Shown here piece by piece: positions 1 through 64,000 of a DNA stretch of 64,000 nucleotides. The translations under genes were made by a program, and so were the position numbers. Each line of letters starts with the position of its first letter. The first letter of the stretch is position 1. The notes under the pieces were generated by a model that saw only the letters and a list, made by a program, of their open reading frames with translations, searched no databases and was not told where the DNA came from. The DNA is from an uncultured Planctomycetota bacterium (lineage in GTDB: Bacteria > Planctomycetota > Planctomycetia > Isosphaerales > Isosphaeraceae): contig CAWJTV010000011.1 of assembly GCA_963845755.1 (NCBI GenBank), positions 800,001 through 864,000 on the forward strand, read 5' to 3'.

Positions 1-828
1 GACCTTGTGCGACTGGGGGTCCGGGCCGTTCGCGACGGTCGGGTCAACGAACGCGAGGTACGCCTGGGGCAGATTGTTCTCGTCGGGCTCGACTCCGCCG
101 TGTCCGGCGAAGTGGAGGACGTGCCAGGTGCCGGACCTGAGCCGGTTGTTGAGCTCCTCCAGCGTCGGCGGCTCACAGAACTCCAGTACGGCCTGCCCCC
201 GGTCGACGGCCGGCTTCAGGGCGTTCTGGATCGCGAGCTTTTCCTTGGCCGTGTCGGCGGGCGGGAAGTCGGCCGGCGCCGAGACGACCGCCAGGTACCG
301 GAGTGGCCCGGCGACGTCGAGGGGGCTGACGGTCGGGCGTTCCTCGAGCGCCCGGCTGATCGGGGTCGTGGTGTCGGTGGTGACGTACAGGGGAAGCGTC
401 GCGGTCTCGGGCCGGCGGAGCAGCTCGAGCGGCAGGTCGGACAGCGCGGCCATGGTGTCCGAAGGCGTGTCGGCCTGGTCGGGGCTCTTGAAGACGACCA
501 CGATGGGCAGGAGCGCGTGACTGCGGGCTTGCTCGTTATAGCATGCGTTGAGCGAACCCCTCAGGTCGGGCGTCAGGATCGAGTCCCAGACCTTGTGGCC
601 AAGGTCGTGGAGGAAGTTCGAGTCGGCCCGGAACGCGGGGCTGCGGAGCTTCGCGAGGTCGGCGGCCGGCAGCTTCGAGGTCGTCACCCCCTTGTCGCCG
701 ATCTCATCCGGGAGCGGGCAGACGTCGAGGTGGACGCGCCATTCCCGGGGCGTGGAGGTTGCTCCCGACGTTGGGACAGGGTCCGCCGGCGAGAGGATGA
801 TGCGGAACTCGCTCGATTCGGTCGGCAT
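1..828 (-). CDS. CHAT (caspase-like) domain protein, 3' end outside window; one frameshift near 200
   Basis: Not in the ORF track; read by hand on the minus strand from ATG 828: MPTESSEFRIILSP...LSDLPLELL...LRYLAVVSAPADFP...(frameshift) PTLEELNNRLRSGTWHVLHFAGHGG. HF.GHG is the CHAT catalytic-His motif. Confidence 0.75.
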   Translation of the reverse strand, partial: MPTESSEFRIILSPADPVPTSGATSTPREWRVHLDVCPLPDEIGDKGVTTSKLPAADLAKLRSPAFRADSNFLHDLGHKVWDSILTPDLRGSLNACYNEQARSHALLPIVVVFKSPDQADTPSDTMAALSDLPLELLRRPETATLPLYVTTDTTTPISRALEERPTVSPLDVAGPLRYLAVVSAPADFPPADTAKEKLAIQNALKPAVDRGQAVLEFCEPPTLEELNNRLRSGTWHVLHFAGHGGVEPDENNLPQAYLAFVDPTVANGPDPQSHKV

Positions 829-834
829 CGGACG

Positions 835-2085
835 TCACTCCCGGGGGGTCTCGAGTTTCTTGGCGGCCTCCTCGGCGCGTGTCTTCTCTTGGATGAAGTG
901 GGAGATCTGGCTCTGCGGCATCACGCCCCCGCTCTGACGGAGCTGATCGGCGAGCTGGTTCGTGAGCTTGGCCCGAAGCGCGGCTTCGATCTCCAGGGCC
1001 TTGCGCTGCGCCGGGTTGGCCGACGGCTGCCCTGGTCGGAAGTCGAAGGGGCGCCCGACCGGGTCGCGCAGGTAGAGGGCGAAGGCGGGAAGGTCGGGGA
1101 CCACCGCGTTGGCTGCGTCGGGCTGTCCAGCCCTCCAGGCCGCCTCGATGAGGTCGCACTGGGTGTGGGCGAGGGCCTTGTAGAACGCCTTCCAGAAGCG
1201 GGTCGAACGGTCACGGTTAACCTGGTACTGGTTCGCGACCATCGACGGCAGGCTGAGGGCGGACGACGACTGGGCGAGCCGCGGGAATCCGAGGATCTGG
1301 TAGTTCCTGACCTCCGACGGCGAACTCAGGCAGAGCAGGCCGACCGACGGGGGCAGCATCCCGGCGAGCCGCGAGGGGGTCACCCAGTCGGACAGCTTGC
1401 GCTCGTCCTCGCAGACCAGGCACCCCTCCCCACGGCTCAGCGCGGCGTGGCCGATGAAGTGCAGCACATGGGGCTGGTGTTCGGCCAAGGCCCGGGACAG
1501 CGGCAGCATGATGGGGACGCTGAATAGCGCTTCGAAGCCAGCTTCCCTGATCGCCGAGCGGGCGATCTCGATCTCTTCGCGCGTGTCGTAGCCCACCTTG
1601 ACATCCGGTGCGCTGGCCACGACCATCACCCGAAGTTTGGAGACAGCCTGCGGCGGAGGCGCCAGCCGGCGCGGGACCCACCTCGCGAGGCGATAGGCCG
1701 GCCGCAGCGCGAATGGTGGCCCGGCGCCATCGGTCAGCCACTCCCAGGGAAGCTCGTAGGGCACATGGGAGCCGCTGCTGATCTTGATCCGCAGCACCAG
1801 GGCGCCCTCAGGCCCCGGGGGCGATAGGATAGCCCGCCGTACCGCCTCCGGCAGCGCGTCCCAGAGGCGGGGGCCGCACTCGGGCGGGGGTACGCCTCGG
1901 ATACCGCCGTCCGGCCCGCGGCGTTCCCCCTCACGTCGCCACAGGCCCCCGGGGACGAGAAACGACCCGACATCTTCCGCCCGCTCCTCGAACAGGTCCT
2001 TCTCGGTGCGGCCGAGAAGGACGTGATAGGCGCCTTCCCGGCGCGGGGAGGGCGAGAAGTCGAGACAAAGCTCACGGAATGGCAT
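835..2085 (-). CDS. CHAT-like domain protein, catalytic Cys apparently absent
   Basis: MPFRELCLDF... start with AAGGGG RBS-like site; ELPWEWL, LRVMVVASAP and HVLHFIGHA motifs; expected L-x-A-C reads LCLSSP. Confidence 0.75.
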   Translation of the reverse strand: MPFRELCLDFSPSPRREGAYHVLLGRTEKDLFEERAEDVGSFLVPGGLWRREGERRGPDGGIRGVPPPECGPRLWDALPEAVRRAILSPPGPEGALVLRIKISSGSHVPYELPWEWLTDGAGPPFALRPAYRLARWVPRRLAPPPQAVSKLRVMVVASAPDVKVGYDTREEIEIARSAIREAGFEALFSVPIMLPLSRALAEHQPHVLHFIGHAALSRGEGCLVCEDERKLSDWVTPSRLAGMLPPSVGLLCLSSPSEVRNYQILGFPRLAQSSSALSLPSMVANQYQVNRDRSTRFWKAFYKALAHTQCDLIEAAWRAGQPDAANAVVPDLPAFALYLRDPVGRPFDFRPGQPSANPAQRKALEIEAALRAKLTNQLADQLRQSGGVMPQSQISHFIQEKTRAEEAAKKLETPRE

Positions 2086-2123
2086 GGGCGTTGACCCCTT
2101 CGTTGCGGCGCATCGGGCCGGGC

Positions 2124-3600
2124 TCAGAGCTTGTCCGCGAACCCTGAAATGAACTGCTTGTGACGGGCGCTGTTGTTGCCCCAGCGAAGGCCGAACTGGC
2201 CGTTGGCTCGGATCAGCTCCGCCGTGCGCTCGCCGACCTTCTTGAGGTTGTCGCTCAGGTCGCCCGCCTCGGCCGCGTCGTTCGCCGCCAGCCGTGCGGC
2301 GGCGGCGCAGTACCGTGGCCGGAGCTGGCTCGGCCGGTTCTGGCCCGACCTCAGGTAAGCGGCCGCGTTGCGGATCATCGCGTCGCTGCCGGCGGTGTAA
2401 GGGATGAGCTCGCGGACTGTTTTCAGCCTCAGAGCCGGCCGTTTCGAAATCCATGAGGGCGCGGAACACCGCCGGGAAGTCCGCCTGGAACTTGCGCAGC
2501 GGCTCCGGGTCGCCGTACGTGGCCCTCCAGGCCGCGTCGATGCGGTCGGCGTGCCTGGCCACCACGTCGCGCTGCGCTGCGGCGGCCGGCCCGTCGGGGA
2601 TGAGGGTCCGGATATAAGTGGTGTTCATGAGGATCCGCACATAGTGCGTCGGGTGCGGGTCATCCTTGTCGTAGCTCGTCACCTCCTTGGCGGGCAAGAG
2701 CAGCAGGCGCATCAGGGTGTCGGTGTAGGCCGGTCCGACGAGCTGGAGTGCGACGAGGTCGGCGAAGGTCTCGGCCTGCCAGTCCTTCCAGACGTCGACC
2801 CGGTCGTTGGGCGCGCCCGCGGCCCTGAGCTCCGCCTCCAGGGCTTGAAGCAGCTCGTCGCGCAGGGCGAGGTCGGATTCCAGGTCGTGCCCGACCTCAT
2901 GCGCGAGGGTGAGGAAGTCCCAGGGGGTCTCGGCGTGATCCCAGGGGAGCTCGATGACCGGGATCGGCGTGCGGTACTCACCGCGTCGGGGCCGCCTGAG
3001 GCCCTCCGGGTAGCTGCCGCGAACCCACGTGGCCGGCGAGAACTCGGACGTGAAGTAGCACAGGGGCGGCTCGCGGAAGTCGTCCCGCTGGATGATCCCG
3101 GCCGTCACGGCCTTCTCCATGGTGTCCCGGTAACAGTCGAAAGCGATGGTGTCGGCCAGCCAGAGCGAATCCTTGTAGCTCGGGTCGAACCGGAGCTGGA
3201 GCTTGCTGCGGAAGAAGTCCCAGACGAACTGTGACCGGAGGATCTGGTTCACCAGCTCGGACGACTGGTCGAGGTATTCCGTCAGTCCGCCGGCCGGCTG
3301 AAGTCCGTTGATCAGGTCGGCCTGGCCGTCCTTGAACACGTCCATGAGGATCTTGACGGCCTCGATCTGGCTGAAGTGGACGTCCATATCCAGGATCGTC
3401 CGGGCGCGGGTCTGCCAGTAATAAACTTCTGTGGGGATGGCGCTGACGCGCCGCCTCAGCTCCTCCTTGTGGACGGTGAGGACGGCCTTGAGCGGCTCGT
3501 CGGCCGTCTCGGCCAGGACGTCCGCCGAGGGGAGCGAGACACCGGCCAGGCCGATGGCCGCGCCGACCTGGCAGAGAAACTCACGACGGTCTGTCTTCAT
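2124..3600 (-). CDS. HExxH putative zinc metallopeptidase with twin-arginine-like N-terminus; frameshift near 2430
   Basis: MKTDRREFLCQVGAAIGLAG...; LAHEVGHDLE, downstream ETFAD and PHP motifs; C-terminus supplied by ORF 2124..2378; GGAGG upstream of ATG 3600. Confidence 0.7.
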
Positions 3601-4139
3601 GAGGTCCACCCTCCGGAGGATCCAGCGTCATCGACAGGTCCTTGGCTCGCACGATGCGTCCGGCTCGAAGCAGGAGGCCGTGAACGGGTGCCGTGCCGGA
3701 TCATCCTCCCGAGCGGACGTCGCCCAGGGACGACCGGCAAGGCGTGGCTACGCTTCGCCGACGCGCTTCTCTAGGGTAGTCGGGAAAGCGCGGCTTTGCC
3801 CGCCAATTCTAGCCCAATGCTAGATATTGGTTAATGTGAACATTTGTAATATAATTGACAGCAGCCCCGATCTCGGCGCCGTTCGGCATGTAAGAACAAC
3901 TTGTATCGCACCCGGGCCGGGAATTGTCGAATTGAAGCCGAATCCCCTGCACTACGGGGAAAAAAGGCTGTCGCCGCGGATGGCCGATACACGATGAGCA
4001 ATACGTCGTCCATCGAATCGACCGTGATTTCCATGGCTTCAACACCGGTCTCCGTGCTATCCCGGAGAGTGCAAATCCTACCGCCCGTGCGAAAGTGCCG
4101 CACGGCTCGACCAATCGGCACGCTGGAGTCACGCCCATC

Positions 4140-5683
4140 ATGAAATATGCGCTCCACGATCTGACGCCGCTGTTGGCCTCCGCGGTGATGACGGTCCTGT
4201 GCGCCTCGGCAGTCGGCCTCCAGTGGCCGGTCCCTTCGCCCCAAGCCGTGACTGCGGCGGCCCAAGCAGGCGAACGCCGGAGCCTCTTGCTGATCACGGC
4301 GGGCCCCGGCCTCGACTACCGGAAGCTGGGCCCGGCCGTCGCCATCCACGACCACTATTATGAGAGCGAAGGGGGTACCTTGCGACATCGTCTCCTGGCC
4401 GTGCCCCGGAATGCCGATCTCTCCGGGCTCGAGGCGCTGCCACTGACGTACAGGGTCCTCGATCCGAGGCCCGCCGCGGGTGGCTACGCCTGGGTGTCCG
4501 GGGCGGCTCGGAACCGGCCTGGGATCGAGCGGGCGGGGGGCCGTGTGCTCCTGGAACGGGCCGGCTCGTCGCACCTGGTCGCGCTGCCAGAGCCCGGTGG
4601 GGAACGACGGCTGGCGGAGGTGCTCCCGTCCGCGCGTGTCCGGGCGATCGACCTCGCCCGGGAAATCCGCCCCGACTGGATCGCGCCGGGCGCCCCACGC
4701 GTCGACCTGCGCCGTAGGGCCGCAGGCCGTAACGCCCAGGTCGAGGCCCTGCTTGCGGGCGTAAGCGACGACGACTGCCGCCGGCTCCTCGAACAGCTCA
4801 CCGGCGCCACGCCGATCACGCTCGGCACGGAGTCGCGGTTGATCCGCACCCGGTTCGCCGGCGGAGACGATATCGTCCCGCTGACGAACTGGCTGGCGGA
4901 GGAGTTCCGGCAGATGGGACTGGACGCCCGGATCGACACGTTCCCCTCGTCGCAGGGCCGCGACCTGCCCCAGGTCGAGGCCACTCTCGTGGGGGCCGAC
5001 CTGAAGGATGAGTTCGTGCTGATCACGGCCCACCTCGACGCCGTCCGCGGGACCCCCGGCGCCGACGACAACGCCTCGGGGATCGCCGCGATGGTCGGCG
5101 CGGCTCGCCGGCTCGCCGGGCAGACCCTGCGTCGTTCCGTCCGCTTCGTCGCCTTCAATGACGAGGAGCAGGGGCTGGTCGGCAGCGTCAACTACGCGCG
5201 TCGCCTCGCCTCCGAGGGCGCGCGATCGCGGGCGTCCTCAACATGGACATGGTCGCCTACGACCGGGACGGCGACGGACGCATCCAGCTCCAGGCCAACG
5301 GAACGCCCGAAGGCGACCGGCTCTGCGAGGCGCTCACGACCGGCGCCCGCACCTACGCGCTGGCCCTGAACCTCGTGAAGGTGGTCGACCCGGAGGAGTC
5401 CAGCGATTACGCTGCGTTCTGGCGCGTCGGCATTCCGGCGATCAACATCGGTGACGAGTATTTCCTGTGCAAGGGCGACTGCGTCACGCCGCCCGACCGC
5501 GGGATCACGCCACCGAAAGGGGATTTTACCCCGTGCTATCACCGCCCGTGCGATCGCCTTGACGACCCGGGATTCCGCCGCGACCTTGTGCTCGCGGTGA
5601 CGCGCATGCTCATCGCCGGGGCGAGCGAACTGGCCGAGCTCCAGGCACCCGGCAGCGACCATTCGTCGAAGCCGTCGCGTTGA
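4140..5683 (+). CDS. M28 family metallopeptidase, secreted; frameshift near 5225
   Basis: TAHLD, GADDNASG, FNDEEQGLVGS, NMDM, SDYAAF and YH motifs across ORFs 4095..5369 and 5243..5683; hydrophobic N-terminal signal. Confidence 0.85.
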
Positions 5684-5739
5684 ACGAGGGCGTGCGAGGG
5701 ACAACGTCATCCTCCGAACTCCAGAAAAGGACCGAACCC

Positions 5740-6245
5740 ATGCGACCTCCCTTGACGATCGCTGCGTGTCTCGCCCTCATCGCCACCCCCGGCCTCGCGC
5801 AGCGCAACGGGTTGTTTACCTCGTTCGCCACGCCGAGAAGACCGATGACGCGACTGACCCCTCGCTGACCGACGACGGGGTCAAGCGGGCCAAGACGCTG
5901 GCCCGCATGCTGGGCCAGGCGCGCGTTGACGCGATTTACGTCAGCGGCGCCCGCCGTACCCAGCAGACCGCCAAGCCGCTGGCGACCGCCCTGGGAATCA
6001 CCCCGGTCGTCATCGGCGACGGCGACCCCCAGAAGACATTCGACGCGATCCGTAAGGACCACGCCGACGACGTCGTGCTCGTCGTGGGCCATTCCGACTC
6101 GGTGCCAGACATGATCAAGCTCTGGGCGCCGGGGGCCGACGCCAAGATCCAGGATCCCGAATTCGACAAGCTGTTCGTCGTCGTGCCCAGGCCCTCCGGC
6201 CCTGCGGGTTGGACGATGTTCCGCTACCGGATCGACTCGCCCTGA
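5740..6245 (+). CDS. Histidine phosphatase (phosphoglycerate mutase/SixA-like) family protein with signal peptide; frameshift near 5805
   Basis: VYLVRHAEK, RTQQTA and VLVVGHS motifs; signal peptide MRPPLTIAACLALIATPGLA in the upstream frame. Confidence 0.8.
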
Positions 6246-6290
6246 GCGCGGGGCATCCGCGTGGTTTTCCAGAGTCGACATCGGCCAGAC

Positions 6291-6875
6291 TCAGAAGTCC
6301 TGGGCCATCTCGATGGCGGCAACGAACTCGCGGCCCAGCCGACGGGTCAGGGCCGTCCGCTGCTCGTCGTTGAGGGCCTTGAGGACATTCTCGCGGGCCA
6401 GCTCGAACGCCTGCTTCTTGAGTTTCATCAGTCCCTCCTTCGAGTGCCTCTCGGCCGCCAGGCGCCTCTGGAGCGTGGAGAGAACGCGCGCGTTGTCCGC
6501 CCGGGCCGCGCGTAACTTCTTCTCCTGTTCCGGCGCGAGCCGCAACATGCCGAGGTACTCGGTCGGCAACGACCCGCGGATGACCTGAACCTGGCCACGG
6601 ATCTCGTCGAACCGCTTCCTCTGGGACGGGGTGAGGACCTCGGCCGTGCGCCGGTCGAGCTCCGACGGCGGGATCTTTCCGTCCGCGGACCGCTCGAACA
6701 GGCGCCCCAGAGTCTCCTTCTGGGGCAGCTCGAGCTTGAGGTCCTCCTGCACCTGGGCGTATCGGAGCAGGTAGGGCCACTTGGCGGGCGTGGTCTGCTG
6801 GCCCGGCGCGGGAGCTGACAAACCGGTCGTCACAAGGAGCGCCGCACCGAGGATTGCTGATCGGCTAACTCTCAT
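6291..6875 (-). CDS. Secreted helical hypothetical protein (Spy/CpxP LTxxQ-like repeats)
   Basis: Signal peptide MRVSRSAILGAALL...; VLTPSQRKRF and ALNDEQRTAL repeats; GGAGG RBS. Confidence 0.6.
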   Translation of the reverse strand: MRVSRSAILGAALLVTTGLSAPAPGQQTTPAKWPYLLRYAQVQEDLKLELPQKETLGRLFERSADGKIPPSELDRRTAEVLTPSQRKRFDEIRGQVQVIRGSLPTEYLGMLRLAPEQEKKLRAARADNARVLSTLQRRLAAERHSKEGLMKLKKQAFELARENVLKALNDEQRTALTRRLGREFVAAIEMAQDF

Positions 6876-7054
6876 CGATCCCTCCTGTTGAGATTGACGT
6901 CGGCTCGCACGCGCTCCGGGAGGCGGAGCGATCCGCGAGGAAGCGTCGCCGGAAAAACCGGTGGCAAATTCCTCCCGGCCCCGCGGACCAACGGCCCGAC
7001 GCCCCGCCCCCGGTCGAGGACCTTGAGCGGGGCGTCGATGGTGGGTTGGAGTTT

Positions 7055-7347
7055 TCCTCCGTAGGATCCCTGCCGCATGCCGCGCATCGGCGGGATCCTT
7101 GATTCCGATTCCGGATTCCGGATTCCCGAAACCTCCTTCATCCGGAATCCGGAATTGGGAATCGTGAATGCCTCTTCGGCTGCGGCCGAAGGCCGCGTTA
7201 GAGTCGTCCTCCGTAGGCTCCCTGCGCCGTGCCGCGCCTCTGGGGATTCCGAATTCCGGATTCGCGATTCCGGATTCCCGGATCATTCCCCTTCGGGAAT
7301 CCGGAATCGCGAACGGGAATATGGATTGCGGCCGAAGGCCGCATTAG
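7055..7347. repeat. Two tandem ~145 bp composite palindromic units (GTAG-led hairpin, inverted GGAATCC heptamer arrays, GCGGCC-GAA-GGCCGC hairpin)
   Basis: Units start TCCTCCGTAGG at ~7055 and ~7207; each has GATTCCG runs facing GGAATCC runs and ends TGCGGCCGAAGGCCGC(G/A)TTAG. Confidence 0.8.
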
Positions 7348-7367
7348 GGGGAAACCCTCCGCTCGGT

Positions 7368-8454
7368 TCATCGCCCGGCCGCGCGGGCGGCGCGACGGAT
7401 GTCGGCGCGGAGCGTGGACGGGATATCATAGAGCTTCGGCCGGAAGGTCGTCGTCTGTTCGCGGGTCCGCCGGATCTGACCGGAAGTAAACTCGCTCATG
7501 CAGGCGTCGTCTGTATAATTCATGAAGTTATGAACGGGGTCGAGCCACGGCTTCGTCGAATCGCTCGGGTCCATGTCGCCGGAGCAGGAGTCCGGCACCG
7601 GCGAGGGGCAGCCGAAGTTCACCTGGTGCGGGGGAGTGTCCTTCACGTCGTCGTCCGGAGGCACGCAACCGCCCTGGAACGTGTGGAACAGGCCCACCCA
7701 GTGGCCCACCTCGTGCGTGGCCGTCTGGCCGAGGCCGAACGTGCCGCCCGCGGGGTTGGCGGAGCCGTCCTCGGCCGGCAGGCTCGTGTGCAGGATGACA
7801 ACCCCGTCCATGTCGACGTCGGCGGCGAGGTCCGACGGGAAGGTCGCCCACCCGAGCAGCCCGTCACCGAGGTTGGCCGTGTAGAGATTCAGGAACCGTT
7901 CCGGGTCCTTACCCAGAGTCGTCTTGGCCTCTCGTTCTTCCGCACTGAGGTGGCCCATCGTATACCAGTCCGCGCGGTCGGCGTCGGCGTCAACGTCGGT
8001 GTAGTCGGGGTCGCCGGCCAGCGCGAAATTGAATCCGAAGGTCCGGAATTCTTTGTTCAGCACGTTGATCTGCTGATCAATGCGGGCGCGGCTGACCTTG
8101 CCCTCATTCCCCTTGTGGATGACGTGGAAGGCGACGCGGATCGTCACCTTGTTCGAGGGATTGAGCGAGTCTTCCACCCCGGCGACCCGGCGGACCGCCT
8201 CCGCCGCCAGCCGTGCTCGGCGCATTTGGTTGTCGGTGGGAATCGGTGTGTCGCAACGCCGGCCCGACTCGACGAACTCGCGTACCGTCAACTGCTTGCC
8301 TGCAACCTCCACCTTCCCGGCCTGATCTTGCGGGGCCCCTTGCGCTCGGGCGGCTCGCCATCGGGCGGCCGAACGGCGCCAATGCGAGCAAGCCGAGGGC
8401 CACACCTGTAGGTACGGCAAGCAACAGCGCAAACTTCCTGGCCCTGTACATCAT
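7368..8454 (-). CDS. M43 (pappalysin/ulilysin-like) zinc metalloprotease, secreted; frameshift near the 5' end
   Basis: ATHEVGHWVGLFHTF (HExxHxxGxxH), NFMNYTDD Met-turn and FTSGQIRR; signal peptide in the 8104..8550 frame. Confidence 0.88.
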
Positions 8455-8796
8455 GGTTGTCTCCCTTTTCCCGATCAGGAAAGCCTGTGCGACTGCCGAA
8501 ATGAACGCGATGCCCCTCCCGCTCGGCAGATTCAGAGGGGGCAGCTCCAAACCGAGGTGATGGTCCCATCGCGGTCGAGAGTGACGAGATCTCCGCCATG
8601 GAGGCCGAATTGCACGAAGAGATGGTTCGAACAGGCCGTGCGTCGCGCCTTCTCCCGGGCGTCAGCGCGATTGCACAGTCGGCGAGCGACAGAACGGACG
8701 GCGAACGCCGGGAGAATCCCGATCGGGATTCTCCCTTCGAGAGCGTCCACTCGGCGCTCTCGCTTTCGAACGGGCGAGGCCATCGCGGCTGGCTTC

Positions 8797-9265
8797 TCAG
8801 CGACACCTGTCGGCCACGGCCGGCGATTGAGCCGGCGGGAGTTCGAAACCGGTCAAGGAATCCGTGTCAGATAGGTCTGGGTCTCACCGACGGCGACGAT
8901 ACTCTCCGTCCCGGCGATCGGTGGATCGCGGCGTAACACGCTCAGGGTGCGCTGAAACCGATCGTCGATCCAATATTCCTATCGAAATCCCGTCCCCGGT
9001 CGCGTCACGGCCCGGAGACGAACTCGACCACGACACTGGGGATATCGCGGGCGGTGTCGGGGACTCGCCCCTGGCGCTCGGGCAAGGTCAGGTCCAGGGT
9101 GGTCCCCTGGGAATGATTCGCCCGATAGTTCCTCAGCATCACACCCAGTTCTTCATCCGGATCGCTCTCGGCTTCCGACGGGATCGGTGTTCCGGCCACG
9201 ACTCCGCTGATCAACTCGTGGCCGTGCCGTTCGTCGTAGGTTGTGACGGCGTCCAGATCAGCCGG
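8797..9265 (-). pseudogene. Degraded Uma2 family endonuclease
   Basis: ELISGVV...PIPSEAESDPDEELG...IPSVVVEFVS and later GFELP, with internal deletions, stops and frameshifts. Confidence 0.55.
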
Positions 9266-9266
9266 A

Positions 9267-10304
9267 TCAATCCTCGTCCGGGTCGGTCGGGGTACCGAGG
9301 ATCTCGGCCACATCCCAGAGCCGGACGTGGTTGTCGCCGCCGCAGGCGGCGAGCGTTCGGCCATCGGCGGAATACGCCACCTGGGTCAGCCGCGAGGATT
9401 GTCCATCGAGGCGGATTCGCTGGCTGCCGGTGGCAACCCACCAGAGTCGGACCATGCCGTCGTTGCCCGCCGTGGCCAGGGTCGATCCATCCGGCGAGAA
9501 ACCGACTGCGGTGGTGCCATAGGTATGTCCCGCGACCTGACGGCACAACCGGCCGGTCGTCAGGTCTCGGATCCGGACTGCCTGCGCTCGACCGGACATG
9601 CGGCGGCGAGCAGGGTGCCGTCCGGCGAGAAGCGCGATCGAGGAGATCGGGCCTAACGACCCGCTCCCCAACAGTCGGCTACGGCCAGTCTCGAGATCCC
9701 AGAGGTTGATCCGTTGCTCCTCGCGTTCTCCCGATAAGAGGGAACTGCCCGTCGGGCGAGAACGCCAGACACAAGGCCGGAAATCGGCCGTGGAGTGTCG
9801 CCTGCACGCGGTCTCGCGGCGAGGTCCCAGAGCAGGATGTCTCCATTGCGTTCGGTCGTCGCCGCGAGGGTGCGGCCGTCGGGCGAGAAGGCCAGGGCCC
9901 GGGTCTGGCATATCGGCGCGTCCCGCAGTCGTCGTGTTCCACACGACGCCAGGTCGAAGAGCGAAGAGGTCGGCCTCGACGCCTCCCATCGCCAGGAATC
10001 GGCCGCTGGGCGAGAAGGCCACGCCCCAGGCCCGGCTGTGGTCGTCGAGGAATCGCGGGAGGCCCCAACCGTCCTGAAGATCGCGCAAGGCCACGCGCCC
10101 CTCGTGATTCGTGGTCGCGACCGTCTTGCCGTCCGGAGCGAGCGCGAAGCCGAGCGTCAGGACGCCGGGCTGGCCACGAGCCAACCGCATTCGAATCGGC
10201 TCGCGGCTCGGCTCGCCACTCGAGAGCCACGCCAGACCGAAGAGCCCCAGCAGGATGAGACTCTTGAGTCCCCAGGACGGGAACACGACCCATTTCCGTC
10301 CCAT
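9267..10304 (-). CDS. WD40 repeat protein with N-terminal membrane anchor; compensating frameshifts
   Basis: Repeated xAFSPDG...LA...G.DxxVRLWD blades across frames. Confidence 0.8.
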   Translation of the reverse strand: MGRKWVVFPSWGLKSLILLGLFGLAWLSSGEPSREPIRMRLARGQPGVLTLGFALAPDGKTVATTNHEGRVALRDLQDGWGLPRFLDDHSRAWGVAFSPSGRFLAMGGVEADLFALRPGVVWNTTTAGRADMPDPGPGLLARRPHPRGDDRTQWRHPALGPRRETACRRHSTADFRPCVWRSRPTGSSLLSGEREEQRINLWDLETGRSRLLGSGSLGPISSIALLAGRHPARRRMSGRAQAVRIRDLTTGRLCRQVAGHTYGTTAVGFSPDGSTLATAGNDGMVRLWWVATGSQRIRLDGQSSRLTQVAYSADGRTLAACGGDNHVRLWDVAEILGTPTDPDED

Positions 10305-11071
10305 GCCCGCTCCCTCCCGATGCCACGGGTTGGATTCAACCCGGCGGGCGTCTCGTTCGAGGTTACAAAATTCGTCGTACGACTACAATAATAGTCATAA
10401 GGGGCCGTTTGTCAACGAGGTACATCGGATTCTCTTCCACGGGCGAGCGCGTCGAGGCGGCTCGTCGGATCGGCCGGTGTTGGATCGATCACTGCCTTGG
10501 ATCGAGCTTTCCCGCCGGGTGCTCCGGGGCGTCAGGCTGGGAAGCCGGGGGTTACGAATGTTGTGGCCGTGGGCCGCGTGAAATGCCGCTTCCTATCAGA
10601 CAAGGCGCCGTCCGGCCCCCGATGAGGCGAGCGCGATCATGGGCATTCTCGTTTTTCCGCTCGGTCGCTGCCTTCAAGGGTCGATATCCGAGTGGCTCTG
10701 ATCTCCGAGGGACATAGGACTCCAACACACTGGTCAACACAAGAGCCCTCTTCGCGCCGGGTGGCACACGAGGGCTTCGTGGTTGCCTCCGGGCTTCAAC
10801 GAGCGGCGGTTGGCCGTTTGCCAGGGTCATTCACGAACCACCGCGAGCGTCGCGGTGTCCATGGCATCGGGACGATGTTCCCGCACGAGGAGGCTGGACC
10901 GATGACCGCGCGACGAATCGTCACCGTGTTATCCGACAAGATCGCTGCCCACCGCTCCGCGTTCGCCACCTGAAGGACGGGGACCGGTCGGGGATCGAAT
11001 GCGCAACCGTAGGAGCACGCTCCGCCGTCGCTTCCTGGTCGCGTACGTCTATCTTCAAGAGGGCCGATCCC

Positions 11072-12293
11072 ATGTCCACGACGATCCCCCGAGAGAAGGC
11101 GGCGAGGGTCCGCATCGATGAACTCATCGGCAGGGGTTTGAAGCTTGCCGGCCCGGAGGTCCGGGCGAAGCGCGCCTTCGAAGGCTTGCTGCACCGGGTC
11201 CGGAGCCGGACGGACCTCTTGCGTCCCAGGGTCGGCAGGAACCGTTACTCCGACCTGGGGCAGGTGAATTTGCTCTGTGGATTGCTCGCATTGGCGGCCG
11301 AGCATCGCGATTGGCTGCGGCGGGCTGGCGATTGGGTGCCGTCCGGCGACGGTCCCATCGGGCAATTCGCCTCGCTGGCCCAGCATCTCTTATCCCATTA
11401 TCCCCTGCCGGTCTTCATGGCCTCGGTCTGGTTCCCGGGCCGCGATCCCGAGGCGATCCGCCGGCAGGGCTGGTACAAGCACCTCGGGCTCGGCCGGAAC
11501 ATCCGCACGGCCGACATTCCGCTGATGCTCACCAAGCGGATGGCCCACGAGTTCAGCCTGGCCCCCGACCATTATTCGATCGACAAGGCCTTACGCTGGG
11601 GGCAGGTCCGCGGCCTGGGAGGCTCGAAAGACTTGGCCCGAGCGATCGTGGCGACGCGCCTGGGCCGATCGTTCGCGCACGAAGACTTCTGGCGGACCGT
11701 GGTCCACTTCTTCGTGAACCACCCCGAGCTCGAGCTGATGCACATCAAACCGATCGTCGCGTACCTGCATGAGCAGAAGTTCGAGCCGCGGAAGGACCTG
11801 GTCGAGGACGGTGAGATGTCGGTCAACCCGCCGCAGCCGAGCCTGTCGATGAAGGGCCGCACGCCGCGATCGCTCTTGCGGCAGATGGGCGAGTGGCATA
11901 CCTGGCTGCGGCGTACCGAGCGGGTCCAGGCGCTCCGTTGGGCACGATCGGGAATCGGCGAATTCCGGCTCGAGGTCGAGCTCGACGAAGGCCAGCCGCG
12001 TTGCTGGACGATCCGCGAGCTGCTCAGCAGCGGCGAGCTCTACCGCGAAGCGGCGGCGATGCGGCATTGCGTGGCGTCGTACGCGCGGGCCTGCCGGTGC
12101 GGCTACACCTCGATCTGGTCGATGCAATTCGGCGAGCGACGGGCGGCGATACCGGGCCCTGACGATCGAGGTGGACCCCGCCACCCGAACGATCCGTCAG
12201 GCCCGCCGCCGCGCCGATGCCCAGCCGAACGCCAGGCAGCGGGGTATTCTGGAACAGTGGGCGCGGCAGGAGGGGCTGACGATCGAGTGCTGA
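11072..12293 (+). CDS. PcfJ-like domain protein; frameshift near 12130-12160
   Basis: C-terminal ELLSSGELYREAAAMRHCVASY...SIWS motif, continued as LTIEVDP...IRQAR in the next frame. Confidence 0.7.
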
Positions 12294-12415
12294 GGGGCGA
12301 GCCTCGGCGAACATAGCTCACGGCTCGTCGATCGCTCTCGCCGGGTCTGGACGACTCTGGTACGATCACCGGGGATCCCATCCCGACCGAATCCCGCGCC
12401 CGGCGAAGGAGAGGC

Positions 12416-13412
12416 ATGGCCATGAGCACGGTCTCGAGATCCCGATCCGAGAAGCCGGTGAAGCGCCGGAAGCCGCAATCCGCCCCGTATCGCTACGGCT
12501 GGCGGGAGGTGTTGGTCACGGCCCCCGACGGCACCCAGACGCTCAAGACCGTGTCCCTAACCGAGGAGGATATCCTGTTTCCCCTGGTGGGAGATTTCAT
12601 CGTGCAGACCACCCGCCACAACGAGGATGTGGGATACCTCAAGTCGGTATCCGAGGTGCAAGTGGCCGGCGATCCAGGGGCGGTGGTGATCTCGGACTGC
12701 CTGGTGGACTGGAACCTGCGGGGCCGTCGCCCGCTGTGCCCGGACCTCGCGGTCTTCTTCGGAGTGGAACACGATCCGGACGAAGAATGGGATACGTTCA
12801 ACGTGGCGGCGGAAGGAGCGGAGCCGGCGCTGGTTGTCGAGGTGACCTCGCGGAGTACGCGGAAGAATGACCTTGTGGCCAAGGTCGAGCTCTATTATCG
12901 AGCCAGGGTGCCGTTCTATCTGATCGTCAACGTCACCGATCGAGGGAAGAAACGTCGCATCGAATTGATCGGCCGCCGGTACGCGCCGCGGGGGTACAAG
13001 GACGTCAAGCCGGACGCCCAGGGTCGGATTTACCTGGAGGCGTTGCGGCTGTTTGTCGGCGTGACGCGGGATCGTGCCGGCGGCGAGCGGCTGGCGTGCT
13101 ACGACCCGGATACGGGCGGCGGAGCTGGGGAATTATATGGCGGTGGTGGAGGCGCTGGCCGCGGCTGAAGCCCGCGCCGATGCGGAGGCCCGCCGCGCCG
13201 ACGCGGAGGCCCGCCGCGCCGAGGCCGAGGCCCGCCGCGCCGATGCGGAGGCGCAGGCCCGGGCCGCCGCCGAGGCGCGAATCCGCGAGTTGGAGGCCGA
13301 GCTGAAGCGGCTGTCGCGGCCGGCGGCCGTGACCAGTCCGAGCGGGGATCGAGGACCAGCCGGTACCCGCCCCGCTCGGACCGATTGCCAGACCATCCCC
13401 GATCAGTACTGA
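12416..13412 (+). CDS. Uma2 family (PD-(D/E)xK) endonuclease with C-terminal AEARR coiled-coil; frameshift near 13120
   Basis: CPDLAVF, ALVVEVTSRSTRKNDL..K..LY motifs; tail ADAEARR x4 then IRELEAEL. Confidence 0.85.
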
Positions 13413-14453
13413 ATCAGAACTGACCACCTCCCCGCCGTTGCGGCTCGAGAGCATCTGGTAGACGCCGTACCGCGTCCCGGGGGCGAGGGTCAGGAACCCG
13501 TTGACATCGGACACACCATTCGGGAAGCCGGTCGCCGGGTTGAACGGCCAGGTCTGGATCGAGTCCTTGAGGAACCGCACCGAGCCGTCGCAGAACGCGA
13601 AGTTGCGCCCCCGGGATGGAAGCTCGACGCCGAATCGTCCCAGGAGAACGAGTATTCGCCGGAGATGACCGGCACCTTGTTGAACGGGTTCATCGGATAG
13701 AGCGTGGTGAAGATGGTGTCGGTGGAGATCGCGTCGCCCCACCAGCAGTAGCAGTTCATCGAGGCCGCGGCCCCGAACTTGCCGTTGGCCCGCTCGCTGA
13801 AGATGATCGTGTTGCTCGTGCCGTCCGTGACGCTCGAGAGCGGCAGCGCGATGTTGTATGTGAACATCCCCGACCAGCGGCGTTGGCCCGCGACGTGATG
13901 TTCGGGTCGTTGGCGGTCGCCCCGCTCCAGTAGAACTCGATCCCGGCCAGAACGTGCCGGAACAGCCGCCGTAACTGCTGAACCGCGTATACCAGTCGGT
14001 CAAACCCATGTAAGCGCCAATATCCACGATCCGGCTGATCGTCGGGTCGCTCGGGCACCAAAGGGTCGACAACCCCGTCCTGTAGGCCGTCTGGTTCACC
14101 GAGTCCTGGATGTTGATGCTGAAGTTCACGAGGTTGTACAGGGGCTGCTGCTCGAGGTCTCCCAGCATCGAGACGAAGACGCTCTGCGATTCGGGTAGCA
14201 GACCTGGTAATACGGGTCCCACTGGATCGGGCAGCCGATCGGGAATGTCGTATTCGAGCTCACATAGTTATGCGTCGCCAGGGCGATCTGCTTGAGGTTA
14301 TTGGTGCACTGGGAGCGACGAGCGCGCCTCGCGTGCCGCCTGCACGGCGGGCAACAGCAGCGCGATCAGCACCGCGATGATCGCGATCACGACCAGCAGC
14401 TCGATCAGGGTGAAGCCTCGGTATCCGAAGATCCGACGTGGCGAATGGGACAT
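13403..14453 (-). CDS. DUF1559 prepilin-type N-terminal cleavage protein; several frameshifts
   Basis: [45 protein letters not shown] and [15 protein letters not shown] (H-X9-DG) motifs. Confidence 0.9.
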
Positions 14454-14591
14454 GGACGTTCATCCTTTCTGAGGGAACGTGAGAACAGGGAAACCGTCAG
14501 AGGCGAAGGGAAAAATAAACGAGTGTTCATAACATTGGTCAAGCGGCAACGACGACCGGGACCGGGCCGAGCTCCGTGGGTCAGCTCGGGA

Positions 14592-14792
14592 TCAGGGAGC
14601 CTCCTTCTTTCCGGATTTGCGAGTCAGGTCCGCCTTTTTCTGGAGCTCCTCGGCTCTCCTGCGCCGCTTCTCCCCGGCTTTAGGGTCGGCGGTGACACCC
14701 TCCCCGCCGCAGCCGAGGCAGGCCATCGGCGCGGCCAGCAGGGAGAGGAGAAGGGAACGTCGGGTGACCGACTGCATCGGCCAAGGGATCAT
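14592..14792 (-). CDS. Small putative lipoprotein upstream of the DUF1559 gene
   Basis: RRSLLLSLLAAPMACLGCGG lipobox-like sequence with a short charged tail; start codon uncertain. Confidence 0.55.
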   Translation of the reverse strand: MIPWPMQSVTRRSLLLSLLAAPMACLGCGGEGVTADPKAGEKRRRRAEELQKKADLTRKSGKKEAP

Positions 14793-14916
14793 GGTGGATT
14801 CCTCCAGGAACAGGATGGATTGGTGGCTCTCGGTCGTCATATCTGGCGTGGCGTCGTCCTCATGGTGTCCTGTCGCTGACTCAATAGGAACTCAGTCATA
14901 TTACTATTTAATCATA

Positions 14917-17900
14917 TTATTGTAATCGTGGCGCGAAGGGATCGTCGGGGAACTCCAGGTCCATCAGGTCCATCATCAGGCGCCGGAACCGGGGATGGGT
15001 GCGGAGCGGATCGAGGAGGGCTTCCTTCCGCATCTCGTCGAGGTGGATCATCCCCTGGAATTCGTGGGACGACCGGGCCTTCTCGAGCAACTCCAGGGCG
15101 CGCGTCCAGGTCCCGATCCGGCGAGCTGCCGGCGCTCGGCCGGCGGTCTGCGTGGATCTTCAAGCGCGAGTTCGGCCAGGGCCGCGTGGACGCAGGCCGC
15201 GTCGTAGGAAAGCATCCAGTAATTATAGGCGTGCTCTCACCTCCTTTTGCCGCGTTCACCGTGTCGCGGATCTGGTCGCCCCGGAGAGCCAACTCCGACA
15301 GATCGCCCAGTCGGGCCTTGGTCAGTGCATGAAAGGCCCGAAAGACCTCTTCATCCTTGCTGCCGAGTCATGAGCTAACTCGAAGGACCTCTTGGAAGTC
15401 GGGGAGGGCCTCGGCAAGGCGGCCGAGACGCATCCGCGACTCGCCTTTCTCTGCTGAGGGATTCTGCGAGTCGTCTCCGGCCAATCTGAAGGTTGTGGGG
15501 ATCGCGGCGCGCGAGGAAGCGGAGCAGGTGGATGCAACGCCCTGACCACTCGAGGGCGGATTGTTCATCGCCGCGAGAGCTAGAATTGTTTTCATATGTC
15601 CCGTACGCAATGACGAGAGCCTCGGCGATCCTGATATCCTGCGGGATGGTCGGCGGCAAGCTTTTCCAGGATGGCGATGGATCGTTTGACCGCCGCCTCA
15701 GCCTGGGGGAACTTCCTTTCCCATAGCGAGGCCATGCCCTAGACTTGCAAGGTTATGGCCAAGACTCCAATTGGTACTTGGTCACCACGGGGTGATCCCG
15801 AGCGAGCTTCTCCGTGATCTCCACGGCCCTTTGATGCGACACGATGCCGCCGGGCCGGTCGTGGAGCTTATTCGCTTGCAGGCGTGCGAAGGAGTGGAGG
15901 ATCGTCGCCAGCGATTCCTGGTAGGCGGTCACCTCGGCGTGTTGCCGCGCCAGCCGGTCCGCAAGGCCCAGGGCCTGGCGGAACGCCGCGTCCGCCTCCT
16001 TGACGCGTCCTTGAATTCGGTACTGGTCGCCCAGACGGCCGTAAGCATCGGCCAGTTTCGACCGGTACTTCGCGATCGCGGGCTGCTCGCGCGCCAGCCC
16101 ATCCCACAGCGCCGCTGCCGCCTGGATCTCCCGTTCGGACTCGGTCCAGCGTTGTTCATCGCGGAAAACGGCGGCCGATGTTTCGAATGCGCCTGGGCCA
16201 GAGCATCGCGATAAGTCGGCTCGGCCGGGACGATCGGCCACCAATCCCATTCAGGACTTCAACCGCCTGCCGACCGGCCTGCTCGGCTGCGGCGGTTTCT
16301 CCCAGTCGGGCCCGGATCCCGCCCACTGCGCATACCGGCGTTGGCCGCCTCCAGCCTCATCGAGGGATCCCGACTCTGTGGGAGGGCGAACCGCTCATAG
16401 AACCCCAATGCCTTTTCCAGGATCTCCCGCTGGTAATCATCCATCTCCTTCTGGTCTTCCAGCTTGTCAGCCACGCCGGTGTACATCTCGTCGACGACCC
16501 GGCGCGCGAAGGCGAGGTTCTGCTCGGCGATGTCGCGCTGGCGGGCGACCAGGACATTGCCGATGGCCAACGCCCCTACGGCCATGATCAGGGTTGCGGC
16601 CAGGCCGGTCACGAGCAGGCGATGGCGGCGGCCCCATCGCCGCAGCCCGACGGATCATCGGCTCGCGCCAGGCCGAGACCGGCTCATCGGCCAGCCAGTG
16701 CTCGACGTCGTCGGCTAGGGCCCGCGGCGTGCGGTAACGCTTTGCGGCCGGCTCGGTCGCCATCGCCTTGAGGCAGACGGCCTCTAGCGCCGGGTCGATC
16801 CAACCTTGGAGCTTTCCTCGGTGGCGGGAAGTCGCCCCGCTCGACCCGGCGGAGCAGCTCCAGGCATGTCCGGGTCGTTAAAGGGGCCCGGCCGGTCAGC
16901 AGGCAATAGAGGGTGGCGCCGAGGCTATAGACGTCGCTGGCCAGGTCCCAGCTCGTCGATCCGCCCGGCGGCCTGCTCGGGACTCATGTAGGCGGGCGTC
17001 CCCAACCGGGCCCCTAGCTCGGTGCCGCGCAGGTCGCTGCCCGACTGCGGGATCAAGGTGCGATCGTCCATCGTCGCCGCGGTCGGTGCGGGATCGGGCC
17101 GGCCCAGGCTCTTTGCCAGTCCCCAGTCGACGACCAGGGTCTCGCCGAACTTGCCGAGCATGATGTTGCCGGGCTTGAGGTCGCGATGGAGCACGCCGCG
17201 GCTGTGGGCGTAGTCGATCGCGTTGCAGACGTCGAGGAACCGCCGCAACAGCTTCTGGAGCGCCAGCGTCCGTGCGCCGGGGTCTGCGGCCCTGGTCCTC
17301 CTCCTGGTGGAATGCTCGATGGCGGCCTTGAGGTTGTCGCCGCGGATGAACCGCATGGCATAGAACGGGCGGCCGTCGTCGTAGGTCCCCAGGCCGTAGA
17401 CCGGGACGATGCCGGGATGTTCGAGTCGTCCGGTGATCTCGGCCTCGACGACGAAGCGCGCGACCTTCTCTCGGTCTGACGGCGTGATCGAGCTTGATGC
17501 GCTTGAGGGCGACGATGCGATGGAGCTGCTGATCGCGGGCGACGTAGACCTCGCCGAGTGCGCCGCGGTCGTGGATGCGGACGATCTGGAATCGGCCCTC
17601 GGCGTCGGAGGCGACTCGCATGGTCCCAGCTCGCGGTAGTCTCAGGGCCGCAGTCTCCGCCATCGGTGGTCAGGCCAAGGTAGAGGAGGCTGGCCTGGAA
17701 GTCGAGATCGGGGACGACTTCGAGCCGGTCGCGGACGGCGGGCAGGACGGCCAGCACGGCGAGGCTGCGCTCGGGGTCATGGCCGTGCTGCTGGATGTGC
17801 TCGCGGACCAGCTCGGCGAGGACGGCGTGCCGCGCGGGGCTCAGCGCGCCGCGATCGAGGAGAATCTGCCCGAGGGACAGGGACTTGTCGGCGACCCAGG

Positions 17901-18285
17901 CGCCGAAGGCGGCCAGGAGGGCGTCGCGATCGATGAAGTTGTTTTGTAAGGCCAGCAAGCCGAAGAGCAGGCTGTGGGCCGCCGTCCTCGGCTTGCTCGT
18001 CGGCCTGTCGTGCGGATTCGCGAGCCCGAAGGCGGCGACGACAGCGGCAGGGTCGTCGGGGAAGCGCCGTTGATATTCGTCCAGGGTGGGCGTTTCGCCG
18101 GCGCCACGTCGCAACTCGCGCTCGACGCGGATCAACTCCTCCAGGAGCGGAGCGCGCCGGGTTCCGGACTGACCGTCCAGGTAGTCCTCGATGCGGGGCC
18201 GGTCGCCGCCCCGTTTCCAGTCGGCCTCGAAGCGATCGGCCGCTTCGTCGATCCAGGTCCGTTCGCCTGCCTGAACAGGGCTCAT
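14917..18285 (-). CDS. Hanks-type Ser/Thr protein kinase with TM segment and C-terminal TPR-like region; many frameshifts
   Basis: N-terminal IDEAADRFE..W...P.IEDYL; HDRGALGEVY, VALKRI, HRDLKPGN, DWGLAK and GTPAYMSPEQ; ends LMDLEFPDDPFAPRLQ. Confidence 0.85.
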
Positions 18286-18494
18286 CTCGGTCTCCTCGGA
18301 CGCTCTCTGAGGCTCTCCGGTGAACGGTGAACGGGACGATCGCTTCCTGTCAGCCATGTTCAGGGCACCGCGGCGCACAGTCGCCCCTTCTCGGGAAGAC
18401 TGCGCCGAGGCCGTTTGGGGACAGGGCCGCCCGGAATTCCTCTCGTCGGATCCGGATTTGCCATCGAGATCGACGCACGACTCCGCCCCAACTC

Positions 18495-19112
18495 TCAATC
18501 GTCGCCGCTTCCCCAGTAAGCCCGGATCCGCTCCAACTTGCGCTCGACGGTCCGGAGCGTGCATTCCAGCGTCTGGGCGATCTCGGCGTTGGTATAGCCC
18601 TCGAGCTTCCACTGCGCGATCTGGCGCAAGGCGGGGTCCGCGAGCATCTGGAAGCGCCGTTCCAGGGCCTCGTTGAGCAAGGCGGCCTCCAGCGGGGTCG
18701 GACCGTCGGAGTCGATCTGGTCGAGGATCGAAACGGCCTGGTCCCCCGCGGGGTCATCCGTCGATGGCTCGGTGTCCTCCCGGCGAACGTCCCGCTTGGC
18801 TTGCCGGTGGCGGTTCGCCGTGTTCCGGGCCTTGCGCAGGGTGATCTGCACGAGCAAGTTCCAGAGCTGATCCCGATTGGACAGGTCAAAGTCACCCCGA
18901 CGCTGGCGTGCGCAGAAGCTCTGGTACATGCTCTGGAGCACGTCTTCCGCATCCTCTCGACTGCGGATCCGCGCCGAGAGGTGGTTGCGGGCCAAAACCA
19001 GCAACTCCTGGAAATAGCGTCCCCAGACCAGCCGGGCCGCAACCTCGCGCACCGCCGGTTCGTCCGACCGCAAATCGATGATCAGCCGCGTGACCGAACC
19101 CTGTGCACCCAT
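18495..19112 (-). CDS. ECF-type sigma factor (kinase-associated planctomycete type)
   Basis: GSVTRLI, EDAEDVLQSMYQSF, LWNLL..IT.RKA and EGYTNAEIA..L.CT.RTVERKL HTH; directly upstream of the kinase. Confidence 0.88.
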   Translation of the reverse strand: MGAQGSVTRLIIDLRSDEPAVREVAARLVWGRYFQELLVLARNHLSARIRSREDAEDVLQSMYQSFCARQRRGDFDLSNRDQLWNLLVQITLRKARNTANRHRQAKRDVRREDTEPSTDDPAGDQAVSILDQIDSDGPTPLEAALLNEALERRFQMLADPALRQIAQWKLEGYTNAEIAQTLECTLRTVERKLERIRAYWGSGDD

Positions 19113-19172
19113 CAAACCCCCGGTCGCCGCAAGTCGGTCAGGCTTTCCAGCCTGACTTTCTGACACGTCAGG

Positions 19173-19389
19173 CTAGAGCGCTTCACATTTGGGTTGCGCA
19201 CACAAACGGCGTCACTTCGGCGGCCTGAGGGGCCGCGGGAGCCCAGCCCGGGGTGCAAACCCCGGGACTCGGTCAAACCGCGCCTCCAGGTGCACCCTGA
19301 AGGGGTGCCGGAGGGCTCTCCCGCGGCCCTATAGGCCGCCGGAATGTGGGTTTGCGTCGGACCCCGGGTTTCACCCGGGGCTGGGCTCC
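19173..19389 (+). repeat. REP/MITE-like palindromic element, left part (target of recombinase element copy 1)
   Basis: Starts CTAGAGCGC; nested hairpins CCCGGGG..CCCCGGG, GCACCC-TGAAG-GGGTGC, CCCGGG-TTTCA-CCCGGG; ends GGGCTGGGCTCC at the junction. Confidence 0.75.
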
Positions 19390-21398
19390 TATGACCCCAA
19401 CAGAGTGGCATATAGCCCGTTGATACCTGATACTGTCATCCCTCTGAGCCGCCTCAGAGGGCGTTGAACCCGACCCTGACGCCGGATTGCTGCTTGCATG
19501 GAGGTGATCGTCCTCGCGACGTCCTACCACGGAGAGCGGACATGACACGACGATCGGCCTTGGGACGGCACAGCCTCCGCATCCACCGGGAGTTCGTCCC
19601 CTCCCGCTGCCAGCTCCGCGCCCTGGCCTTGGCCTTCGAGCAGGCCCTCCCCATCATCCGGAGGCCGCTGACGACGCCGGCACGACCACAAATGTTCGTT
19701 GATTCTGATTTGAATTCGTTCACACAACCAGGCCGTTCGGGGGCCCTCCGATGACCGAACCCATCGACCGCCGCGCCGCCTTGTACGCCAGGGTCTCCAC
19801 CGAACAGCAGGCCCAAGAGGACACGATCGCCAGTCAACTCGATCTGTTGCGCCGGCGGATCCAGGCCGATGGCCTGACCGTCGCCCAGGAACTCCAATTC
19901 GCCGACGACGGTTATTCGGGCGAGACCTTCCGGCGCCCCGCCCTGGAACGGTTGCGCGACACGGCCGCCGCCGGGGCGATCGACCGGATCTACATCGAGT
20001 GTCCCGACCGATTGGCACGGGATTACCCGTATCAGATGGTCGTGGTCGACGAGCTGCGCCGCCAGGGCGTCGAGGTCGTCTTCCTCAATCACGACCTCGA
20101 TGAGAGCCCCGAGGGTTGACTGCTGTTGCAAGTCCAGGGGATCATCGCCGAATACGAGCGGGTCAAGGCCCGTGAGAAGTGTCGCCGCGGCCGGCTCTAC
20201 GCGGCGCGGTCGGGCCAGGTCAGCGTCCTGGGCGGCGCCTTACGGATACCATTACCACACCAAGCAGGAGGGAGGTGGCGCGGCCCGGTATGTCGTCCAG
20301 TTCGCCGAGGCCCAGGTGGTCCGAGAGATCTTCACCTGGGTGGGGATCGAAGGATGTTCGCTCAGTCAGGTGTGCCGACGATTGCGAGAACGCGGGCTCC
20401 TTACCCGCACGGGCAAGGTGCATTGGGATCGGGCCACGGTCCTGGGCATGCTGCGCAACCCGGCTTACATGGGGACAGCCCACTTCAACAAGGTCCATTG
20501 CGTCCCGGCCCGTCCCCGGTTGCGCCCGCGTCGGGGAGTCCCCGAGTTTCCACGGCGACACACCGCCAAAGCGGCGACGCCCCCCGAGGACCAGATCCCG
20601 ATCCCGGTGCCGGCGATCGTGGAGCCGGCCCTGTTCGAGGCCGTGCAGGAGCGGCTGGCGGAGCACCGCCGACATCCCGGCCAGGCGGCCCCCCGGCCGC
20701 GCCATCTGCTGGCGGGCTTGGTGGTGTGCCAGCGGTGTGGTTACGCGTATCGCGGTCGGGCCATGAAGAAGAAGGGAGGGAGTCGCTATGGCTATTACCG
20801 CTGTTATGGGGCGGAGGCCGAGTCCTTCGCCGGCCGGGCCCGGATCTGCGACAATCCGGCGATCCGGATCGAACGTCTGGACGAGGCGGTGTGGTCCGAT
20901 GTGCGCGGGTTGTTGCTGGAGCCGGAGCGGTTGGCTGAGGAATTCGAGCGGCGGTTGAGTCGGGCGAACCGAGGCGAGGGGACGACTCAGTCGAGTCGGA
21001 GCCTGGACAAGTTGATCGGTCAGGTCCGCCGCAGGCTGGCGCGGCTGGTGGAGATGTACGCCGACGGATACATCGAGAAGGAGAAATTCCAGAGAGATAT
21101 GGATATTTCTCGAACACGAATGTCAGAATTGGAGTTGGAGCGTCGGGCGATGGACCAGGAGGAACAGCAACGGGAGGAGTTACGGTTGGTGATGGGTCGG
21201 ATCGAGGAATTCGGGGCGCAGGTACGCGCTGGTTTGGATACCAGCGACGTGGCGACGCGTCGTCGGATCATTTGTGCACTGGTCAAGAAGGTCGAGATCG
21301 ATGCCGAGGCGGTTCATATTGTGTATCGTGTGAGCCCTCGCCCTTTTGCCCAAACGGCCCCGACAGACGGTAACATGCCACACTGTTGGGGCCGTTCC
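19387..21398 (+). mobile_element. ~2.0 kb large-serine-recombinase mobile element, copy 1
   Basis: Sub-terminal inverted repeats CCCCAACAGAGTGGCAT (19395-19411) and ATGCCACACTGTTGGGG (21375-21391); TCC core at both junctions; near-identical inverted copy at 27478..29490. Confidence 0.9.
19542..19754 (+). CDS. 70-aa accessory protein of the recombinase element
   Basis: GGAGAG RBS; MTRRSALG...FVPSRCQLRALALAFEQALP; ATGA overlap with the recombinase start; same ORF in copy 2. Confidence 0.6.
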   Translation: MTRRSALGRHSLRIHREFVPSRCQLRALALAFEQALPIIRRPLTTPARPQMFVDSDLNSFTQPGRSGALR

Positions 21399-21617
21399 CG
21401 CGGCCCTACAGGCCGCCGGAGATCGGCTCGCCTCGTGTCTGCAACTCGATCGTTACGCGCGCTAGAAAGCCCGACCTACTGGTCAATCAAGTTCTCCAGC
21501 GAAAACCCGACAGGTCGCTTCAAGATATTCTTGGCAAACATCGCATCAACGAGCAATTTAAGAGACCCAGCTTTTTCGACCGTTGTATATGAGCGGCTTT
21601 CAAAGGCGTCGTCGTAG
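19751..21617 (+). pseudogene. Large serine recombinase, copy 1 (CGA>TGA at 20117 and 2-bp deletion near 20235 relative to copy 2)
   Basis: YARVST catalytic Ser, DRLAR, PYGY, LRNPAYMG and zinc ribbon CQRCG...YYRC...C; lesions could be sequencing errors. Confidence 0.85.
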
Positions 21618-21654
21618 GGTGGGTCGAACGCCGCTTTGGGGCGTCAGGCCCACC
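21614..21654 (+). repeat. GTAG-type REP hairpin
   Basis: GTAGGGTGGGTC...GGCCCACC; a related reverse-oriented copy lies at 49665..49685. Confidence 0.55.
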
Positions 21655-21779
21655 GGACACCGCTCGCATCACGACAGGCTCGCCGCCATCGCGGGGCCGG
21701 AACGCTTCTGGTACGATCGCGTAGGATTGGAGCTAGCACTTCCGCAGGAGAACACCCGAGCGCTCCCGAGAGAATCGCC

Positions 21780-24700
21780 ATGAAACGACCACTTTCGGCC
21801 TCGCATCGATCCGGTCGATCCGCGTTATGGCCTCGAGGCGAGCGACTCGAAGACCGATCTCTGATGAGCGTCCAGTTCACCATCGACCCGCTCCAGGACG
21901 TCCATCCCATCTCGCGATACATCTACGGCGTCAACCAGCCCCTGGCCGGATATACCAATTTTACCTACCAGCGACTGGGAGGCGATTTGACGACGGACTG
22001 GAACTGGGAGAATGGCGACAGCAACGCCGGCCACGACTACTACTATCAGAATGAGAGCCTCAGCGATTTCACCGGCGGCACCGATGGGCCTGGCGGCGCG
22101 GCCGTCCCGATCATTCAGAGCGACCACGCCCAGAACGCCGCCACCTTGCTCACGGTTCCCATCAACGGCGACGTCGCCGCCAACACGGCCAATGACGATG
22201 TCCTGTACGACCCCGTCACCACGGTGACGACTTCCGTCAGCTCCACGGCCACAGTCATCCCGGTCGCCAGCGCCGCCGCCATCCCCACCACGCCCTACTA
22301 CATCGTCGATCGATGGCGAGGAAATGGAAGTCACCAGCGTCAACCTGACGCAGAATGACCTCACGGTGGTCCGAGGGATCAGTGGGAGCACGGCGACACC
22401 CCAGGCCAACGACCCGGTCTATCTTTCCCCGGATGTGAGGAACAGCGGGGCGAATTACTTGCAGACCCAGTTCGAGCAAGAGCTGCCGATGAAGCCCGGC
22501 GCCCCCGGCTCGTTCACGCTCAATCCCACCCCCGGCGGCCCGGTCTACGCGGACGAGTTCGTCAACTGGGTCAATACCATGTATCCCTACGGCGAGACCA
22601 GCACGACCACCCCTATCTGGTACGAGCTGGACAACGAGCCGGACCTCTGGAACTCCACGCACACCGAGATCCAACCGAACCCCGTGACCTACGCCGAGGT
22701 CGTCCAGGATAGCATCGACTACGCCGAGGCCATCAAGTCGGTCGAGCCGAACGCGCTGGTCTTCGGGCCATCCAGCTACGGCTGGGAAGGATTCACCTCG
22801 CTGCAAGACGCGCCGGACGCCGATGGCCGCAACTGGCTGGATGATTATCTCCAGCAGATGCAGCAAGCCTCGGTCACCGCCGGAGAGCGGTTACTCGACG
22901 TGCTCGATATTCACTTCTACACATCAACGCCCGACGACCCGGCCGACATCGTGCAGGCCCCGCGCTCGCTCTGGGACCCGACCTACATGGAAAATAGCTG
23001 GATCGCCCAGAGCATTCCCGGGCCGATCGAGCTACTACCGCGGTTGCAAGCCGCCATCAACCAGTACGACCCCGGCACGAAGCTGTCGATCAGCGAGTAC
23101 AACTACGGCGGCGGCGACGAGATCGCCGGCGCGATTGCCGAGGCCGACGCCCTGGGGATCTTCGGCGAGCAAGGACTGTACGCCGCCAGCGAGTGGCAGT
23201 TGAGTTCCAACGAATCCTACATCGCTGCCGCATTCAACATGTATCGGGACTTCGACGGCAACGATAGCACGTTCGGCGACACCTCCGTTTCCGCCCGCAC
23301 CAACGACGTCACCGACACCTCGATCTATGCGAGCGTCGACTCGTCCGACACCAACGTGATGACCCTGGTCGCCATCAACAAGAGCACCCAACCGCTGACG
23401 GCGACCTTGCAGCTCGATCACGTTCAGCCGGGCGCGACGGCCGCCATTTACCAATTGACCAGCGGCTCGACGACGCCGCAGTATGCCGGCACGGTCACGA
23501 TCACCAATCCGGCCGACTTCAGTGACCTGATGCCGGGCTCCAGCGTAACGACGATCCGCATCATCTCGCCGAGCGGCCTGGGCGACGCCCCGACCGTGGC
23601 CACGCCCGCCCAGGCTTCGCCTCCCACCGTCATGGGCGTCACCACCGACCTGAGCGTCGTGGGGGCCGATGCCGGCGGGGCGTCAAACTTGACTTACACC
23701 TGGAGCACCACCACGGCGCCGGCGCCGGTCACCTTCTCGGTCAACGACACCAACGCCGCCCAGGATACCGTCGCCACGTTCCATGCGGTTGGCACCTATT
23801 CCTTCCTGGTGACGATCGCCAATCCCGGCGGCTATTTCGCGACCAGCAGCGTGAATGTCACGGTCGATCCCACGCTGAGCCACATCACGCTGACCCCTTC
23901 CGATCCGACGGCGACCGAGCAGGGAGACCAGCAATTCACAGCGACGGGCACCGACCAGTTCGGCAACGCACTGAGTGCCCCACCGAGTTATTCCTGGTCG
24001 GCCGGCGCCGGCTCCATCTCCAGCGCCGGCGTATTCGTGGCCCCGGCCGCGCCGGGGAATGTCACGATCACCGCGTCCGCCGACGGCGTGGAGGGCAGCA
24101 CCACGGATTCCGTGGTCAACCCGACGACGATCACCGTCAGCGCCCCGACCGACCTCGCCCTGCGCAACGCCGTGGCCCAGGCCAACACCGACGCCGCCAA
24201 CGGCGACGCGGCCACGATCGTCTTCGCCCCCAGCCTGGCCCGCGACATCATCGCGCTGAGCTCCGGGCCGCTGGACCTGACCGCCGGCACCGGCGCCATC
24301 CGGATCGAGGGCGGCGGCCTGATCACCCTCAGCGGCGACGGCGACACCCAGGTCTTCCAGATCGACAGCGGCGCCCAGGTCACTCTGGACGGGCTGACGA
24401 TCGAGGGCGGCAGCGCCGGCAGCAGCGGCGGCGGCATCGACAACTCTGGCACCCTGACCATCACGAACTCCACGCTCGCCGATAACACCGCCGGCACTTC
24501 AGGCGGCGGCATCGACAACACGGCAAGTCTTACGGTGACCAACGTGACCTTCACGGGCAACTCCGCTCCGACCGGCGGCGGCATCAACAATGCCGGCACC
24601 GCGATGATTGCGGATGCCACGTTCAACGGCAACGATGCGACCGGTACCAGCGGCACCGGCGGAGCGGTCGCCAGCACGGGCACCCTGACGCTGACGAACT

Positions 24701-26586
24701 CCACCCTCGCCGACAACTCCTCATCGAATGCCGCCGGCGGCATCGCCAATACCGGCCAGATGACCGTGACGGATTCCACCATCGACGACAACACCGGTTC
24801 CTACATCGCGGGCGGCATCAACAATGTCGGCACCATGTCCGTAACGAACTGCACCCTCGCCGGGAATGATGCCTACCTGGGCGGCGGCATCTACAACGGC
24901 AACTATTATGGCGCCTCCGGCAACTTGACACTGACGAATGACACGATCACGAGCAACTTCGCCGCCTATGGCGCCGGCGGTGGCATCTACATGGCGAACG
25001 GCTCTTACAGTACAACCGGCGGTAGCACGCTGACCCTGTACAACACCCTGATCGCCGGTAACTACGCCTCGGGCAACAGCGGCGATCCCCTCAGCAATCC
25101 GGTCCTCCCCTTCGGCCCGGACATCCAGGTCCATAGCGGCACCGTCACCGGCTCGAACAACCTGATCGGAGACGGCCAGGGCCTGACGGGCATCAGCAAC
25201 GGCGATGCCAACCACAATCAGGTCGGCACACCCGCGGCCCCGATCGATCCGCTCCTGGCCGCGCCGATCGAGAACGTCGATTTCACGCTGGCCCTCACCG
25301 CTCCGGTCGTCGCGTTCAATATCGCCCAGATCCCGCTGATGAACAACGGCGGGCCGACCGAGACGATCGCGCTGCTCCCCGGCAGCCCGGCCATCGGCGC
25401 CGGCACGGCGATCACCGGCGTCACCACCGACCAGCGCGGGCTCCCGCTCGACTCGCCCCCCGACATCGGGGCCTACCAGGTCCAATCCGCCTCGTCCTCG
25501 CTCGCCATCGCTTCGATCGGACCCATCGCGCCCGCCACGCGCAACACGCCCGTCACCGCGATCGATGTGACTCTCAGCGAGCCCGCCGGTCCCGGCGGAT
25601 TCACCGCCGGCGCCCTCATCCTGACCGACGACGGCGGCCCGAACCTGATCACCGGCGCGGTCGCCGTCACCCTCGTCTCCGGCTCGACCTATCAGATCAG
25701 CGGCCTTTCCAGCCTCACCGGCGCCGAGGGCTCCTACACGCTGACGGTCCACGCGGCCGACATCCCGGACTCATCAGGCAACCTGGGGTCTGGCTCGGCG
25801 TCGACCTCGTGGCTGATGGACACCACGCCGCCCACCAGCACGGTCAACGCCCTGCCGTCCCGGACGACCGCGATGGCCTTCACCGTCTCGGTGACCGCGT
25901 CCGACCCGGCCGGCGCGAACGGCAGCCCGCCCTCCGGCGTCGCCTCGATCGCCATCGACGTCTCGACCAATGGTGGACCGTTTATCCGATTTGCCACGGT
26001 GACGCCGGCCCAATTCTCGGCGACATTCACGGGCCAGGCCGGCAACACCTATGCCTTCTACAGCATCGCGACCGACAGGGCCGGCAACGTCCAGCCGACT
26101 CCCACCACCGCCCAGGCGACCACGACCCTGATCGGCACGACCTCGCCCACCCCCACACCAACACCGACTCCCACCCCCACGCCAACCCAGACGGTGATCA
26201 TCGGCGAGCAACCGCTTTTCCAGCGCAGGCTCAAGAAAGGCAAGCCCGTCGGCAAGGCGGTCCTATCCGGCTTCACGCTCGACTTCAGCGTCCCGCTCAA
26301 CTCCACGGCCGCTATGAACGCCGCGAACTATCAGCTCGACACCATCACCACCAAGCGGGTCAAGAAGGCAACTCATCAAATTCTACATACGATCACAAAT
26401 TTAAGAATATCATATCTTGTGACCAGCGACACGGTCGAGATCGCGTTCAGAGCCAAGGAGACGTTCCCGACAGGCGGTCAACTCACGGTCCTCGGCGGCC
26501 TGACGACGGCCTCGGGCGGCACGCTGAGCGGCAACGCGGTGTTCGCGATCTCCAAGGGCGGGAAGAGCCTCGGCCCATCGTCGTGA
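21780..26586 (+). CDS. Secreted multidomain glycoside hydrolase family 44 protein (GH44, Ig/PKD-like, beta-helix GGGI repeats, choice-of-anchor-Q-like, PT linker, basic C-terminal domain); frameshift near 22310
   Basis: ERLEDRSLMS N-terminal motif; RLGG...WNWENGDSNAG, LDNEPDLW (acid/base Glu) and ISEYNYGGG (nucleophile); NNGGPTETIALLPGSPAI...DQRG...DIGAY. Confidence 0.85.
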
Positions 26587-26680
26587 GTCCTCGATCCCGA
26601 CTCCCGACGGCGGGGATACCGATGCGCGAATCCTGGCGAGTTGGTGGCGGTGATGTTAGAGTAGAAGCCTGGAGGGTCCC

Positions 26681-26947
26681 ATGAACATCACGCCCGAGAT
26701 CCGGCAGGCGATCGAACGATCCGGAGGCGAGCCACTCCGGCTGGAAGATCCCTTGAGCCGGGAGTCGTACATCCTCCTGAAGGCTTCCGCTTTCGAAAGG
26801 ATCCAGCAGCTCCTCGCTCCGCTCATCAGCAAACAGGATGACTGGCAATGGGCGGACGCCTATCCCGCAGCCGATGAGGCGTTCCGCGAGGGTTGGGAAG
26901 CACCCGGTATGTCGGATTACGACGAGTACGAGAAACACCGGCCGTGA
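26681..26947 (+). CDS. Putative antitoxin
   Basis: 88 aa with acidic C-terminus (GWEAPGMSDYDEY); stop overlaps the toxin GTG start (GTGA). Confidence 0.65.
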   Translation: MNITPEIRQAIERSGGEPLRLEDPLSRESYILLKASAFERIQQLLAPLISKQDDWQWADAYPAADEAFREGWEAPGMSDYDEYEKHRP

Positions 26948-27294
26948 ACCGTGGCGATGTCGTGCTGGCGTTCTACCCGTTTGCCTCCGGATCCGGCGGC
27001 AAGAGACGCCCAGCTCTCGTCGTGCAAAACGATGCCGACAATGCGCGGATGGGGGCCACGATTCTGGCCCAGATCACGACGAACCTGGCCCGAGCGGGCG
27101 AGCCAACCCACCTGCTGATCGAGGCGTCCACGATCGAGGGCCAGCAATCCGGTCTGCTGCACGATTCACTCATATCGTGCAATAACCTGGTCACGGTCGA
27201 ACTGACGCGCATTCACAAGGTGATCGGTCGCCTTCCGGCAACGACGATGCAGAAGATCGACGATTGCCTGAAGGCCGTACTCGGTCTGCCGTGA
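26944..27294 (+). CDS. PemK/MazF family toxin
   Basis: RGDVVL..YPF....GKRRPALVVQND, ITTN, SGL..DS and ID.CLK..LGL. Confidence 0.9.
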   Translation: MNRGDVVLAFYPFASGSGGKRRPALVVQNDADNARMGATILAQITTNLARAGEPTHLLIEASTIEGQQSGLLHDSLISCNNLVTVELTRIHKVIGRLPATTMQKIDDCLKAVLGLP

Positions 27295-27453
27295 CTCGGG
27301 GATGGCCAGAAGCGCTCCGTTGGCCTTCATCTGGCTTCACCAAGCGGGCAACCTCTCGAAGTCAGGGCTGCCCCTGGGCCGGCAAGCCCAGTCATCCTCA
27401 TCCCAGGTCGTTAGAGCGCGTAACGATTGCGTTGCATACACGAGGCAAGCCGA

Positions 27454-29126
27454 TCACCGGCGGCCTATAGGGCCGCGGGAACGGCCCCAACAGTGTGGCA
27501 TGTTACCGTCTGTCGGGGCCGTTTGGGCAAAAGGGCGAGGGCTCACACGATACACAATATGAACCGCCTCGGCATCGATCTCGACCTTCTTGACCAGTGC
27601 ACAAATGATCCGACGACGCGTCGCCACGTCGCTGGTATCCAAACCGGCGCGTACCTGCGCCCGAATTCCTCGATCCGACCCATCACCAACCGTAACTCCT
27701 CCCGTTGCTGTTCCTCCTGGTCCATCGCCCGACGCTCCAACTCCAATTCTGACATTCGTGTTCGAGAAATATCCATATCTCTCTGGAATTTCTCCTTCTC
27801 GATGTATCCGTCGGCGTACATCTCCACCAGCCGCGCCAGCCTGCGGCGGACCTGACCGATCAACTTGTCCAGGCTCCGACTCGACTGAGTCGTCCCCTCG
27901 CCTCGGTTCGCCCGACTCAACCGCCGCTCGAATTCCTCAGCCAACCGCTCCGGCTCCAGCAACAACCCGCGCACATCGGACCACACCGCCTCGTCCAGAC
28001 GTTCGATCCGGATCGCCGGATTGTCGCAGATCCGGGCCCGGCCGGCGAAGGACTCGGCCTCCGCCCCATAACAGCGGTAATAGCCATAGCGACTCCCTCC
28101 CTTCTTCTTCATGGCCCGACCGCGATACGCGTAACCACACCGCTGGCACACCACCAAGCCCGCCAGCAGATGGCGCGGCCGGGGGGCCGCCTGGCCGGGA
28201 TGTCGGCGGTGCTCCGCCAGCCGCTCCTGCACGGCCTCGAACAGGGCCGGCTCCACGATCGCCGGGACCGGGATCGGGATCTGGTCCTCGGGGGGCGTCG
28301 CCGCTTTGGCGGTGTGTCGCCGTGGAAACTCGGGGACTCCCCGACGCGGGCGCAACCGGGGACGGGCCGGGACGCAATGGACCTTGTTGAAGTGGGCTGT
28401 CCCCATGTAAGCCGGGTTGCGCAGCATGCCCAGGACCGTGGCCCGATCCCAATGCGCCTTGCCCGTGCGGGTAAGGAGCCCGCGTTCTCGCAATCGTCGG
28501 CACACCTGACTGAGCGAACATCCTTCGATCCCCACCCAGGTGAAGATCTCTCGGACCACCTGGGCCTCGGCGAACTGGACGACATACCGGGCCGCGCCAC
28601 CTCCCTCCTGCTTGGTGTGGTAATGGTATCCGTAAGGCGCACCGCCCAGGACGCTGACCTGGCCCGACCGCGCCGCGTAGAGCCGGCCGCGGCGACACTT
28701 CTCACGGGCCTTGACCCGCTCGTATTCGGCGATGATCCCCTGGACTTGCAACAGCAGTCGACCCTCGGGGCTCTCATCGAGGTCGTGATTGAGGAAGACG
28801 ACCTCGACGCCCTGGCGGCGCAGCTCGTCGACCACGACCATCTGATACGGGTAATCCCGTGCCAATCGGTCGGGACACTCGATGTAGATCCGGTCGATCG
28901 CCCCGGCGGCGGCCGTGTCGCGCAACCGTTCCAGGGCGGGGCGCCGGAAGGTCTCGCCCGAATAACCGTCGTCGGCGAATTGGAGTTCCTGGGCGACGGT
29001 CAGGCCATCGGCCTGGTTCCGCCGGCGCAACAGATCGAGTTGACTGGCGATCGTGTCCTCTTGGGCCTGCTGTTCGGTGGAGACCCTGGCGTACAAGGCG
29101 GCGCGGCGGTCGATGGGTTCGGTCAT
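27454..29126 (-). CDS. Large serine recombinase, copy 2 (one -1 frameshift in a G-run near 27660)
   Basis: Same motifs as copy 1; open for about 490 codons; C-terminus in ORF 27454..27642. Confidence 0.9.
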
Positions 29127-29490
29127 CGGAGGGCCCCCGAACGGCCTGGTTGTGTGAACGAATTCAAATCAGAATCAACGAACATTTGTGGTCGTGCCGG
29201 CGTCGTCAGCGGCCTCCGGATGATGGGGAGGGCCTGCTCGAAGGCCAAGGCCAGGGCGCGGAGCTGGCAGCGGGAGGGGACGAACTCCCGGTGGATGCGG
29301 AGGCTGTGCCGTCCCAAGGCCGATCGTCGTGTCATGTCCGCTCTCCGTGGTAGGACGTCGCGAGGACGATCACCTCCATGCAAGCAGCAATCCGGCGTCA
29401 GGGTCGGGTTCAACGCCCTCTGAGGCGGCTCAGAGGGATGACAGTATCAGGTATCAACGGGCTATATGCCACTCTGTTGGGGTCATAGGA
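27478..29490 (-). mobile_element. ~2.0 kb large-serine-recombinase mobile element, copy 2 (inverted)
   Basis: Reverse complement of 19387..21398 with only a handful of differences; same end repeats and TCC core. Confidence 0.9.
29123..29335 (-). CDS. 70-aa accessory protein of the recombinase element, copy 2
   Basis: Same translation as 19542..19754. Confidence 0.6.
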   Translation of the reverse strand: MTRRSALGRHSLRIHREFVPSRCQLRALALAFEQALPIIRRPLTTPARPQMFVDSDLNSFTQPGRSGALR

Positions 29491-29664
29491 GCCCAGCCCC
29501 GGGTGAAACCCGGGGTCTCCGGCGCATCCCCCAGATCTCCGGCGGCCTGTAGGGCCGCAGGAGTCACCTCCCGGCACCCCTACAGGGTGCACGAGCATGG
29601 CGCCGTCCGACCGAGTTCCCGGGGTTTCACCACCGGGCTGGGCTCCGGCGGCCCTTCGGGCCGA
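29488..29664 (-). repeat. REP/MITE-like palindromic element (target of copy 2)
   Basis: Same hairpin series as 19222..19389 in reverse orientation, ending GGGCTGGGCTCC at the junction. Confidence 0.75.
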
Positions 29665-29974
29665 GGGAGGACGTCTGCGGTTCCGGTCCCAACCGCATTC
29701 CCTCACCGTCCCCGTCTCAGGATGCGTCAGAACGGACGCGTCGGGCTGGCGGGGCGAGTGTGCCGTCCAGGCGATAGACGCTCCAGGGCAGCGAGGTGCT
29801 GCTCATGGGTCCTGGACCTGGTAGACTCCAGCGATGAACGATCGACCAGACAGGCCGGTCCCAGTTCGCCCGTTCGGCCCAACGGCGGCCTGGAACGCCT
29901 GACCGACTTGAACGGGCCGGCAACGACGAGCGTTCCGGCGGATTGATGCAGGCCAGGCCGGTGAGTCCTCGACC

Positions 29975-32900
29975 ATGTCCAAGTTCTTCATCTCCTACCG
30001 CCGCGACGACAGCGCGGCCGATGCCGGGCGGCTCCATGAGAAGCTGACGGACCACTTCGGGCGCGGCAGCATCTTCATGGACATCGATGCCATGAGCCTG
30101 GGCCGCGATTTCCGCAAGCAGCTCGCCGACGCCGTCAACCAGTGCGATGTCTTGCTGGCGGTCATCGGCGACCACTGGCTGGATGCCCGCGATCCCAAGA
30201 AGGGCACTCGGCGTCTGGATGACCCGGAGGATTGGGTGCGGATCGAGATCGCGGCGGCCCTGGCACGGGACATCCCCGTGGTGCCCTTGCTCGTGGGACA
30301 CCAGACCGCGATGCCGCGCACGGCCGATTTGCCCGACGATTTGAAGGAGCTGGCCTATCGCCACGGCACCACCGTCCGTTCCGGGGAGGACTTCCATGGC
30401 CAGGTCAACCGGCTGATCAAGGGCCTTGAGGGTCTCGGCAAGGCGGGCCGCATCGCCGACGAAGACCCGAAGATGGCCCTGCGGCGTGCCTACGAGATGC
30501 TGGAGCTGATGGTCCGTGAGGTTTATGAACGGCGGTTCCACGAGCCGCCCGGGACCCGTTCCCTGGAGAACCTCGTCCAGCGCCTGGACCAGGCGGGTTG
30601 CCTTCCGGCCCGGTTCGATCTCGCCGCGATGATCCAGAAGCTCGGCGAGACGGGGACCGCCCAACGGGACGAGGTGTTCACCCCGGGCGACGTCCACCAG
30701 GCGCTGGCGCAACTGACGGAGGTCCTGAAGTGGTACATGGAAGGGGAGCCGCCGGAATCGCTCGGCCCGCATCCCGGACCGGAGCCTCCGCGGCCGACCG
30801 GACCTGAGGCGCGGATCGCCGTCGTACCCAAGGGACTGCGGTCGTTCGACGCCGACGACAGTAGTTTCTTCTTGCAACTCCTGCCCGGCCCGCGCGACAC
30901 GGACGACCTGCCCGAGAGCCTCCGCTTCTGGAAGCACCGCATCGAGGCTCGGGACGATCCGGCGTTCACTGTGGGGGTGATCTACGGCCCTAGCGGTTGT
31001 GGTAAGTCCTCGCTGATGAAGGCCGGGCTGCTGCCGAGATTGGCCCGGCGGATCATCCCCGTCAACATCGAAGCGACGCTCGAGGAGACCGAGATCAAGC
31101 TGCTCAACACCTTGAGGAGACGCGTCCCCGGGCTCCCGGGCGATCGCGACTTGACCCGGTCCCTCGCCGCGCTCAGGGCGGGCGAGGGCCTGCGATCCGA
31201 CCAGAAAGTCCTCATCGTCCTCGATCAGTTCGAGCAGTGGCTGCACGCCCATCGGAGCGATCGCGACACAAAGCTGACCCGGGCGCTGCGGCAGTGCGAC
31301 GGCGATCGCGTCCAGGCCATCGTCATGGTACGGGATGACTTCTGGGTCGCCCTGAGCCGGTTCATGGGCGAGCTGCGCATCGAGCTCGTTCAGGGCCGGA
31401 ACGCCGCCCTGATCGACCTGTTCGACCCGATCCACGCCGCGAACGGTGCTGTCGGAATTCGGCCGGGCGTACGGCCGCCTGCCCCGCGGCAACGAGGCTC
31501 TATCGGGCGACCAGGAGAGCTTTCTCACCCAGGCCATCGGGGGCCTGGCACCGGATGGGCGGGTCATCCCCGTCCGGCTGGCCCTGTTCGCCGAGATGGT
31601 CAAGGGCCGGCCGTGGTCGCCGGCGACGCTCAAGGATGTGGGCGGCACCCAGGGGATCGGTGTCGCCTTCCTCGAAGAGACGTTCAAATCCACCGCACTG
31701 AGAAGTCACCAGAGGGCCGCCCTGGTCGTGCTCAAGGCTTTACTCCCCGAGAGCGGCACCGCCATCAAGGGCCACATGCGGTCGCACGATGACCTGGCCA
31801 TGGCGTCGGGATACGCCGCGCGCCCGAGCGACCTGGACAACCTGCTGCGGACCCTCGATCGCGACATGCGACTGATCACGCCCACCGATCCCGAAGGGTC
31901 GGAATCCGAGGGCATGGAGGGTCTCGCTCGATCGGGCCGGTTCTACCAACTGACGCATGACTATCTCGTCCCCTCGATCCGCGACTGGTTGACCCGCAAG
32001 CAGCGCGAGACCCGGCGCGGGCGTGCCGGACTCCGGCTGTCCGACCGCGCGGCGCTCTGGAACGCCAAGCCCGAGAACCGGCACCTGCCCTCGGTGCTCG
32101 AGTGGGCGAACATCCGGCTGCTGACGAGGAAGCCGGACTGGACCGAAGCCCAGCGAGCCATGATGAAGCGGGCCGGCCGGGTGCATGGCCTGAGAGGGCT
32201 GGGCCTGGCCATCGCCGCCGTGATCGTCGCCGCCGTGGTTCTCGATGTCCGCCGGCGCATCGACGAAGACAAGCAGGCCACCATCGCCGACAACCTGGTC
32301 CAGCGCCTGCTCGTCGCCGAGACGACCCAGGTCCCGGACCTCGTCAGGGCGCTGGATCGCTACCGCCGCTGGGCAGACCCGGCATTGAAGCGCGTCGTCG
32401 CAGACCCCGGCACGATCCCCGGGCGAAACTCCACGCCAGCCTGGCGCTGCTGCCCGTCGATCCGAGCCAGGCCGCATACGTGGAGGAGCGGCTCCCCGAC
32501 GCCGGGCCAAAGGACTTGCCGGTCCTCCGAACCGCGCTCTGGGATTTCCGCGACCGCGTGGCCCCGAAGCTCTGGCAGGATCTGGATTCGGCCCGGCCCG
32601 ACGACTCGCAAGTCCGGCCCGTCGCCGGCGCATTGGCCGCTTACGATCCCCAGAGTCCCCGCTGGGCAGACCTCGGCGACAAGGTGGCCGGGGCCCTCGT
32701 CACGGTCAACTTCATTTATCTCCAGGACTGGCTGGATGACCTGCGCAGGTCCATGCGACGCTGAATCCGCACCTGTCACGGATCTTCAGGGACAAGACCC
32801 GAACCGCCGCCGTGCACACCCAGGCGACGAACATCCTGGCCGATTACGCCAAGGACGATCCCTCCCTCCTGGCCAGCCTCATCATGGACGCCGACCCGGA

Positions 32901-34326
32901 AACGTTCGCGCGGCTCTTCCTCGTCGCCGAGAAGCTGGCGGACGCGACTTCAGCCGGGTTCCAGGCCGAACTCCGCAAGACGACGCCAGCCGAGGACGAA
33001 CCGGCCAAGGACGCGCTGGCCGAGCGTCAGGCTCGCGGCGCGGTGGCCCTTCTTCGGCTGGGGCACGCCGATGCACTGTGGCCGCTCCTGAAGCACAGCG
33101 CCGATCCCCGGCTGCGGAGCTATATCGTCAACTGGCTGAGTCCCCTCGGGGCCGACCCGAAACCGCTCGTCGTCAAGCTCGAACGCCTGAATTCACTCCC
33201 TCGCCACGCGGAGCGGGGAGAGGGTGGCCGAAGGCCGGGTGAGGGGTCTTCGAGCCCGCCACCAAGAAGATGGACGAGATCCTCTTCCACCCCGAGACCT
33301 CCCAGCGGCGGGCCCTGATCCTGGCCCTGGGCACTTACAAGACCGGCGGCCTGTCGCGGGAAGAGCGCGACCCGCTCATCGCCAGGCTGCTCGACCTCTA
33401 CGAGAATGATCCCGACGCCGGCATCCACGGCGCGGCCGAGTGGGTCCTGCGGCAGTGGGAGCAGCAGCCGAAGCTCCGGCAGATCGATGACCGGCTGAAA
33501 GGCCAGGATAAGGGTGATCGCCGCTGGTTCATCAACAAGCAGGGACAGACCTTCGTCATCGTTGAGGGGCCGCTCGAGTTCCGCATGGGCTCACCCGCTA
33601 ACGAGCCCGAACGATTCTCCACCGAGCCGCTCCACCGCGAAAAGATCCCCTACCGCTTCGCCATCGCCGCCAAGGAGGTGACCCTCGAGCAAGGTCAGCC
33701 TTACTCCTCGCTGGCTCTCCAGGATGCGGAGATCAAACAGTATGGTCTCACGCCGGACCATCCCATCATCGCCGTGAACTGGTTCGACGCGGCGGCCTAT
33801 TGCAACGCGCTGAGCGAGAAGGAGGGCCTGACCGAGAACGAGTGGTGCTACCGCAAGAATGACCAGGGGAACTACGCCGAGGGCATGCGGATCAAGGCCG
33901 ACGCCGGGAAGCTCAAAGGCTACCGCATCCCGACCGAGGCCGAGTGGGAATATGCGTGCCGGGCGGGGGCACTGACCAGCCGGTATTACGGGAACGCGAA
34001 GAGCCTGCTGGACCACTATGCCTGGTATCTCGCGAATTCGGGCGATCCGAGCCAGCCCCGCGGCTGTGCGCGAACGCTGCCCAACGATCTGGGACTGTTC
34101 GACATGCTGGGGAATGTCCATGAATGGTGCCAGGATCGGTACGGCTCCGAGCCTGATCGCAAGGAGGCAAACTTGGATGCAATCATCGATGCAAGCCCTC
34201 GTCTGCTTCGGGGCGGGGCGTTCTCCAATCATACCGGCGGACGTCCGCTCGGCGAACCGTTACAGGAACGCGCCCGCGAACCGCAACATCAACATCGGTT
34301 TCCGCCCCTCCAGGACTTATAACTGA
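29975..34326 (+). CDS. TIR - DUF4145/HEPN-like - STAND-type P-loop ATPase - TM - helical repeats - FGE-sulfatase (C-type-lectin fold) protein; about 5 frameshifts
   Basis: FISYRRDDS...DWVRIEIAAAL (TIR); GPSGCGKSS and LIVLDQFEQ (Walker A/B); YQLTHDYL; FRMGSP, YRIPTEAEWEYACRAG, GLFDMLGNVHEW, LRGGAF and GFRP.RT (FGE). Confidence 0.85.
33198..33246 (+). repeat. REP-like palindrome (CCCTC..GGGAGAGGG..GGGTGAGGGG) inside the TIR-STAND gene
   Basis: CCCTCGCCACGCGGAGCGGGGAGAGGGTGGCCGAAGGCCGGGTGAGGGG, translated as LPRHAERGEGGRRPGEG. Confidence 0.7.
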
Positions 34327-34394
34327 ACACTTTTACACTTTTACCACTTCCGCCTTTTGATGTTTACGTGGCTTGGGTGAATTGGTATTGTCCC

Positions 34395-34411
34395 ACCCGG
34401 CGTAGCCGGGT
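34395..34411 (+). other. Perfect 7-bp hairpin ACCCGGC-GTA-GCCGGGT downstream of the FGE domain
   Basis: Seen directly; no U-tract follows. Confidence 0.6.
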
Positions 34412-34540
34412 CGGCACGTCGCCACCCGCGGCGTGTTCCACAAGTGATCGCACGTTCATAATTTCAAGTCAGGATCGATGAGTCCGGCAAGGTTCGAGGG
34501 CACCACACCTTGGGCTCTCCGCGTTGAGGGTCGCCCTCGC

Positions 34541-35005
34541 TCATGGGATGATGTGGGCCCAGTGTTGTGCGTCGACATATCGCGCGAGGTGTTTCACGTT
34601 ATCGGTTGCCACGACGAGGCGATCCTGAAGCCCCGTGAAGAGCAGTGCCTGAGCGGCCAGGATGACATCGGCGTCGATCCCTTTGTCGTCGGCGGTGCCG
34701 AGCCCTTTTCTCCGCGCGTCGGCCCAGAGTTCGGCGGCCTTGCGCATCGCTGCGGTGGTGATCGGGATGTAACGCCCGAGATCGATCCTCAACTGGTCAA
34801 GCCGCCGGATGCCGTCGAGCGCTCCATCCCAAAGAAGTCCGCGTCTGACCTCATAGTCGGCGATCTCGGGGATGGCGATCAGCGCTCCGTTGGCCCTGGC
34901 CTGATGGTGCCAGAGTGTTAGGCGTTCCACATCAGGATGGCCGCGTTTGCGGCAGGCGTCTCCCAATGGTCCTGTATCCAGGACGATGATCCGCGCCACA
35001 ATCAT
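34541..35005 (-). CDS. PIN domain (VapC-like) toxin
   Basis: IVLDTGPLG, PEIADYEVRRGL, DADVILAAQA and ATDNVKHL acidic PIN motifs. Confidence 0.85.
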   Translation of the reverse strand: MIVARIIVLDTGPLGDACRKRGHPDVERLTLWHHQARANGALIAIPEIADYEVRRGLLWDGALDGIRRLDQLRIDLGRYIPITTAAMRKAAELWADARRKGLGTADDKGIDADVILAAQALLFTGLQDRLVVATDNVKHLARYVDAQHWAHIIP

Positions 35006-35391
35006 CCTCCTTGCGGGATCAGGGCGGCGGTTTCTTCCGGGGCTCCCACGGGCTCATCGATCCCGATGTCGAGGGTGGCCAGCCCGGTCGAGGCCAGCCT
35101 CGCGAATCGCTCCCAGGTGGGCTTGGAGAAGATGCCACCAAAATGGCGGCCCGTCGGCCGGAATTGCACGGGGTCGATGTCGCTCTGATCGCGAAACACC
35201 TTGAAGTACCTAGGCTCCGAGGTTGACACGCAGAGGATCTCCTCGAGTGAACCGCGATCGGCCGTCCAGGTGCCATAGAGGGGTGCGGCATCGAGCGCAA
35301 CCCCTTCCTGGACCTCCCAGGGATTATCTTCCGGCCGTTCGGACACGAAGACGATCGTGTTGAGCGGCTCGATGGTGACAGCGTACAGCAT
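35002..35391 (-). CDS. Hypothetical protein coupled to the PIN gene (possible antitoxin)
   Basis: GAGGAG RBS then MLYAVTIEPLNTIVF...; stop overlaps the PIN start (ATGA). Confidence 0.55.
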   Translation of the reverse strand: MLYAVTIEPLNTIVFVSERPEDNPWEVQEGVALDAAPLYGTWTADRGSLEEILCVSTSEPRYFKVFRDQSDIDPVQFRPTGRHFGGIFSKPTWERFARLASTGLATLDIGIDEPVGAPEETAALIPQGG

Positions 35392-35484
35392 GATCGAGTC
35401 TCCTCGAGGATGGATCATCGGCCACTTCCTCATGGGATCCATGATAGCCGAGATCGCATCCGGAGTCGAAGCCGGGCCGCGCCT

Positions 35485-35975
35485 TCATTCTTTCCGATCT
35501 TTCGAATGACTGAAGACCTTCAATCGCGTCGCGAGTTGGCAGTAGGGCCGATCGTAGGTCAGGCAGTTGACCTTCCGGCTCGCGACGATGGTCTGCTCGC
35601 TCCGCCAGGTCAACCGATCGCGGAGCGGGGCCTGCTCGAGGAAGCGGTCCCGACCGATGACCAGCAGCGCGACGAATTGGATGGACGGCACTCCGAACCG
35701 CGTGGTGTACGCGGTCGTGCCCCTCTGGTTGTCGAGCCACAAGATCCAGTCGATGATCTGGCTGAACCCGCGCTCGAAACGAGCCGACCAGCCGGGGGTG
35801 GCCTTGGACGACTTCTTGAAGCTGCTGGTCTCGGTCGCATCTTCGAATTCGACGAAGCAATACTCGTGATTCTGGGAATCCCCGATCACTAGGTCGGCCT
35901 TGTGGTCGCCGAAGATGTCGAACTCGAAGGCGATCCGGTCCGTGTGGGCGATCATGTTGTTGCAGGTTCCGATGA
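35485..35975 (-). pseudogene. Shedu (SduA/DUF4263-like) nuclease domain, 5'-truncated
   Basis: FEFDIFGDHKADLVIGDS, YCFVEFEDA, FERGFSQIIDW, LVIGR and LTYD motifs; upstream part replaced by a duplicated fragment. Confidence 0.7.
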
Positions 35976-36147
35976 GATCTTCTCGAGTGAACCGCGATCG
36001 GCCGTCCAGGTGCCATAGAGGGGTGCGGCATCGAGGCGCAACGCCTTCGTGGACCTCCCAGGGATTGTCTTCCGGCCGTTCGGCCGCGAAGACGATCGTG
36101 TTGAGCGGTTCGATAGTGATGGCGTAAAGCACGATCGCGTCTCCTCG
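35976..36147 (-). repeat. ~170 bp diverged direct duplicate of 35236..35406
   Basis: Both copies encode (M/V)LYA.TIEPLNTIVF..ERPEDNPWEV.EGVA and share CTCGAGTGAACCGCGATCGGCCGTCCAGGTGCCATAGAGGGGTGCGGCATCGAG. Confidence 0.85.
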
Positions 36148-36149
36148 CA

Positions 36150-36277
36150 GACAGGCGGAAGCCCTGGCTGCGGCCGCGGCCCGCGCCGCCGAACCTCTGG
36201 CCCGCGCTGGAGCCGAGGACTGCATTCGTGAGCGAGAAGCCGAGCTCAAGCGATTGCACAACCGGAAAAATCGATAA
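36150..36277 (+). pseudogene. Remnant of a Uma2-type coiled-coil tail
   Basis: QAEALAAAAARAAE...IREREAELKRL resembles 13150..13320. Confidence 0.45.
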
Positions 36278-36743
36278 AGTCGCACCTATTCGGGCTCGCG
36301 CAATGCCGCGCAATCCACAGCTTATTATTTTTTTCGTTTTTTCTCATCTGCCGCCCCGGTCGAGAGTTGGGGAGGCCGAAGTCGTCATTTTCGCAATAGG
36401 TGCATTAACGTTTTCTGAAAGTTGAGGCATACTAATATTTGTAGAGCGCGCGTCAAACCACATCGCCCCACTCGCCCCGGAACCAAGCTGGATGCATCCG
36501 CGATGCCCGTCCTCGACCTCCTGCCTTCGAGGGACGGCCCAGCACCGCCTGCGCGCGCAGTGCGCCCACCCGGCAGGGGGTCCCGCCCGAACGTGTTGCC
36601 GGCACGGAAGATCGGTGAGGGCGACCCTTCCAAAAACTGTCTATTTGTGCCATCCAGGGCTACCTTTCTCGGGGGCTGATGCCCACCCTCGAGACCGGAC
36701 CGGCCGAATGCCCCTCTTGCGGACCGAGTGCATCCCGTACGGC

Positions 36744-38050
36744 TCAGACCTTCTTGATCGGGCTGGGCGTCCGATCGCCGAGGCCGAAGAGGTGGCGGAC
36801 GGCGTCGAAGAAGGAGTGGGGGTGGTCGTGGTGTGGCTCGGTCATGGCCGAGCGGACGGCCGCCCGCGGGTGGTGGAGGAACTGGTTCTGAAGGCGCATC
36901 ATCGTGTGAGCGATCGCCTCACGGTCGGCCTCGCTGAGGTCCGGCCGGGCGGCGAAGAGCTTGTTCAGCTCGCCGAGGCGGATCGAGTCGTAGCTGCTGC
37001 CCAGCTCCTGGAGGATGTGGCCGGCGTCGTGCTGGTGGCGGAGCAGGGCATAGCAAGTGGTCGTCTCGCGCTCGATGATCGCCAGCGCGGGGTCGATCCC
37101 CTTCTGCCGCTGGAGCCGGTTCTGTTCGGCCTGGGCGCGGAGGTCATCCACGTGATAGAGCATCACTTGATCAAGTTCACCGATCCGCGGGTCGAAGTCG
37201 CGAGGGATGGCGATGTCGAGGATCAGGGCCAGGCGATTCCGCCGCGCGCTGGACCCGCTGATATTGCTCGAGCGTGACCACCGGCTCGTTCGCCGCCGTG
37301 GTGCTGATGACCAGGTCGGCGTCGACCAGGGCCTGGCCCAGCCGCTCGAACGGCACGGCGCGGCCGCCCCAGCGCGCCGCGGCCGATTCGGCCTTCTCCG
37401 CGCTGCGGTTGGTCACCAGGATCGTCCCCGGGTTCAGGCCCTTGAGGTGCTGCAAGGTGGTCTCGCCCATCTTCCCCACGCCGATCACGAGCACCGTCTT
37501 ATCGGCGAACGAGTCGAAGACCTCGCGGGCCACGTTGACCGCGACGCTGGCGACCGACAGCTTCCCCTGGTCCATGCCGGTCTGGGCGCGGACCACCTTG
37601 CCGACCCGCAGCGCCGCCTGGAACACGTTGTGGAAGATCGGGCCGACCGTCTTGCACGCGTCGGCGGCCTTGTACGCGTCGCGCACCTGGCCGAGGATCT
37701 GCCCCTCGCCCAGGACCAGGCTCTCGAGGCTCGCCGCGACCCGGAAGACGTGGCCGACGACCCCCTCATCGTGGTAGCTGACCAGGTGCCCGGCGATGAC
37801 CTCCGCGGCGACCCGGTGGAACTGGACCAGGGCCTCCGTCAGGGCGTTCGACTTCGGGAACCTGCTCCGTGGCGCCGGCGAGGTAGACCTCGACCCGGTT
37901 GCACGTCGACAGGATCACGAGCTCGGTGCCGGGGAACGTTCGCGACAGCCGCTCCAGCCCGGCGGCGCACTGGGGACCGTCGAAGGCGAGCGCCTCGCGG
38001 ACCGAGGCCGGCGACGATCGGTGATCGACTCCCAGGGCCAGCAGTCTCAC
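36744..38050 (-). CDS. hemA: Glutamyl-tRNA reductase; frameshifts near 37850 and 37240
   Basis: LGVDHRSSPASVREALAF, LSTCNRVE (catalytic Cys), SLVLGEGQILGQV, VIGVGKMG, VTNRS and DIAIPRD. Confidence 0.95.
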
Positions 38051-38937
38051 GGCGGCGCCATCCTTCCGGCGGTCTTCGCCGTGCCATGGGCCGTGGGCAA
38101 TCGCAGGGCCTCGACCCCGACCCACGAGAACACCAGGAAACTGAAGGCCACGATCGTCAGGACCATCATGCTCCGGCCGCGCATCGCCGGCCGGAACCGC
38201 GCGTGCAGCAGCCCGGCGAAGACCACCCACATCACCAGCGCGCTCAAGACCTTCGGATCGGTCCAGCGGAGTACGTGCGGGTCGAGGGTCGCGGTGGCAT
38301 GGCCGTCGCCTCGCGTGGCGAGGCTCAACACCACGCCGATCAACAGCCCGAAGGTCAACAGGGGAAACGCCACCGTGATCGCGCCACGGTTGATCCGCTC
38401 CGATTGTTCGAGGCTCGGCAGCGCCAGCCCGGTGCGCGACGGCCGCTTGGCCTTGAGCCGCCGCATCTGCGCCAGGTACATCAGCCCGGCGAGGAACGCC
38501 ACGCAGGTAAACACCCCACCGCCCAGGAGGAAGATCCCGTGCACCGTTCCCCAGAAGCGGACGGTGCCTCCCCAGTCGACCCAGTCGGACTGCCGCGGCG
38601 CAAAACCGCCCGCGCCGACCACCAGGCCCAGCACCAGCGGAAGGACGAACATCCCCACGGCCACCGGTTTGGGCGAGCGGACCATCAGGTATAGCCCGAT
38701 CAGGGCCACGATCCAGGACAGCAGCATCAGCGAGCCGAACGCCGTCGCGACCGGCGCCATCGGGTCCTTCCGCGCCATGCTGGCCAGGAAGGCCGACTGG
38801 ACCAGCCAGCCCAGCGCCATCAACCCGGCCGCCACGTACCAGCGGATGGCGCTGCGGACGAAGAATCGCGCCAGCTCCGCCACCAGGGCCAGCGCATACG
38901 TCCCCGCGAAACAGAGGACCGACAAGCGATCGATCAC
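38047..38937 (-). CDS. Cytochrome c assembly (CcsA/HemX/YpjD-like) membrane protein
   Basis: Multiple TM helices; VHG, LPSLE..ER and WTDPKV motifs; translationally coupled to hemA. Confidence 0.8.
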   Translation of the reverse strand: MIDRLSVLCFAGTYALALVAELARFFVRSAIRWYVAAGLMALGWLVQSAFLASMARKDPMAPVATAFGSLMLLSWIVALIGLYLMVRSPKPVAVGMFVLPLVLGLVVGAGGFAPRQSDWVDWGGTVRFWGTVHGIFLLGGGVFTCVAFLAGLMYLAQMRRLKAKRPSRTGLALPSLEQSERINRGAITVAFPLLTFGLLIGVVLSLATRGDGHATATLDPHVLRWTDPKVLSALVMWVVFAGLLHARFRPAMRGRSMMVLTIVAFSFLVFSWVGVEALRLPTAHGTAKTAGRMAPP

Positions 38938-39073
38938 GCCGACACTCCCGGCATGCCTACCCCCTCCCGGGGCTTTCCTCCATCCTTCCCCGACCCGGTC
39001 CATTGTAAGCGGGCGCGGCGGGAAAACCCAGACCTCGATGGTGGTGGGCGGTGAGAACGGATCGGTACCGTCT

Positions 39074-40378
39074 TTACTCGCGCATTGCCCCGCGACCCTC
39101 GATCCGACCGAAGGCCGCGAGGCCGAGGCCGAAGGTTGCCAGCAGGGCGTAGAAACCCATCGACGGGGCGCCGAGCATGAAAGCGGGCGAGGCGGTGTGG
39201 AATGGCTTCCCGATCGCGGCCAGCTCCATCATCGTCTTCGGGGGAAGGCCGAAAATGACCAGGACGAGGACCAGGAGGACCGGGATCCGCGGCGACTTCG
39301 CGGCGGCGCGGGCGAGGACGGTGATCGGGATCAAAAGGAGAGGGATCGAATAGTCCCAGGTGACGGGCGAGACCAGGAGCATGGCCGTCACGGCCGAGCC
39401 GTAGGCGAGGTCGCGACCCGCCGGCGTCTTCGCCCGATGAGCGAGTACCACCACGACGGCCGTGACGACCAGGTCGGACACAAGTGTGCCGTAGCGGGCG
39501 ACGGCCGAGCTCGGCCAGAGCGGTGTGATCCGTCCCTGTTCACCGACCGGGTCGAACAGCTTGTACCAGAACCCGGATAGCGACAGGTTGAAGCCGTAGC
39601 TCCGGAACTTTTCCAGGGTGGGCAGGACGATTCGCACATAGTCGTCATAGGTCTCCCAGCCCAGGATGGCGATCGTCGCGAGGTTCAGGGCGGCGAAGGC
39701 CGCGCCGGCGGCGATCAGAGCGCGCCAGCGGCGCCGGGCGGCGAGGTAGATCGCGATGTAGGCGGGAAACAGCTTGATCGCGGCGGCCAGGCCGATCAAT
39801 GCCCCGGCGGCGGCGGGCCGGTCCGATCGGTCGAGTGCCCAGCTCGCCGTCACCAGGAACACCAGGACCATCGTGAGCTGACCCTGCTGGAAATTCCCGT
39901 AGACCGGTAGGCAGAGTGGCAGTAGGGCGGCGACGGGCAAGAACAGGGCCTTGAGCTCGGGCAGCGACGCGGCGACGATCGCCAGGCTTGCCAGGAAAGC
40001 GACCAGCGAGATCATGTTCCAGGCCAGCATCGCATCGGACAGATCGAGCCCTGCCAGGGGTAAGGCGAGCAGCACCGAGGTTGGCGGGTGGGCATTATAC
40101 GCGATGTCGCTCTCTTCGTCCGATTGCGGGCGTCCGAGATACAGGGGGATCGTTCTGGAATGGAGCGTATAAACGGGGAGTCCGCCCCGGTAGTTCTTGG
40201 CCGAGGCCCAATCCTGGAAAAAATCCGGCCTGGATTTCGTGGCAGGCCGAAGGATCCTGGCGTACGCCGGACCGAGCCCGACCCAGGCTCCGGCGGCCAG
40301 GACCAGACACAAGATGCTCGCCGTGCGCCAGAGCCCTGTGGCATCTTGCCCGAAACCCTGTGCCCCAGAACGGCCCAT
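39074..40378 (-). CDS. Glycosyltransferase family 87 (DUF2029) membrane protein
   Basis: DFFQDW, HPPT, GQL, AAAIKLFP and SPVTWDY motifs in a polytopic protein. Confidence 0.8.
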   Translation of the reverse strand: MGRSGAQGFGQDATGLWRTASILCLVLAAGAWVGLGPAYARILRPATKSRPDFFQDWASAKNYRGGLPVYTLHSRTIPLYLGRPQSDEESDIAYNAHPPTSVLLALPLAGLDLSDAMLAWNMISLVAFLASLAIVAASLPELKALFLPVAALLPLCLPVYGNFQQGQLTMVLVFLVTASWALDRSDRPAAAGALIGLAAAIKLFPAYIAIYLAARRRWRALIAAGAAFAALNLATIAILGWETYDDYVRIVLPTLEKFRSYGFNLSLSGFWYKLFDPVGEQGRITPLWPSSAVARYGTLVSDLVVTAVVVVLAHRAKTPAGRDLAYGSAVTAMLLVSPVTWDYSIPLLLIPITVLARAAAKSPRIPVLLVLVLVIFGLPPKTMMELAAIGKPFHTASPAFMLGAPSMGFYALLATFGLGLAAFGRIEGRGAMRE

Positions 40379-40486
40379 TGTACCGCCCCTTCGACCCCAC
40401 CACCGGCGCGGTCCGTCCGCGCACTCAACTCTAGGACATGGATGGCGATCCTGCCGTTCGTCCCGGGCGGCTCTGGGACGGGACCT

Positions 40487-41923
40487 TCAGGGACTCACCT
40501 CCAGCGACGTCTCCGCGCGGAGGAGACCGGCGAGCGGGCCGGAGTCGAATTCGACGGTGATCTTGGCCGTTCCTGGGGATTGCGACTGGGGCACTCGGAC
40601 CGAGGCCGGGCAGAAGGTGCCTCAGGCGAAGCCCGAGTGCGCGGTGGCGAGGGTCTGGTCGCCGGCCGTCTGGAGGGCGACCTGGGCGCCCAGGGTCTCC
40701 TGGAGGGCCGGCGAGGCCGGCGCACCGCGATAGCCGATGTTGATCAACAGCCCGTCGCCGGTGTAGAGCAACGGCTGCAAGTCCACGTCCTCGCCGGGCC
40801 TGGCACGCTTCGCCGGGTTGTCGGTCAAGTGGACCTCGAAGCTCGGCGTGCCGATCGGGTCGATCGCGACCGTGCCGTGTTTCTCGACCTTGTACCAGCG
40901 GGGCTCTCCCTTGGCTCCGTTGTCGGAGAAGATGAACGACCATCGCTGGCCGCCCCTGGGATCGTCGAGCGCGATCGTCACCGTGCCCAGGCGGTACTCG
41001 CCGACCGGGACCGTGGCCGGCTCGGTGCCGGAGAGGCCGTAAACCGAGCCATCGCGACCCAGGGCGGTGGCGTGCACCTCGACGGACTCGGCACTCTTGC
41101 TGGCCGCCCCTTTCCAGGCCAATCGCAGCGTGCCGACGCCCACCAGCTTTTCAATGGCGAGTCGGCTGCCCAGCTCGTCCGAGCGGACGACGTATCGCGC
41201 GCCGTCCAGGTTGAGAACCGTGGCGAAGAGGAACTGCTCGGCGGACGGGTCGAAGCGGCCGTCGGCGTTGAGGTCGATCCAGAGCCGGTCCTGGCCGTCG
41301 GACACCAGGCCGTTGCCGTCGCCATCGGCGCGGTGCGCGGCCAGATGGCGGACCGGGGAGTTCGTCGAGCCCGTGCCCGGATCGCCGAGCGCGACCGTCC
41401 CTTCGAGATAGCCGGCCGCGGCGTAGCCGAGCGTTCGGCCGCTCGCGCCGAGCCGGAATACCACGGCGCGGGGGATGGTCCGGGTGATCTCCTTGTCGAC
41501 CATCGCCACCTCGAGCGGCAATCGCCAGACGCGCTCGCGACGCGAGCCGGTCGCCGCGGGCGCGGGGGTGACGCGGTCGCGCTCGTCGATCCGCCGGTTG
41601 CGGTCGGAATCGACGTAGAGGTCGACCTCACCCGGCGCGACCTCGTCGAGCACGACGGTGGCCCGGATCGAGCCCGCGCTGCCGAATCGAATCTGGGCGT
41701 AACGACGGCGCGAGGAATCGCCGCGATAGCGGATCTTCTCGAACAGGTCCTCGGGCTTCTCGCGGCTCAGCACCAGCGCGCGGAACGGGGCGTGCTCGAA
41801 CGGATCGCCCGCCGCCGGGAGCACGAATCGCCAGGCCGGCGCGGTCGACGGTTTGTCGGAACCATCGCCGACCCCGGTCATTGCCAGTGCCAGCACGGTC
41901 AAAGGGACGAGATTCATGAGCAT
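40487..41923 (-). CDS. Secreted hypothetical protein; candidate selenoprotein (in-frame UGA at 40622-40624, 44 more codons to TGA at 40487)
   Basis: Signal peptide; DxDxN Ca-binding-like loops; ...HSGFA-UGA-GTFCPASVRVP...ITVEFDSGPLAG...LEVSP. Without readthrough the gene ends at 40622. Confidence 0.65.
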
Positions 41924-42046
41924 CGCCTTCTCTGTTGCTCAGAGGTTAATATCGTCATGGTCTCCTCACGAAACGAATCGGTCTCCGCCCGCTCCGCGAC
42001 GCGGTGGAACCGGCGCGAGGGCATTCGCGCCCGCACCAGCTCCATT

Positions 42047-45000
42047 TTACAGATACCGCTGATCCGGCGTCCAAAGAAACAAGAAATATTGATAGATAGA
42101 CCGCCATCGATCGGCGCCGTGGAGGGCCAGGACCTTGGCGACGGAGATCCGCGTCCGGTTCTTGGTCGCGTCGTGATCGGTGCCGGGCGCGGGGTCGTCG
42201 GGGAGGGCCTCGACCTGCTCGACGGCTCGCCGCGGGTTGACCAGGGCCAGCGCGGTCAGGATGTCCGGCGACACGTAGTCGGCGCCGAAGATCGCCTGGC
42301 GCGCCCCGGCCCGGTCCAACTCGGGCTCGAGCAACCGGGCGGCCAGGCCGCGATCGTAGCGGGCGACCATCATCGCGAGCACGGCGGTGGCCCTGGCCAG
42401 TTGAGGCTCATCGGCAGCGGTCTGATCGCCGCGGGCGCGGCGGAGCAAGACGGCGCGGCCGAGGAAGTCCGGCAGGCGGTCCGGTGCGACCTGCTCGACG
42501 ATCGGCAGCAGGCCAATCGCTACGGTCAAGGGGCTGGGCTGGCCGGTCTCGAGGTTCTGCGCGGCCAGGCGCTCCAGCTCGATGAATGCCTCGTCGAGCA
42601 GTCGGACCGCCGCCGACCGGTCCGTCGCGGCGACCGCCTGCGCCATCAGCCCGAAGGCATAGGGACGCAGGGGCAAAGCATCCGGCGAGATTCGCGATTC
42701 GGCGAGCCGACGGGCCCGGGCCAGGTCCTGGGGCGCCATCCTCGTGCAGACGGCGACGATCTCGCGATCCATGTCCGGCCGGAGGCTCGTGTGTTCCAGC
42801 AGGATTCGCTCGGCGACGGCCGGGGAGCGGGCCGCCAGTTTGTGGGCGATCCGGCCGTAGTGCTGCTCGAAGATCCGGCTGCGGTCGCCCGGCTCGGTCT
42901 TCCGGGCGTCCTGTCTCTGCTCCTCAACGATCTTCAGCGCGGCGGGCAAGTCGACCTGCGCCAGCGATACAGCGAGGTAAAGGGGGGCGTGCTCGGAGGC
43001 CTTGTCCCCCCTGGGGATATTCCTGGCCAGTTCCTGACCCTCGCGAAGCACGGCTCGGGCGCGTTCGACGTCTCCCAGGTCGATCAGGCGGTCGGCGATC
43101 TGGCCGGTCACGTTGAATCGGTGCAGCAAGGGAGTGACGGGCTTGCTATGCAAGATCGCCTGATCGAGGAACTGCGCGCTTGCGCTCGGGAGCCAGGTTC
43201 GGTATGACGTCCACGAGCCGGACGTATCCATAAGCCCGCGCGTTCGCGCTCGTAGCGGCCTCGATGATGGCGGTCGCATCGTCGAGGCTCTCACTAGCCA
43301 TGGCTTCCGCCAGCAGGGAGCGAATCTCGTCGACGGAGTCGGGATCGCCGAACTTGGCCTCATCGAGCCACTCCATCGTGGAGTGCGGATCGATGGCGGC
43401 CGCGTCTCTCAGGACCACGTATTTCTGTTCGTCGTCGCCGCGCTCGAGGACCTTCGCCGCCAGGGGCTCGATCAACCGGCGGGCCAGGGCTTGCTCCTCT
43501 TCGATTGGCAGGGCGGATGCGAGCGTCTGGTACGCGACGATGGGAGGCTCGCTGGTGCGCGCGAGCGTGACCTTCACGGGAAGAGGATCGCCGGAGCCGG
43601 GGCTCACGGAACATCCAACAGGCGCAGACCGATATCCCTCCGTTTCGACGAAGATCAGAGCCGGTCCTTCGAGGACGCCGGGGAGCTGGAATCGGCCATC
43701 TTCCGCGGTGAGGGTTTCGGTCGGAATCGGTCCATCTCCCGACTGTCGAATCCGGGCGCCGGCGAGCGGCTGGCCTTGGCGGTTGACGACCCGTCCTTCG
43801 ACGTTCCCCACGCGCCTCAGGGCCAGGACGGGGGGCTTGGTCGATCTCTCGCCCAGTGCGATGGCGGGCGACCGTGCCGTCAGCCGGCCGGGTGCAAATG
43901 CCTCGGCATAATAGGAGGCATTGGCCGCGAATCGCCGTCGCAAACGATAGCGCCCCGCGGCGTCGGTACGCAGCGCGCGCGAGCCGTCTTCGCCCGCGAT
44001 CGGGTCGATGAGGATCACGCGCCTGCTCTTGTCCTTGACCTCGCGCCAGATCCGGACCGACGCGCCGGCAATCGGCCGGCCGGCCGTATCGACAACCCGG
44101 CCAGCAACAGGCGTGGTGTGCTTCGGGTTGATGGTGAGCCTCATGGGCGCTCGGCCGTGGCCTGGGTCTGGATGGTCACCGCGGGCGTGCTGGCGAAGCC
44201 ATCCCACGCCGTGAGGCTCAGCTCGGCGATCGGATCGATGCCGTGGAGTGTGAAGTTGCCGGACCGGTCGGTGCGCGCCAGCGACGCCTGGGACCTTCCC
44301 TCTTCCGAACCCCAGATCGCCTCGACCTCGGCGCCGGCGACGGCCTTGCCGTCCTCGCCGACGACCACGCCCTGAACCTCCACGCCGCGCCGCAGCGCGA
44401 TCGGCGGCATCTCCAGCTCGGCGACCCCTCGCGGAGGCATACTCTGGGGGATCTCCGCCTGGTCGGCCGGCGTGAAGAAGGGAGCGGGGATCCGGATCGG
44501 CCACCCGAACGGCTGGTTCACTTCGCGGAGGATCCGACCGGCGAACCGGCCCGCGGCGTCCGCCATGGTGAATCGGTCGCCGCCGTAGTAGCTGTTCAGG
44601 ATCACCTTCGCGCCCACGATCGGCCGGTTCGTCCCCTTCTCGCGCAGCACTCCGCGGACATTCACCGTCTCGCGCAACGGGATCGCGATCTCGGTCGTCC
44701 GCCCGGCCTTCACGACGACGTGCTTCGGCGCCGGTCCGCGCAACGGAGGACTCCTGGCGGCGTCGAATTCCAGCGCAAGGTCGAGCGTCCCCGCGGCCAT
44801 GGCGGGGATCTCGAATCGTCCTTGGGGGTCGCAGACCACAATGGCCGACCCACGATGCCCGGAGCCGGCATAGCCGCCGACCTGGGTCGCGGCGCGGAGA
44901 GTCACACCTCGGATTGGCTCATTAGCTGGGGCGACCAATCGTCCCACGACCCGGCCGACCGGCGCCAGCGCGAGGTTGATGATTTGATCGGCGTCTTTGC

Positions 45001-45709
45001 GTTTGCTGATATCGGGAATCCGGAATCCCGAATCCGGAATCTCGAATTGGGAATCCGGAATCTCCAGCGTTTGTGTACCAAACCCAGCCGCCTCGACCCG
45101 GAACGAGCCGAGCGCCTCAGGCGACAACCCTGCAAGGGCGGCTCGACCGCTCGCATCGGTCGTGGACGCGAGAGTCTGTCCCAATGGCTCGGGGATGAGC
45201 ACGTCTGCGGCGCGAATGGGAATGACCCGGGCACCGGCCACGGGCTTGCCGTCGGGACCGAAGAGGCGGATCGGCGTTTGGCCGGGCGATCCGAGCTCGA
45301 GTCGGATGGGCGGATCGTCATGCAGGACGACTCGCGGCAGACGATGCGAGGCGACGCGTGTGCCCTCTCCAACGGTCACCGCCCAGACCGTCATCGGCGG
45401 CGGCGTCCGCCGCGCGACGACCTCGGCGGGGATTTCGAGTCCGAACCGGCCGGCGGCGTCGCTACGAGCGTGAACGAGGATCGGCGGCGCTCCCTCGCCC
45501 GGGTCGGTGAAGGACGCGTACCACATCTCTTCCCCGAACTGTCGCCCCTCATCGGCGCGGATCGCGTCGGCCAGCCAGATGTTGACATTCGCAGCCGGCC
45601 GGCCCGAGCCGTCGACGACGGTGCCCACGATCGCGACCGGCTTCGGGTCGGGCGAGGGAGACAGTTGGGCCAGGGCCAGGGTTGCCAGCACCACGGGTAC
45701 GAGTGCCAT
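42047..45709 (-). CDS. Large secreted protein with carboxypeptidase-regulatory-like (G.VVD..G.P..GA) repeats and helical C-terminus, paralog B; frameshifts near 44150 and 43160
   Basis: ORFs 44141..45709, 43146..44504 and 42047..43363 join; ends LWTPDQRYL. Confidence 0.8.
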
Positions 45710-45748
45710 CAGCGTCGACTCCTGTCACGAGGAGGCGGTCCGTCAACT

Positions 45749-48700
45749 CTACAAATAGCGCTGGTCGGGGGTCCAAAGACCCAGGAAGTATTGGTAGATA
45801 TACCGCCAGCGGTCGGCGCCGTGGAAGGCCAGGACCTTGGCGACGTAGATCCGCGCCTGGTACTTGTTGGCCATGGGGTCGGTGCCGGGGGCGGGGTCTT
45901 CCGGCAGGGCCTCGACCTGCTCGACCGCCCGTTTCGGGTCGATCACCGCCAGGGCCGCCAGGATCCGCCAGGTCACCAGGTCCGTGCCGAAGGCCGTCGC
46001 GTGGCTCCCGATCTTTCGCAGCTCGGGCTCGAGCAACCGGGCGGCCAGCGCGCGATCGTACCGCGCGATCAACATCGCCATCGCGGGCGTGTTGTACGCG
46101 TTGACGTTCCCTTCGCGACCGGTCGGGTCGCCCTGGGGCGGCCGCAGCGCCAGGGTGCGGGCCAGGTACTCCGCCAGCCGGTCCGGCTCGATCGCCTCGA
46201 CGATCGGCAGCAAGCCCCCGCCCTGGTCGGGAACGGGGTAAGTGGCCATTTCCCCGCTGGCGCTGACCTGGTCGAGGGCCGCGTAGGCCGCGTCGATCAG
46301 CTCGAGGGCTGCGGTCTTGTCGGTTGCGGCGATCGCCCGGGCCATCAGGCCCAAGGTATGCGGCCGATAGGCCAGCGCGCCGTGCGAGAGGCGGCGTCCG
46401 GCGATGCGGCGGGCGCGGGCCAGGTCCTTCGCAGCCATCCGGGAGCAGACCGCGGCGACGTACCGATCCGCGGTCTCGTTGATCGGGATCCGCTCCAGCA
46501 CGCGTTCGGCGTCGGCCGGCGATTGAGCCGCCAGCCTGTAGGCGATGGCGCCGAGGGCGCGTTTCGAAGAGAATACTGCGGTCGCTCTTGTCGTTCTTGC
46601 GCGTTGTGCGCGAGATCGTCGAGGAGCTTCAGTGCGGCCGGCAGGTCGAGCCGGGCCAACGCCTCGGCGACCAGGCCGAGGTTGTAACCGTTCTTATTGC
46701 CTTTGGGGGTATTCTGGCCGATCCCGAGCGCCTCGTCGATCACGGCCCGCGCCCGTTCGGTCTCGCCCAGGTCGAGCCAGCGTTCGGCGAGCTGGGCCTC
46801 GATCTGGAGCCGGTCCGTGGACGACTTCATCCCCCGCTCGTTCACGGCCGCTTGCGCGAGGAGTTCCCGGAGTCGGGCCGGCGGCAGGTCGCGCCGGAGC
46901 TCGCAGATCCCCACGTATCCCCAGGCACGGATATCGGCGGTACCGCTGGCCTCGAGCAAGTCCGTCGCCTCGTCGAGATTCTCGCGCGACAGGGCTTCGG
47001 CCAGGTTGACCCGGGCGACCGTGAGATAGTCGGGGTTGACGAACTTGAACGACTCCAGCCGTTCGAGCATGTCGAGCGGGTCGATCTCGGCCGTGTCCTG
47101 GAGAAGGCGCAGTTTCTCCAATTCCGTGCCACACTGGAGGAACGTCTCGACACAAGGTTGAATCAGCCGTCGCGCCAGGACGATCTCCTCTTCAACGGGC
47201 AGGGCCGGCGGGAGGGTGTGATACGCGATGGTAGGCGGTTCGTTCGTCCGCGCGAGCACGACCTGGACCGGTTGGGATCCGTGGTTGACCGGCCGGAAGT
47301 GGGTCCGGAACCCCTCTTTTTCCGCGAAGACCAGCGCAGGTCCCTCACAGACGCCGGAAAGCCGAAACCGGCCGTCCTGGGTACTGAGGGTTTCGGTCGG
47401 CAACGGGCCGTCGCCCGACTGGCGAATCCGGGCGCCGGCGATCGGCTGCCGCTGACGGTCGACGACCCGCCCTTCGACGGTCCCCACGCGACGGAGCACC
47501 AGGACGGAGGTCTTGGTAAATTGTTCGGCGAGGGCGATGGCAGGCGATCGCGCCGTGAGCTGGCCCGGCGCAGACGCCTCGGCGTAATAAGAGGCATGCG
47601 CCGGGAATCGTCGTCGCGAGCGGTAGCGGCCGTCGGCGTCGGTGTGCAGCGCGACGGAGCCATCACCGGCTGCGATCGGCTCGACGACGATCACGGCCCC
47701 GGCCTTGTTCCGGAGCTGGCGCCAGATCCGGACCGATGCGCCGGCGATCGGCTGGCCGGCCGGGTCGACGACCCGGCCGCCGACGGGGGTCGTGTGCTTC
47801 GGGCTGATGGTCAGGGTGACCGGTCGAGCGCCGGGCCGGACCGTGACCTCGGGCGTGCTGGCGAATCCGTCCCAGGCCGTGACGTGGAGATCGGCGAGCG
47901 GATCGACCCCGTGAAGTGTGAACATGCCTGCCTGGTTGGTCCGCCCCAGCGCCGACCAGGGCTGCTCCTCGGCACCGGTCCAGATCGCCTCGACCTCGGC
48001 GCCGGCGACCGGCTTGTTGTCTTCGCCGACGACGGTCCCCTGGACGTCGACGCCGCGCGCCAGCACGAGTGGTGTCAGGTCGAACTCGCGGACCTCGCGC
48101 AGCGGCATTCTCTGCTGCGGGAGGGTGATGTCGGCCGGCTCGAAGAAGGGTGCGGGAATCCGGACCGGCCAGCCGAATGGCTGGGTCATCTCGCGAACGA
48201 TCCGGGCGGTGAACGTTCCCTGGGCGTCGGTCACGGCGAAGTGATCGCCGCCCAATCGCCCATTCAAGACGACCTTCACGCCCGGAACCGGCCGGTTCGA
48301 CTCCCTCTCGCGCACCAGCCCTCGGAGCTTCACCGTCTCGCGGAGCGGGATTGTCATCTCGGTCGATTGTCCGGCCTTGGCGATGAGGTGCCTCGGCGCC
48401 TCGCCGCGCAGCGGCAGGCTCCTGGCGGGGTCGAATTGCAGCTCGAGTGTCAGTACGCCCGCAGCGATGGCGGGGATCTCGAACCGTCCCTGCGCATCAC
48501 ACGTCACGGTCGCCGACCCGCGATGCCCGGAGCCGGCATAGCCGCCGACGAGCGTCGACGCACGAACGGTTACGCCCGTGATTCGCTCATGGCCCGGCGC
48601 GACCAGTTTGCCCGCAATCCGGCCGACCGGAGCCAACCGGACATCGAGGGACGGAGGAACCTCGATCTCCTGTTCGCCGAACCCCTGCGCCTCGACGCGG

Positions 48701-49302
48701 ACGGCTCCCAGCACCTCGGGCGCCAGGCAGGCGATGACCGCCCGACCGTTAGCGTCGGTCGTGGTCTCGAGCGCGTAGGTCAATCGTTTGCGGATCGGCA
48801 GGTCTCCGGCGCGGATCGGAGTGACCCGGGCGCCGGCGACCGGTTTGCCGTCGGGGCTGAGGATGGTCAGATCGGTCCTGGCGGGCGCGCCGAACACGAT
48901 GCGGACCGGAGGATCATTTGCCAGCACGATGCGCGGCAGGCGCAGCCAACCGAGGCGTGCGTCCTTTCCGGCAGCCGCCGCCCAGATCGCCAGGGGCCGC
49001 GGCGACCGTTGCGCGACGGCGTCCGCCGGGACGAGGAACGTGAATCGGCCCGCGGCATCGGCCGAGATGTGGTCGGATACGGGCGTGCGCCCTTCGTTCG
49101 GCCGAGTGGTGGGCGACCACCACAATTCGATGCCGACCTGCCGGCCTTCCTCGGGGCTCATCGCCTCGGCCAGCCAGACGTCGGCAAACGCGACAGGAGA
49201 GCCCGACCGGTCAACCACGATCCCCGTGATCGGAACCGGCTTCGGGTCGGCCGAGGGGGGCAGTTGGACCAGAGCCAGGAAGACCAGGGTCGTGAGTGAC
49301 AT
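45749..49302 (-). CDS. Large secreted protein with carboxypeptidase-regulatory-like repeats, paralog A; frameshifts near 46550-46610
   Basis: AGGAG RBS then MSLTTLVFLALVQLPP; colinear with paralog B; ends LWTPDQRYL. Confidence 0.8.
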
Positions 49303-49480
49303 GCGAATTCTCCTACGGTTGCACTGACAAATGTCGAATCTCAGGGTAACGGCCGGAAGATACCGGGTCAAGGCGGGGTGGGCGGGCCGTTCCGCATGTC
49401 GGTGGACAGCCAAACGACGACCCGAGCCATATGGTAGTGTGGGTGAAACTACTAATATAACATAAAAACTTGTTAATATA

Positions 49481-49685
49481 ACTTGTTCCCACGCGGGAGC
49501 GTGGGAACAAGTTAGAGTCTGTCCCAGAAGGGCGAGCGGCGGACGTCAGCCCCCTGTCCGGTGAGCGACGGACCTCCAAGACAGGGGGGCTGACGCCCCC
49601 CGCTCGCCCGGCCCGGCCCCTTCCGGGACAGACTCTGAATCGACTCAAGAAACGGCCGGAAATTGGTGGGTTTCGTCCACCCTAC
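49481..49685. repeat. Cluster of REP-like palindromes in the divergent intergenic region
   Basis: CTTGTTCCCACGC-GGGA-GCGTGGGAACAAG; AGAGTCTGTCCC...GGGACAGACTCT enclosing GTCAGCCCCCTGTC/GACAGGGGGGCTGAC; GGTGGGTTTCGTCCACCCTAC. Confidence 0.8.
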
Positions 49686-49707
49686 TCAAATAAAAAAAGT
49701 ACGGGCC

Positions 49708-49757
49708 TTGACTGGCCGTAGAGTCACCGATACACTGTATTAGTTCGATAGCACACT
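49708..49757 (+). promoter_or_regulatory. Sigma70-type promoter with overlapping YtrA-type GntR operator
   Basis: TTGACT (49708) - 17 bp - TACACT (49731), followed by the imperfect palindrome TGTATTAGTTCGATAGCACA. Confidence 0.75.
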
Positions 49758-49772
49758 AGGGAGCCAGGACGA

Positions 49773-50192
49773 ATGATCATACTCGACCTGAACACGGGCA
49801 ACGAGCGGCCGATTTACAACCAGATCGCGGACCGAGTGAAGTTCGCGGTGGCCGGAGGTGCCTTGCGTCCCGGCGACATGGTGCCTTCGGTGCGGGAGTT
49901 GTCGAAGCAGTTGGTGGTGAACCCGAACACCGTGGCGCGGGCCTACGGGGACTTGCAGAAAGAGGGCCTGCTGGAAACGGTGCGCGGGATGGGGCTCCAG
50001 GTGGCCGAGGGCGCCGTGGACCGCTGCCGCGTGGCGCGTCGGGAGATGGTGCGCCAGCGATTGCGGCACGTCATCGAGGAGACGTGGCAGAGCCGGATGG
50101 ACCCGACGGAGATCGAGACCATCTTCCGGGAGGAATGGGCCCGCGTGGCCAGCCGGAGCAATGGCGAGGCCGGGATCTCCGCCCGAGCCTAG
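49773..50192 (+). CDS. GntR family regulator (YtrA subfamily)
   Basis: PIYNQI, LRPGDMVPSVRELS..L.VNPNTVARAY; short C-domain; precedes an ABC ATPase. Confidence 0.92.
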   Translation: MIILDLNTGNERPIYNQIADRVKFAVAGGALRPGDMVPSVRELSKQLVVNPNTVARAYGDLQKEGLLETVRGMGLQVAEGAVDRCRVARREMVRQRLRHVIEETWQSRMDPTEIETIFREEWARVASRSNGEAGISARA

Positions 50193-50267
50193 CGGATTTT
50201 GGGCCTGCTTCTTGATTCCATCCCAAATCCCAAGTCCAGAATTCCCAATCGATCGAGGGGGCGCGGC

Positions 50268-51230
50268 ATGGCACACGCGGGGGCGGTGATCCGGGTCGAT
50301 AGGCTGACCAAGCGGTACCGGAGCCAGACGGCGGTCGATGGGCTGTCGCTGGAAGTGCCCGAGGGCTCGGTCTTCGGCCTGCTGGGTGAGAACGGGGCGG
50401 GAAAGACCACGACGATCCAGACGGTACTGGGGATGATCCAGCCAAGCTCGGGCCGGCTCGAAGTGCTGGGCATCGACCCGTCGCGGCAGGGGTTCGAGGT
50501 GCGTCGGCGCGTGGGTTTCGTGCCCGAGGCTCCGGTGCTCTACGACGGGATGACTGTGGCTCAGATCGGCTGGTTCGCCGCGGCGTTCCACCTGGATGCC
50601 AGGAGGTCCACCGGAGGCTACCGGACGCGGTACGCCGAGCTGACGCGCGATTTCGAGCTGCCGCCGAAACGGAAGATCAAGGAGCTCTCGAAGGGGATGA
50701 GGGCGAAGGTGTCGCTGTCTCTGGCGCTCGCCTCGGACCCGTCGCTGCTGATCCTCGACGAGCCGACCTCCGGGCTCGACGTGCTGGTCCGCCGCGAGTT
50801 CCTCGAGAGCATGGTCGACCTGGCCGGGGCGGGCCGGACCGTGCTGCTGTCCAGCCACCAGATCGGCGAGGTCGAACGGGTCGCCAGCCATGTGGCCTTG
50901 CTTCATCGCGGCAAGCTGATCCTCGCCGAGCCGCTGGACGACCTGAAGGCCCACACCTTCGTGATCTCGGTGATGTTCACCAGCCGCGACCACCCCGAGA
51001 CGCCTCCCGAGGGACGCGGCCTGGAGCTGATCGACGCCTCGGACGCCCCGCGCCAGGCGCGCTGGCTGGTCCGGGCCGCGGACCGCTCGGCGTGCGAAGC
51101 CCTGCGAGCCATGCCGGGTGTCGAGGACCTGAACGTCGAGTCGCCCAGCCTGGAGGAGATCTACATCGGCTACATGCGCGCCCGGCGGCCCGAGCGCCCG
51201 GCGCAGCCGCGGGTCTGGTACGTGGCGTGA
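50268..51230 (+). CDS. ABC transporter ATP-binding protein
   Basis: GENGAGKTT, LSKGM, LILDEPTSGLD and SSH. Confidence 0.95.
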   Translation: MAHAGAVIRVDRLTKRYRSQTAVDGLSLEVPEGSVFGLLGENGAGKTTTIQTVLGMIQPSSGRLEVLGIDPSRQGFEVRRRVGFVPEAPVLYDGMTVAQIGWFAAAFHLDARRSTGGYRTRYAELTRDFELPPKRKIKELSKGMRAKVSLSLALASDPSLLILDEPTSGLDVLVRREFLESMVDLAGAGRTVLLSSHQIGEVERVASHVALLHRGKLILAEPLDDLKAHTFVISVMFTSRDHPETPPEGRGLELIDASDAPRQARWLVRAADRSACEALRAMPGVEDLNVESPSLEEIYIGYMRARRPERPAQPRVWYVA

Positions 51231-51313
51231 AGGAATATACGAGTGATCGGTCGTAGCGTGGTGTCGAACGTCGCGCAGCGGCGTGAGGCCCACCGAGGAG
51301 CTGGAGCCATCCC

Positions 51314-54121
51314 ATGTATCTGCGTTTTTGGTGGAAGGACGCGCGGCAGTTCTGGCCGATCTGGGTCTTCCTGATCCTGGCTGCGGCCGGCACGCAGGGG
51401 CTCTTGCTGTCTTACGGGGATCCGAGTGTGCGGAACTTCGGCGTCCTGGGTTTCGTGGCCTTGTGCTGGGCGACCCTCTATGCGTGCGCGGTCGGTTCGG
51501 CCGCGTTCGCCGGGGAGCGCGAGACCGGCACGCTACGATTCCTCGACATCCTCCCAGCTTCGCGCGGGGTCGTCTGGACGAGCAAGGTGTCGTTCGCCGC
51601 CTTCACGACCCTGGGCCTGACGGCGACCCTGCTGGCGATCGCGGCGCTGGGTAGCGACGATTGGGACTTGCCAGGCCAAATCCACGCATACCCGGATGCG
51701 CTCCCGTTCGTCGGCGTTCTGGTGCAGGCGCTAGCTCTCGGGCTGTTTTGCTCATCGATCATGAAAAACGCCATCATAGCGGCGATCTCGACGGTGGGCC
51801 TCACGGCCGTCGGTTGGACAGTCCTGATGGCGTCTTTTAGCCAAAACGGTGGAGGATTCAGCCAGGCGACGGACGAGATCTTCGGCGGGCAGCTCAAGAT
51901 CGCATCGGCCGCGATCGTCGCCTCGCTCATCGCGTTCACCTGGGCGCGGCGCAACCGTCGGGCGCCGATCCGACTGCGGCTCCAATCGCCGATCGTGGTG
52001 ACGTCGAGCGGCGCCGGGCGCGGGTCTCCTGGCCCTGCCCTCCGGCCGACCGACGGTCTCCAGCAGCCGAGGAAGGGTCCGCCTGTGGAGACCCTGGGTC
52101 AACTCGTCGTCGCCGACACTCCGGGTGCCCGGAGACCCGCGCCGATCGCGGCCCTCACCTGGTCGGCCGACCAGCCACGGCCTCGATCATGGCTCACGGA
52201 AATGCGATACTTGATCTGGCAGACCATGCAAGAAGGGCGCGCGACCTGGTATCTCCTGCTGGTGATCGGGCTGATCATCCCGTTGAGCGTGGCGACCCTC
52301 GGGGACATGCGAAACCTGTCCTTCGCGATACCCTGGAACGCGCTGATCGCCCTGGTGGCAGGAGTCAGCGTCTTCGGGCTGGAGAACCGGGCGCGGACTT
52401 ATCGATTCCTCGTCCACCACGGGGCGCGACCGGGGTCCGTCTGGCTGGCGAAGCTGCTGACCTGGTGCTTCGGGCTGGCGATCATCTGGGTGCCGCTGGT
52501 GATGATGCACGCGGGCTCGCCCACGATATCCCCCGACTCACGAGAGGACTTGATCTGGCTCGCCTTGTGCCTTCCGACAGGCTTCGCCGTGGCGCAGTTC
52601 TGTGGGATGGCAATCTCGCGCGGGATCACAGCCTGGGCGATTGCCCTGGTGGTCTCGATCGGATTAGGACTCGCCCAGGTCGAGATGGTCCGAGGGATGA
52701 TGTTGCCGATCTGGGGCCTGGCGGCGATACCCCTGACGCTGCTGGCGGCCACCTGGGCCTGGCGCAGGGACTGGCTTCTGGACCGCCCGGCGCCGGGGCG
52801 CTATGTCCGGCTCGGATTGATACTGGCCACGACCGTGGGGGCGCTGCTGGGCGGATACTCCGGTGTGCGGGTCTGGAGCATTCCCGATGCCGGGCCGATC
52901 GCCGAACCGACTGTCTGGACCGCCTTAGACATTCTTCCGCCCAGCCGCAATGCGGCCGAGCTCTATCGCGAGGCGGCAGGCAAGCTGAGCAAGAGCCGGC
53001 TAGGGAATATCGTGGACTATGCCATGGAACGGGAGGCACTCGCCCTGACCCGCCAGGCGGCGGCCCGGCCGGACTGCCGGTTCGCACCAACCGAGCAGCT
53101 CACCTTGGTGAATGGACCGAACCTGCCGCCGATGAACGAGCTCGCCGGATTGATGATAATCGACGCGCGCAATCGCATCGACAAGAAAGACCTCTCCGGT
53201 GCCTGGGACGACATCGTGGTGCTGCTCCGCATGGCCCGGCACGTCAGCGAGGGAGCGACGATCACCCACGGCAAGAAGGCCCTCGCGATCGAGAAGGAGG
53301 CGCTGGACCTCGCGATCGACTGGGCCACGATGGAGGGTCAGACGCCCGATCGGCTCCACGCGGCGATCGCGGCTTACCGGGACTGGATCGGGCTGACCCC
53401 GGCGGTGGAGGTCGCCCGGGCCGAGGGGATCCTCCTCGAACGGACGATCGATCTTCCCATCGACGACCTCAAGGGATTGCTGCTGGAGACCATTGTCGGT
53501 GCCACGTCGTTGAGCCAGGGCAAGGTCCCGATCGGGGCAGCCCTGCGGGTCGGCCTGATCACTACGCCCTGGGAGCGCGCCCGTGCTCGGCGCGTCAACC
53601 GCCGATATGTCGCCGACCTCATCCAGATGGCGGCTCTCGAACCGTGGCAATCGCGGCCATCGCCCGGGCCTGGAGACCCGATCTTCTACGATCTGGAGAG
53701 CACCCCGCTGGCGAAATTGCTGGAAGCGAGCTTTGATTCCTATCTCCTTGCGGAGCACAACAACGAGGTTGCGCGACGGGCGATCGTGCAAGTGATGGCG
53801 ATCCGGGCCTGGCAGCTCAAACACGGTGGCCAATTCCCCGATCGCCTCGAAGCGATCGTCCCCGACGATCTGCCCAGCCTTCCCGTCGACCCGTACTCGG
53901 GCAAGCCATTCGGTTATCTCGCATATGCCCGGAATCCGTCTTTGGTCCAGCAGACGCTCTTGGCCGCGGGGAAGCTCGTCTCCGACCCGATTCCGCCAGA
54001 GACTCGGGTGCTCTTCAGCGCCGGGCTCAATCGAGCAGATGACGTCAATGTGGCCACCACCTCCAGCTACCGTACTGACGATATCCTCTTCCCGATCCCA
54101 CCAGTCGGTGCGCCTCGCTGA
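51314..54121 (+). CDS. ABC-2 type permease (two permease halves) with large C-terminal extracytoplasmic domain
   Basis: F.GERETGTLRFL..LP and FGLENRARTYRFL repeats; many TM helices; C-terminal FPDRL...LPVDPYSGKPFGY. Confidence 0.8.
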   Translation: MYLRFWWKDARQFWPIWVFLILAAAGTQGLLLSYGDPSVRNFGVLGFVALCWATLYACAVGSAAFAGERETGTLRFLDILPASRGVVWTSKVSFAAFTTLGLTATLLAIAALGSDDWDLPGQIHAYPDALPFVGVLVQALALGLFCSSIMKNAIIAAISTVGLTAVGWTVLMASFSQNGGGFSQATDEIFGGQLKIASAAIVASLIAFTWARRNRRAPIRLRLQSPIVVTSSGAGRGSPGPALRPTDGLQQPRKGPPVETLGQLVVADTPGARRPAPIAALTWSADQPRPRSWLTEMRYLIWQTMQEGRATWYLLLVIGLIIPLSVATLGDMRNLSFAIPWNALIALVAGVSVFGLENRARTYRFLVHHGARPGSVWLAKLLTWCFGLAIIWVPLVMMHAGSPTISPDSREDLIWLALCLPTGFAVAQFCGMAISRGITAWAIALVVSIGLGLAQVEMVRGMMLPIWGLAAIPLTLLAATWAWRRDWLLDRPAPGRYVRLGLILATTVGALLGGYSGVRVWSIPDAGPIAEPTVWTALDILPPSRNAAELYREAAGKLSKSRLGNIVDYAMEREALALTRQAAARPDCRFAPTEQLTLVNGPNLPPMNELAGLMIIDARNRIDKKDLSGAWDDIVVLLRMARHVSEGATITHGKKALAIEKEALDLAIDWATMEGQTPDRLHAAIAAYRDWIGLTPAVEVARAEGILLERTIDLPIDDLKGLLLETIVGATSLSQGKVPIGAALRVGLITTPWERARARRVNRRYVADLIQMAALEPWQSRPSPGPGDPIFYDLESTPLAKLLEASFDSYLLAEHNNEVARRAIVQVMAIRAWQLKHGGQFPDRLEAIVPDDLPSLPVDPYSGKPFGYLAYARNPSLVQQTLLAAGKLVSDPIPPETRVLFSAGLNRADDVNVATTSSYRTDDILFPIPPVGAPR

Positions 54122-54346
54122 ACGGCGCCGGCCGATTGCGGTCGCCGTGCCGCCGGACCCTTCTGAACCAGGGACTCGAAAAGGCTTCGCCGCGAGATTC
54201 CTTGGGGCGTCGTCCTCCGGACGCCGACCCCAGGATCGCCGATCGTCAGTCTGCACCGCACATTCCCGCCTTGGAGTTTCTGGAAGAATCCTTGGAAAAT
54301 CACCGACGTCGTGGCGTCATGGTAGATAGACAAGGAAACTCCAGCG

Positions 54347-54895
54347 GTGGGAGATGCCTGGGTGGGACGGATCGGTCCGGAGATCCTCGGTGGCCTGTTC
54401 GACGAGCACGCCGCGACGCTGGCGCTTTACGCCCGCCAGTGGTGCGACGCGCCGGGCGCTGAGGACATTGTCCAGGACGCGTTCGTCGCCCTGGCCCGTC
54501 AGAAGTCGGGTCCCGACCGACCCGTCGCCTGGCTTTACCGCGTGGTTCGCAACGGCGCGATCGGCGCGGCCCGGCAATCCCGTCGACGTCGTCGGCGCGA
54601 GCAGCGGGCGGCCGATCGCGAGGTCGTGCCGGCGTCCGACGGATCCTGGTTCGCCGCCACCGACGACCAGATCGACGCCGAGCACGCCGCCCGGCTCCTC
54701 GCCGACCTGGACCTGGAAACCCGCGAGATCATCGTCGCGCGGCTCTGGGGCGGGTTGACGTTCGAGGAGATCGCAAAGCTTCAAGGCTGCTCGCTGACCA
54801 CCGCCCACCGCCGCTACCAGGCTGGGCTCGCCCGGCTGCACGAGAGGCTCGAAACCCCATGGACCACGATCACCACGAAGACCGACAAGACCTGA
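54347..54895 (+). CDS. ECF RNA polymerase sigma factor
   Basis: AEDIVQDAF, AWLYRVVRN and LTFEEIAKL.G.SLTT.HRRY. Confidence 0.88.
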   Translation: MGDAWVGRIGPEILGGLFDEHAATLALYARQWCDAPGAEDIVQDAFVALARQKSGPDRPVAWLYRVVRNGAIGAARQSRRRRRREQRAADREVVPASDGSWFAATDDQIDAEHAARLLADLDLETREIIVARLWGGLTFEEIAKLQGCSLTTAHRRYQAGLARLHERLETPWTTITTKTDKT

Positions 54896-55362
54896 GATCG
54901 CTGGAACATCGCCTGGCCGCCTGGCGGCCGTCCGCCGGCGCGCTCGATCGCGACCGGATGCTCTACGACGCCGGCCGGGCCGCGGCGCAAAGCGAAGGCC
55001 GTGGCCGTGCCTGGCGTCTGGCCACGGCCACACTCGCCGTCATGACGCTGGGATTGGGCGCGCTGTTGGCGCAGGAGCGATCGCAGCGAATGGCTCTCGA
55101 GATCGCGCTGGCCGCACCTATGGTGCCATCGCAACCGTCGCCCACGCCGCCGGTCGCAGTCGAGCTCCCGCCGATCGAGCGTCCGGCGCCGAGCAGCTAT
55201 TTCGCATTGACCGCGCGGCTCGCGGCGAACCCGGGCGACTCCCCGTGGCCCGACGCCGAGATCGAACGCCAACCGCACCGGCCGGACTCCACGCCGCCGG
55301 AAGTGCCTTCGCGACCGGTTCCACTCCGGCCGCGAGACATCGAGCGGGTGCTGGATCTCTGA
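54859..55362 (+). CDS. Putative single-TM anti-sigma factor
   Basis: Overlaps the ECF 3' end; LE..L....P...LDRDR.LY.AG then one TM and a Pro-rich tail. Confidence 0.6.
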   Translation: MDHDHHEDRQDLRSLEHRLAAWRPSAGALDRDRMLYDAGRAAAQSEGRGRAWRLATATLAVMTLGLGALLAQERSQRMALEIALAAPMVPSQPSPTPPVAVELPPIERPAPSSYFALTARLAANPGDSPWPDAEIERQPHRPDSTPPEVPSRPVPLRPRDIERVLDL

Positions 55363-55417
55363 TCTCGAGATCTTACGAAATACACGAAAACGAGAAACCG
55401 AGCCGGAGGAACCTGTG

Positions 55418-56894
55418 ATGATCCGAGTGCGTCGCGCTCGATTCGAATGGATGGTGCTGCTCCTCGCCGCGGGGACGGTCGTTGTCCCGAAACTCGCGTT
55501 GGCCCAAGCCGCGGCCAAGGCGCCCCAGCCGCTCAATCCCACGCCGCTGGTGCTCAGCCCCGCGGCGGAGCCGGTCCCGGCGCTGAAGTACCGGCTACTT
55601 CCGAGCTTTGCCGATTTGAACCCGGGCGATGCGGCGCCGATCTATCTGCGCATCCGGCATGCCACTCCGGATGGGCTCTGGAATCAATCCATGGAAAAAT
55701 GGAAGATGTGGAGGAATGTGCCGCTCGATCAATTCCCGACCGCCGAGGCTCGCAAGTTCGTCGATGAGTGGAGCGGGCAATTCCAGCAGATCGAATTCGG
55801 GCGCACCGCCAGACGTGCGACTGGAATTATGCCGTGCCCGAGCAGCGGCTCAATATCATCAATGTCGGTCTGTCCGACCTTCAGTCGATGCGGCACTTGG
55901 GCCTGATCATGACCATCAAAGCACGCGTCGAGATCGCCGAAGGGAAGCTCGCGGACGCGATCCAGACCGTCGAGACCAACCTGGCCTTCGCACGCCATAT
56001 CGCCGAGGGGCCATTCTTGATCAATGGCCTGGTCGGCGTCGCAATCATCGCCGTCACGCTCGACGCCGTCGACGAGCTGATCGCCCGGCCCGACGCGCCC
56101 AACCTCTACTGGGCCCTGACCGCGCTGCCGCGGCCATTGATCGACATGCGTCACGAGCTGGAAATCGAGCGAAAGCTCTGCGAGAACCTGATCCCCGAAT
56201 TGAGGGAATCCGAGCTGGCTCGACCGCGGACTCCCGCGGAATGGGCAGTACTCCTGACGCGGATGCACGAGGGAATGGTGAAGTGGGCCCGCCTGAACGT
56301 GCAACAGGGAAACCAAGGTCCCGGCGTGCTGCCGGAACTCCCCAAGGAAGAGCTCTCCCCCTTCAAGTCCCAGGTCCTCCCCGGGGCAAGGGAGCATCTG
56401 AAACGATCGCGCAACTGGGCGACGACCAGCTCAAGGCCATGTCCGAAGATCAGATCGTCGCGCTCTACATCGCCGAGGGCTACCGCGAGATCTGGGACGA
56501 CTGGTTCAAGGCCACCTACCTGTCGGCAGATGAGGCGATCGCGCAACAGGCCAACGCCCAGAAGGCACTCGTGGCTGCAAAGAAGAGCCCTTTCGTCCTG
56601 TTCGCCCAGTATGTGCCAGGTGTCTACGGCGTGATCAAGAACGAGCTGCGGATCGAACGCCACGTCGCCATCCTGCGCGTGATCGAAGCGATTCGCCTCA
56701 ACGCGGCGGCCCACAACGGCGCACTGCCCGAATCCTTGAAAGGAATCACCGAGGTCCCCGTCCCCCACGATCCCGCGACGGGCGAGCCGTTCATCTACCG
56801 CGCGGCCGATTCCGTCGCGATCCTCCACAGCATTCGCGCCGAACCCGCCCTCTGGTCCTCGTCGTACCGGATCACGATTCGCCCTGGTTCCTAG
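55418..56894 (+). CDS. Secreted helical hypothetical protein; frameshifts near 55800 and 56410
   Basis: Signal peptide; PALKYRLLP, PNLYWAL; C-terminal G.LPESL...PVPHDPATGEPFIY. Confidence 0.7.
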
Positions 56895-56909
56895 CCATTG
56901 GACCCATGA

Positions 56910-57992
56910 CTAGGGACCAACGTGTCCCGGACATCCGACGGGCTCGAGGCTGACGTCATCGATCCACATCTCGCCGACGTCGGCATCCGGGTCGATGCAG
57001 AAGTCGATCGCCACGGTGGTGGCCTCGGCATCGGTGGAGAAGACGTGCTCGACCTTGGTCCACCTGCCGACGGTCTTGAGGCAGCGTTGGGAGGCGGCCC
57101 GTTCGAGCTGCCTCCAGGAGGTCGGCGTATCCTTGTACTGGGCGATCCGGAGGCGGCATTCGCCCTCGGTCCCGGCGGCGATCAGGTACGAGAACCGCAG
57201 GCGCATCTTCGTGCCGTAGCGGACGGGCCGCTCGGGGAATCGGTAGTAATGATGACCGGGCACGTGGGCTTCCAGGTGCAGGCTATCGGGCCCGGAGACG
57301 GCATGACGCGTGTCGCGGCGATCTTCCGGAGGCTCGGGCCAGGTGAATTTCGGATGCGCCAGGTACTGCTCATGGTCCAGCGGCACGCGATCGCGGATCG
57401 TCGCCCGGCCCAACGTCAGCTCGATGGCGCGGATCCCCAGGAGCGGGTCGTAGTCACCGTAAAGCACGTGCTGATGCTCGAGCCGGAGGCGCACATGCAC
57501 GATGCCCTCCGGAGCCACGCTCCACAGCAAGGCTGAATCAAGACGATTCTTCTCTGACTCCTCCTTCAGCCTTCCTCCTTCAGCCTTTCCTGAAGCGCCG
57601 GAAGTCCAGACCGAGACGATCAGTTTCTCCCGGCATTTGTGGGCCTCATCGGGTGCCGCGATGACCTCACCGACGGTCGAGAACTCCGGACCGTGTGTGA
57701 GCCCCAGCGACGACCAGTGTGGGATGGCATGGCTCGCCACCCGCGAATTCGACACCCAACTGTCCACCTTGACCCCGATCTCCTCGGGAGTAAGGACCAC
57801 ACCGGTCGGGCCCGTGAGCCGGAGCCGGTAGTCGACGACCCAGGCCCCCTGGTCCTGCGCCACCGTGCGGCCGATCGGCACCAGGGTCCAGTCCGGCGGC
57901 CTCGGGCCCGCTCCGGCGGCGAGGATCATCGCCCCGGCGACTATCGTGAGCCCAACCTTCCGGTTCCGCCGTTGAAGCAAAGATTTCGCCAT
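56910..57992 (-). CDS. Secreted hypothetical protein with C-terminal carbohydrate-binding-like (CBM4/9-type) domain
   Basis: Signal-like N-terminus; SGPDSLHL...W.KVEH.F...MWIDDVSLE. Confidence 0.55.
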   Translation of the reverse strand: MAKSLLQRRNRKVGLTIVAGAMILAAGAGPRPPDWTLVPIGRTVAQDQGAWVVDYRLRLTGPTGVVLTPEEIGVKVDSWVSNSRVASHAIPHWSSLGLTHGPEFSTVGEVIAAPDEAHKCREKLIVSVWTSGASGKAEGGRLKEESEKNRLDSALLWSVAPEGIVHVRLRLEHQHVLYGDYDPLLGIRAIELTLGRATIRDRVPLDHEQYLAHPKFTWPEPPEDRRDTRHAVSGPDSLHLEAHVPGHHYYRFPERPVRYGTKMRLRFSYLIAAGTEGECRLRIAQYKDTPTSWRQLERAASQRCLKTVGRWTKVEHVFSTDAEATTVAIDFCIDPDADVGEMWIDDVSLEPVGCPGHVGP

Positions 57993-58444
57993 GTCATGAC
58001 ATCCTTGTTCGTGCACATCCGACGCCATCCTGGCGCGGACACCTACACGTTGGTGTTGATAATGATCCAACCCTCGAAGTCCCGCATCGCGGCAGGAGTG
58101 ATCTCCCCGTTCGGACTGGACCGATCCGACTCTCGAAATCGCCCGATCTCCTCTCCAGGAGGGACCCTGGGAAGTCTTCAAAGAGGAGGGCCCCCTAGTC
58201 TTGAGGGACCCTGGACTACTGCATTCCTGCCATTCCTGTGCCGTCGGTGGGAGTTAATCGACCACCGGCGACATCGCCGATCCTCCCAACAAGAAGTATG
58301 GAACACTCAACAACTTCGTGTCGAGAAAAATCAAAATTCTTCCCAAAGGCTGGGCATCATGGGGCGAGGGAGAGGAGGGGCTGTCCGGGCCGATTCGACG
58401 GCCGGGTAGGGTTGGGAAATCGGATTGGCCGGCCCGGAGGCCCG

Positions 58445-58976
58445 TCAATCGTCGTCGTTTTCCTCGTCGAGATCGGTACTCGCGTCACCCTCGCCCTCGC
58501 CCTCGCCCTCGATCGAGTCGAGCTGGGCCGGCAGGGAGGAGCAGCGGTCGAGGAAGCGCGGGAGGAACCGGTCGAACGAACACGGACACGGCGATCTGAG
58601 TCGTGGCGTTGTCCATGCCCCAGATACTGGCGTGGGGTTCAGCCAGGTCGGGATCCGTCTGGACAAAGTCGCGCTCGTTGAATGCGAGCGAGACGGGGAC
58701 TTCCTCGAGCCATCGTTCCGCCAGGGCGTTGACGCCCGGGCCGCCCAGGGAGATCGTCGGCAAGGCTTGGAGCGGGTCGTCGTGGATCCAACGGAAATCG
58801 GCCACGACGCGGACGACATAACCGTCCAGGCCGTCGCGCCCGTCGGCGACGGCCGCGCTCAGGGACCGCTCGATCTGCTGCTTGAGATAATACGCCAGGG
58901 GCCGATCCATTTCCTCGGCGCAGAGCGTACTACCGGTGACGATCAACAGCGTTCGTCGCGGAGGTCCCTTTGCCAT
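58445..58976 (-). CDS. Hypothetical protein; frameshift near 58575
   Basis: MAKGPPRRTLLIVTGSTL.AEEMDRPLAY...PTISLGGPGVN...IWG; acidic tail in ORF 58445..58819. Confidence 0.6.
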
Positions 58977-59208
58977 CTGCGGGTCCCTTCCTGTTTGTCC
59001 TCGGTCCTTGGTCCTCCTTGTGTGATGCCGAACTTCCTCATCCGGCCAAGCCGCAATCCCAGACTCGCTCATGGGGCAAAGATTCTCTGGAGGAGGATTC
59101 CAACCACGACGATTTTACCAGGTGTCTCCTGGCGTTTCCTCCCTTGTTCGGAAGGATGAAGGCTGAGTGAGAATTGGAACGGTCTGGATTCATCATTCAG
59201 CCTTCCCA

Positions 59209-60154
59209 TCAAGGGGGAGAAGGGTTCTGCGTGGCCCGCCAGAGAGCGATCCGCCGGAGTGCGGCCTGTGCCGCGTGGAACGCATCCTGGCCTTCGGCCT
59301 CGAATCGTTGGGCAACCGCCTGACGGCCCGCCACCAGGGGGATCAGGCAGGAGAAGACGACGGGACCCCCGGGCTGACCCTCGATGGTGAATCGGCTCAC
59401 GCCCAGGGCCTGCATCTTCCGGCTCAGGGCCGCCCAATCTTCTCCAGAGGAGACCGCGGGTCCAGGCTCAGTTCGCGGCGGCGGCCCGAGAGGAGATGCG
59501 CCGGCAGGCGCCGGGGGCGAATCCGGCGGCGACGGAGCACTCCCCGGCATCAAGGAAGCCAGCGAGTCCAAGAGGGCCGGCGCGATCTCCCGATCCCGAG
59601 GGGGCAGGCCGCTAGAGGGGGATGTAACCGCCGGATTCACGCTCGGATCCAGGAGTGCCGGCGGCTCGTTCTCGGGCGAGGTCGGCCCGAGTCTCGGCTC
59701 CGTGCGTGCGGTCCGCTTCGAGGGGTCCGAGGCGGACTGCGACGTCGCCAGCGGTGCCGACAGGGGCGGTGCTGGAGGCGGGGAAGAGGAAGGCAACGCC
59801 GTCGGCCGCTCGCCAGGCCCTGGTCGATTCGACTGGCTATCGGGCGTATCTGCTTTTCCAGATTCCGTTTCCGTGACGAGGGACGGGATCGGTGCGAGTG
59901 GTCCGGCGACCAACTCGGCCCCAGCCTTCGCCGCCTTGGGCCCCTCTCCGGCCCCGCCGGGGTTGACGGCCCCCTTGAGGTCGAACCGAGGCAATCTCGC
60001 CCTCTTCGTTCAAGCCCAGAGAGCCGAGGAATTGCGTCTGAGCCCATCGCAGGCCCGGCCCGTTGACGAAGGCGCCCCCAAGGAAAGCGGCGGCTACCAG
60101 AACGATGACGAGAACGACTTGACGCACGCTCGCGGCCTCCCTGCCTGGGCCCAT
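59209..60154 (-). CDS. Membrane-anchored Pro-rich hypothetical protein; frameshift near 59985
   Basis: N-terminal TM, Pro/Ser linker, C-terminal WAAL..KM.ALGV...FSCLIP...FEAEG domain. Confidence 0.6.
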
Positions 60155-60325
60155 GCCATCATCAACATCGACTTGTCAAAATCGGATCGACCGCAATAAT
60201 CCAACAGGGTCCCAAAGGATTGCTCCCTGCGGCGAATACCCTTAGGGACCGCTTCTCCCGGCCACCGCGCTGGGGACGGATGCAAACGATTGAAACGATG
60301 GAATCGAATTTACCTTGAACCTGGA

Positions 60326-60709
60326 ATGAAGCAAGCCCAGTCCGGTACAACCCGTGTGGGGTGGGGCGGCGCCGTCCCCGGCCACTGGTGGAATCACGGT
60401 CGCGTCGCGACACGCATCCACAAGCCGGTGAACCCGCGGTTCGATCCCGATTTCCACGCAATGAGGCGAGGGCCCTCGTGGACCTTGGGGGGAGCGATCC
60501 TCGGCCTGGTCCGTGTGATCGGGTTCCTCATCGCCTTGCCGTTCCGGCTGCTCTTCCTGGTGATCGCCTTGCTGGGGCGGATCACCGGGCTGGTCGTGGG
60601 CTTCCTCCTGATGGTCGTGGGGACGGCGCTTCTGCCGGGTCCCCTGTTCCTCATCGGAATCCCCCTGCTCGTGATCGGGCTGGTGTTGACGTTGCGGTGT
60701 CTGGAATAA
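60326..60709 (+). CDS. Small membrane protein
   Basis: Hydrophobic segments in ORF 60290..60709; start uncertain. Confidence 0.55.
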   Translation: MKQAQSGTTRVGWGGAVPGHWWNHGRVATRIHKPVNPRFDPDFHAMRRGPSWTLGGAILGLVRVIGFLIALPFRLLFLVIALLGRITGLVVGFLLMVVGTALLPGPLFLIGIPLLVIGLVLTLRCLE

Positions 60710-60715
60710 GGCACA

Positions 60716-60793
60716 GTGTTCCGTGGTCCGTATTCCGTGGTCAGTATGTAAACTATTTGAAGGCTGACCACGGAATACGGACCGCGGAACACC
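60716..60793. repeat. Inverted heptamer-repeat hairpin (TCCGTGG/CCACGGA)
   Basis: GTGTTCCGTGGTCCGTATTCCGTGGTCAG...CTGACCACGGAATACGGACCGCGGAACAC, ending just before the desulfurase ATG. Confidence 0.8.
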
Positions 60794-61949
60794 ATGAATT
60801 CCATCTACCTCGACCACAACGCGACGACGCCGATGGACCCCACGGTCCTGGAGGCGATGCGGCCGTATTTCCTGGCCGGGGGCAACGCCGAGAGCCGGCA
60901 CGCGCCGGGCCGGTCGGCCCGCCGGGCCTGGGATCACGCCCGGGAGACGGTGGCGCAGGATCCTGGGTGCCGAGCCGTCCGAGGTGATCTTCACCTCCGG
61001 GGGTACGGAGTCGAATAACCTGGCGATCTTCGGCCTGGCGGGCGCGGAGAATTCGCCGGGACACGTCGCCAGCGGCCCGATCGAGCACCCGGCCATCATC
61101 GAGCCGGTGGCCCGGCTGGAGGCGGCGGGCTTCGCGGTCGACCGCGTGCCGGTGGACGCCCAGGGCCTCGCCGACCCGGCGTGCATGGCTGGGACGTTTC
61201 GCGACGACACGCGGTTTGCCACGTTGATGCTGGCGAACAACGAGACCGGCGCGATCCAGCCGGTCGGCGAATTGGCCGGTCGGGCCGCGGCGCGGGGGAT
61301 CCCGGTGCACACCGACGCCGTCCAGGCCGTGGGCCGCATCCCGGTCGATTTCCACGCGCTGGGCGTGGCGACGCTCGCGGCCAGTGCGCACAAGTTCCAC
61401 GGGCCGGTGGGATCGGGATTGCTCCTGGTCCGGAACGGAGTCCGGCTGGGCTCCCGGCTCTTTGGCGGCGGCCAGCAGCAGGGTCGGCGGCCGGGGACCG
61501 CGGCCGTCCCCCTCGCGGTCGGGCTGGCCGCGGCCCTCCAGCGATGGCACGACGAATCCTCGACCCGCGCCGCGCACTGGGTTGTCCTCCGCGACCGTCT
61601 CGAAGCCGGACTCATCGCCGCGCTGGGCTCCGATCGCGCGATCCGCAACGGGCCGATCGACAACGACCGGCGCCTGCCCCAGACCCTCAACATCGGCTTC
61701 CCGGGCCTCGATGGCGACGCCCTCCTCATGCAGCTCGACCTGGCCGGCCTCGCGGCCTCGCTCGGCTCGGCCTGTGCCAGCGGCTCGACACGACCCTCGC
61801 CGACCCTCATGGCCATGCGCGTCCCCGACGACCGCCTGCGCTCCTCCGTCCGCTTCAGCCTCGGCGCCACGACGACCGCGGCCGAGATCGATGAGGCCCT
61901 GCGGCGCATCGTCGAGGTCGTTGGGCGAATCGCGGCGGCTGGAGACTGA
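60794..61949 (+). CDS. iscS: Cysteine desulfurase (IscS/NifS group I); frameshift near 60960
   Basis: IYLDHNATT, FTSGGTESNN, HTDAVQA, SAHKFHGP (PLP Lys) and GSAC (catalytic Cys). Confidence 0.9.
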
Positions 61950-62270
61950 ACGATGAGTTGTCGGGTAATGCAAGTGCTTGCCTGATTGGAACATACGATG
62001 TTCCGAGGATCGTTTCGCAAGTGGTCTTCGATTTTCCGGTGAATCCGTCAAGGTTCGCATCATCTCTGCGTCGCCTGAGCAAGGCGTCGTCCGAACCTCA
62101 TCGCCCACAACGGAAACCGCGCTATGGAGAACTCTTACGACTAATGTGTAACCAGACATCGAGGTTTCGGACACTTATCTAGAGGGAGCTATGGCCTCTG
62201 AAGAACTTAGGCTATCCGGACCTCTCTCCTTCCGCCCCAGGGCGGCTCGCTTATACAGGAGGCTAATGTC

Positions 62271-63269
62271 ATGTCGCAAGGACATTTCGGTTCATGGTTG
62301 CACGGGATCGTCAACACCTTGGCATCGGCGCGGCGATTGGGTCTGCGTAGGTCTCGCCTGAGTCGGCACCCTGTGGTGGAGGACCTCGAAGGGCGTGCCT
62401 TGATGGCCAACATCACCGCCAGCGCGGTCATCAGCTCGGTCGCCGACGGCTCCAACTTCGATTACACGATCAACCTGACAAACTCCAACACGAGCACCTC
62501 GGCGATCGGCACATTCTGGTACGCGTGGGTCCCTGGTCAGGACTTTCTCGCCTCGAGTCCCATCTCCGTCACTCCGCCCGGCGGCTGGACGGACACGATC
62601 ACGCATTCGGGCTCGACCGACGGCTACGCGATCCAGTTCGTTGCGACCAGTCCCACGTATGATGTGCAACCGGGTAGCTCGATGAGTTTTGCGTTCCAAA
62701 GTTCTGATGCGCCCGCGTCGGTCAATGGGAATTCCCCGTTTTATCCAGGTACCCCGGTGGGAACCTCGGTCGTTTACCCCGGGGCGCCATTCAGCGATGG
62801 CGGTCATCAATTCGCCGTGACAGCCGCGACACCGACACCGACCCCAACGCCAACGCCGACACCAACATCGACTTCCCCGGTCACGATTACCGGCGTCCGC
62901 CTCATCGAGAACAGGAAACACGTGGTGACCGGAATTGTCGTCAACTTCAGTGGTGGCGTGAACGTCGCCGAGGCGGAAAACGTCGCGATCTATTCGCTGA
63001 CGACGCAGGGCAAGCACGGGGCATTCGTGGGCCGAGGCACCACCCTTCTCAAGCTGAGATCGGCGTCCTACGACACGGCCCTCAACGACGTGACCCTGAC
63101 GCCGCGCAAGGGCTTCGCGCTGACGAAGCCAGTCGAATTCGTGGTCCACGCACAGCCACCGGGAGGTTTGCAGGACAGCTCGGGCGCGTTCATCGACGGT
63201 AATGATGAAGGTCAAAGTGGAGATGATGGCGTCTTTATCGTCACCCGGAGGGGTGTAACCCGCGCGTAA
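62271..63269 (+). CDS. Secreted protein with planctomycete LExR motif, PT linker and basic C-terminal domain
   Basis: VEDLEGRALMA, beta-rich domain, (TP)n linker, VTGIVVNFSG...Y.L...SASYD...VTLTP. Confidence 0.75.
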   Translation: MSQGHFGSWLHGIVNTLASARRLGLRRSRLSRHPVVEDLEGRALMANITASAVISSVADGSNFDYTINLTNSNTSTSAIGTFWYAWVPGQDFLASSPISVTPPGGWTDTITHSGSTDGYAIQFVATSPTYDVQPGSSMSFAFQSSDAPASVNGNSPFYPGTPVGTSVVYPGAPFSDGGHQFAVTAATPTPTPTPTPTPTSTSPVTITGVRLIENRKHVVTGIVVNFSGGVNVAEAENVAIYSLTTQGKHGAFVGRGTTLLKLRSASYDTALNDVTLTPRKGFALTKPVEFVVHAQPPGGLQDSSGAFIDGNDEGQSGDDGVFIVTRRGVTRA

Positions 63270-63360
63270 ACGCGGATCCATCGACCTCGATCCAGGCTGG
63301 CTGAAATTCGAAATCCTCCGCCGATCGTCGCAGGATCGGCGGGGATGTCGGGCGGTCTTC

Positions 63361-64000
63361 TCACCGCGGTTTCGTGATGGTCAGCCGCCCCTTGGTTTTC
63401 CACTGGTAACCGGGCACCTCGTTTCGGGGTGTGAGCGTATAGGCGATGCCCGGCTCCATCCGGGCGTATTCCTCGGGCGGGATCGCGATGAATAGCTCGT
63501 GGTCGGTGGTACCGACAATCGAGCCCGTCGTGATCCGCCCGTGAACATCCGGTTGGCCGTCGGCCTGGAACAGGAACTCCTTGCCCGCGGCCAGGAGGAA
63601 GACCTTGTACTGTTGCCAGGGCTCGCCTTCGATCCACTCTTGACCGTGGATCAGGAGATGGCCCGAGCCATCGTTGACGAAGAACCCTTGTCGTCTCGCT
63701 CGCTTGACCGAATCGGGGGCATCGTCCGCATCGGCCCAGTAGGCCCGGGTGATCGTGATGGACCGGTGCTCCTTCTTGCCGTCGTCCGCGGCCGATCGCC
63801 GCGTATTCGGATGCAGGGCTTCGGCACTCGAGGCCCGTTTTCCGGTCGACTGCGGGTGGAGGGCGATACCCCGGATCTCCGCCAACTCGATGGGGCGGAA
63901 CTGGACCTGGTATTCCTGGATCTGGTCCGGCGGCAAGTCGAACTCGGCATCGATCAGGTCGAGGAGCCATTTCTTGTTTCCGTCCGAGCCGACCGAATAG
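63361..64000 (-). CDS. Hypothetical protein, 5' end outside window
   Basis: Frame of ORF 63361..63936 stays open to the window edge with plausible protein composition. Confidence 0.5.
   Translation of the reverse strand, partial: YSVGSDGNKKWLLDLIDAEFDLPPDQIQEYQVQFRPIELAEIRGIALHPQSTGKRASSAEALHPNTRRSAADDGKKEHRSITITRAYWADADDAPDSVKRARRQGFFVNDGSGHLLIHGQEWIEGEPWQQYKVFLLAAGKEFLFQADGQPDVHGRITTGSIVGTTDHELFIAIPPEEYARMEPGIAYTLTPRNEVPGYQWKTKGRLTITKPR

Follow-up and report, generated by a model that had tools for sequence, protein, structure and literature searches.

The 64,000-nucleotide stretch of DNA analysed here, called the window, carries two near-identical elements in inverted orientation. Copy 1 lies at 19390–21395 on the plus strand and measures 2006 bp excluding the common core, with its limits set by sequence and by identity to the other copies; copy 2 occupies 27481–29487 on the minus strand (2007 bp). 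Within the element, their alignment reveals five substitutions and two gaps, of 2 bp and 1 bp, and within the window the inverted pair forms arms of 981, 879 and 251 nt that are complementary at 97–100%. An earlier note on this DNA had described these two elements of about 2.0 kb. Both are present, but the genome total is larger, with six full copies at a mutual identity of 99.5–100% and a 41-bp solo right end as an extra remnant. The four further copies each stand alone on other contigs. Identity this high argues that the spread was very recent.

Each element contains a small gene and a large serine recombinase (LSR) gene and carries no cargo, as the earlier note had read it. The small gene spans 19542–19754 (plus strand) in copy 1 and, judged by its open frame and the copy alignment, 29123–29335 (minus strand) in copy 2. 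It encodes 70 amino acids, its stop codon overlaps the recombinase ATG (ATGA, 19751–19754), and it is intact in all six copies. The product is a member of a conserved family, represented by 27 sequences that come from many phyla and all keep R22, A31 and P37. Neither Pfam nor PDB gives a match. In phage serine integrases, directionality depends on a small accessory protein. The co-translated 70-aa protein is a conserved accessory; a role as directionality or excision factor is our guess.

The recombinase is the only enzyme that the element encodes. In copy 1 its gene runs from 19751 to 21617 on the plus strand, leaving the element at 21395 and reaching a stop codon in the flank at 21615–21617. 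The protein has the architecture of a large serine recombinase: a resolvase-type catalytic domain (PF00239, E 4.1e-30, residues 9–156), a Recombinase domain (PF07508, E 2.5e-21, residues 187–305) and then a zinc beta-ribbon (PF13408, E 2.3e-13, residues 320–386). The Pfam scan also gives a sub-threshold HTH_27 match. Its serine motif, Y12-A13-R14-V15-S16 (YARVS), is invariant in 10 relatives.

In the assembly, every one of the six recombinase frames is interrupted by at least one defect, each copy differently (nonsense, +1, −1 or −2). In copy 1 the defects are a TGA at 20117–20119 and, after 20234, a gap of 2 bp. The open frame of copy 2 lies at 27543–29126 on the minus strand (P0001, 527 aa); there, a 1-bp gap opposite 21213 places the C-terminal ~35 residues out of frame. 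The earlier note had called for repair of copy 2; that frame is indeed broken, but so are those of copy 1 and the four other copies, and a 1-bp gap near the C-terminus is common to three of the six. Because all six frames are interrupted, the family may be dead in this genome. It is thus possible, though doubtful, that the copies are fossils that spread by the circle-based mechanism proposed below and are now immobile unless helped in trans. Against this, the defects lie in GC-rich runs of the kind in which consensus errors of repeats typically arise, and public short-read contigs (three or four runs of one study) are unbroken at all three window defects, with C at 20117, two extra bases at 20234 and no gap at 21213. 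The very recent spread and the intact small gene also speak for copies that may still be active.

The target repeat and its occupied and empty units

In copy 1, the left junction reads GGGCTGGGC-TCC-TATGACCCCAACAG and the right junction CTGTTGGGGCCGT-TCC-CGCGGCCC, exactly as first reported. The common core TCC, defined by sequence and copy alignment, lies at 19387–19389 (attL side) and again at 21396–21398 (attR side), both on the plus strand. Outside it are the two halves of a palindromic repeat unit on the plus strand. The left half (19360–19386) contains a hairpin, CCCCGGG..CCCGGGG, followed by CTGGGC, and the right half (21399–21420) contains the hairpin GCGGCC..GGCCGC. Removal of the element restores the repeat site, and the corresponding 20-mer, GGGCTGGGCTCCCGCGGCCC, exists with a single TCC as an exact, uninterrupted copy on the minus strand at 19231–19250, where the earlier note had placed an inverted empty site. 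This core belongs to an empty unit (19196–19275, minus strand) that forms a '-/+' pair with the one into which copy 1 is inserted. Its TCC sits in a 5-nt linker between two predicted hairpins, and the DNA fold of the unit has an energy of −22.5 kcal/mol (z −2.46). The empty partner of copy 2's occupied unit has its core at 29635–29654 on the plus strand, with one mismatch.

By nhmmer, the genome contains about 93 such units that are unoccupied, beside the six occupied ones. They occur mostly as '-/+' pairs about 80 bp apart, and the partner of each occupied unit is empty. The 20-mer core has 5 exact occurrences, 24 with at most one mismatch, 47 with at most two and 82 with at most three. An open frame of at least 250 codons spans 28 of the 93 units, compared with 791 of 1000 random places. 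The repeat therefore matches REP/BIME elements in its traits, being short, GC-rich, palindromic, present in many copies and mostly outside genes. Assignment to RAYT-associated REP/BIME fails, since none of the 10 genome matches to PF01797 (Y1, IS200-like transposase) has a repeat unit within 3 kb. The sister genome G001 also carries the repeat, and a search there with the window element as query returned no copy.

All six copies sit at one nucleotide position and in one orientation within the two-hairpin repeat. Their outer flanks are unique: similarity between flanks, at 75–90% identity, ends ~220 bp from the left junction and ~70 bp from the right one, so the copies represent independent insertions. 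Six uniquely flanked copies striking the same position and orientation of about 93 x 75 bp in a 14.27-Mb genome rules out chance. The earlier note had proposed aligning the flanks of all copies around TCC; the shared repeat position holds for six of six, but TCC occurs at both junctions in four only. The C42 copy has TTC at its left junction, and the right junction of the C13 copy is one C short.

One could suppose that the half-repeats are hairpin ends owned by the element, that insertion occurs elsewhere and that the target is illusory. The identity of the window copies does continue past their junctions, by ~30 bp on the left side and ~70 bp on the right side. Across copies, however, the hairpin halves are 75–90% alike against at least 99.5% for the element, with a sharp break at TCC, and uninterrupted units number in the dozens and occur in a genome that lacks the element too. 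Repeat divergence and empty units, among them the other unit of each pair, already contradict this account, which we consider very improbable. Equally improbable is a host-used inversion switch, in which the window's inverted copies would flip the 6.1-kb segment between them (21396–27480). The segment holds genes for a GH44 glycosidase and a MazF-like toxin, and the spacing and orientation of the copies would suit such a role, but the other four copies are solitary and each window copy belongs to a separate repeat pair of the usual layout. The inverted arrangement also appears in no contig of four metagenome runs, which is weak evidence.

Joined ends and a proposed circle cycle

The two ends of the element carry 17-bp inverted arms, CCCCAACAGAGTGGCAT on the left (19395–19411, plus strand) and ATGCCACACTGTTGGGG on the right (21375–21391, plus strand). 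Joining the ends yields an inverted-repeat site around the common TCC; of the earlier claim of 17-bp arms around this core, the arms and the core stand, but pairing extends to 16 of 17 positions rather than 17. Both arms are also coding sequence. The right arm lies within the recombinase frame and encodes MPHCWG, part of an MPxCWGR peptide kept in close relatives, and the left arm becomes coding once the ends are joined. No stop codon closes the recombinase frame inside the element; it exits at the right end, and across the joined ends it continues for 26 further codons. The element's first ~75 nt thus encode, in the joined form, a recombinase tail that is kept in relatives and conserved as protein in nine distinct left ends. 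Continuity of the frame across the joint is found in the window element, in L015 and in four of four RT-type elements. From sequence, then, the recombinase gene looks complete only in the circle, and the full-length enzyme is probably made from it.

The same left-end region bears on another mode of targeting. IS110/IS1111 elements use a guide RNA, according to PMC11187229 and PMC11208158, and a transcript of the 360-nt leader could in principle direct insertion here in place of the protein. This would fit the sizeable region 5' of the recombinase gene and a single protein family that holds sub-lineages with different targets. Yet the small gene, whose amino-acid sequence is conserved across phyla, takes up most of the leader, the leader's start is the recombinase tail described above, and the recombinase has full LSR DNA-binding modules. 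The proteins of differently targeted lineages are moreover only ~50% identical, so that specificity could easily be encoded in the protein. RNA guidance is accordingly a far-fetched explanation.

We favour, with a probability of roughly 0.8, the reading that the element is a transposon of insertion-sequence type, with a large serine recombinase as its transposase, and that it would move through a circle. The earlier interpretation, an IS-like integrase that uses a multicopy intergenic repeat as attB, is supported by the independent same-site insertions, the many empty units, the LSR as sole enzyme, the inverted-repeat site formed by the joined ends and relatives that do likewise at other multicopy targets. 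In the proposed cycle, the recombinase would join both ends (attL x attR) and release a circle, and the circle joint, ...ATGCCACACTGTTGGGGCCGT-TCC-TATGACCCCAACAGAGTGGCAT..., would serve as donor site. The circle would then recombine conservatively with a target of ~40–50 bp that occurs about 100 times in the genome. Crossover would fall inside TCC, in the linker that separates the hairpins of the REP-like repeat (..GGGGTTTCACCCCGGGCTGGGC-TCC-CGCGGCCCTTCAGGCCGC..), and because the core region is asymmetric, it would fix the orientation of insertion. An enzyme made in full length from the circle would favour re-integration, and the repeat may offer a 'safe harbour'. The earlier note had suggested looking for reads across the circular junction; contigs of four public metagenome runs contain neither the circle joint nor the excised form of an occupied site, weak evidence given their low depth. 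Separately, conservative cut-and-paste alone gives no account of the increase to six copies.

A widespread family with several targets

Relatives of the element are 2.0–2.25-kb multicopy units in many phyla. Among 8000 candidates scored, 5323 homologues reach E<=1e-30, mostly on ~2-kb contigs, and they are annotated merely as 'recombinase family protein'. The family is widespread and apparently undescribed, as a literature search found no published description. Most relatives lie, in either orientation, inside group II intron reverse-transcriptase (RT) genes at PQGG|SPLLAN, and RT genes are split there in 29 of 51 evaluable genome loci. The host genome itself has a second family that splits RT genes at this motif, with known empty sites and GA common to its junctions. 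One subgroup lies inside IS5-like DDE transposase genes, where DDE_Tnp_1 is split at profile position 162/163. The closest relatives of the window element (73% and 62% identical) are also in hairpin repeats, with TC(T) common to their junctions, and together with it they form one separate clade with support 100.

RT-targeting elements agree with the window clade in protein family and size, in the two-gene layout and inverted arms, and in a frame that crosses the joint. Unlike the window clade, which uses a non-coding hairpin repeat in one orientation and has an asymmetric joint, they enter coding sequence in either orientation and have a palindromic joint. On balance, we lean toward the broader view that the window element is a branch of a large undescribed superfamily of minimal serine-recombinase transposons whose att specificity has been re-aimed several times at conserved stretches of other multicopy elements, namely the RT motif of group II introns, the RW(I/V)VERT motif of IS5-like transposases and hairpin repeats, and whose recombinase gene becomes whole only once the ends are joined in a circle.

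Large serine recombinases are highly valued as tools of genome engineering, and to our knowledge only a few attP/attB pairs are known, most by hard inference. In the window element both att sites are short and readable directly from the sequence, the natural target of ~50 bp has about 100 genomic occurrences, and sister lineages have the same scaffold re-aimed at quite different sequences. A specificity code of the DNA-binding domains thus becomes testable by comparison. Insertion sequences known to home to REP-like repeats would gain a member with a serine recombinase, and mobile-element biology a very abundant, unnamed IS-like family. If the superfamily view is correct, nature would hold a whole set of attP/attB pairs that are compact, document themselves and have a specificity that can evolve. 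Such elements would also be 'parasites of parasites' that shape the intron, IS and repeat load of bacterial genomes, with the full enzyme made only by the excised form.

Among known REP-homing elements, IS1397 and ISKpn1 (IS3 family) target REPs. These and the IS110/IS1111-family elements likewise insert at one set position in a multicopy palindromic repeat between genes, yet they use DDE or DEDD transposases where the window element has a serine recombinase. In IS607, also an insertion sequence, a serine recombinase drives movement by way of a circle, with an overlap of two nucleotides, according to a passage in PMC4058570, which also counts 'some transposases' among large serine recombinases. 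The window element resembles it in type, with the circle as a proposed step. It differs in its enzyme, an LSR whose recombinase domain and zinc ribbon are C-terminal, in its inverted arms and in its strict specificity. IS607 TnpA is small, with an N-terminal HTH and a C-terminal catalytic domain, and IS607 itself has no inverted-repeat ends and almost no target specificity. Membership of the IS607 family was rejected, since NF033518 scores 31.2 bits against a cut-off of 110, over the catalytic part only, and the domain order is that of an LSR.

Phage and island serine integrases (phiC31, Bxb1, A118, TP901-1, SPbeta SprA) integrate at a single chromosomal site and bring in tens of kb. The window element shares their three-domain protein and would follow their attP x attB logic, with short att sites and a small central overlap, but has about 100 sites at its disposal and carries nothing. 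With six occupied and ~93 empty sites, 2.0 kb and two genes, it is not a phage-type element with a single attB and large cargo. The recombinase is only distantly similar to these integrases (TP901-1 catalytic domain, E 2e-12; SprA/YokA, 9e-7; A118 C-terminal domain, 1e-3). In large serine recombinases, exchange is conservative and the two partner sites have the same 2-bp overlap. The junctions of the family as a whole fit no single 2-bp register, which is unexpected for such an enzyme.

A passage in PMC10083194 treats DUF4368 as a mark of the multi-targeting LSR clade; the Pfam scan of the window recombinase, which gave only the three domains and the sub-threshold match named above, contains no DUF4368. 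The clostridial transposons Tn4451/Tn4453 (TnpX) and Tn5397 (TndX) are moved by a large serine recombinase, measure 6 kb or more with cargo and enter many loosely similar target sites; Tn4451 has a promoter at its circle joint. The window element is like them in its LSR transposase and in the proposed circle excision and short common core, but differs in being 2.0 kb without cargo and in having one defined multicopy repeat as target. The window recombinase matches TnpX in the catalytic domain alone (E 1.2e-5). Tn4451/Tn5397-type transposons carry GA at either end and also in their target; TCC takes its place in the window element, whereas the second family of its host genome does have GA.

Element copies and the repeat that they occupy

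The element in the window is probably a new, target-switched variant of large serine recombinase (LSR) transposon in an abundant, apparently unnamed family. Its movement and the liveness of its copies in the source genome, G000 (GCA_963845755.1), are putative, and with that qualification the interpretation offered in an earlier note is supported overall. Two inverted copies of ~2.0 kb are present in the window, as that note had described. Base-by-base reading places copy 1 at 19390-21395 (+), with TCC directly outside both ends (19387-19389 and 21396-21398), and copy 2, inverted relative to copy 1, at 27481-29487 (-). The same reading confirms the left and right junction strings that the note gave, and the uninterrupted exact 20-mer core is found where the note had placed it, at 19231-19250. 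Five substitutions, a gap of 2 bp after 20234 and one of 1 bp at 21213 separate the two copies inside the element; beyond the element ends, their similarity falls abruptly to the level of the repeat family.

G000 comprises 14.27 Mb in 49 contigs at 64.4% G+C. Searching all of it with the element (blastn) reveals six full copies of 99.5-100% identity, two on contig C11, whose positions 800001-864000 are the window, and one each on C18, C42, C13 and C20. All six stand in a single orientation, with a left flank of ..GGGGTTTCACCCC.GGCTGGGC followed by the core and a right flank of the core followed by.GCGGCCC.T.AGGCCGC. TCC occurs at both junctions in four of the six, the left junction on C42 reading TTC and the right one on C13 being one C short. 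Pairwise blast of 1.5 kb per side finds the flanks of the six alike only next to the element, over ~220 bp to its left and ~70 bp to its right (75-90% identity); the six copies are thus separate insertions into different members of the repeat family rather than duplicated segments. The blastn search also returned a solo right end of 41 bp on contig C9 (40974-41014), which has a normal right half-repeat beside it and whose inner side abuts an inverted right half-repeat. This piece may have been left behind by an aberrant recombination event involving the neighbouring unit.

The uninterrupted 20-mer core has five exact copies in G000 and 82 when up to three mismatches are allowed, and a profile search identifies 93 repeat units, of which 65 are nearly complete in length. 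Closely spaced units mostly run '-' then '+', ~80 bp apart, and in each pair that bears an element the other unit is empty. As single-stranded DNA, an empty unit is predicted to form two hairpins with TCC within their 5-nt linker (-22.5 kcal/mol, z -2.46). Open frames of at least 250 codons span 28 of the 93 units versus 791 of 1000 random places, so the units lie mostly outside genes. No RAYT link was found for the repeat, as all 10 IS200-like Y1 transposase matches in G000 lie more than 3 kb from any unit; 'REP-like' is therefore a description and not a statement of membership. The sister genome G001 carries the repeat in at least six places (80-86% identity), and no match of the window's element lineage was found there. 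Comparison of the two genomes gave no before/after pair for an orthologous empty site, with synteny stopping short of the repeat.

The family and its targets

Database searches show that relatives of this recombinase are abundant. Of 8000 candidates scored against P0001, the 527-aa recombinase open frame of copy 2, 5323 are homologues at E<=1e-30. Identity is 50-100% in the top 120 of the 5323, nearly all of which lie on contigs of ~2-3 kb, a pattern that marks a collapsed repeat. A scan of one genome per species recovered 589 relatives among 620 candidate stretches, spread over Planctomycetota, Acidobacteriota, Pseudomonadota, Chloroflexota, Cyanobacteria and other phyla, and copies sharing one genome have common units of 2017-2293 bp. 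In Microvirga tunisiensis (loci L016 and L053), a 1910-bp contig corresponding to about one element has an assembly coverage of 1701, compared with 78 for another contig of that genome (26.6 kb), which hints at some twenty element copies. A 44%-identical member on the Pseudomonas putida plasmid pWW53 (L101, 76042-83489; also NC_014124.1) adjoins benzoate dioxygenase genes; this TOL-type plasmid member is annotated merely as 'recombinase family protein' fragments.

Targets could be read at 51 of the 80 loci kept, where the two inverted ends are present along with flanks of 60 nt or more. In 29 of these the element stands between PQG and SPxLxN, six have one of the two motifs beside them and 16 have neither; insertions between the two motifs stand in one orientation in 18 cases and in the opposite one in 12, both locus sets taken together. 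The flanks of L009 (G022:C372) are perfect reverse complements over 34 bp, both encoding SPLLANIYLH, a pattern that probably reflects a hairpin-type chimera in the assembly of a short contig. G000 itself contains a second family of six copies (C3:156925-158943, C47, C22, C6, C24 and C16), ~2013 bp long and with ~66% nucleotide identity to the window element. Its members have perfect 24-bp terminal inverted repeats, with GA common to both junctions, and interrupt a group II intron protein (RVT_N, RVT_1, GIIM, HNH) within its RVT_1 domain, between QGG and I(V)SP. Insertions at this site occur in either orientation, and G000 also has several copies of this reverse-transcriptase (RT) target gene that are empty, for example at C41:23440-23540. 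In a metagenome scan, DDE_Tnp_1 transposase genes host 16 of 19 evaluable loci, the left flank ending at profile position 163 and the right one beginning at 162. This subgroup of ~2053 bp (L105-L130, for example L114:592-2634) cuts IS5-like genes between ..LPKRWIV and VERTxAWLNRxRRL, and IS5-like DDE_Tnp_1 genes are a third multicopy target class.

The window's own clade is associated with hairpins of several sequences. L015 (73% identity) occupies a hairpin repeat of different sequence, with TCT common to its junctions, and the two copies L013 and L014 (62%) are inserted in a third hairpin repeat. Among 42 loci in the metagenome scan for further close relatives, one belongs to this clade: L102 (78% identity), a right end abutting a GC hairpin, with the left end missing. 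In a FastTree phylogeny of 68 recombinases, where target labels are the author's reading of the flanks and 32 of the 68 rows are unlabelled, the four rows that target repeats group together in a single clade (support 100, stem 0.48). Rows with RT targets fall on both sides of its midpoint root, a root that is not itself established. L045, from the metagenome-assembled genome that contains L015, has the ends and clade of the RT type, yet it is flanked by GC-rich hairpins with no RT gene, so off-family targets occur in the RT-type clade as well.

LSRs are known to include transposases (PMC4058570). Some LSR clusters are called 'multi-targeting', possibly through sequences present at several places, and PMC10083194 gives DUF4368 as the mark of their clade. 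Unlike that clade as described there, the window recombinase has no DUF4368 in a Pfam scan. Searches of openly available full texts yielded no account of an LSR insertion sequence of 2 kb, of its insertion into RT or DDE genes, or of a lineage that targets repeats. In public annotation, the family's genes appear as 'recombinase family protein' or as 'site-specific DNA recombinase'.

Recombinase, small protein and joined ends

Each copy encodes a 70-aa ORF (ATG at 19542) whose stop overlaps the recombinase start (ATGA at 19751-19754). The recombinase contains Resolvase, Recombinase and zinc-ribbon domains in a Pfam scan, falls far short of the score cut-offs for CcrB, XisF and IS607, which are named NCBIfam equivalogs, and has only distant similarity to solved LSRs. 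Its frame is broken in all six copies, differently in each, with gaps within GC-rich runs. Contigs assembled from four public soil runs of one study have C at 20117 in 3/3 covering runs, two extra bases at 20234 in 3/3, and no gap at 21213 in 4/4 contigs. This unbroken state suggests that the frame defects may be private mutations or consensus errors.

The 70-aa gene is intact in all six copies. An alignment of its product from 27 elements of many phyla reveals the core L.V..FEPSRL....L..AY....P..RR, with R22, A31 and P37 invariant, and searches of Pfam and PDB sequences gave no match. The predicted fold has one helix (residues 22-35) at a mean pLDDT of 71, and a predicted complex with recombinase residues 1-492 scores 0.16 versus a mark of 0.32. 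Scanning the element for promoters and terminators gave no signal above that expected from shuffled sequence.

The 17-bp inverted arms proposed for the joined ends are present, although they match at 16 of 17 positions and not at all of them. Their layout is that of a predicted LSR donor site, with inverted arms 12 bp apart around shared bases and a target of limited likeness. The recombinase frame has no stop codon within the element; the integrated frame runs into the flank, and so recombinase tails vary. Across the joined ends, the frame stays open for a further 25-62 codons in the window element (21375-21395 joined to 19390-19470), in L015 and in four RT-type elements (L021, L017, L041 and L024). 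The joint-encoded tail of the window element is SYDPNRVAYSPLIPDTVIPLSRLRGR. For the frame reading, the window joint was assembled without the 3-nt core; the frame is kept, and the true tail is longer by one Ser. Such tails are kept as protein in nine distinct left ends, including one in-frame two-residue insertion, and the RT-type consensus is ..SRxRLRPxYGxGFxGAPL. In the putative circle, each of the two inverted arms falls within coding sequence. In L013 and L114, with a guessed joint, the frame closes after 12 and 8 codons. Judging from these reading frames, which lack a stop and share a conserved joint-encoded tail, the complete recombinase would be made from the circle.

Among public read data, only soil-metagenome contigs contain parts of the window, with no RNA set among those listed. 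The contigs of four such runs contained no circle joint, empty-site joint or inversion. An apparent 'go-back' joint in X1 contigs turns out to be flanking sequence of a different genomic copy, made up of tandem repeat units. Within the 12-bp spacer, the bases shared by the junctions occupy positions 5-7 in the window; in RT-type insertions with known empty sites they occupy 5-6 or 7-8 in several and 6-7 in another. A single 2-bp crossover register for the whole family was rejected, as none fits all junctions without mismatch.

Neighbouring genes in the window

Between the two copies lies a gene for a GH44 glycoside hydrolase of 1420 aa with a PKD-like domain (22324-26586). The same interval contains a gene for a PemK/MazF-like toxin (26893-27294, E 1.3e-21) and, just before and overlapping it, an 88-aa ORF for its possible antitoxin; window positions 26681-27294 are 92% identical to one place in G001. 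Just past copy 2, a gene combining TIR_2 and an nSTAND1 NTPase (29975-31792) has a defence-like architecture.

Follow-up and report, generated by a model that had tools for sequence, protein, structure and literature searches.

The window, a 64,000-nucleotide stretch of planctomycete DNA, very probably encodes, in a single gene, an exported selenoprotein of 478 residues, in which a UGA codon is recoded with a hairpin signal and a selenocysteine/cysteine pair most likely forms a redox centre. Comparison with homologs leaves hardly any doubt that the UGA inside the gene specifies selenocysteine (Sec). It also points to a selenoprotein family that is real and new and whose U-x3-C pair is invariant.

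A 433-codon open reading frame lies on the minus strand at 40622..41923. Its codons run from 41923 to 40625 and end in ...AHSGFA-TGA, with the TGA at 40624..40622. Public gene calls for the gene end at codon 433. The first-pass annotation had remarked that the frame stops at SGFA-TGA and then goes on for 44 codons. Translation reproduced this, and the same frame reads GTFCPASVRVPQSQSPGTAKITVEFDSGPLAGLLRAETSLEVSP up to a second TGA at 40489..40487. Among 20 homologs the final stop was TGA in 15, TAG in 3 and TAA in 2. The features of the gene are as follows.

40490..41923, minus strand: selenoprotein coding sequence, 478 codons including Sec434 (translation, 20-homolog alignment, AlphaFold2 model)
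41867..41923, minus strand: probable signal peptide, residues 1-19, MLMNLVPLTVLALAMTGVG (from the sequence and homolog N-termini)
40622..40624, minus strand: codon 434, UGA almost certainly read as selenocysteine (TGA in 43/43 homologs; Cys in P0159, P0180 and P0228; contig pieces of four runs)
40610..40612, minus strand: UGC codon of Cys438, partner of Sec in the U-G-T-F-C motif (invariant in 44/44 aligned C-terminal domains)
40590..40607, minus strand: SECIS-like hairpin spanning nt 18-35 (numbering starts at the U of the UGA), GGCCUC / loop GGUCC / GAG-U-GCC (folds, alignment, synonymous-site conservation)
40490..40621, minus strand: 44 post-Sec codons, predicted last three strands of a C-terminal macroglobulin-like β-sandwich (AlphaFold2, pN/pS, alignment)
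40487..40489, minus strand: true stop codon, TGA (translation, homolog alignment)

Genomic homologs were extracted from four families of the phylum, down to ~32% identity, and 43/43 have TGA at the column of codon 434. Since the same alignment column holds TGA in 43/43 homologous genes of other genomes, the position is more than chance, and the candidate selenoprotein of the first-pass annotation gained strong support. A manual count of the match rows that span residue 434 in the homolog search found TGA in all 46. Matches reaching the Sec site came from three genomes of other families, all with TGA there. Three metagenomic homologs (P0159, P0180, P0228) carry Cys at the Sec column, and each reads on to a normal C-terminus. 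Conservation of the homologs thus extends to both flanks of the site, which itself holds either TGA or Cys, as one of the proposed checks had asked. Each refuting condition set out in the first-pass annotation was decided in favour of its reading. The U and the C of the U-x3-C pair, also named at the outset, are both invariant in 44/44 aligned C-terminal domains. Among database homologs 223/269 terminate exactly at the Sec site, mostly in SGFA or SGFS, so the available homologs comprise 223 Sec forms and 3 Cys forms. The named-genome search was queried with alignment A1; alignment A3 was too divergent to serve as a query.

Protein fold and the role of the Sec/Cys pair

AlphaFold2 returned an all-beta model of the whole protein, with a pLDDT of 90.9 and a pTM of 0.82. 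Behind the probable signal peptide the model has four β-sandwich domains, with DxDxDG-like acidic loops mid-protein. Residues 1-11 have a pLDDT below 50, and it is the N-terminal sequence that suggests export. Three strands follow the Sec residue (440-443, 451-460 and 467-476; block means of pLDDT 92-98). Models of the whole protein and of the isolated last domain both agree with the early suggestion that the post-UGA codons supply the remaining strands of a β-sandwich. Sec434 and Cys438 are predicted to stand at either end of a tight turn, U-G-T-F-C, that links two strands of the C-terminal macroglobulin-like domain.

The last domain was folded alone because a whole-protein Foldseek search gave only generic multi-domain Ig-like proteins with a TM of ~0.15. 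The best matches to the isolated domain were MG and Ig-like sandwiches. They include an MG domain of Salmonella alpha-2-macroglobulin (Z 10.7, rmsd 2.7 over 99 residues), complement C3 (Z 10.0) and MG2 of human alpha-2-macroglobulin (Z 9.9; Foldseek TM 0.62/0.74 to 2p9r), at an identity of merely 14-21% and in a list where many unrelated Ig-like domains score Z 8-9. The C-terminal domain has the MG-domain fold of the alpha-2-macroglobulin/complement family. The 478-residue protein lacks the full alpha-2-macroglobulin architecture, with thioester domain and bait region, and at E≤1 Pfam gave neither an A2M nor a thioester family. To our knowledge no selenocysteine occurs in alpha-2-macroglobulin or in complement C3, C4 or C5, and the shared MG-like fold shows no function. 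The U-x3-C motif lies on a beta turn of an all-beta model, which is not a thioredoxin fold, as the first-pass annotation had anticipated; selenoproteins of that fold carry a UxxC or CxxU redox motif at the N-terminus of a helix.

Sec434 and Cys438 would most likely work as a redox-active centre of the selenol/thiol (selenenyl-sulfide) type, located in the periplasm or at the cell surface. The invariant U/C pair is what points to such a role, on a fold that appears unlike any known oxidoreductase. In the main alternative, possible though somewhat doubtful, the recoding is the same and the pair supplies two ligands for binding a soft metal or metalloid (Cu(I), Hg(II), Cd, As), in a protein that captures or senses metals at the surface. 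Just two ligand-type residues are invariant, they sit on a turn of a non-enzymatic β-sandwich, and a His is frequent, though not invariant, five residues upstream of Sec in the homolog alignments. The carriers of the gene derive from soil metagenomes, and in the part of the selenoprotein catalogue available to us (PMC13188914, Table 1) several bacterial members bind metal. Against a metal site, no metal-resistance or transport gene is conserved beside the selenoprotein gene in the loci compared, and no metal-binding family of Pfam or NCBIfam was matched. The data do not separate the metal role from the redox role.

Decoding of the UGA codon

By the established bacterial pathway, codon 434 would be decoded by Sec-tRNA(Sec). 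SelB would dock on the hairpin 18-35 nt downstream, with G25-U26 in its loop, and deliver the Sec-tRNA(Sec). Translation would then go 44 codons further, and the second UGA, lacking such a signal, would act as the stop. Failed recoding would leave a product without three strands of its last domain.

A search of the genome for selA, selB, selC and selD, suggested in the first-pass annotation, found all of the machinery: SelA (406 bits), selB (298 bits), selD (376 bits) and a tRNA-Sec (78 bits) with anticodon tca. In this assembly selB is split over three frames; it is intact in two related genomes. Other genes of the assembly are likewise frameshifted. SelA was found in 31/34 family genomes with a match to the selenoprotein gene and was not detected in the remaining 3, which are 73-83% complete.

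The RNA sequence after the UGA, the upper stem CUCG/CGAG and the apical G-U of the hairpin first described were all present. Two lower stems fit the alignment, the GGCA/UGCC first described (nt 4-7 with 32-35) and GGC/GCC (nt 18-20 with 33-35). RNAalifold independently predicts the hairpin, with GGC/GCC as lower stem. G25 and U26 stand in the apical loop (window positions 40600 and 40599), and U32 is bulged. In the alignment 94.6% of hairpin cells are paired. Of 34 distinct sequences, 23 can form all 7 pairs and a further 8 can form 6, while all 7 form in only 0-3.7% of synonymous recodings. Synonymous entropy is 0.43 bit across the hairpin versus 1.15 elsewhere, all 20 of 20 homologs share the codons GCC, CGA and GUG, and pS is halved (0.238 versus 0.49-0.53 elsewhere). 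G18 is kept in 42/42 sequences although the amino acid of its codon varies, and the rare Arg codon CGA (13% usage) is present in 40/42. Part of this nucleotide conservation could come from the highly conserved peptide GTFCxASVRVP.

No covariation or compensatory change was seen in the stem in the homolog alignment, because the stem is almost invariant. In our assessment of the alignment, this counts neither for nor against a SECIS element. Hairpin energy was no better than that of dinucleotide shuffles (z -0.67) or of synonymous recodings (mean z -0.38; 1/42 at or below the 5% level). It is ordinary for G+C-rich coding sequence, and stability was dropped as evidence for recoding on these two values. 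An Rfam search found no SECIS family; its sole match was a chance hit to CRISPR-DR28 (E 8.3).

The arrangement resembles that of the E. coli fdhF type, in which an in-frame UGA is likewise followed by a short hairpin inside the coding sequence, with an apical G-U and one bulged U, and in which selA, selB, selC and selD all take part, as they are all present in the genome here. The apical G-U is at nt 25-26 here versus nt 23-24 in fdhF. The hairpin here also differs in having a pentaloop N-G-U-N-C rather than GGUC, a bulged U on the 3' side and stem sequences that are unrelated, and no Rfam model matches it.

Readthrough by a near-cognate tRNA that inserts Trp, Cys or Arg, with a hairpin that merely slows termination, would account for a stem that has neither covariation nor unusual stability, for the missing Rfam match and for the 3/34 genomes in which SelA went undetected. 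We consider it very unlikely, as those 3 genomes are incomplete and the genome here has the complete Sec machinery. In addition, the residue at the site is Cys, never Trp or Arg, in all 3 read-through homologs, and the apical G-U lies at roughly the fdhF distance.

Conservation of the 44-codon tail and of the TGA

Synonymous and nonsynonymous changes indicate that the 44-codon tail evolves as coding sequence. The pN/pS ratio is 0.50 for codons 447-476 versus 0.35-0.59 over the rest of the gene, and invariant Gly and Pro columns of the tail show free synonymous change in the 20-homolog alignment. These results bear on a third reading, in which the TGA is a genuine stop, the 433-residue protein is complete and the downstream sequence is either an RNA element or a small ORF of its own, starting for example at the GUG of codon 444. 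Every public gene call ends at the TGA, and the GUG is invariant in 20/20 homologs. Even so, a genuine stop is highly improbable, as the Cys homologs run continuously through the site and the frame is maintained in 43/43 homologs. Between TGA and GUG the amino-acid sequence is conserved while the codon of Val442 varies synonymously, and the tail supplies three well-modelled strands of a single domain.

The last reading, that the TGA stands wrongly for TGC or TGG through an error of assembly or sequencing (a caveat of the first-pass annotation) or that the organism reads every TGA as sense, has next to no probability: other genes in the assembly do carry frameshifts, but the identical TGA in 43/43 homologs from independent genomes and in contigs of four public runs refutes an error, and TGA is the terminal stop of the selenoprotein gene itself and of 15/20 homologs. 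In the public runs, every contig piece that covers the site keeps the TGA, with no other letter at those bases. The best-matching public run contained a 0.20 share of the sampled words of the stretch, so none reached one half. A short RNA contig was rejected as evidence of transcription of the gene; it has a conserved core with unlike flanks.

Genomic neighbourhood, family status and significance

The gene upstream of the selenoprotein gene is present in two tandem copies.

42047..45709, minus strand: upstream partner gene, proximal copy, with signal peptide, CarboxypepD_reg repeats and C-terminal helical domain; broken here into three overlapping frames (44141..45709, 43146..44504 and 42047..43363)
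45749..49413, minus strand: partner gene, distal tandem copy, in two frames (46345..49413 and 45749..46501)

In four other loci (L060, L064, L059, L063) the partner is a single open frame of 1189-1248 residues. Its helical part adjoins the selenoprotein gene in 22/22 other loci tested (E 6e-121 to 5e-13) and is fused with the repeat part in one ORF in 4/7 longer loci. This conserved synteny with a ~1200-residue secreted repeat gene backs the original placement of the gene last in an operon for large secreted proteins. The selenoprotein probably acts with the CarboxypepD_reg-repeat protein, whose gene directly precedes it in all genomes examined. An upstream 438-residue ORF was considered as a paralog of the selenoprotein and rejected; it has no similarity and is the C-terminal helical domain of the partner gene. 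Atlas leads for this ORF were TPR-like only (0.88-0.94). A downstream GT87 gene was also rejected as a partner, as it is not conserved (1 weak match in 22 loci).

Searches of family databases gave no assignment. NCBIfam 20.0 gave nothing for P0001 at E≤1, nor for P0002 or P0159 at E≤0.01. Pfam gave P0001 only a sub-threshold GEVED match (19.1 bits versus a cut-off of 24.4), and P0159 only sub-threshold MG2 (24.7 bits versus 32.8) and GEVED. DUF1573 is a β-sandwich. The 2026 catalogue, which covers 119 selenoprotein families, lists nothing similar to the family described here in the part available to us. It does list a DUF1573 protein (UGC), a TonB-dependent receptor of the FCYxU type and TsoA (LULAxC), which are extracytoplasmic or non-thioredoxin selenoproteins (PMC13188914). 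According to the same part of that source, these three were, as here, predicted by Sec/Cys plus truncation logic, and TsoA has U and C four residues apart (U-x3-C), as here. Their sequences, so far as this source covers them, are unrelated to the present family, and P0001, P0002 and P0159 had no NCBIfam match.

This is a large, uncatalogued family of all-beta proteins, predicted to be exported, in Isosphaeraceae-type bacteria, and it is truncated by public annotation. All homologs among the matches listed, at least 120, reach ≤91% coverage of the read-through sequence, and any with a source name is labelled 'hypothetical protein'. The family thus escapes gene callers and selenoproteome surveys. 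With it, the roughly 119 prokaryotic selenoprotein families of the catalogue gain a well-supported addition, as far as that source was available, and the exported selenoproteome of the source phylum is largely unannotated. The gene is present in two cultured carriers, Aquisphaera giovannonii (P0093) and A. insulae (P0108, L074, L084), so the selenoprotein prediction is directly testable.

The fold is not that of thioredoxin and Sec is almost never swapped for Cys, so the family may use selenium in a way for which cysteine is no substitute. A more speculative proposal, which we think unlikely, joins two parts: that the family is nearly Sec-obligate, given 223 Sec versus 3 Cys forms, and that Sec on an Ig/macroglobulin-like scaffold outside the cytoplasm serves, instead of classical oxidoreductase chemistry, as a selenium-based module for capture or covalent attachment in a cell-surface complex with the 1200-residue repeat protein. 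If the capture module were real, large-genome soil Isosphaeraceae would depend on selenium for their envelope biology.

Conservation of the in-frame UGA

The minus-strand ORF 40622..41923 encodes 433 residues with the C-terminus AHSGFA and is closed by a TGA at window 40624..40622. Past this first TGA the frame stays open for 44 codons (GTFCPASVRVPQSQSPGTAKITVEFDSGPLAGLLRAETSLEVSP) to a second TGA at 40489..40487. The first-pass annotation had described an ORF ending at SGFA-TGA with a 44-codon open frame behind it; translation confirmed this and placed it on the minus strand, and the RNA sequence transcribed there for the region 3' of the first UGA is identical to ours. A single sigma-70-like promoter match (9/12) was found at window 42044-42073 on the minus strand, at the end of the upstream gene and about 120 nt ahead of the selenoprotein start codon. 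The stretch from window 40300 to 42150 contains no terminator-like site.

The read-through protein (P0001), with the proposed selenocysteine (Sec) at codon 434, was searched in six frames against 121 genomes of the window's taxonomic family. Matches were obtained in 34/121 genomes, spread over 16/53 genera. In our count, each of the 46 match rows covering residue 434 contained at least one TGA, and rows that fall short of it contained no internal TGA. The TGA occupied one identical column in 20/20 excised loci, in the motif (A/C)HSGF(A/S/R)-U-G(T/G)(F/I)C-x-ASVRVP, behind which 41-57 codons are conserved. Sampling another 400 genomes from the phylum added seven with a match. Three of these reach the Sec site, represent three other families and all carry TGA at the Sec column (SGFA-U-GTFC, SGFM-U-GTFC and SGFT-U-STLC), being 32-46% identical to the window's protein in the best tblastn segment; the remaining four matches are weak and partial and end before the site. 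Including 20 second copies and further homologs, TGA was present at the Sec column in 43/43 cases. Bases 40622-40624 were unchanged in every covering contig piece from four public soil runs, one of which is possibly the source sample and hence not independent. With the 43 homologs, this excludes the caution that TGA might be a miscalled TGC or TGG. TGA as a sense codon throughout the genome was rejected because it terminates this gene and 15/20 homologs.

Two gene copies at separate places were found in each of G001, G087, G062, G043, G029, G046, G013 and G027 (49-59% identity to the window's protein), so the family has expanded within genomes. Two further loci may be decaying paralogs: L056 (G010:C20:403619-404419), where an additional copy is degraded and has another TGA as well as broken frames, and L049 (G002:C24:93222-94122), whose copy has a tail that turns Pro/Ser-rich after ASVRVP. 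Both keep TGA at the Sec column.

In a profile search of 1.84 billion representatives, 694 proteins matched at E<=0.001, including 256 at E<=1e-30. Among the 150 matches listed, three read through with Cys at the Sec site and have a normal C-terminus (SSFA-C-GTFC, TSFG-C-GCLC, SHYA-C-GALC); their database records list no taxonomy. When the 269 database homologs in hand were realigned, the window's own 433-residue call included, 223 terminated exactly at the Sec position, mostly with SGFA or SGFS as last residues; the rest were the 3 Cys forms and 43 fragments or other ends. The homologs are conserved on both sides of a site that holds TGA or Cys, as the first-pass annotation expected of a selenoprotein. 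In a word-index search, query coverage was at most 91% for all 120 matches listed. Those with a source name were all 'hypothetical protein', and sources were Isosphaeraceae, Isosphaerales, Aquisphaera giovannonii and Aquisphaera insulae.

The tail and the predicted fold

In 20 aligned genes, tail codons 447-476 had pS 0.528 and pN 0.265, a ratio of 0.50 that lies inside the range of the remaining gene (0.35-0.59). At each invariant Gly or Pro column of the tail, three or four synonymous codons occur. These patterns, together with structural modelling, indicate that the tail after the UGA is translated.

Pfam gave only a sub-threshold GEVED match over the acidic loop region of P0001, and NCBIfam 20.0 had no match for P0001, the truncated call or one Cys homolog. 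The N-terminus looks like a signal peptide, likewise in the homologs. AlphaFold2 predicted an all-beta protein at full length (69-row alignment; pLDDT 90.9, pTM 0.82). It placed tail strands at 440-443, 451-460 and 467-476 (block-mean pLDDT 92-98), in line with the earlier suggestion that the tail supplies the remaining strands of a beta-sandwich; the last 125 residues modelled alone reached pLDDT 87.8. The whole model matched only generic chains of Ig-like domains (TM about 0.15). As modelled, the C-terminal domain is a macroglobulin-like sandwich. It matched Salmonella alpha-2-macroglobulin (Z 10.7, rmsd 2.7 over 99 residues), C3 (Z 10.0) and human A2M MG2 (Z 9.9; Foldseek TM 0.62/0.74 to 2p9r), and Pfam MG2 matched one Cys homolog at 24.7 bits, under the threshold of 32.8. 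Because many unrelated Ig-like domains score Z 8-9, these matches name the fold and not the function. Among 44 aligned C-terminal domains, the invariant residues were U434 (with Cys instead in 3 rows) and C438, along with two Gly-Leu positions, two Gly and one Pro. The model puts U434 and C438 on either side of a short turn that leads from the strand ending at 433 to strand 440-443.

The hairpin after the UGA

Numbering from the U of the UGA, a recurrent hairpin spans nt 18-35. G18-G19-C20-C21-U22-C23 pairs with G29-A30-G31 and G33-C34-C35, U32 bulges out, and N24-G25-U26-N27-C28 make up the loop; RNAalifold recovers the hairpin independently. The stem is nearly invariant and shows no covariation. 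Stability was not higher than that of shuffles (z -0.67), and against synonymous recodings the mean z was -0.38 with 1/42 at or under 5%; neither measure favours the hairpin.

Silent sites, as compared among the homologs, support constraint at the RNA level. Third-base entropy averaged 0.43 bit over the seven invariant degenerate columns of codons 435-446, against 1.15 bit over 47 such columns elsewhere, where no column had zero entropy. Across the same codons pS was 0.238, under half of the value elsewhere. Ala440 GCC, Arg443 CGA and Val444 GUG were each fixed in 20/20 genes; CGA makes up 13% of Arg codons in these genes, yet it stands at Arg443 in 40/42 distinct sequences. The codon that has G18 as its third base encodes a variable amino acid (P, A, T, Q, S, M, L), yet this base was G in 42/42. 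The single freely varying silent site within the hairpin, Val442, is located in the loop. Of 34 distinct sequences, 23 can form all seven pairs and 8 more can form six, as against all seven in just 0-3.7% of synonymous recodings; since the sequences are kin, these fractions are not probabilities.

The first-pass annotation drew the lower stem as nt 4-7 with 32-35. That pairing fits almost as well, with 94% of cells paired, but pair 6-33 is broken in 7/42 sequences, and the invariant G18 favours 18-20/33-35. Within the apical loop of the nt 18-35 hairpin, columns 24 and 27 (window 40601/40598) covary, G24 occurring with C or U in 30/31 rows and C24 with G in 11/11; both are third-codon positions, too close for a normal base pair. 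In the minimal fdhF SECIS of E. coli, which begins 11 nt downstream of the UGA, the exposed bases are G23-U24; the G-U of the window's hairpin is at nt 25-26.

A 151-nt contig from a soil metatranscriptome run (X20) contains a 62-nt core identical to the UGA/SECIS region (window 40581-40642), presumably the same highly constrained stretch from a relative. Its flanks are unlike on both sides, and it was rejected as proof that this gene is transcribed.

Machinery, neighbouring genes and proposed role

The window's genome (14.27 Mb, 49 contigs, 88% complete) was found to hold all the Sec machinery that the first-pass annotation proposed to look for: SelA (406 bits), selD (376 bits), tRNA-Sec (78 bits; anticodon tca by ARAGORN) and selB (G000:C29:294303-297989). 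The selB gene is in three pieces in three different frames; it is one open frame in the related genomes G001 and G036 and two pieces in same-genus G046. As other long genes here are also frameshifted, the breaks are read as assembly errors. SelA (E<=1e-30) was identified in 31/34 same-family genomes with a gene match, the three others being 73%, 79% and 83% complete, and in 55/87 without one.

Features beside the selenoprotein gene
42047-49413, minus strand: two tandem copies of a ~1200-aa gene with CarboxypepD_reg repeats, each in 2-3 overlapping frames
39074-40378, minus strand: GT87-family glycosyltransferase, downstream on the same strand
38047-39003, minus strand: cytochrome c assembly (CcsA-like) protein, downstream on the same strand

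Neither downstream gene is conserved beside the selenoprotein gene at other loci. The upstream ORF 42047..43363 has no Pfam family and adjoins the gene in 22/22 other loci (E 6e-121 to 5e-13). Longer stretches from seven genomes show it to be the helical C-terminal portion of a single long gene, comprising a signal peptide, CarboxypepD_reg repeats and a helical domain, which forms a single open frame of 1189-1248 aa in four genomes and a 697-aa frame in a fifth. In related genomes this gene is uninterrupted. The broken frames of the window's tandem copies are probably indel errors in the assembly and less likely a mark of pseudogenes. From the recurrence of the upstream gene, the conserved unit is therefore a long secreted repeat protein followed by the selenoprotein.

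Comparison shows the UGA and the U/C pair, the coding nature of the tail, the constraint on the hairpin and the presence of the machinery. By analogy with the pathway established in bacteria, SelB in complex with Sec-tRNA(Sec) would bind the hairpin and the ribosome would place Sec at codon 434, while the terminal UGA, having no comparable signal, would cause termination. Tentatively, U434 and C438 of the presumably exported protein may form a redox pair acting in concert with the upstream protein; a soft-metal site, likewise acting with that protein, is the less likely alternative.

A 2026 review of the prokaryotic selenoproteome covers 119 families (PMC13188914). No macroglobulin-like or comparable all-beta exported family occurs in the greater part of its Table 1 that was compared, and the string 'UxxxC' is absent from the review; TsoA, given there as LULAxC, has the Sec-Cys spacing of the protein described here. 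The nine new families in the available part of the deep-Sep report are all different proteins. The word Planctomycet is absent from the main text of the BSepDB paper, and its genome list includes both Aquisphaera species. For other planctomycetes, PMC4807772 reports the selenoproteins fdhA and fmdB, and for Isosphaera pallida a complete set of Sec genes. Nothing on the present family came up in full-text searches on selenoproteins or selenocysteine in Planctomycetes or Isosphaeraceae, or on selenoproteins with macroglobulin. We rate the gene as a new family within a known kind of gene, noteworthy because the scaffold is unusual and Cys forms are almost absent.
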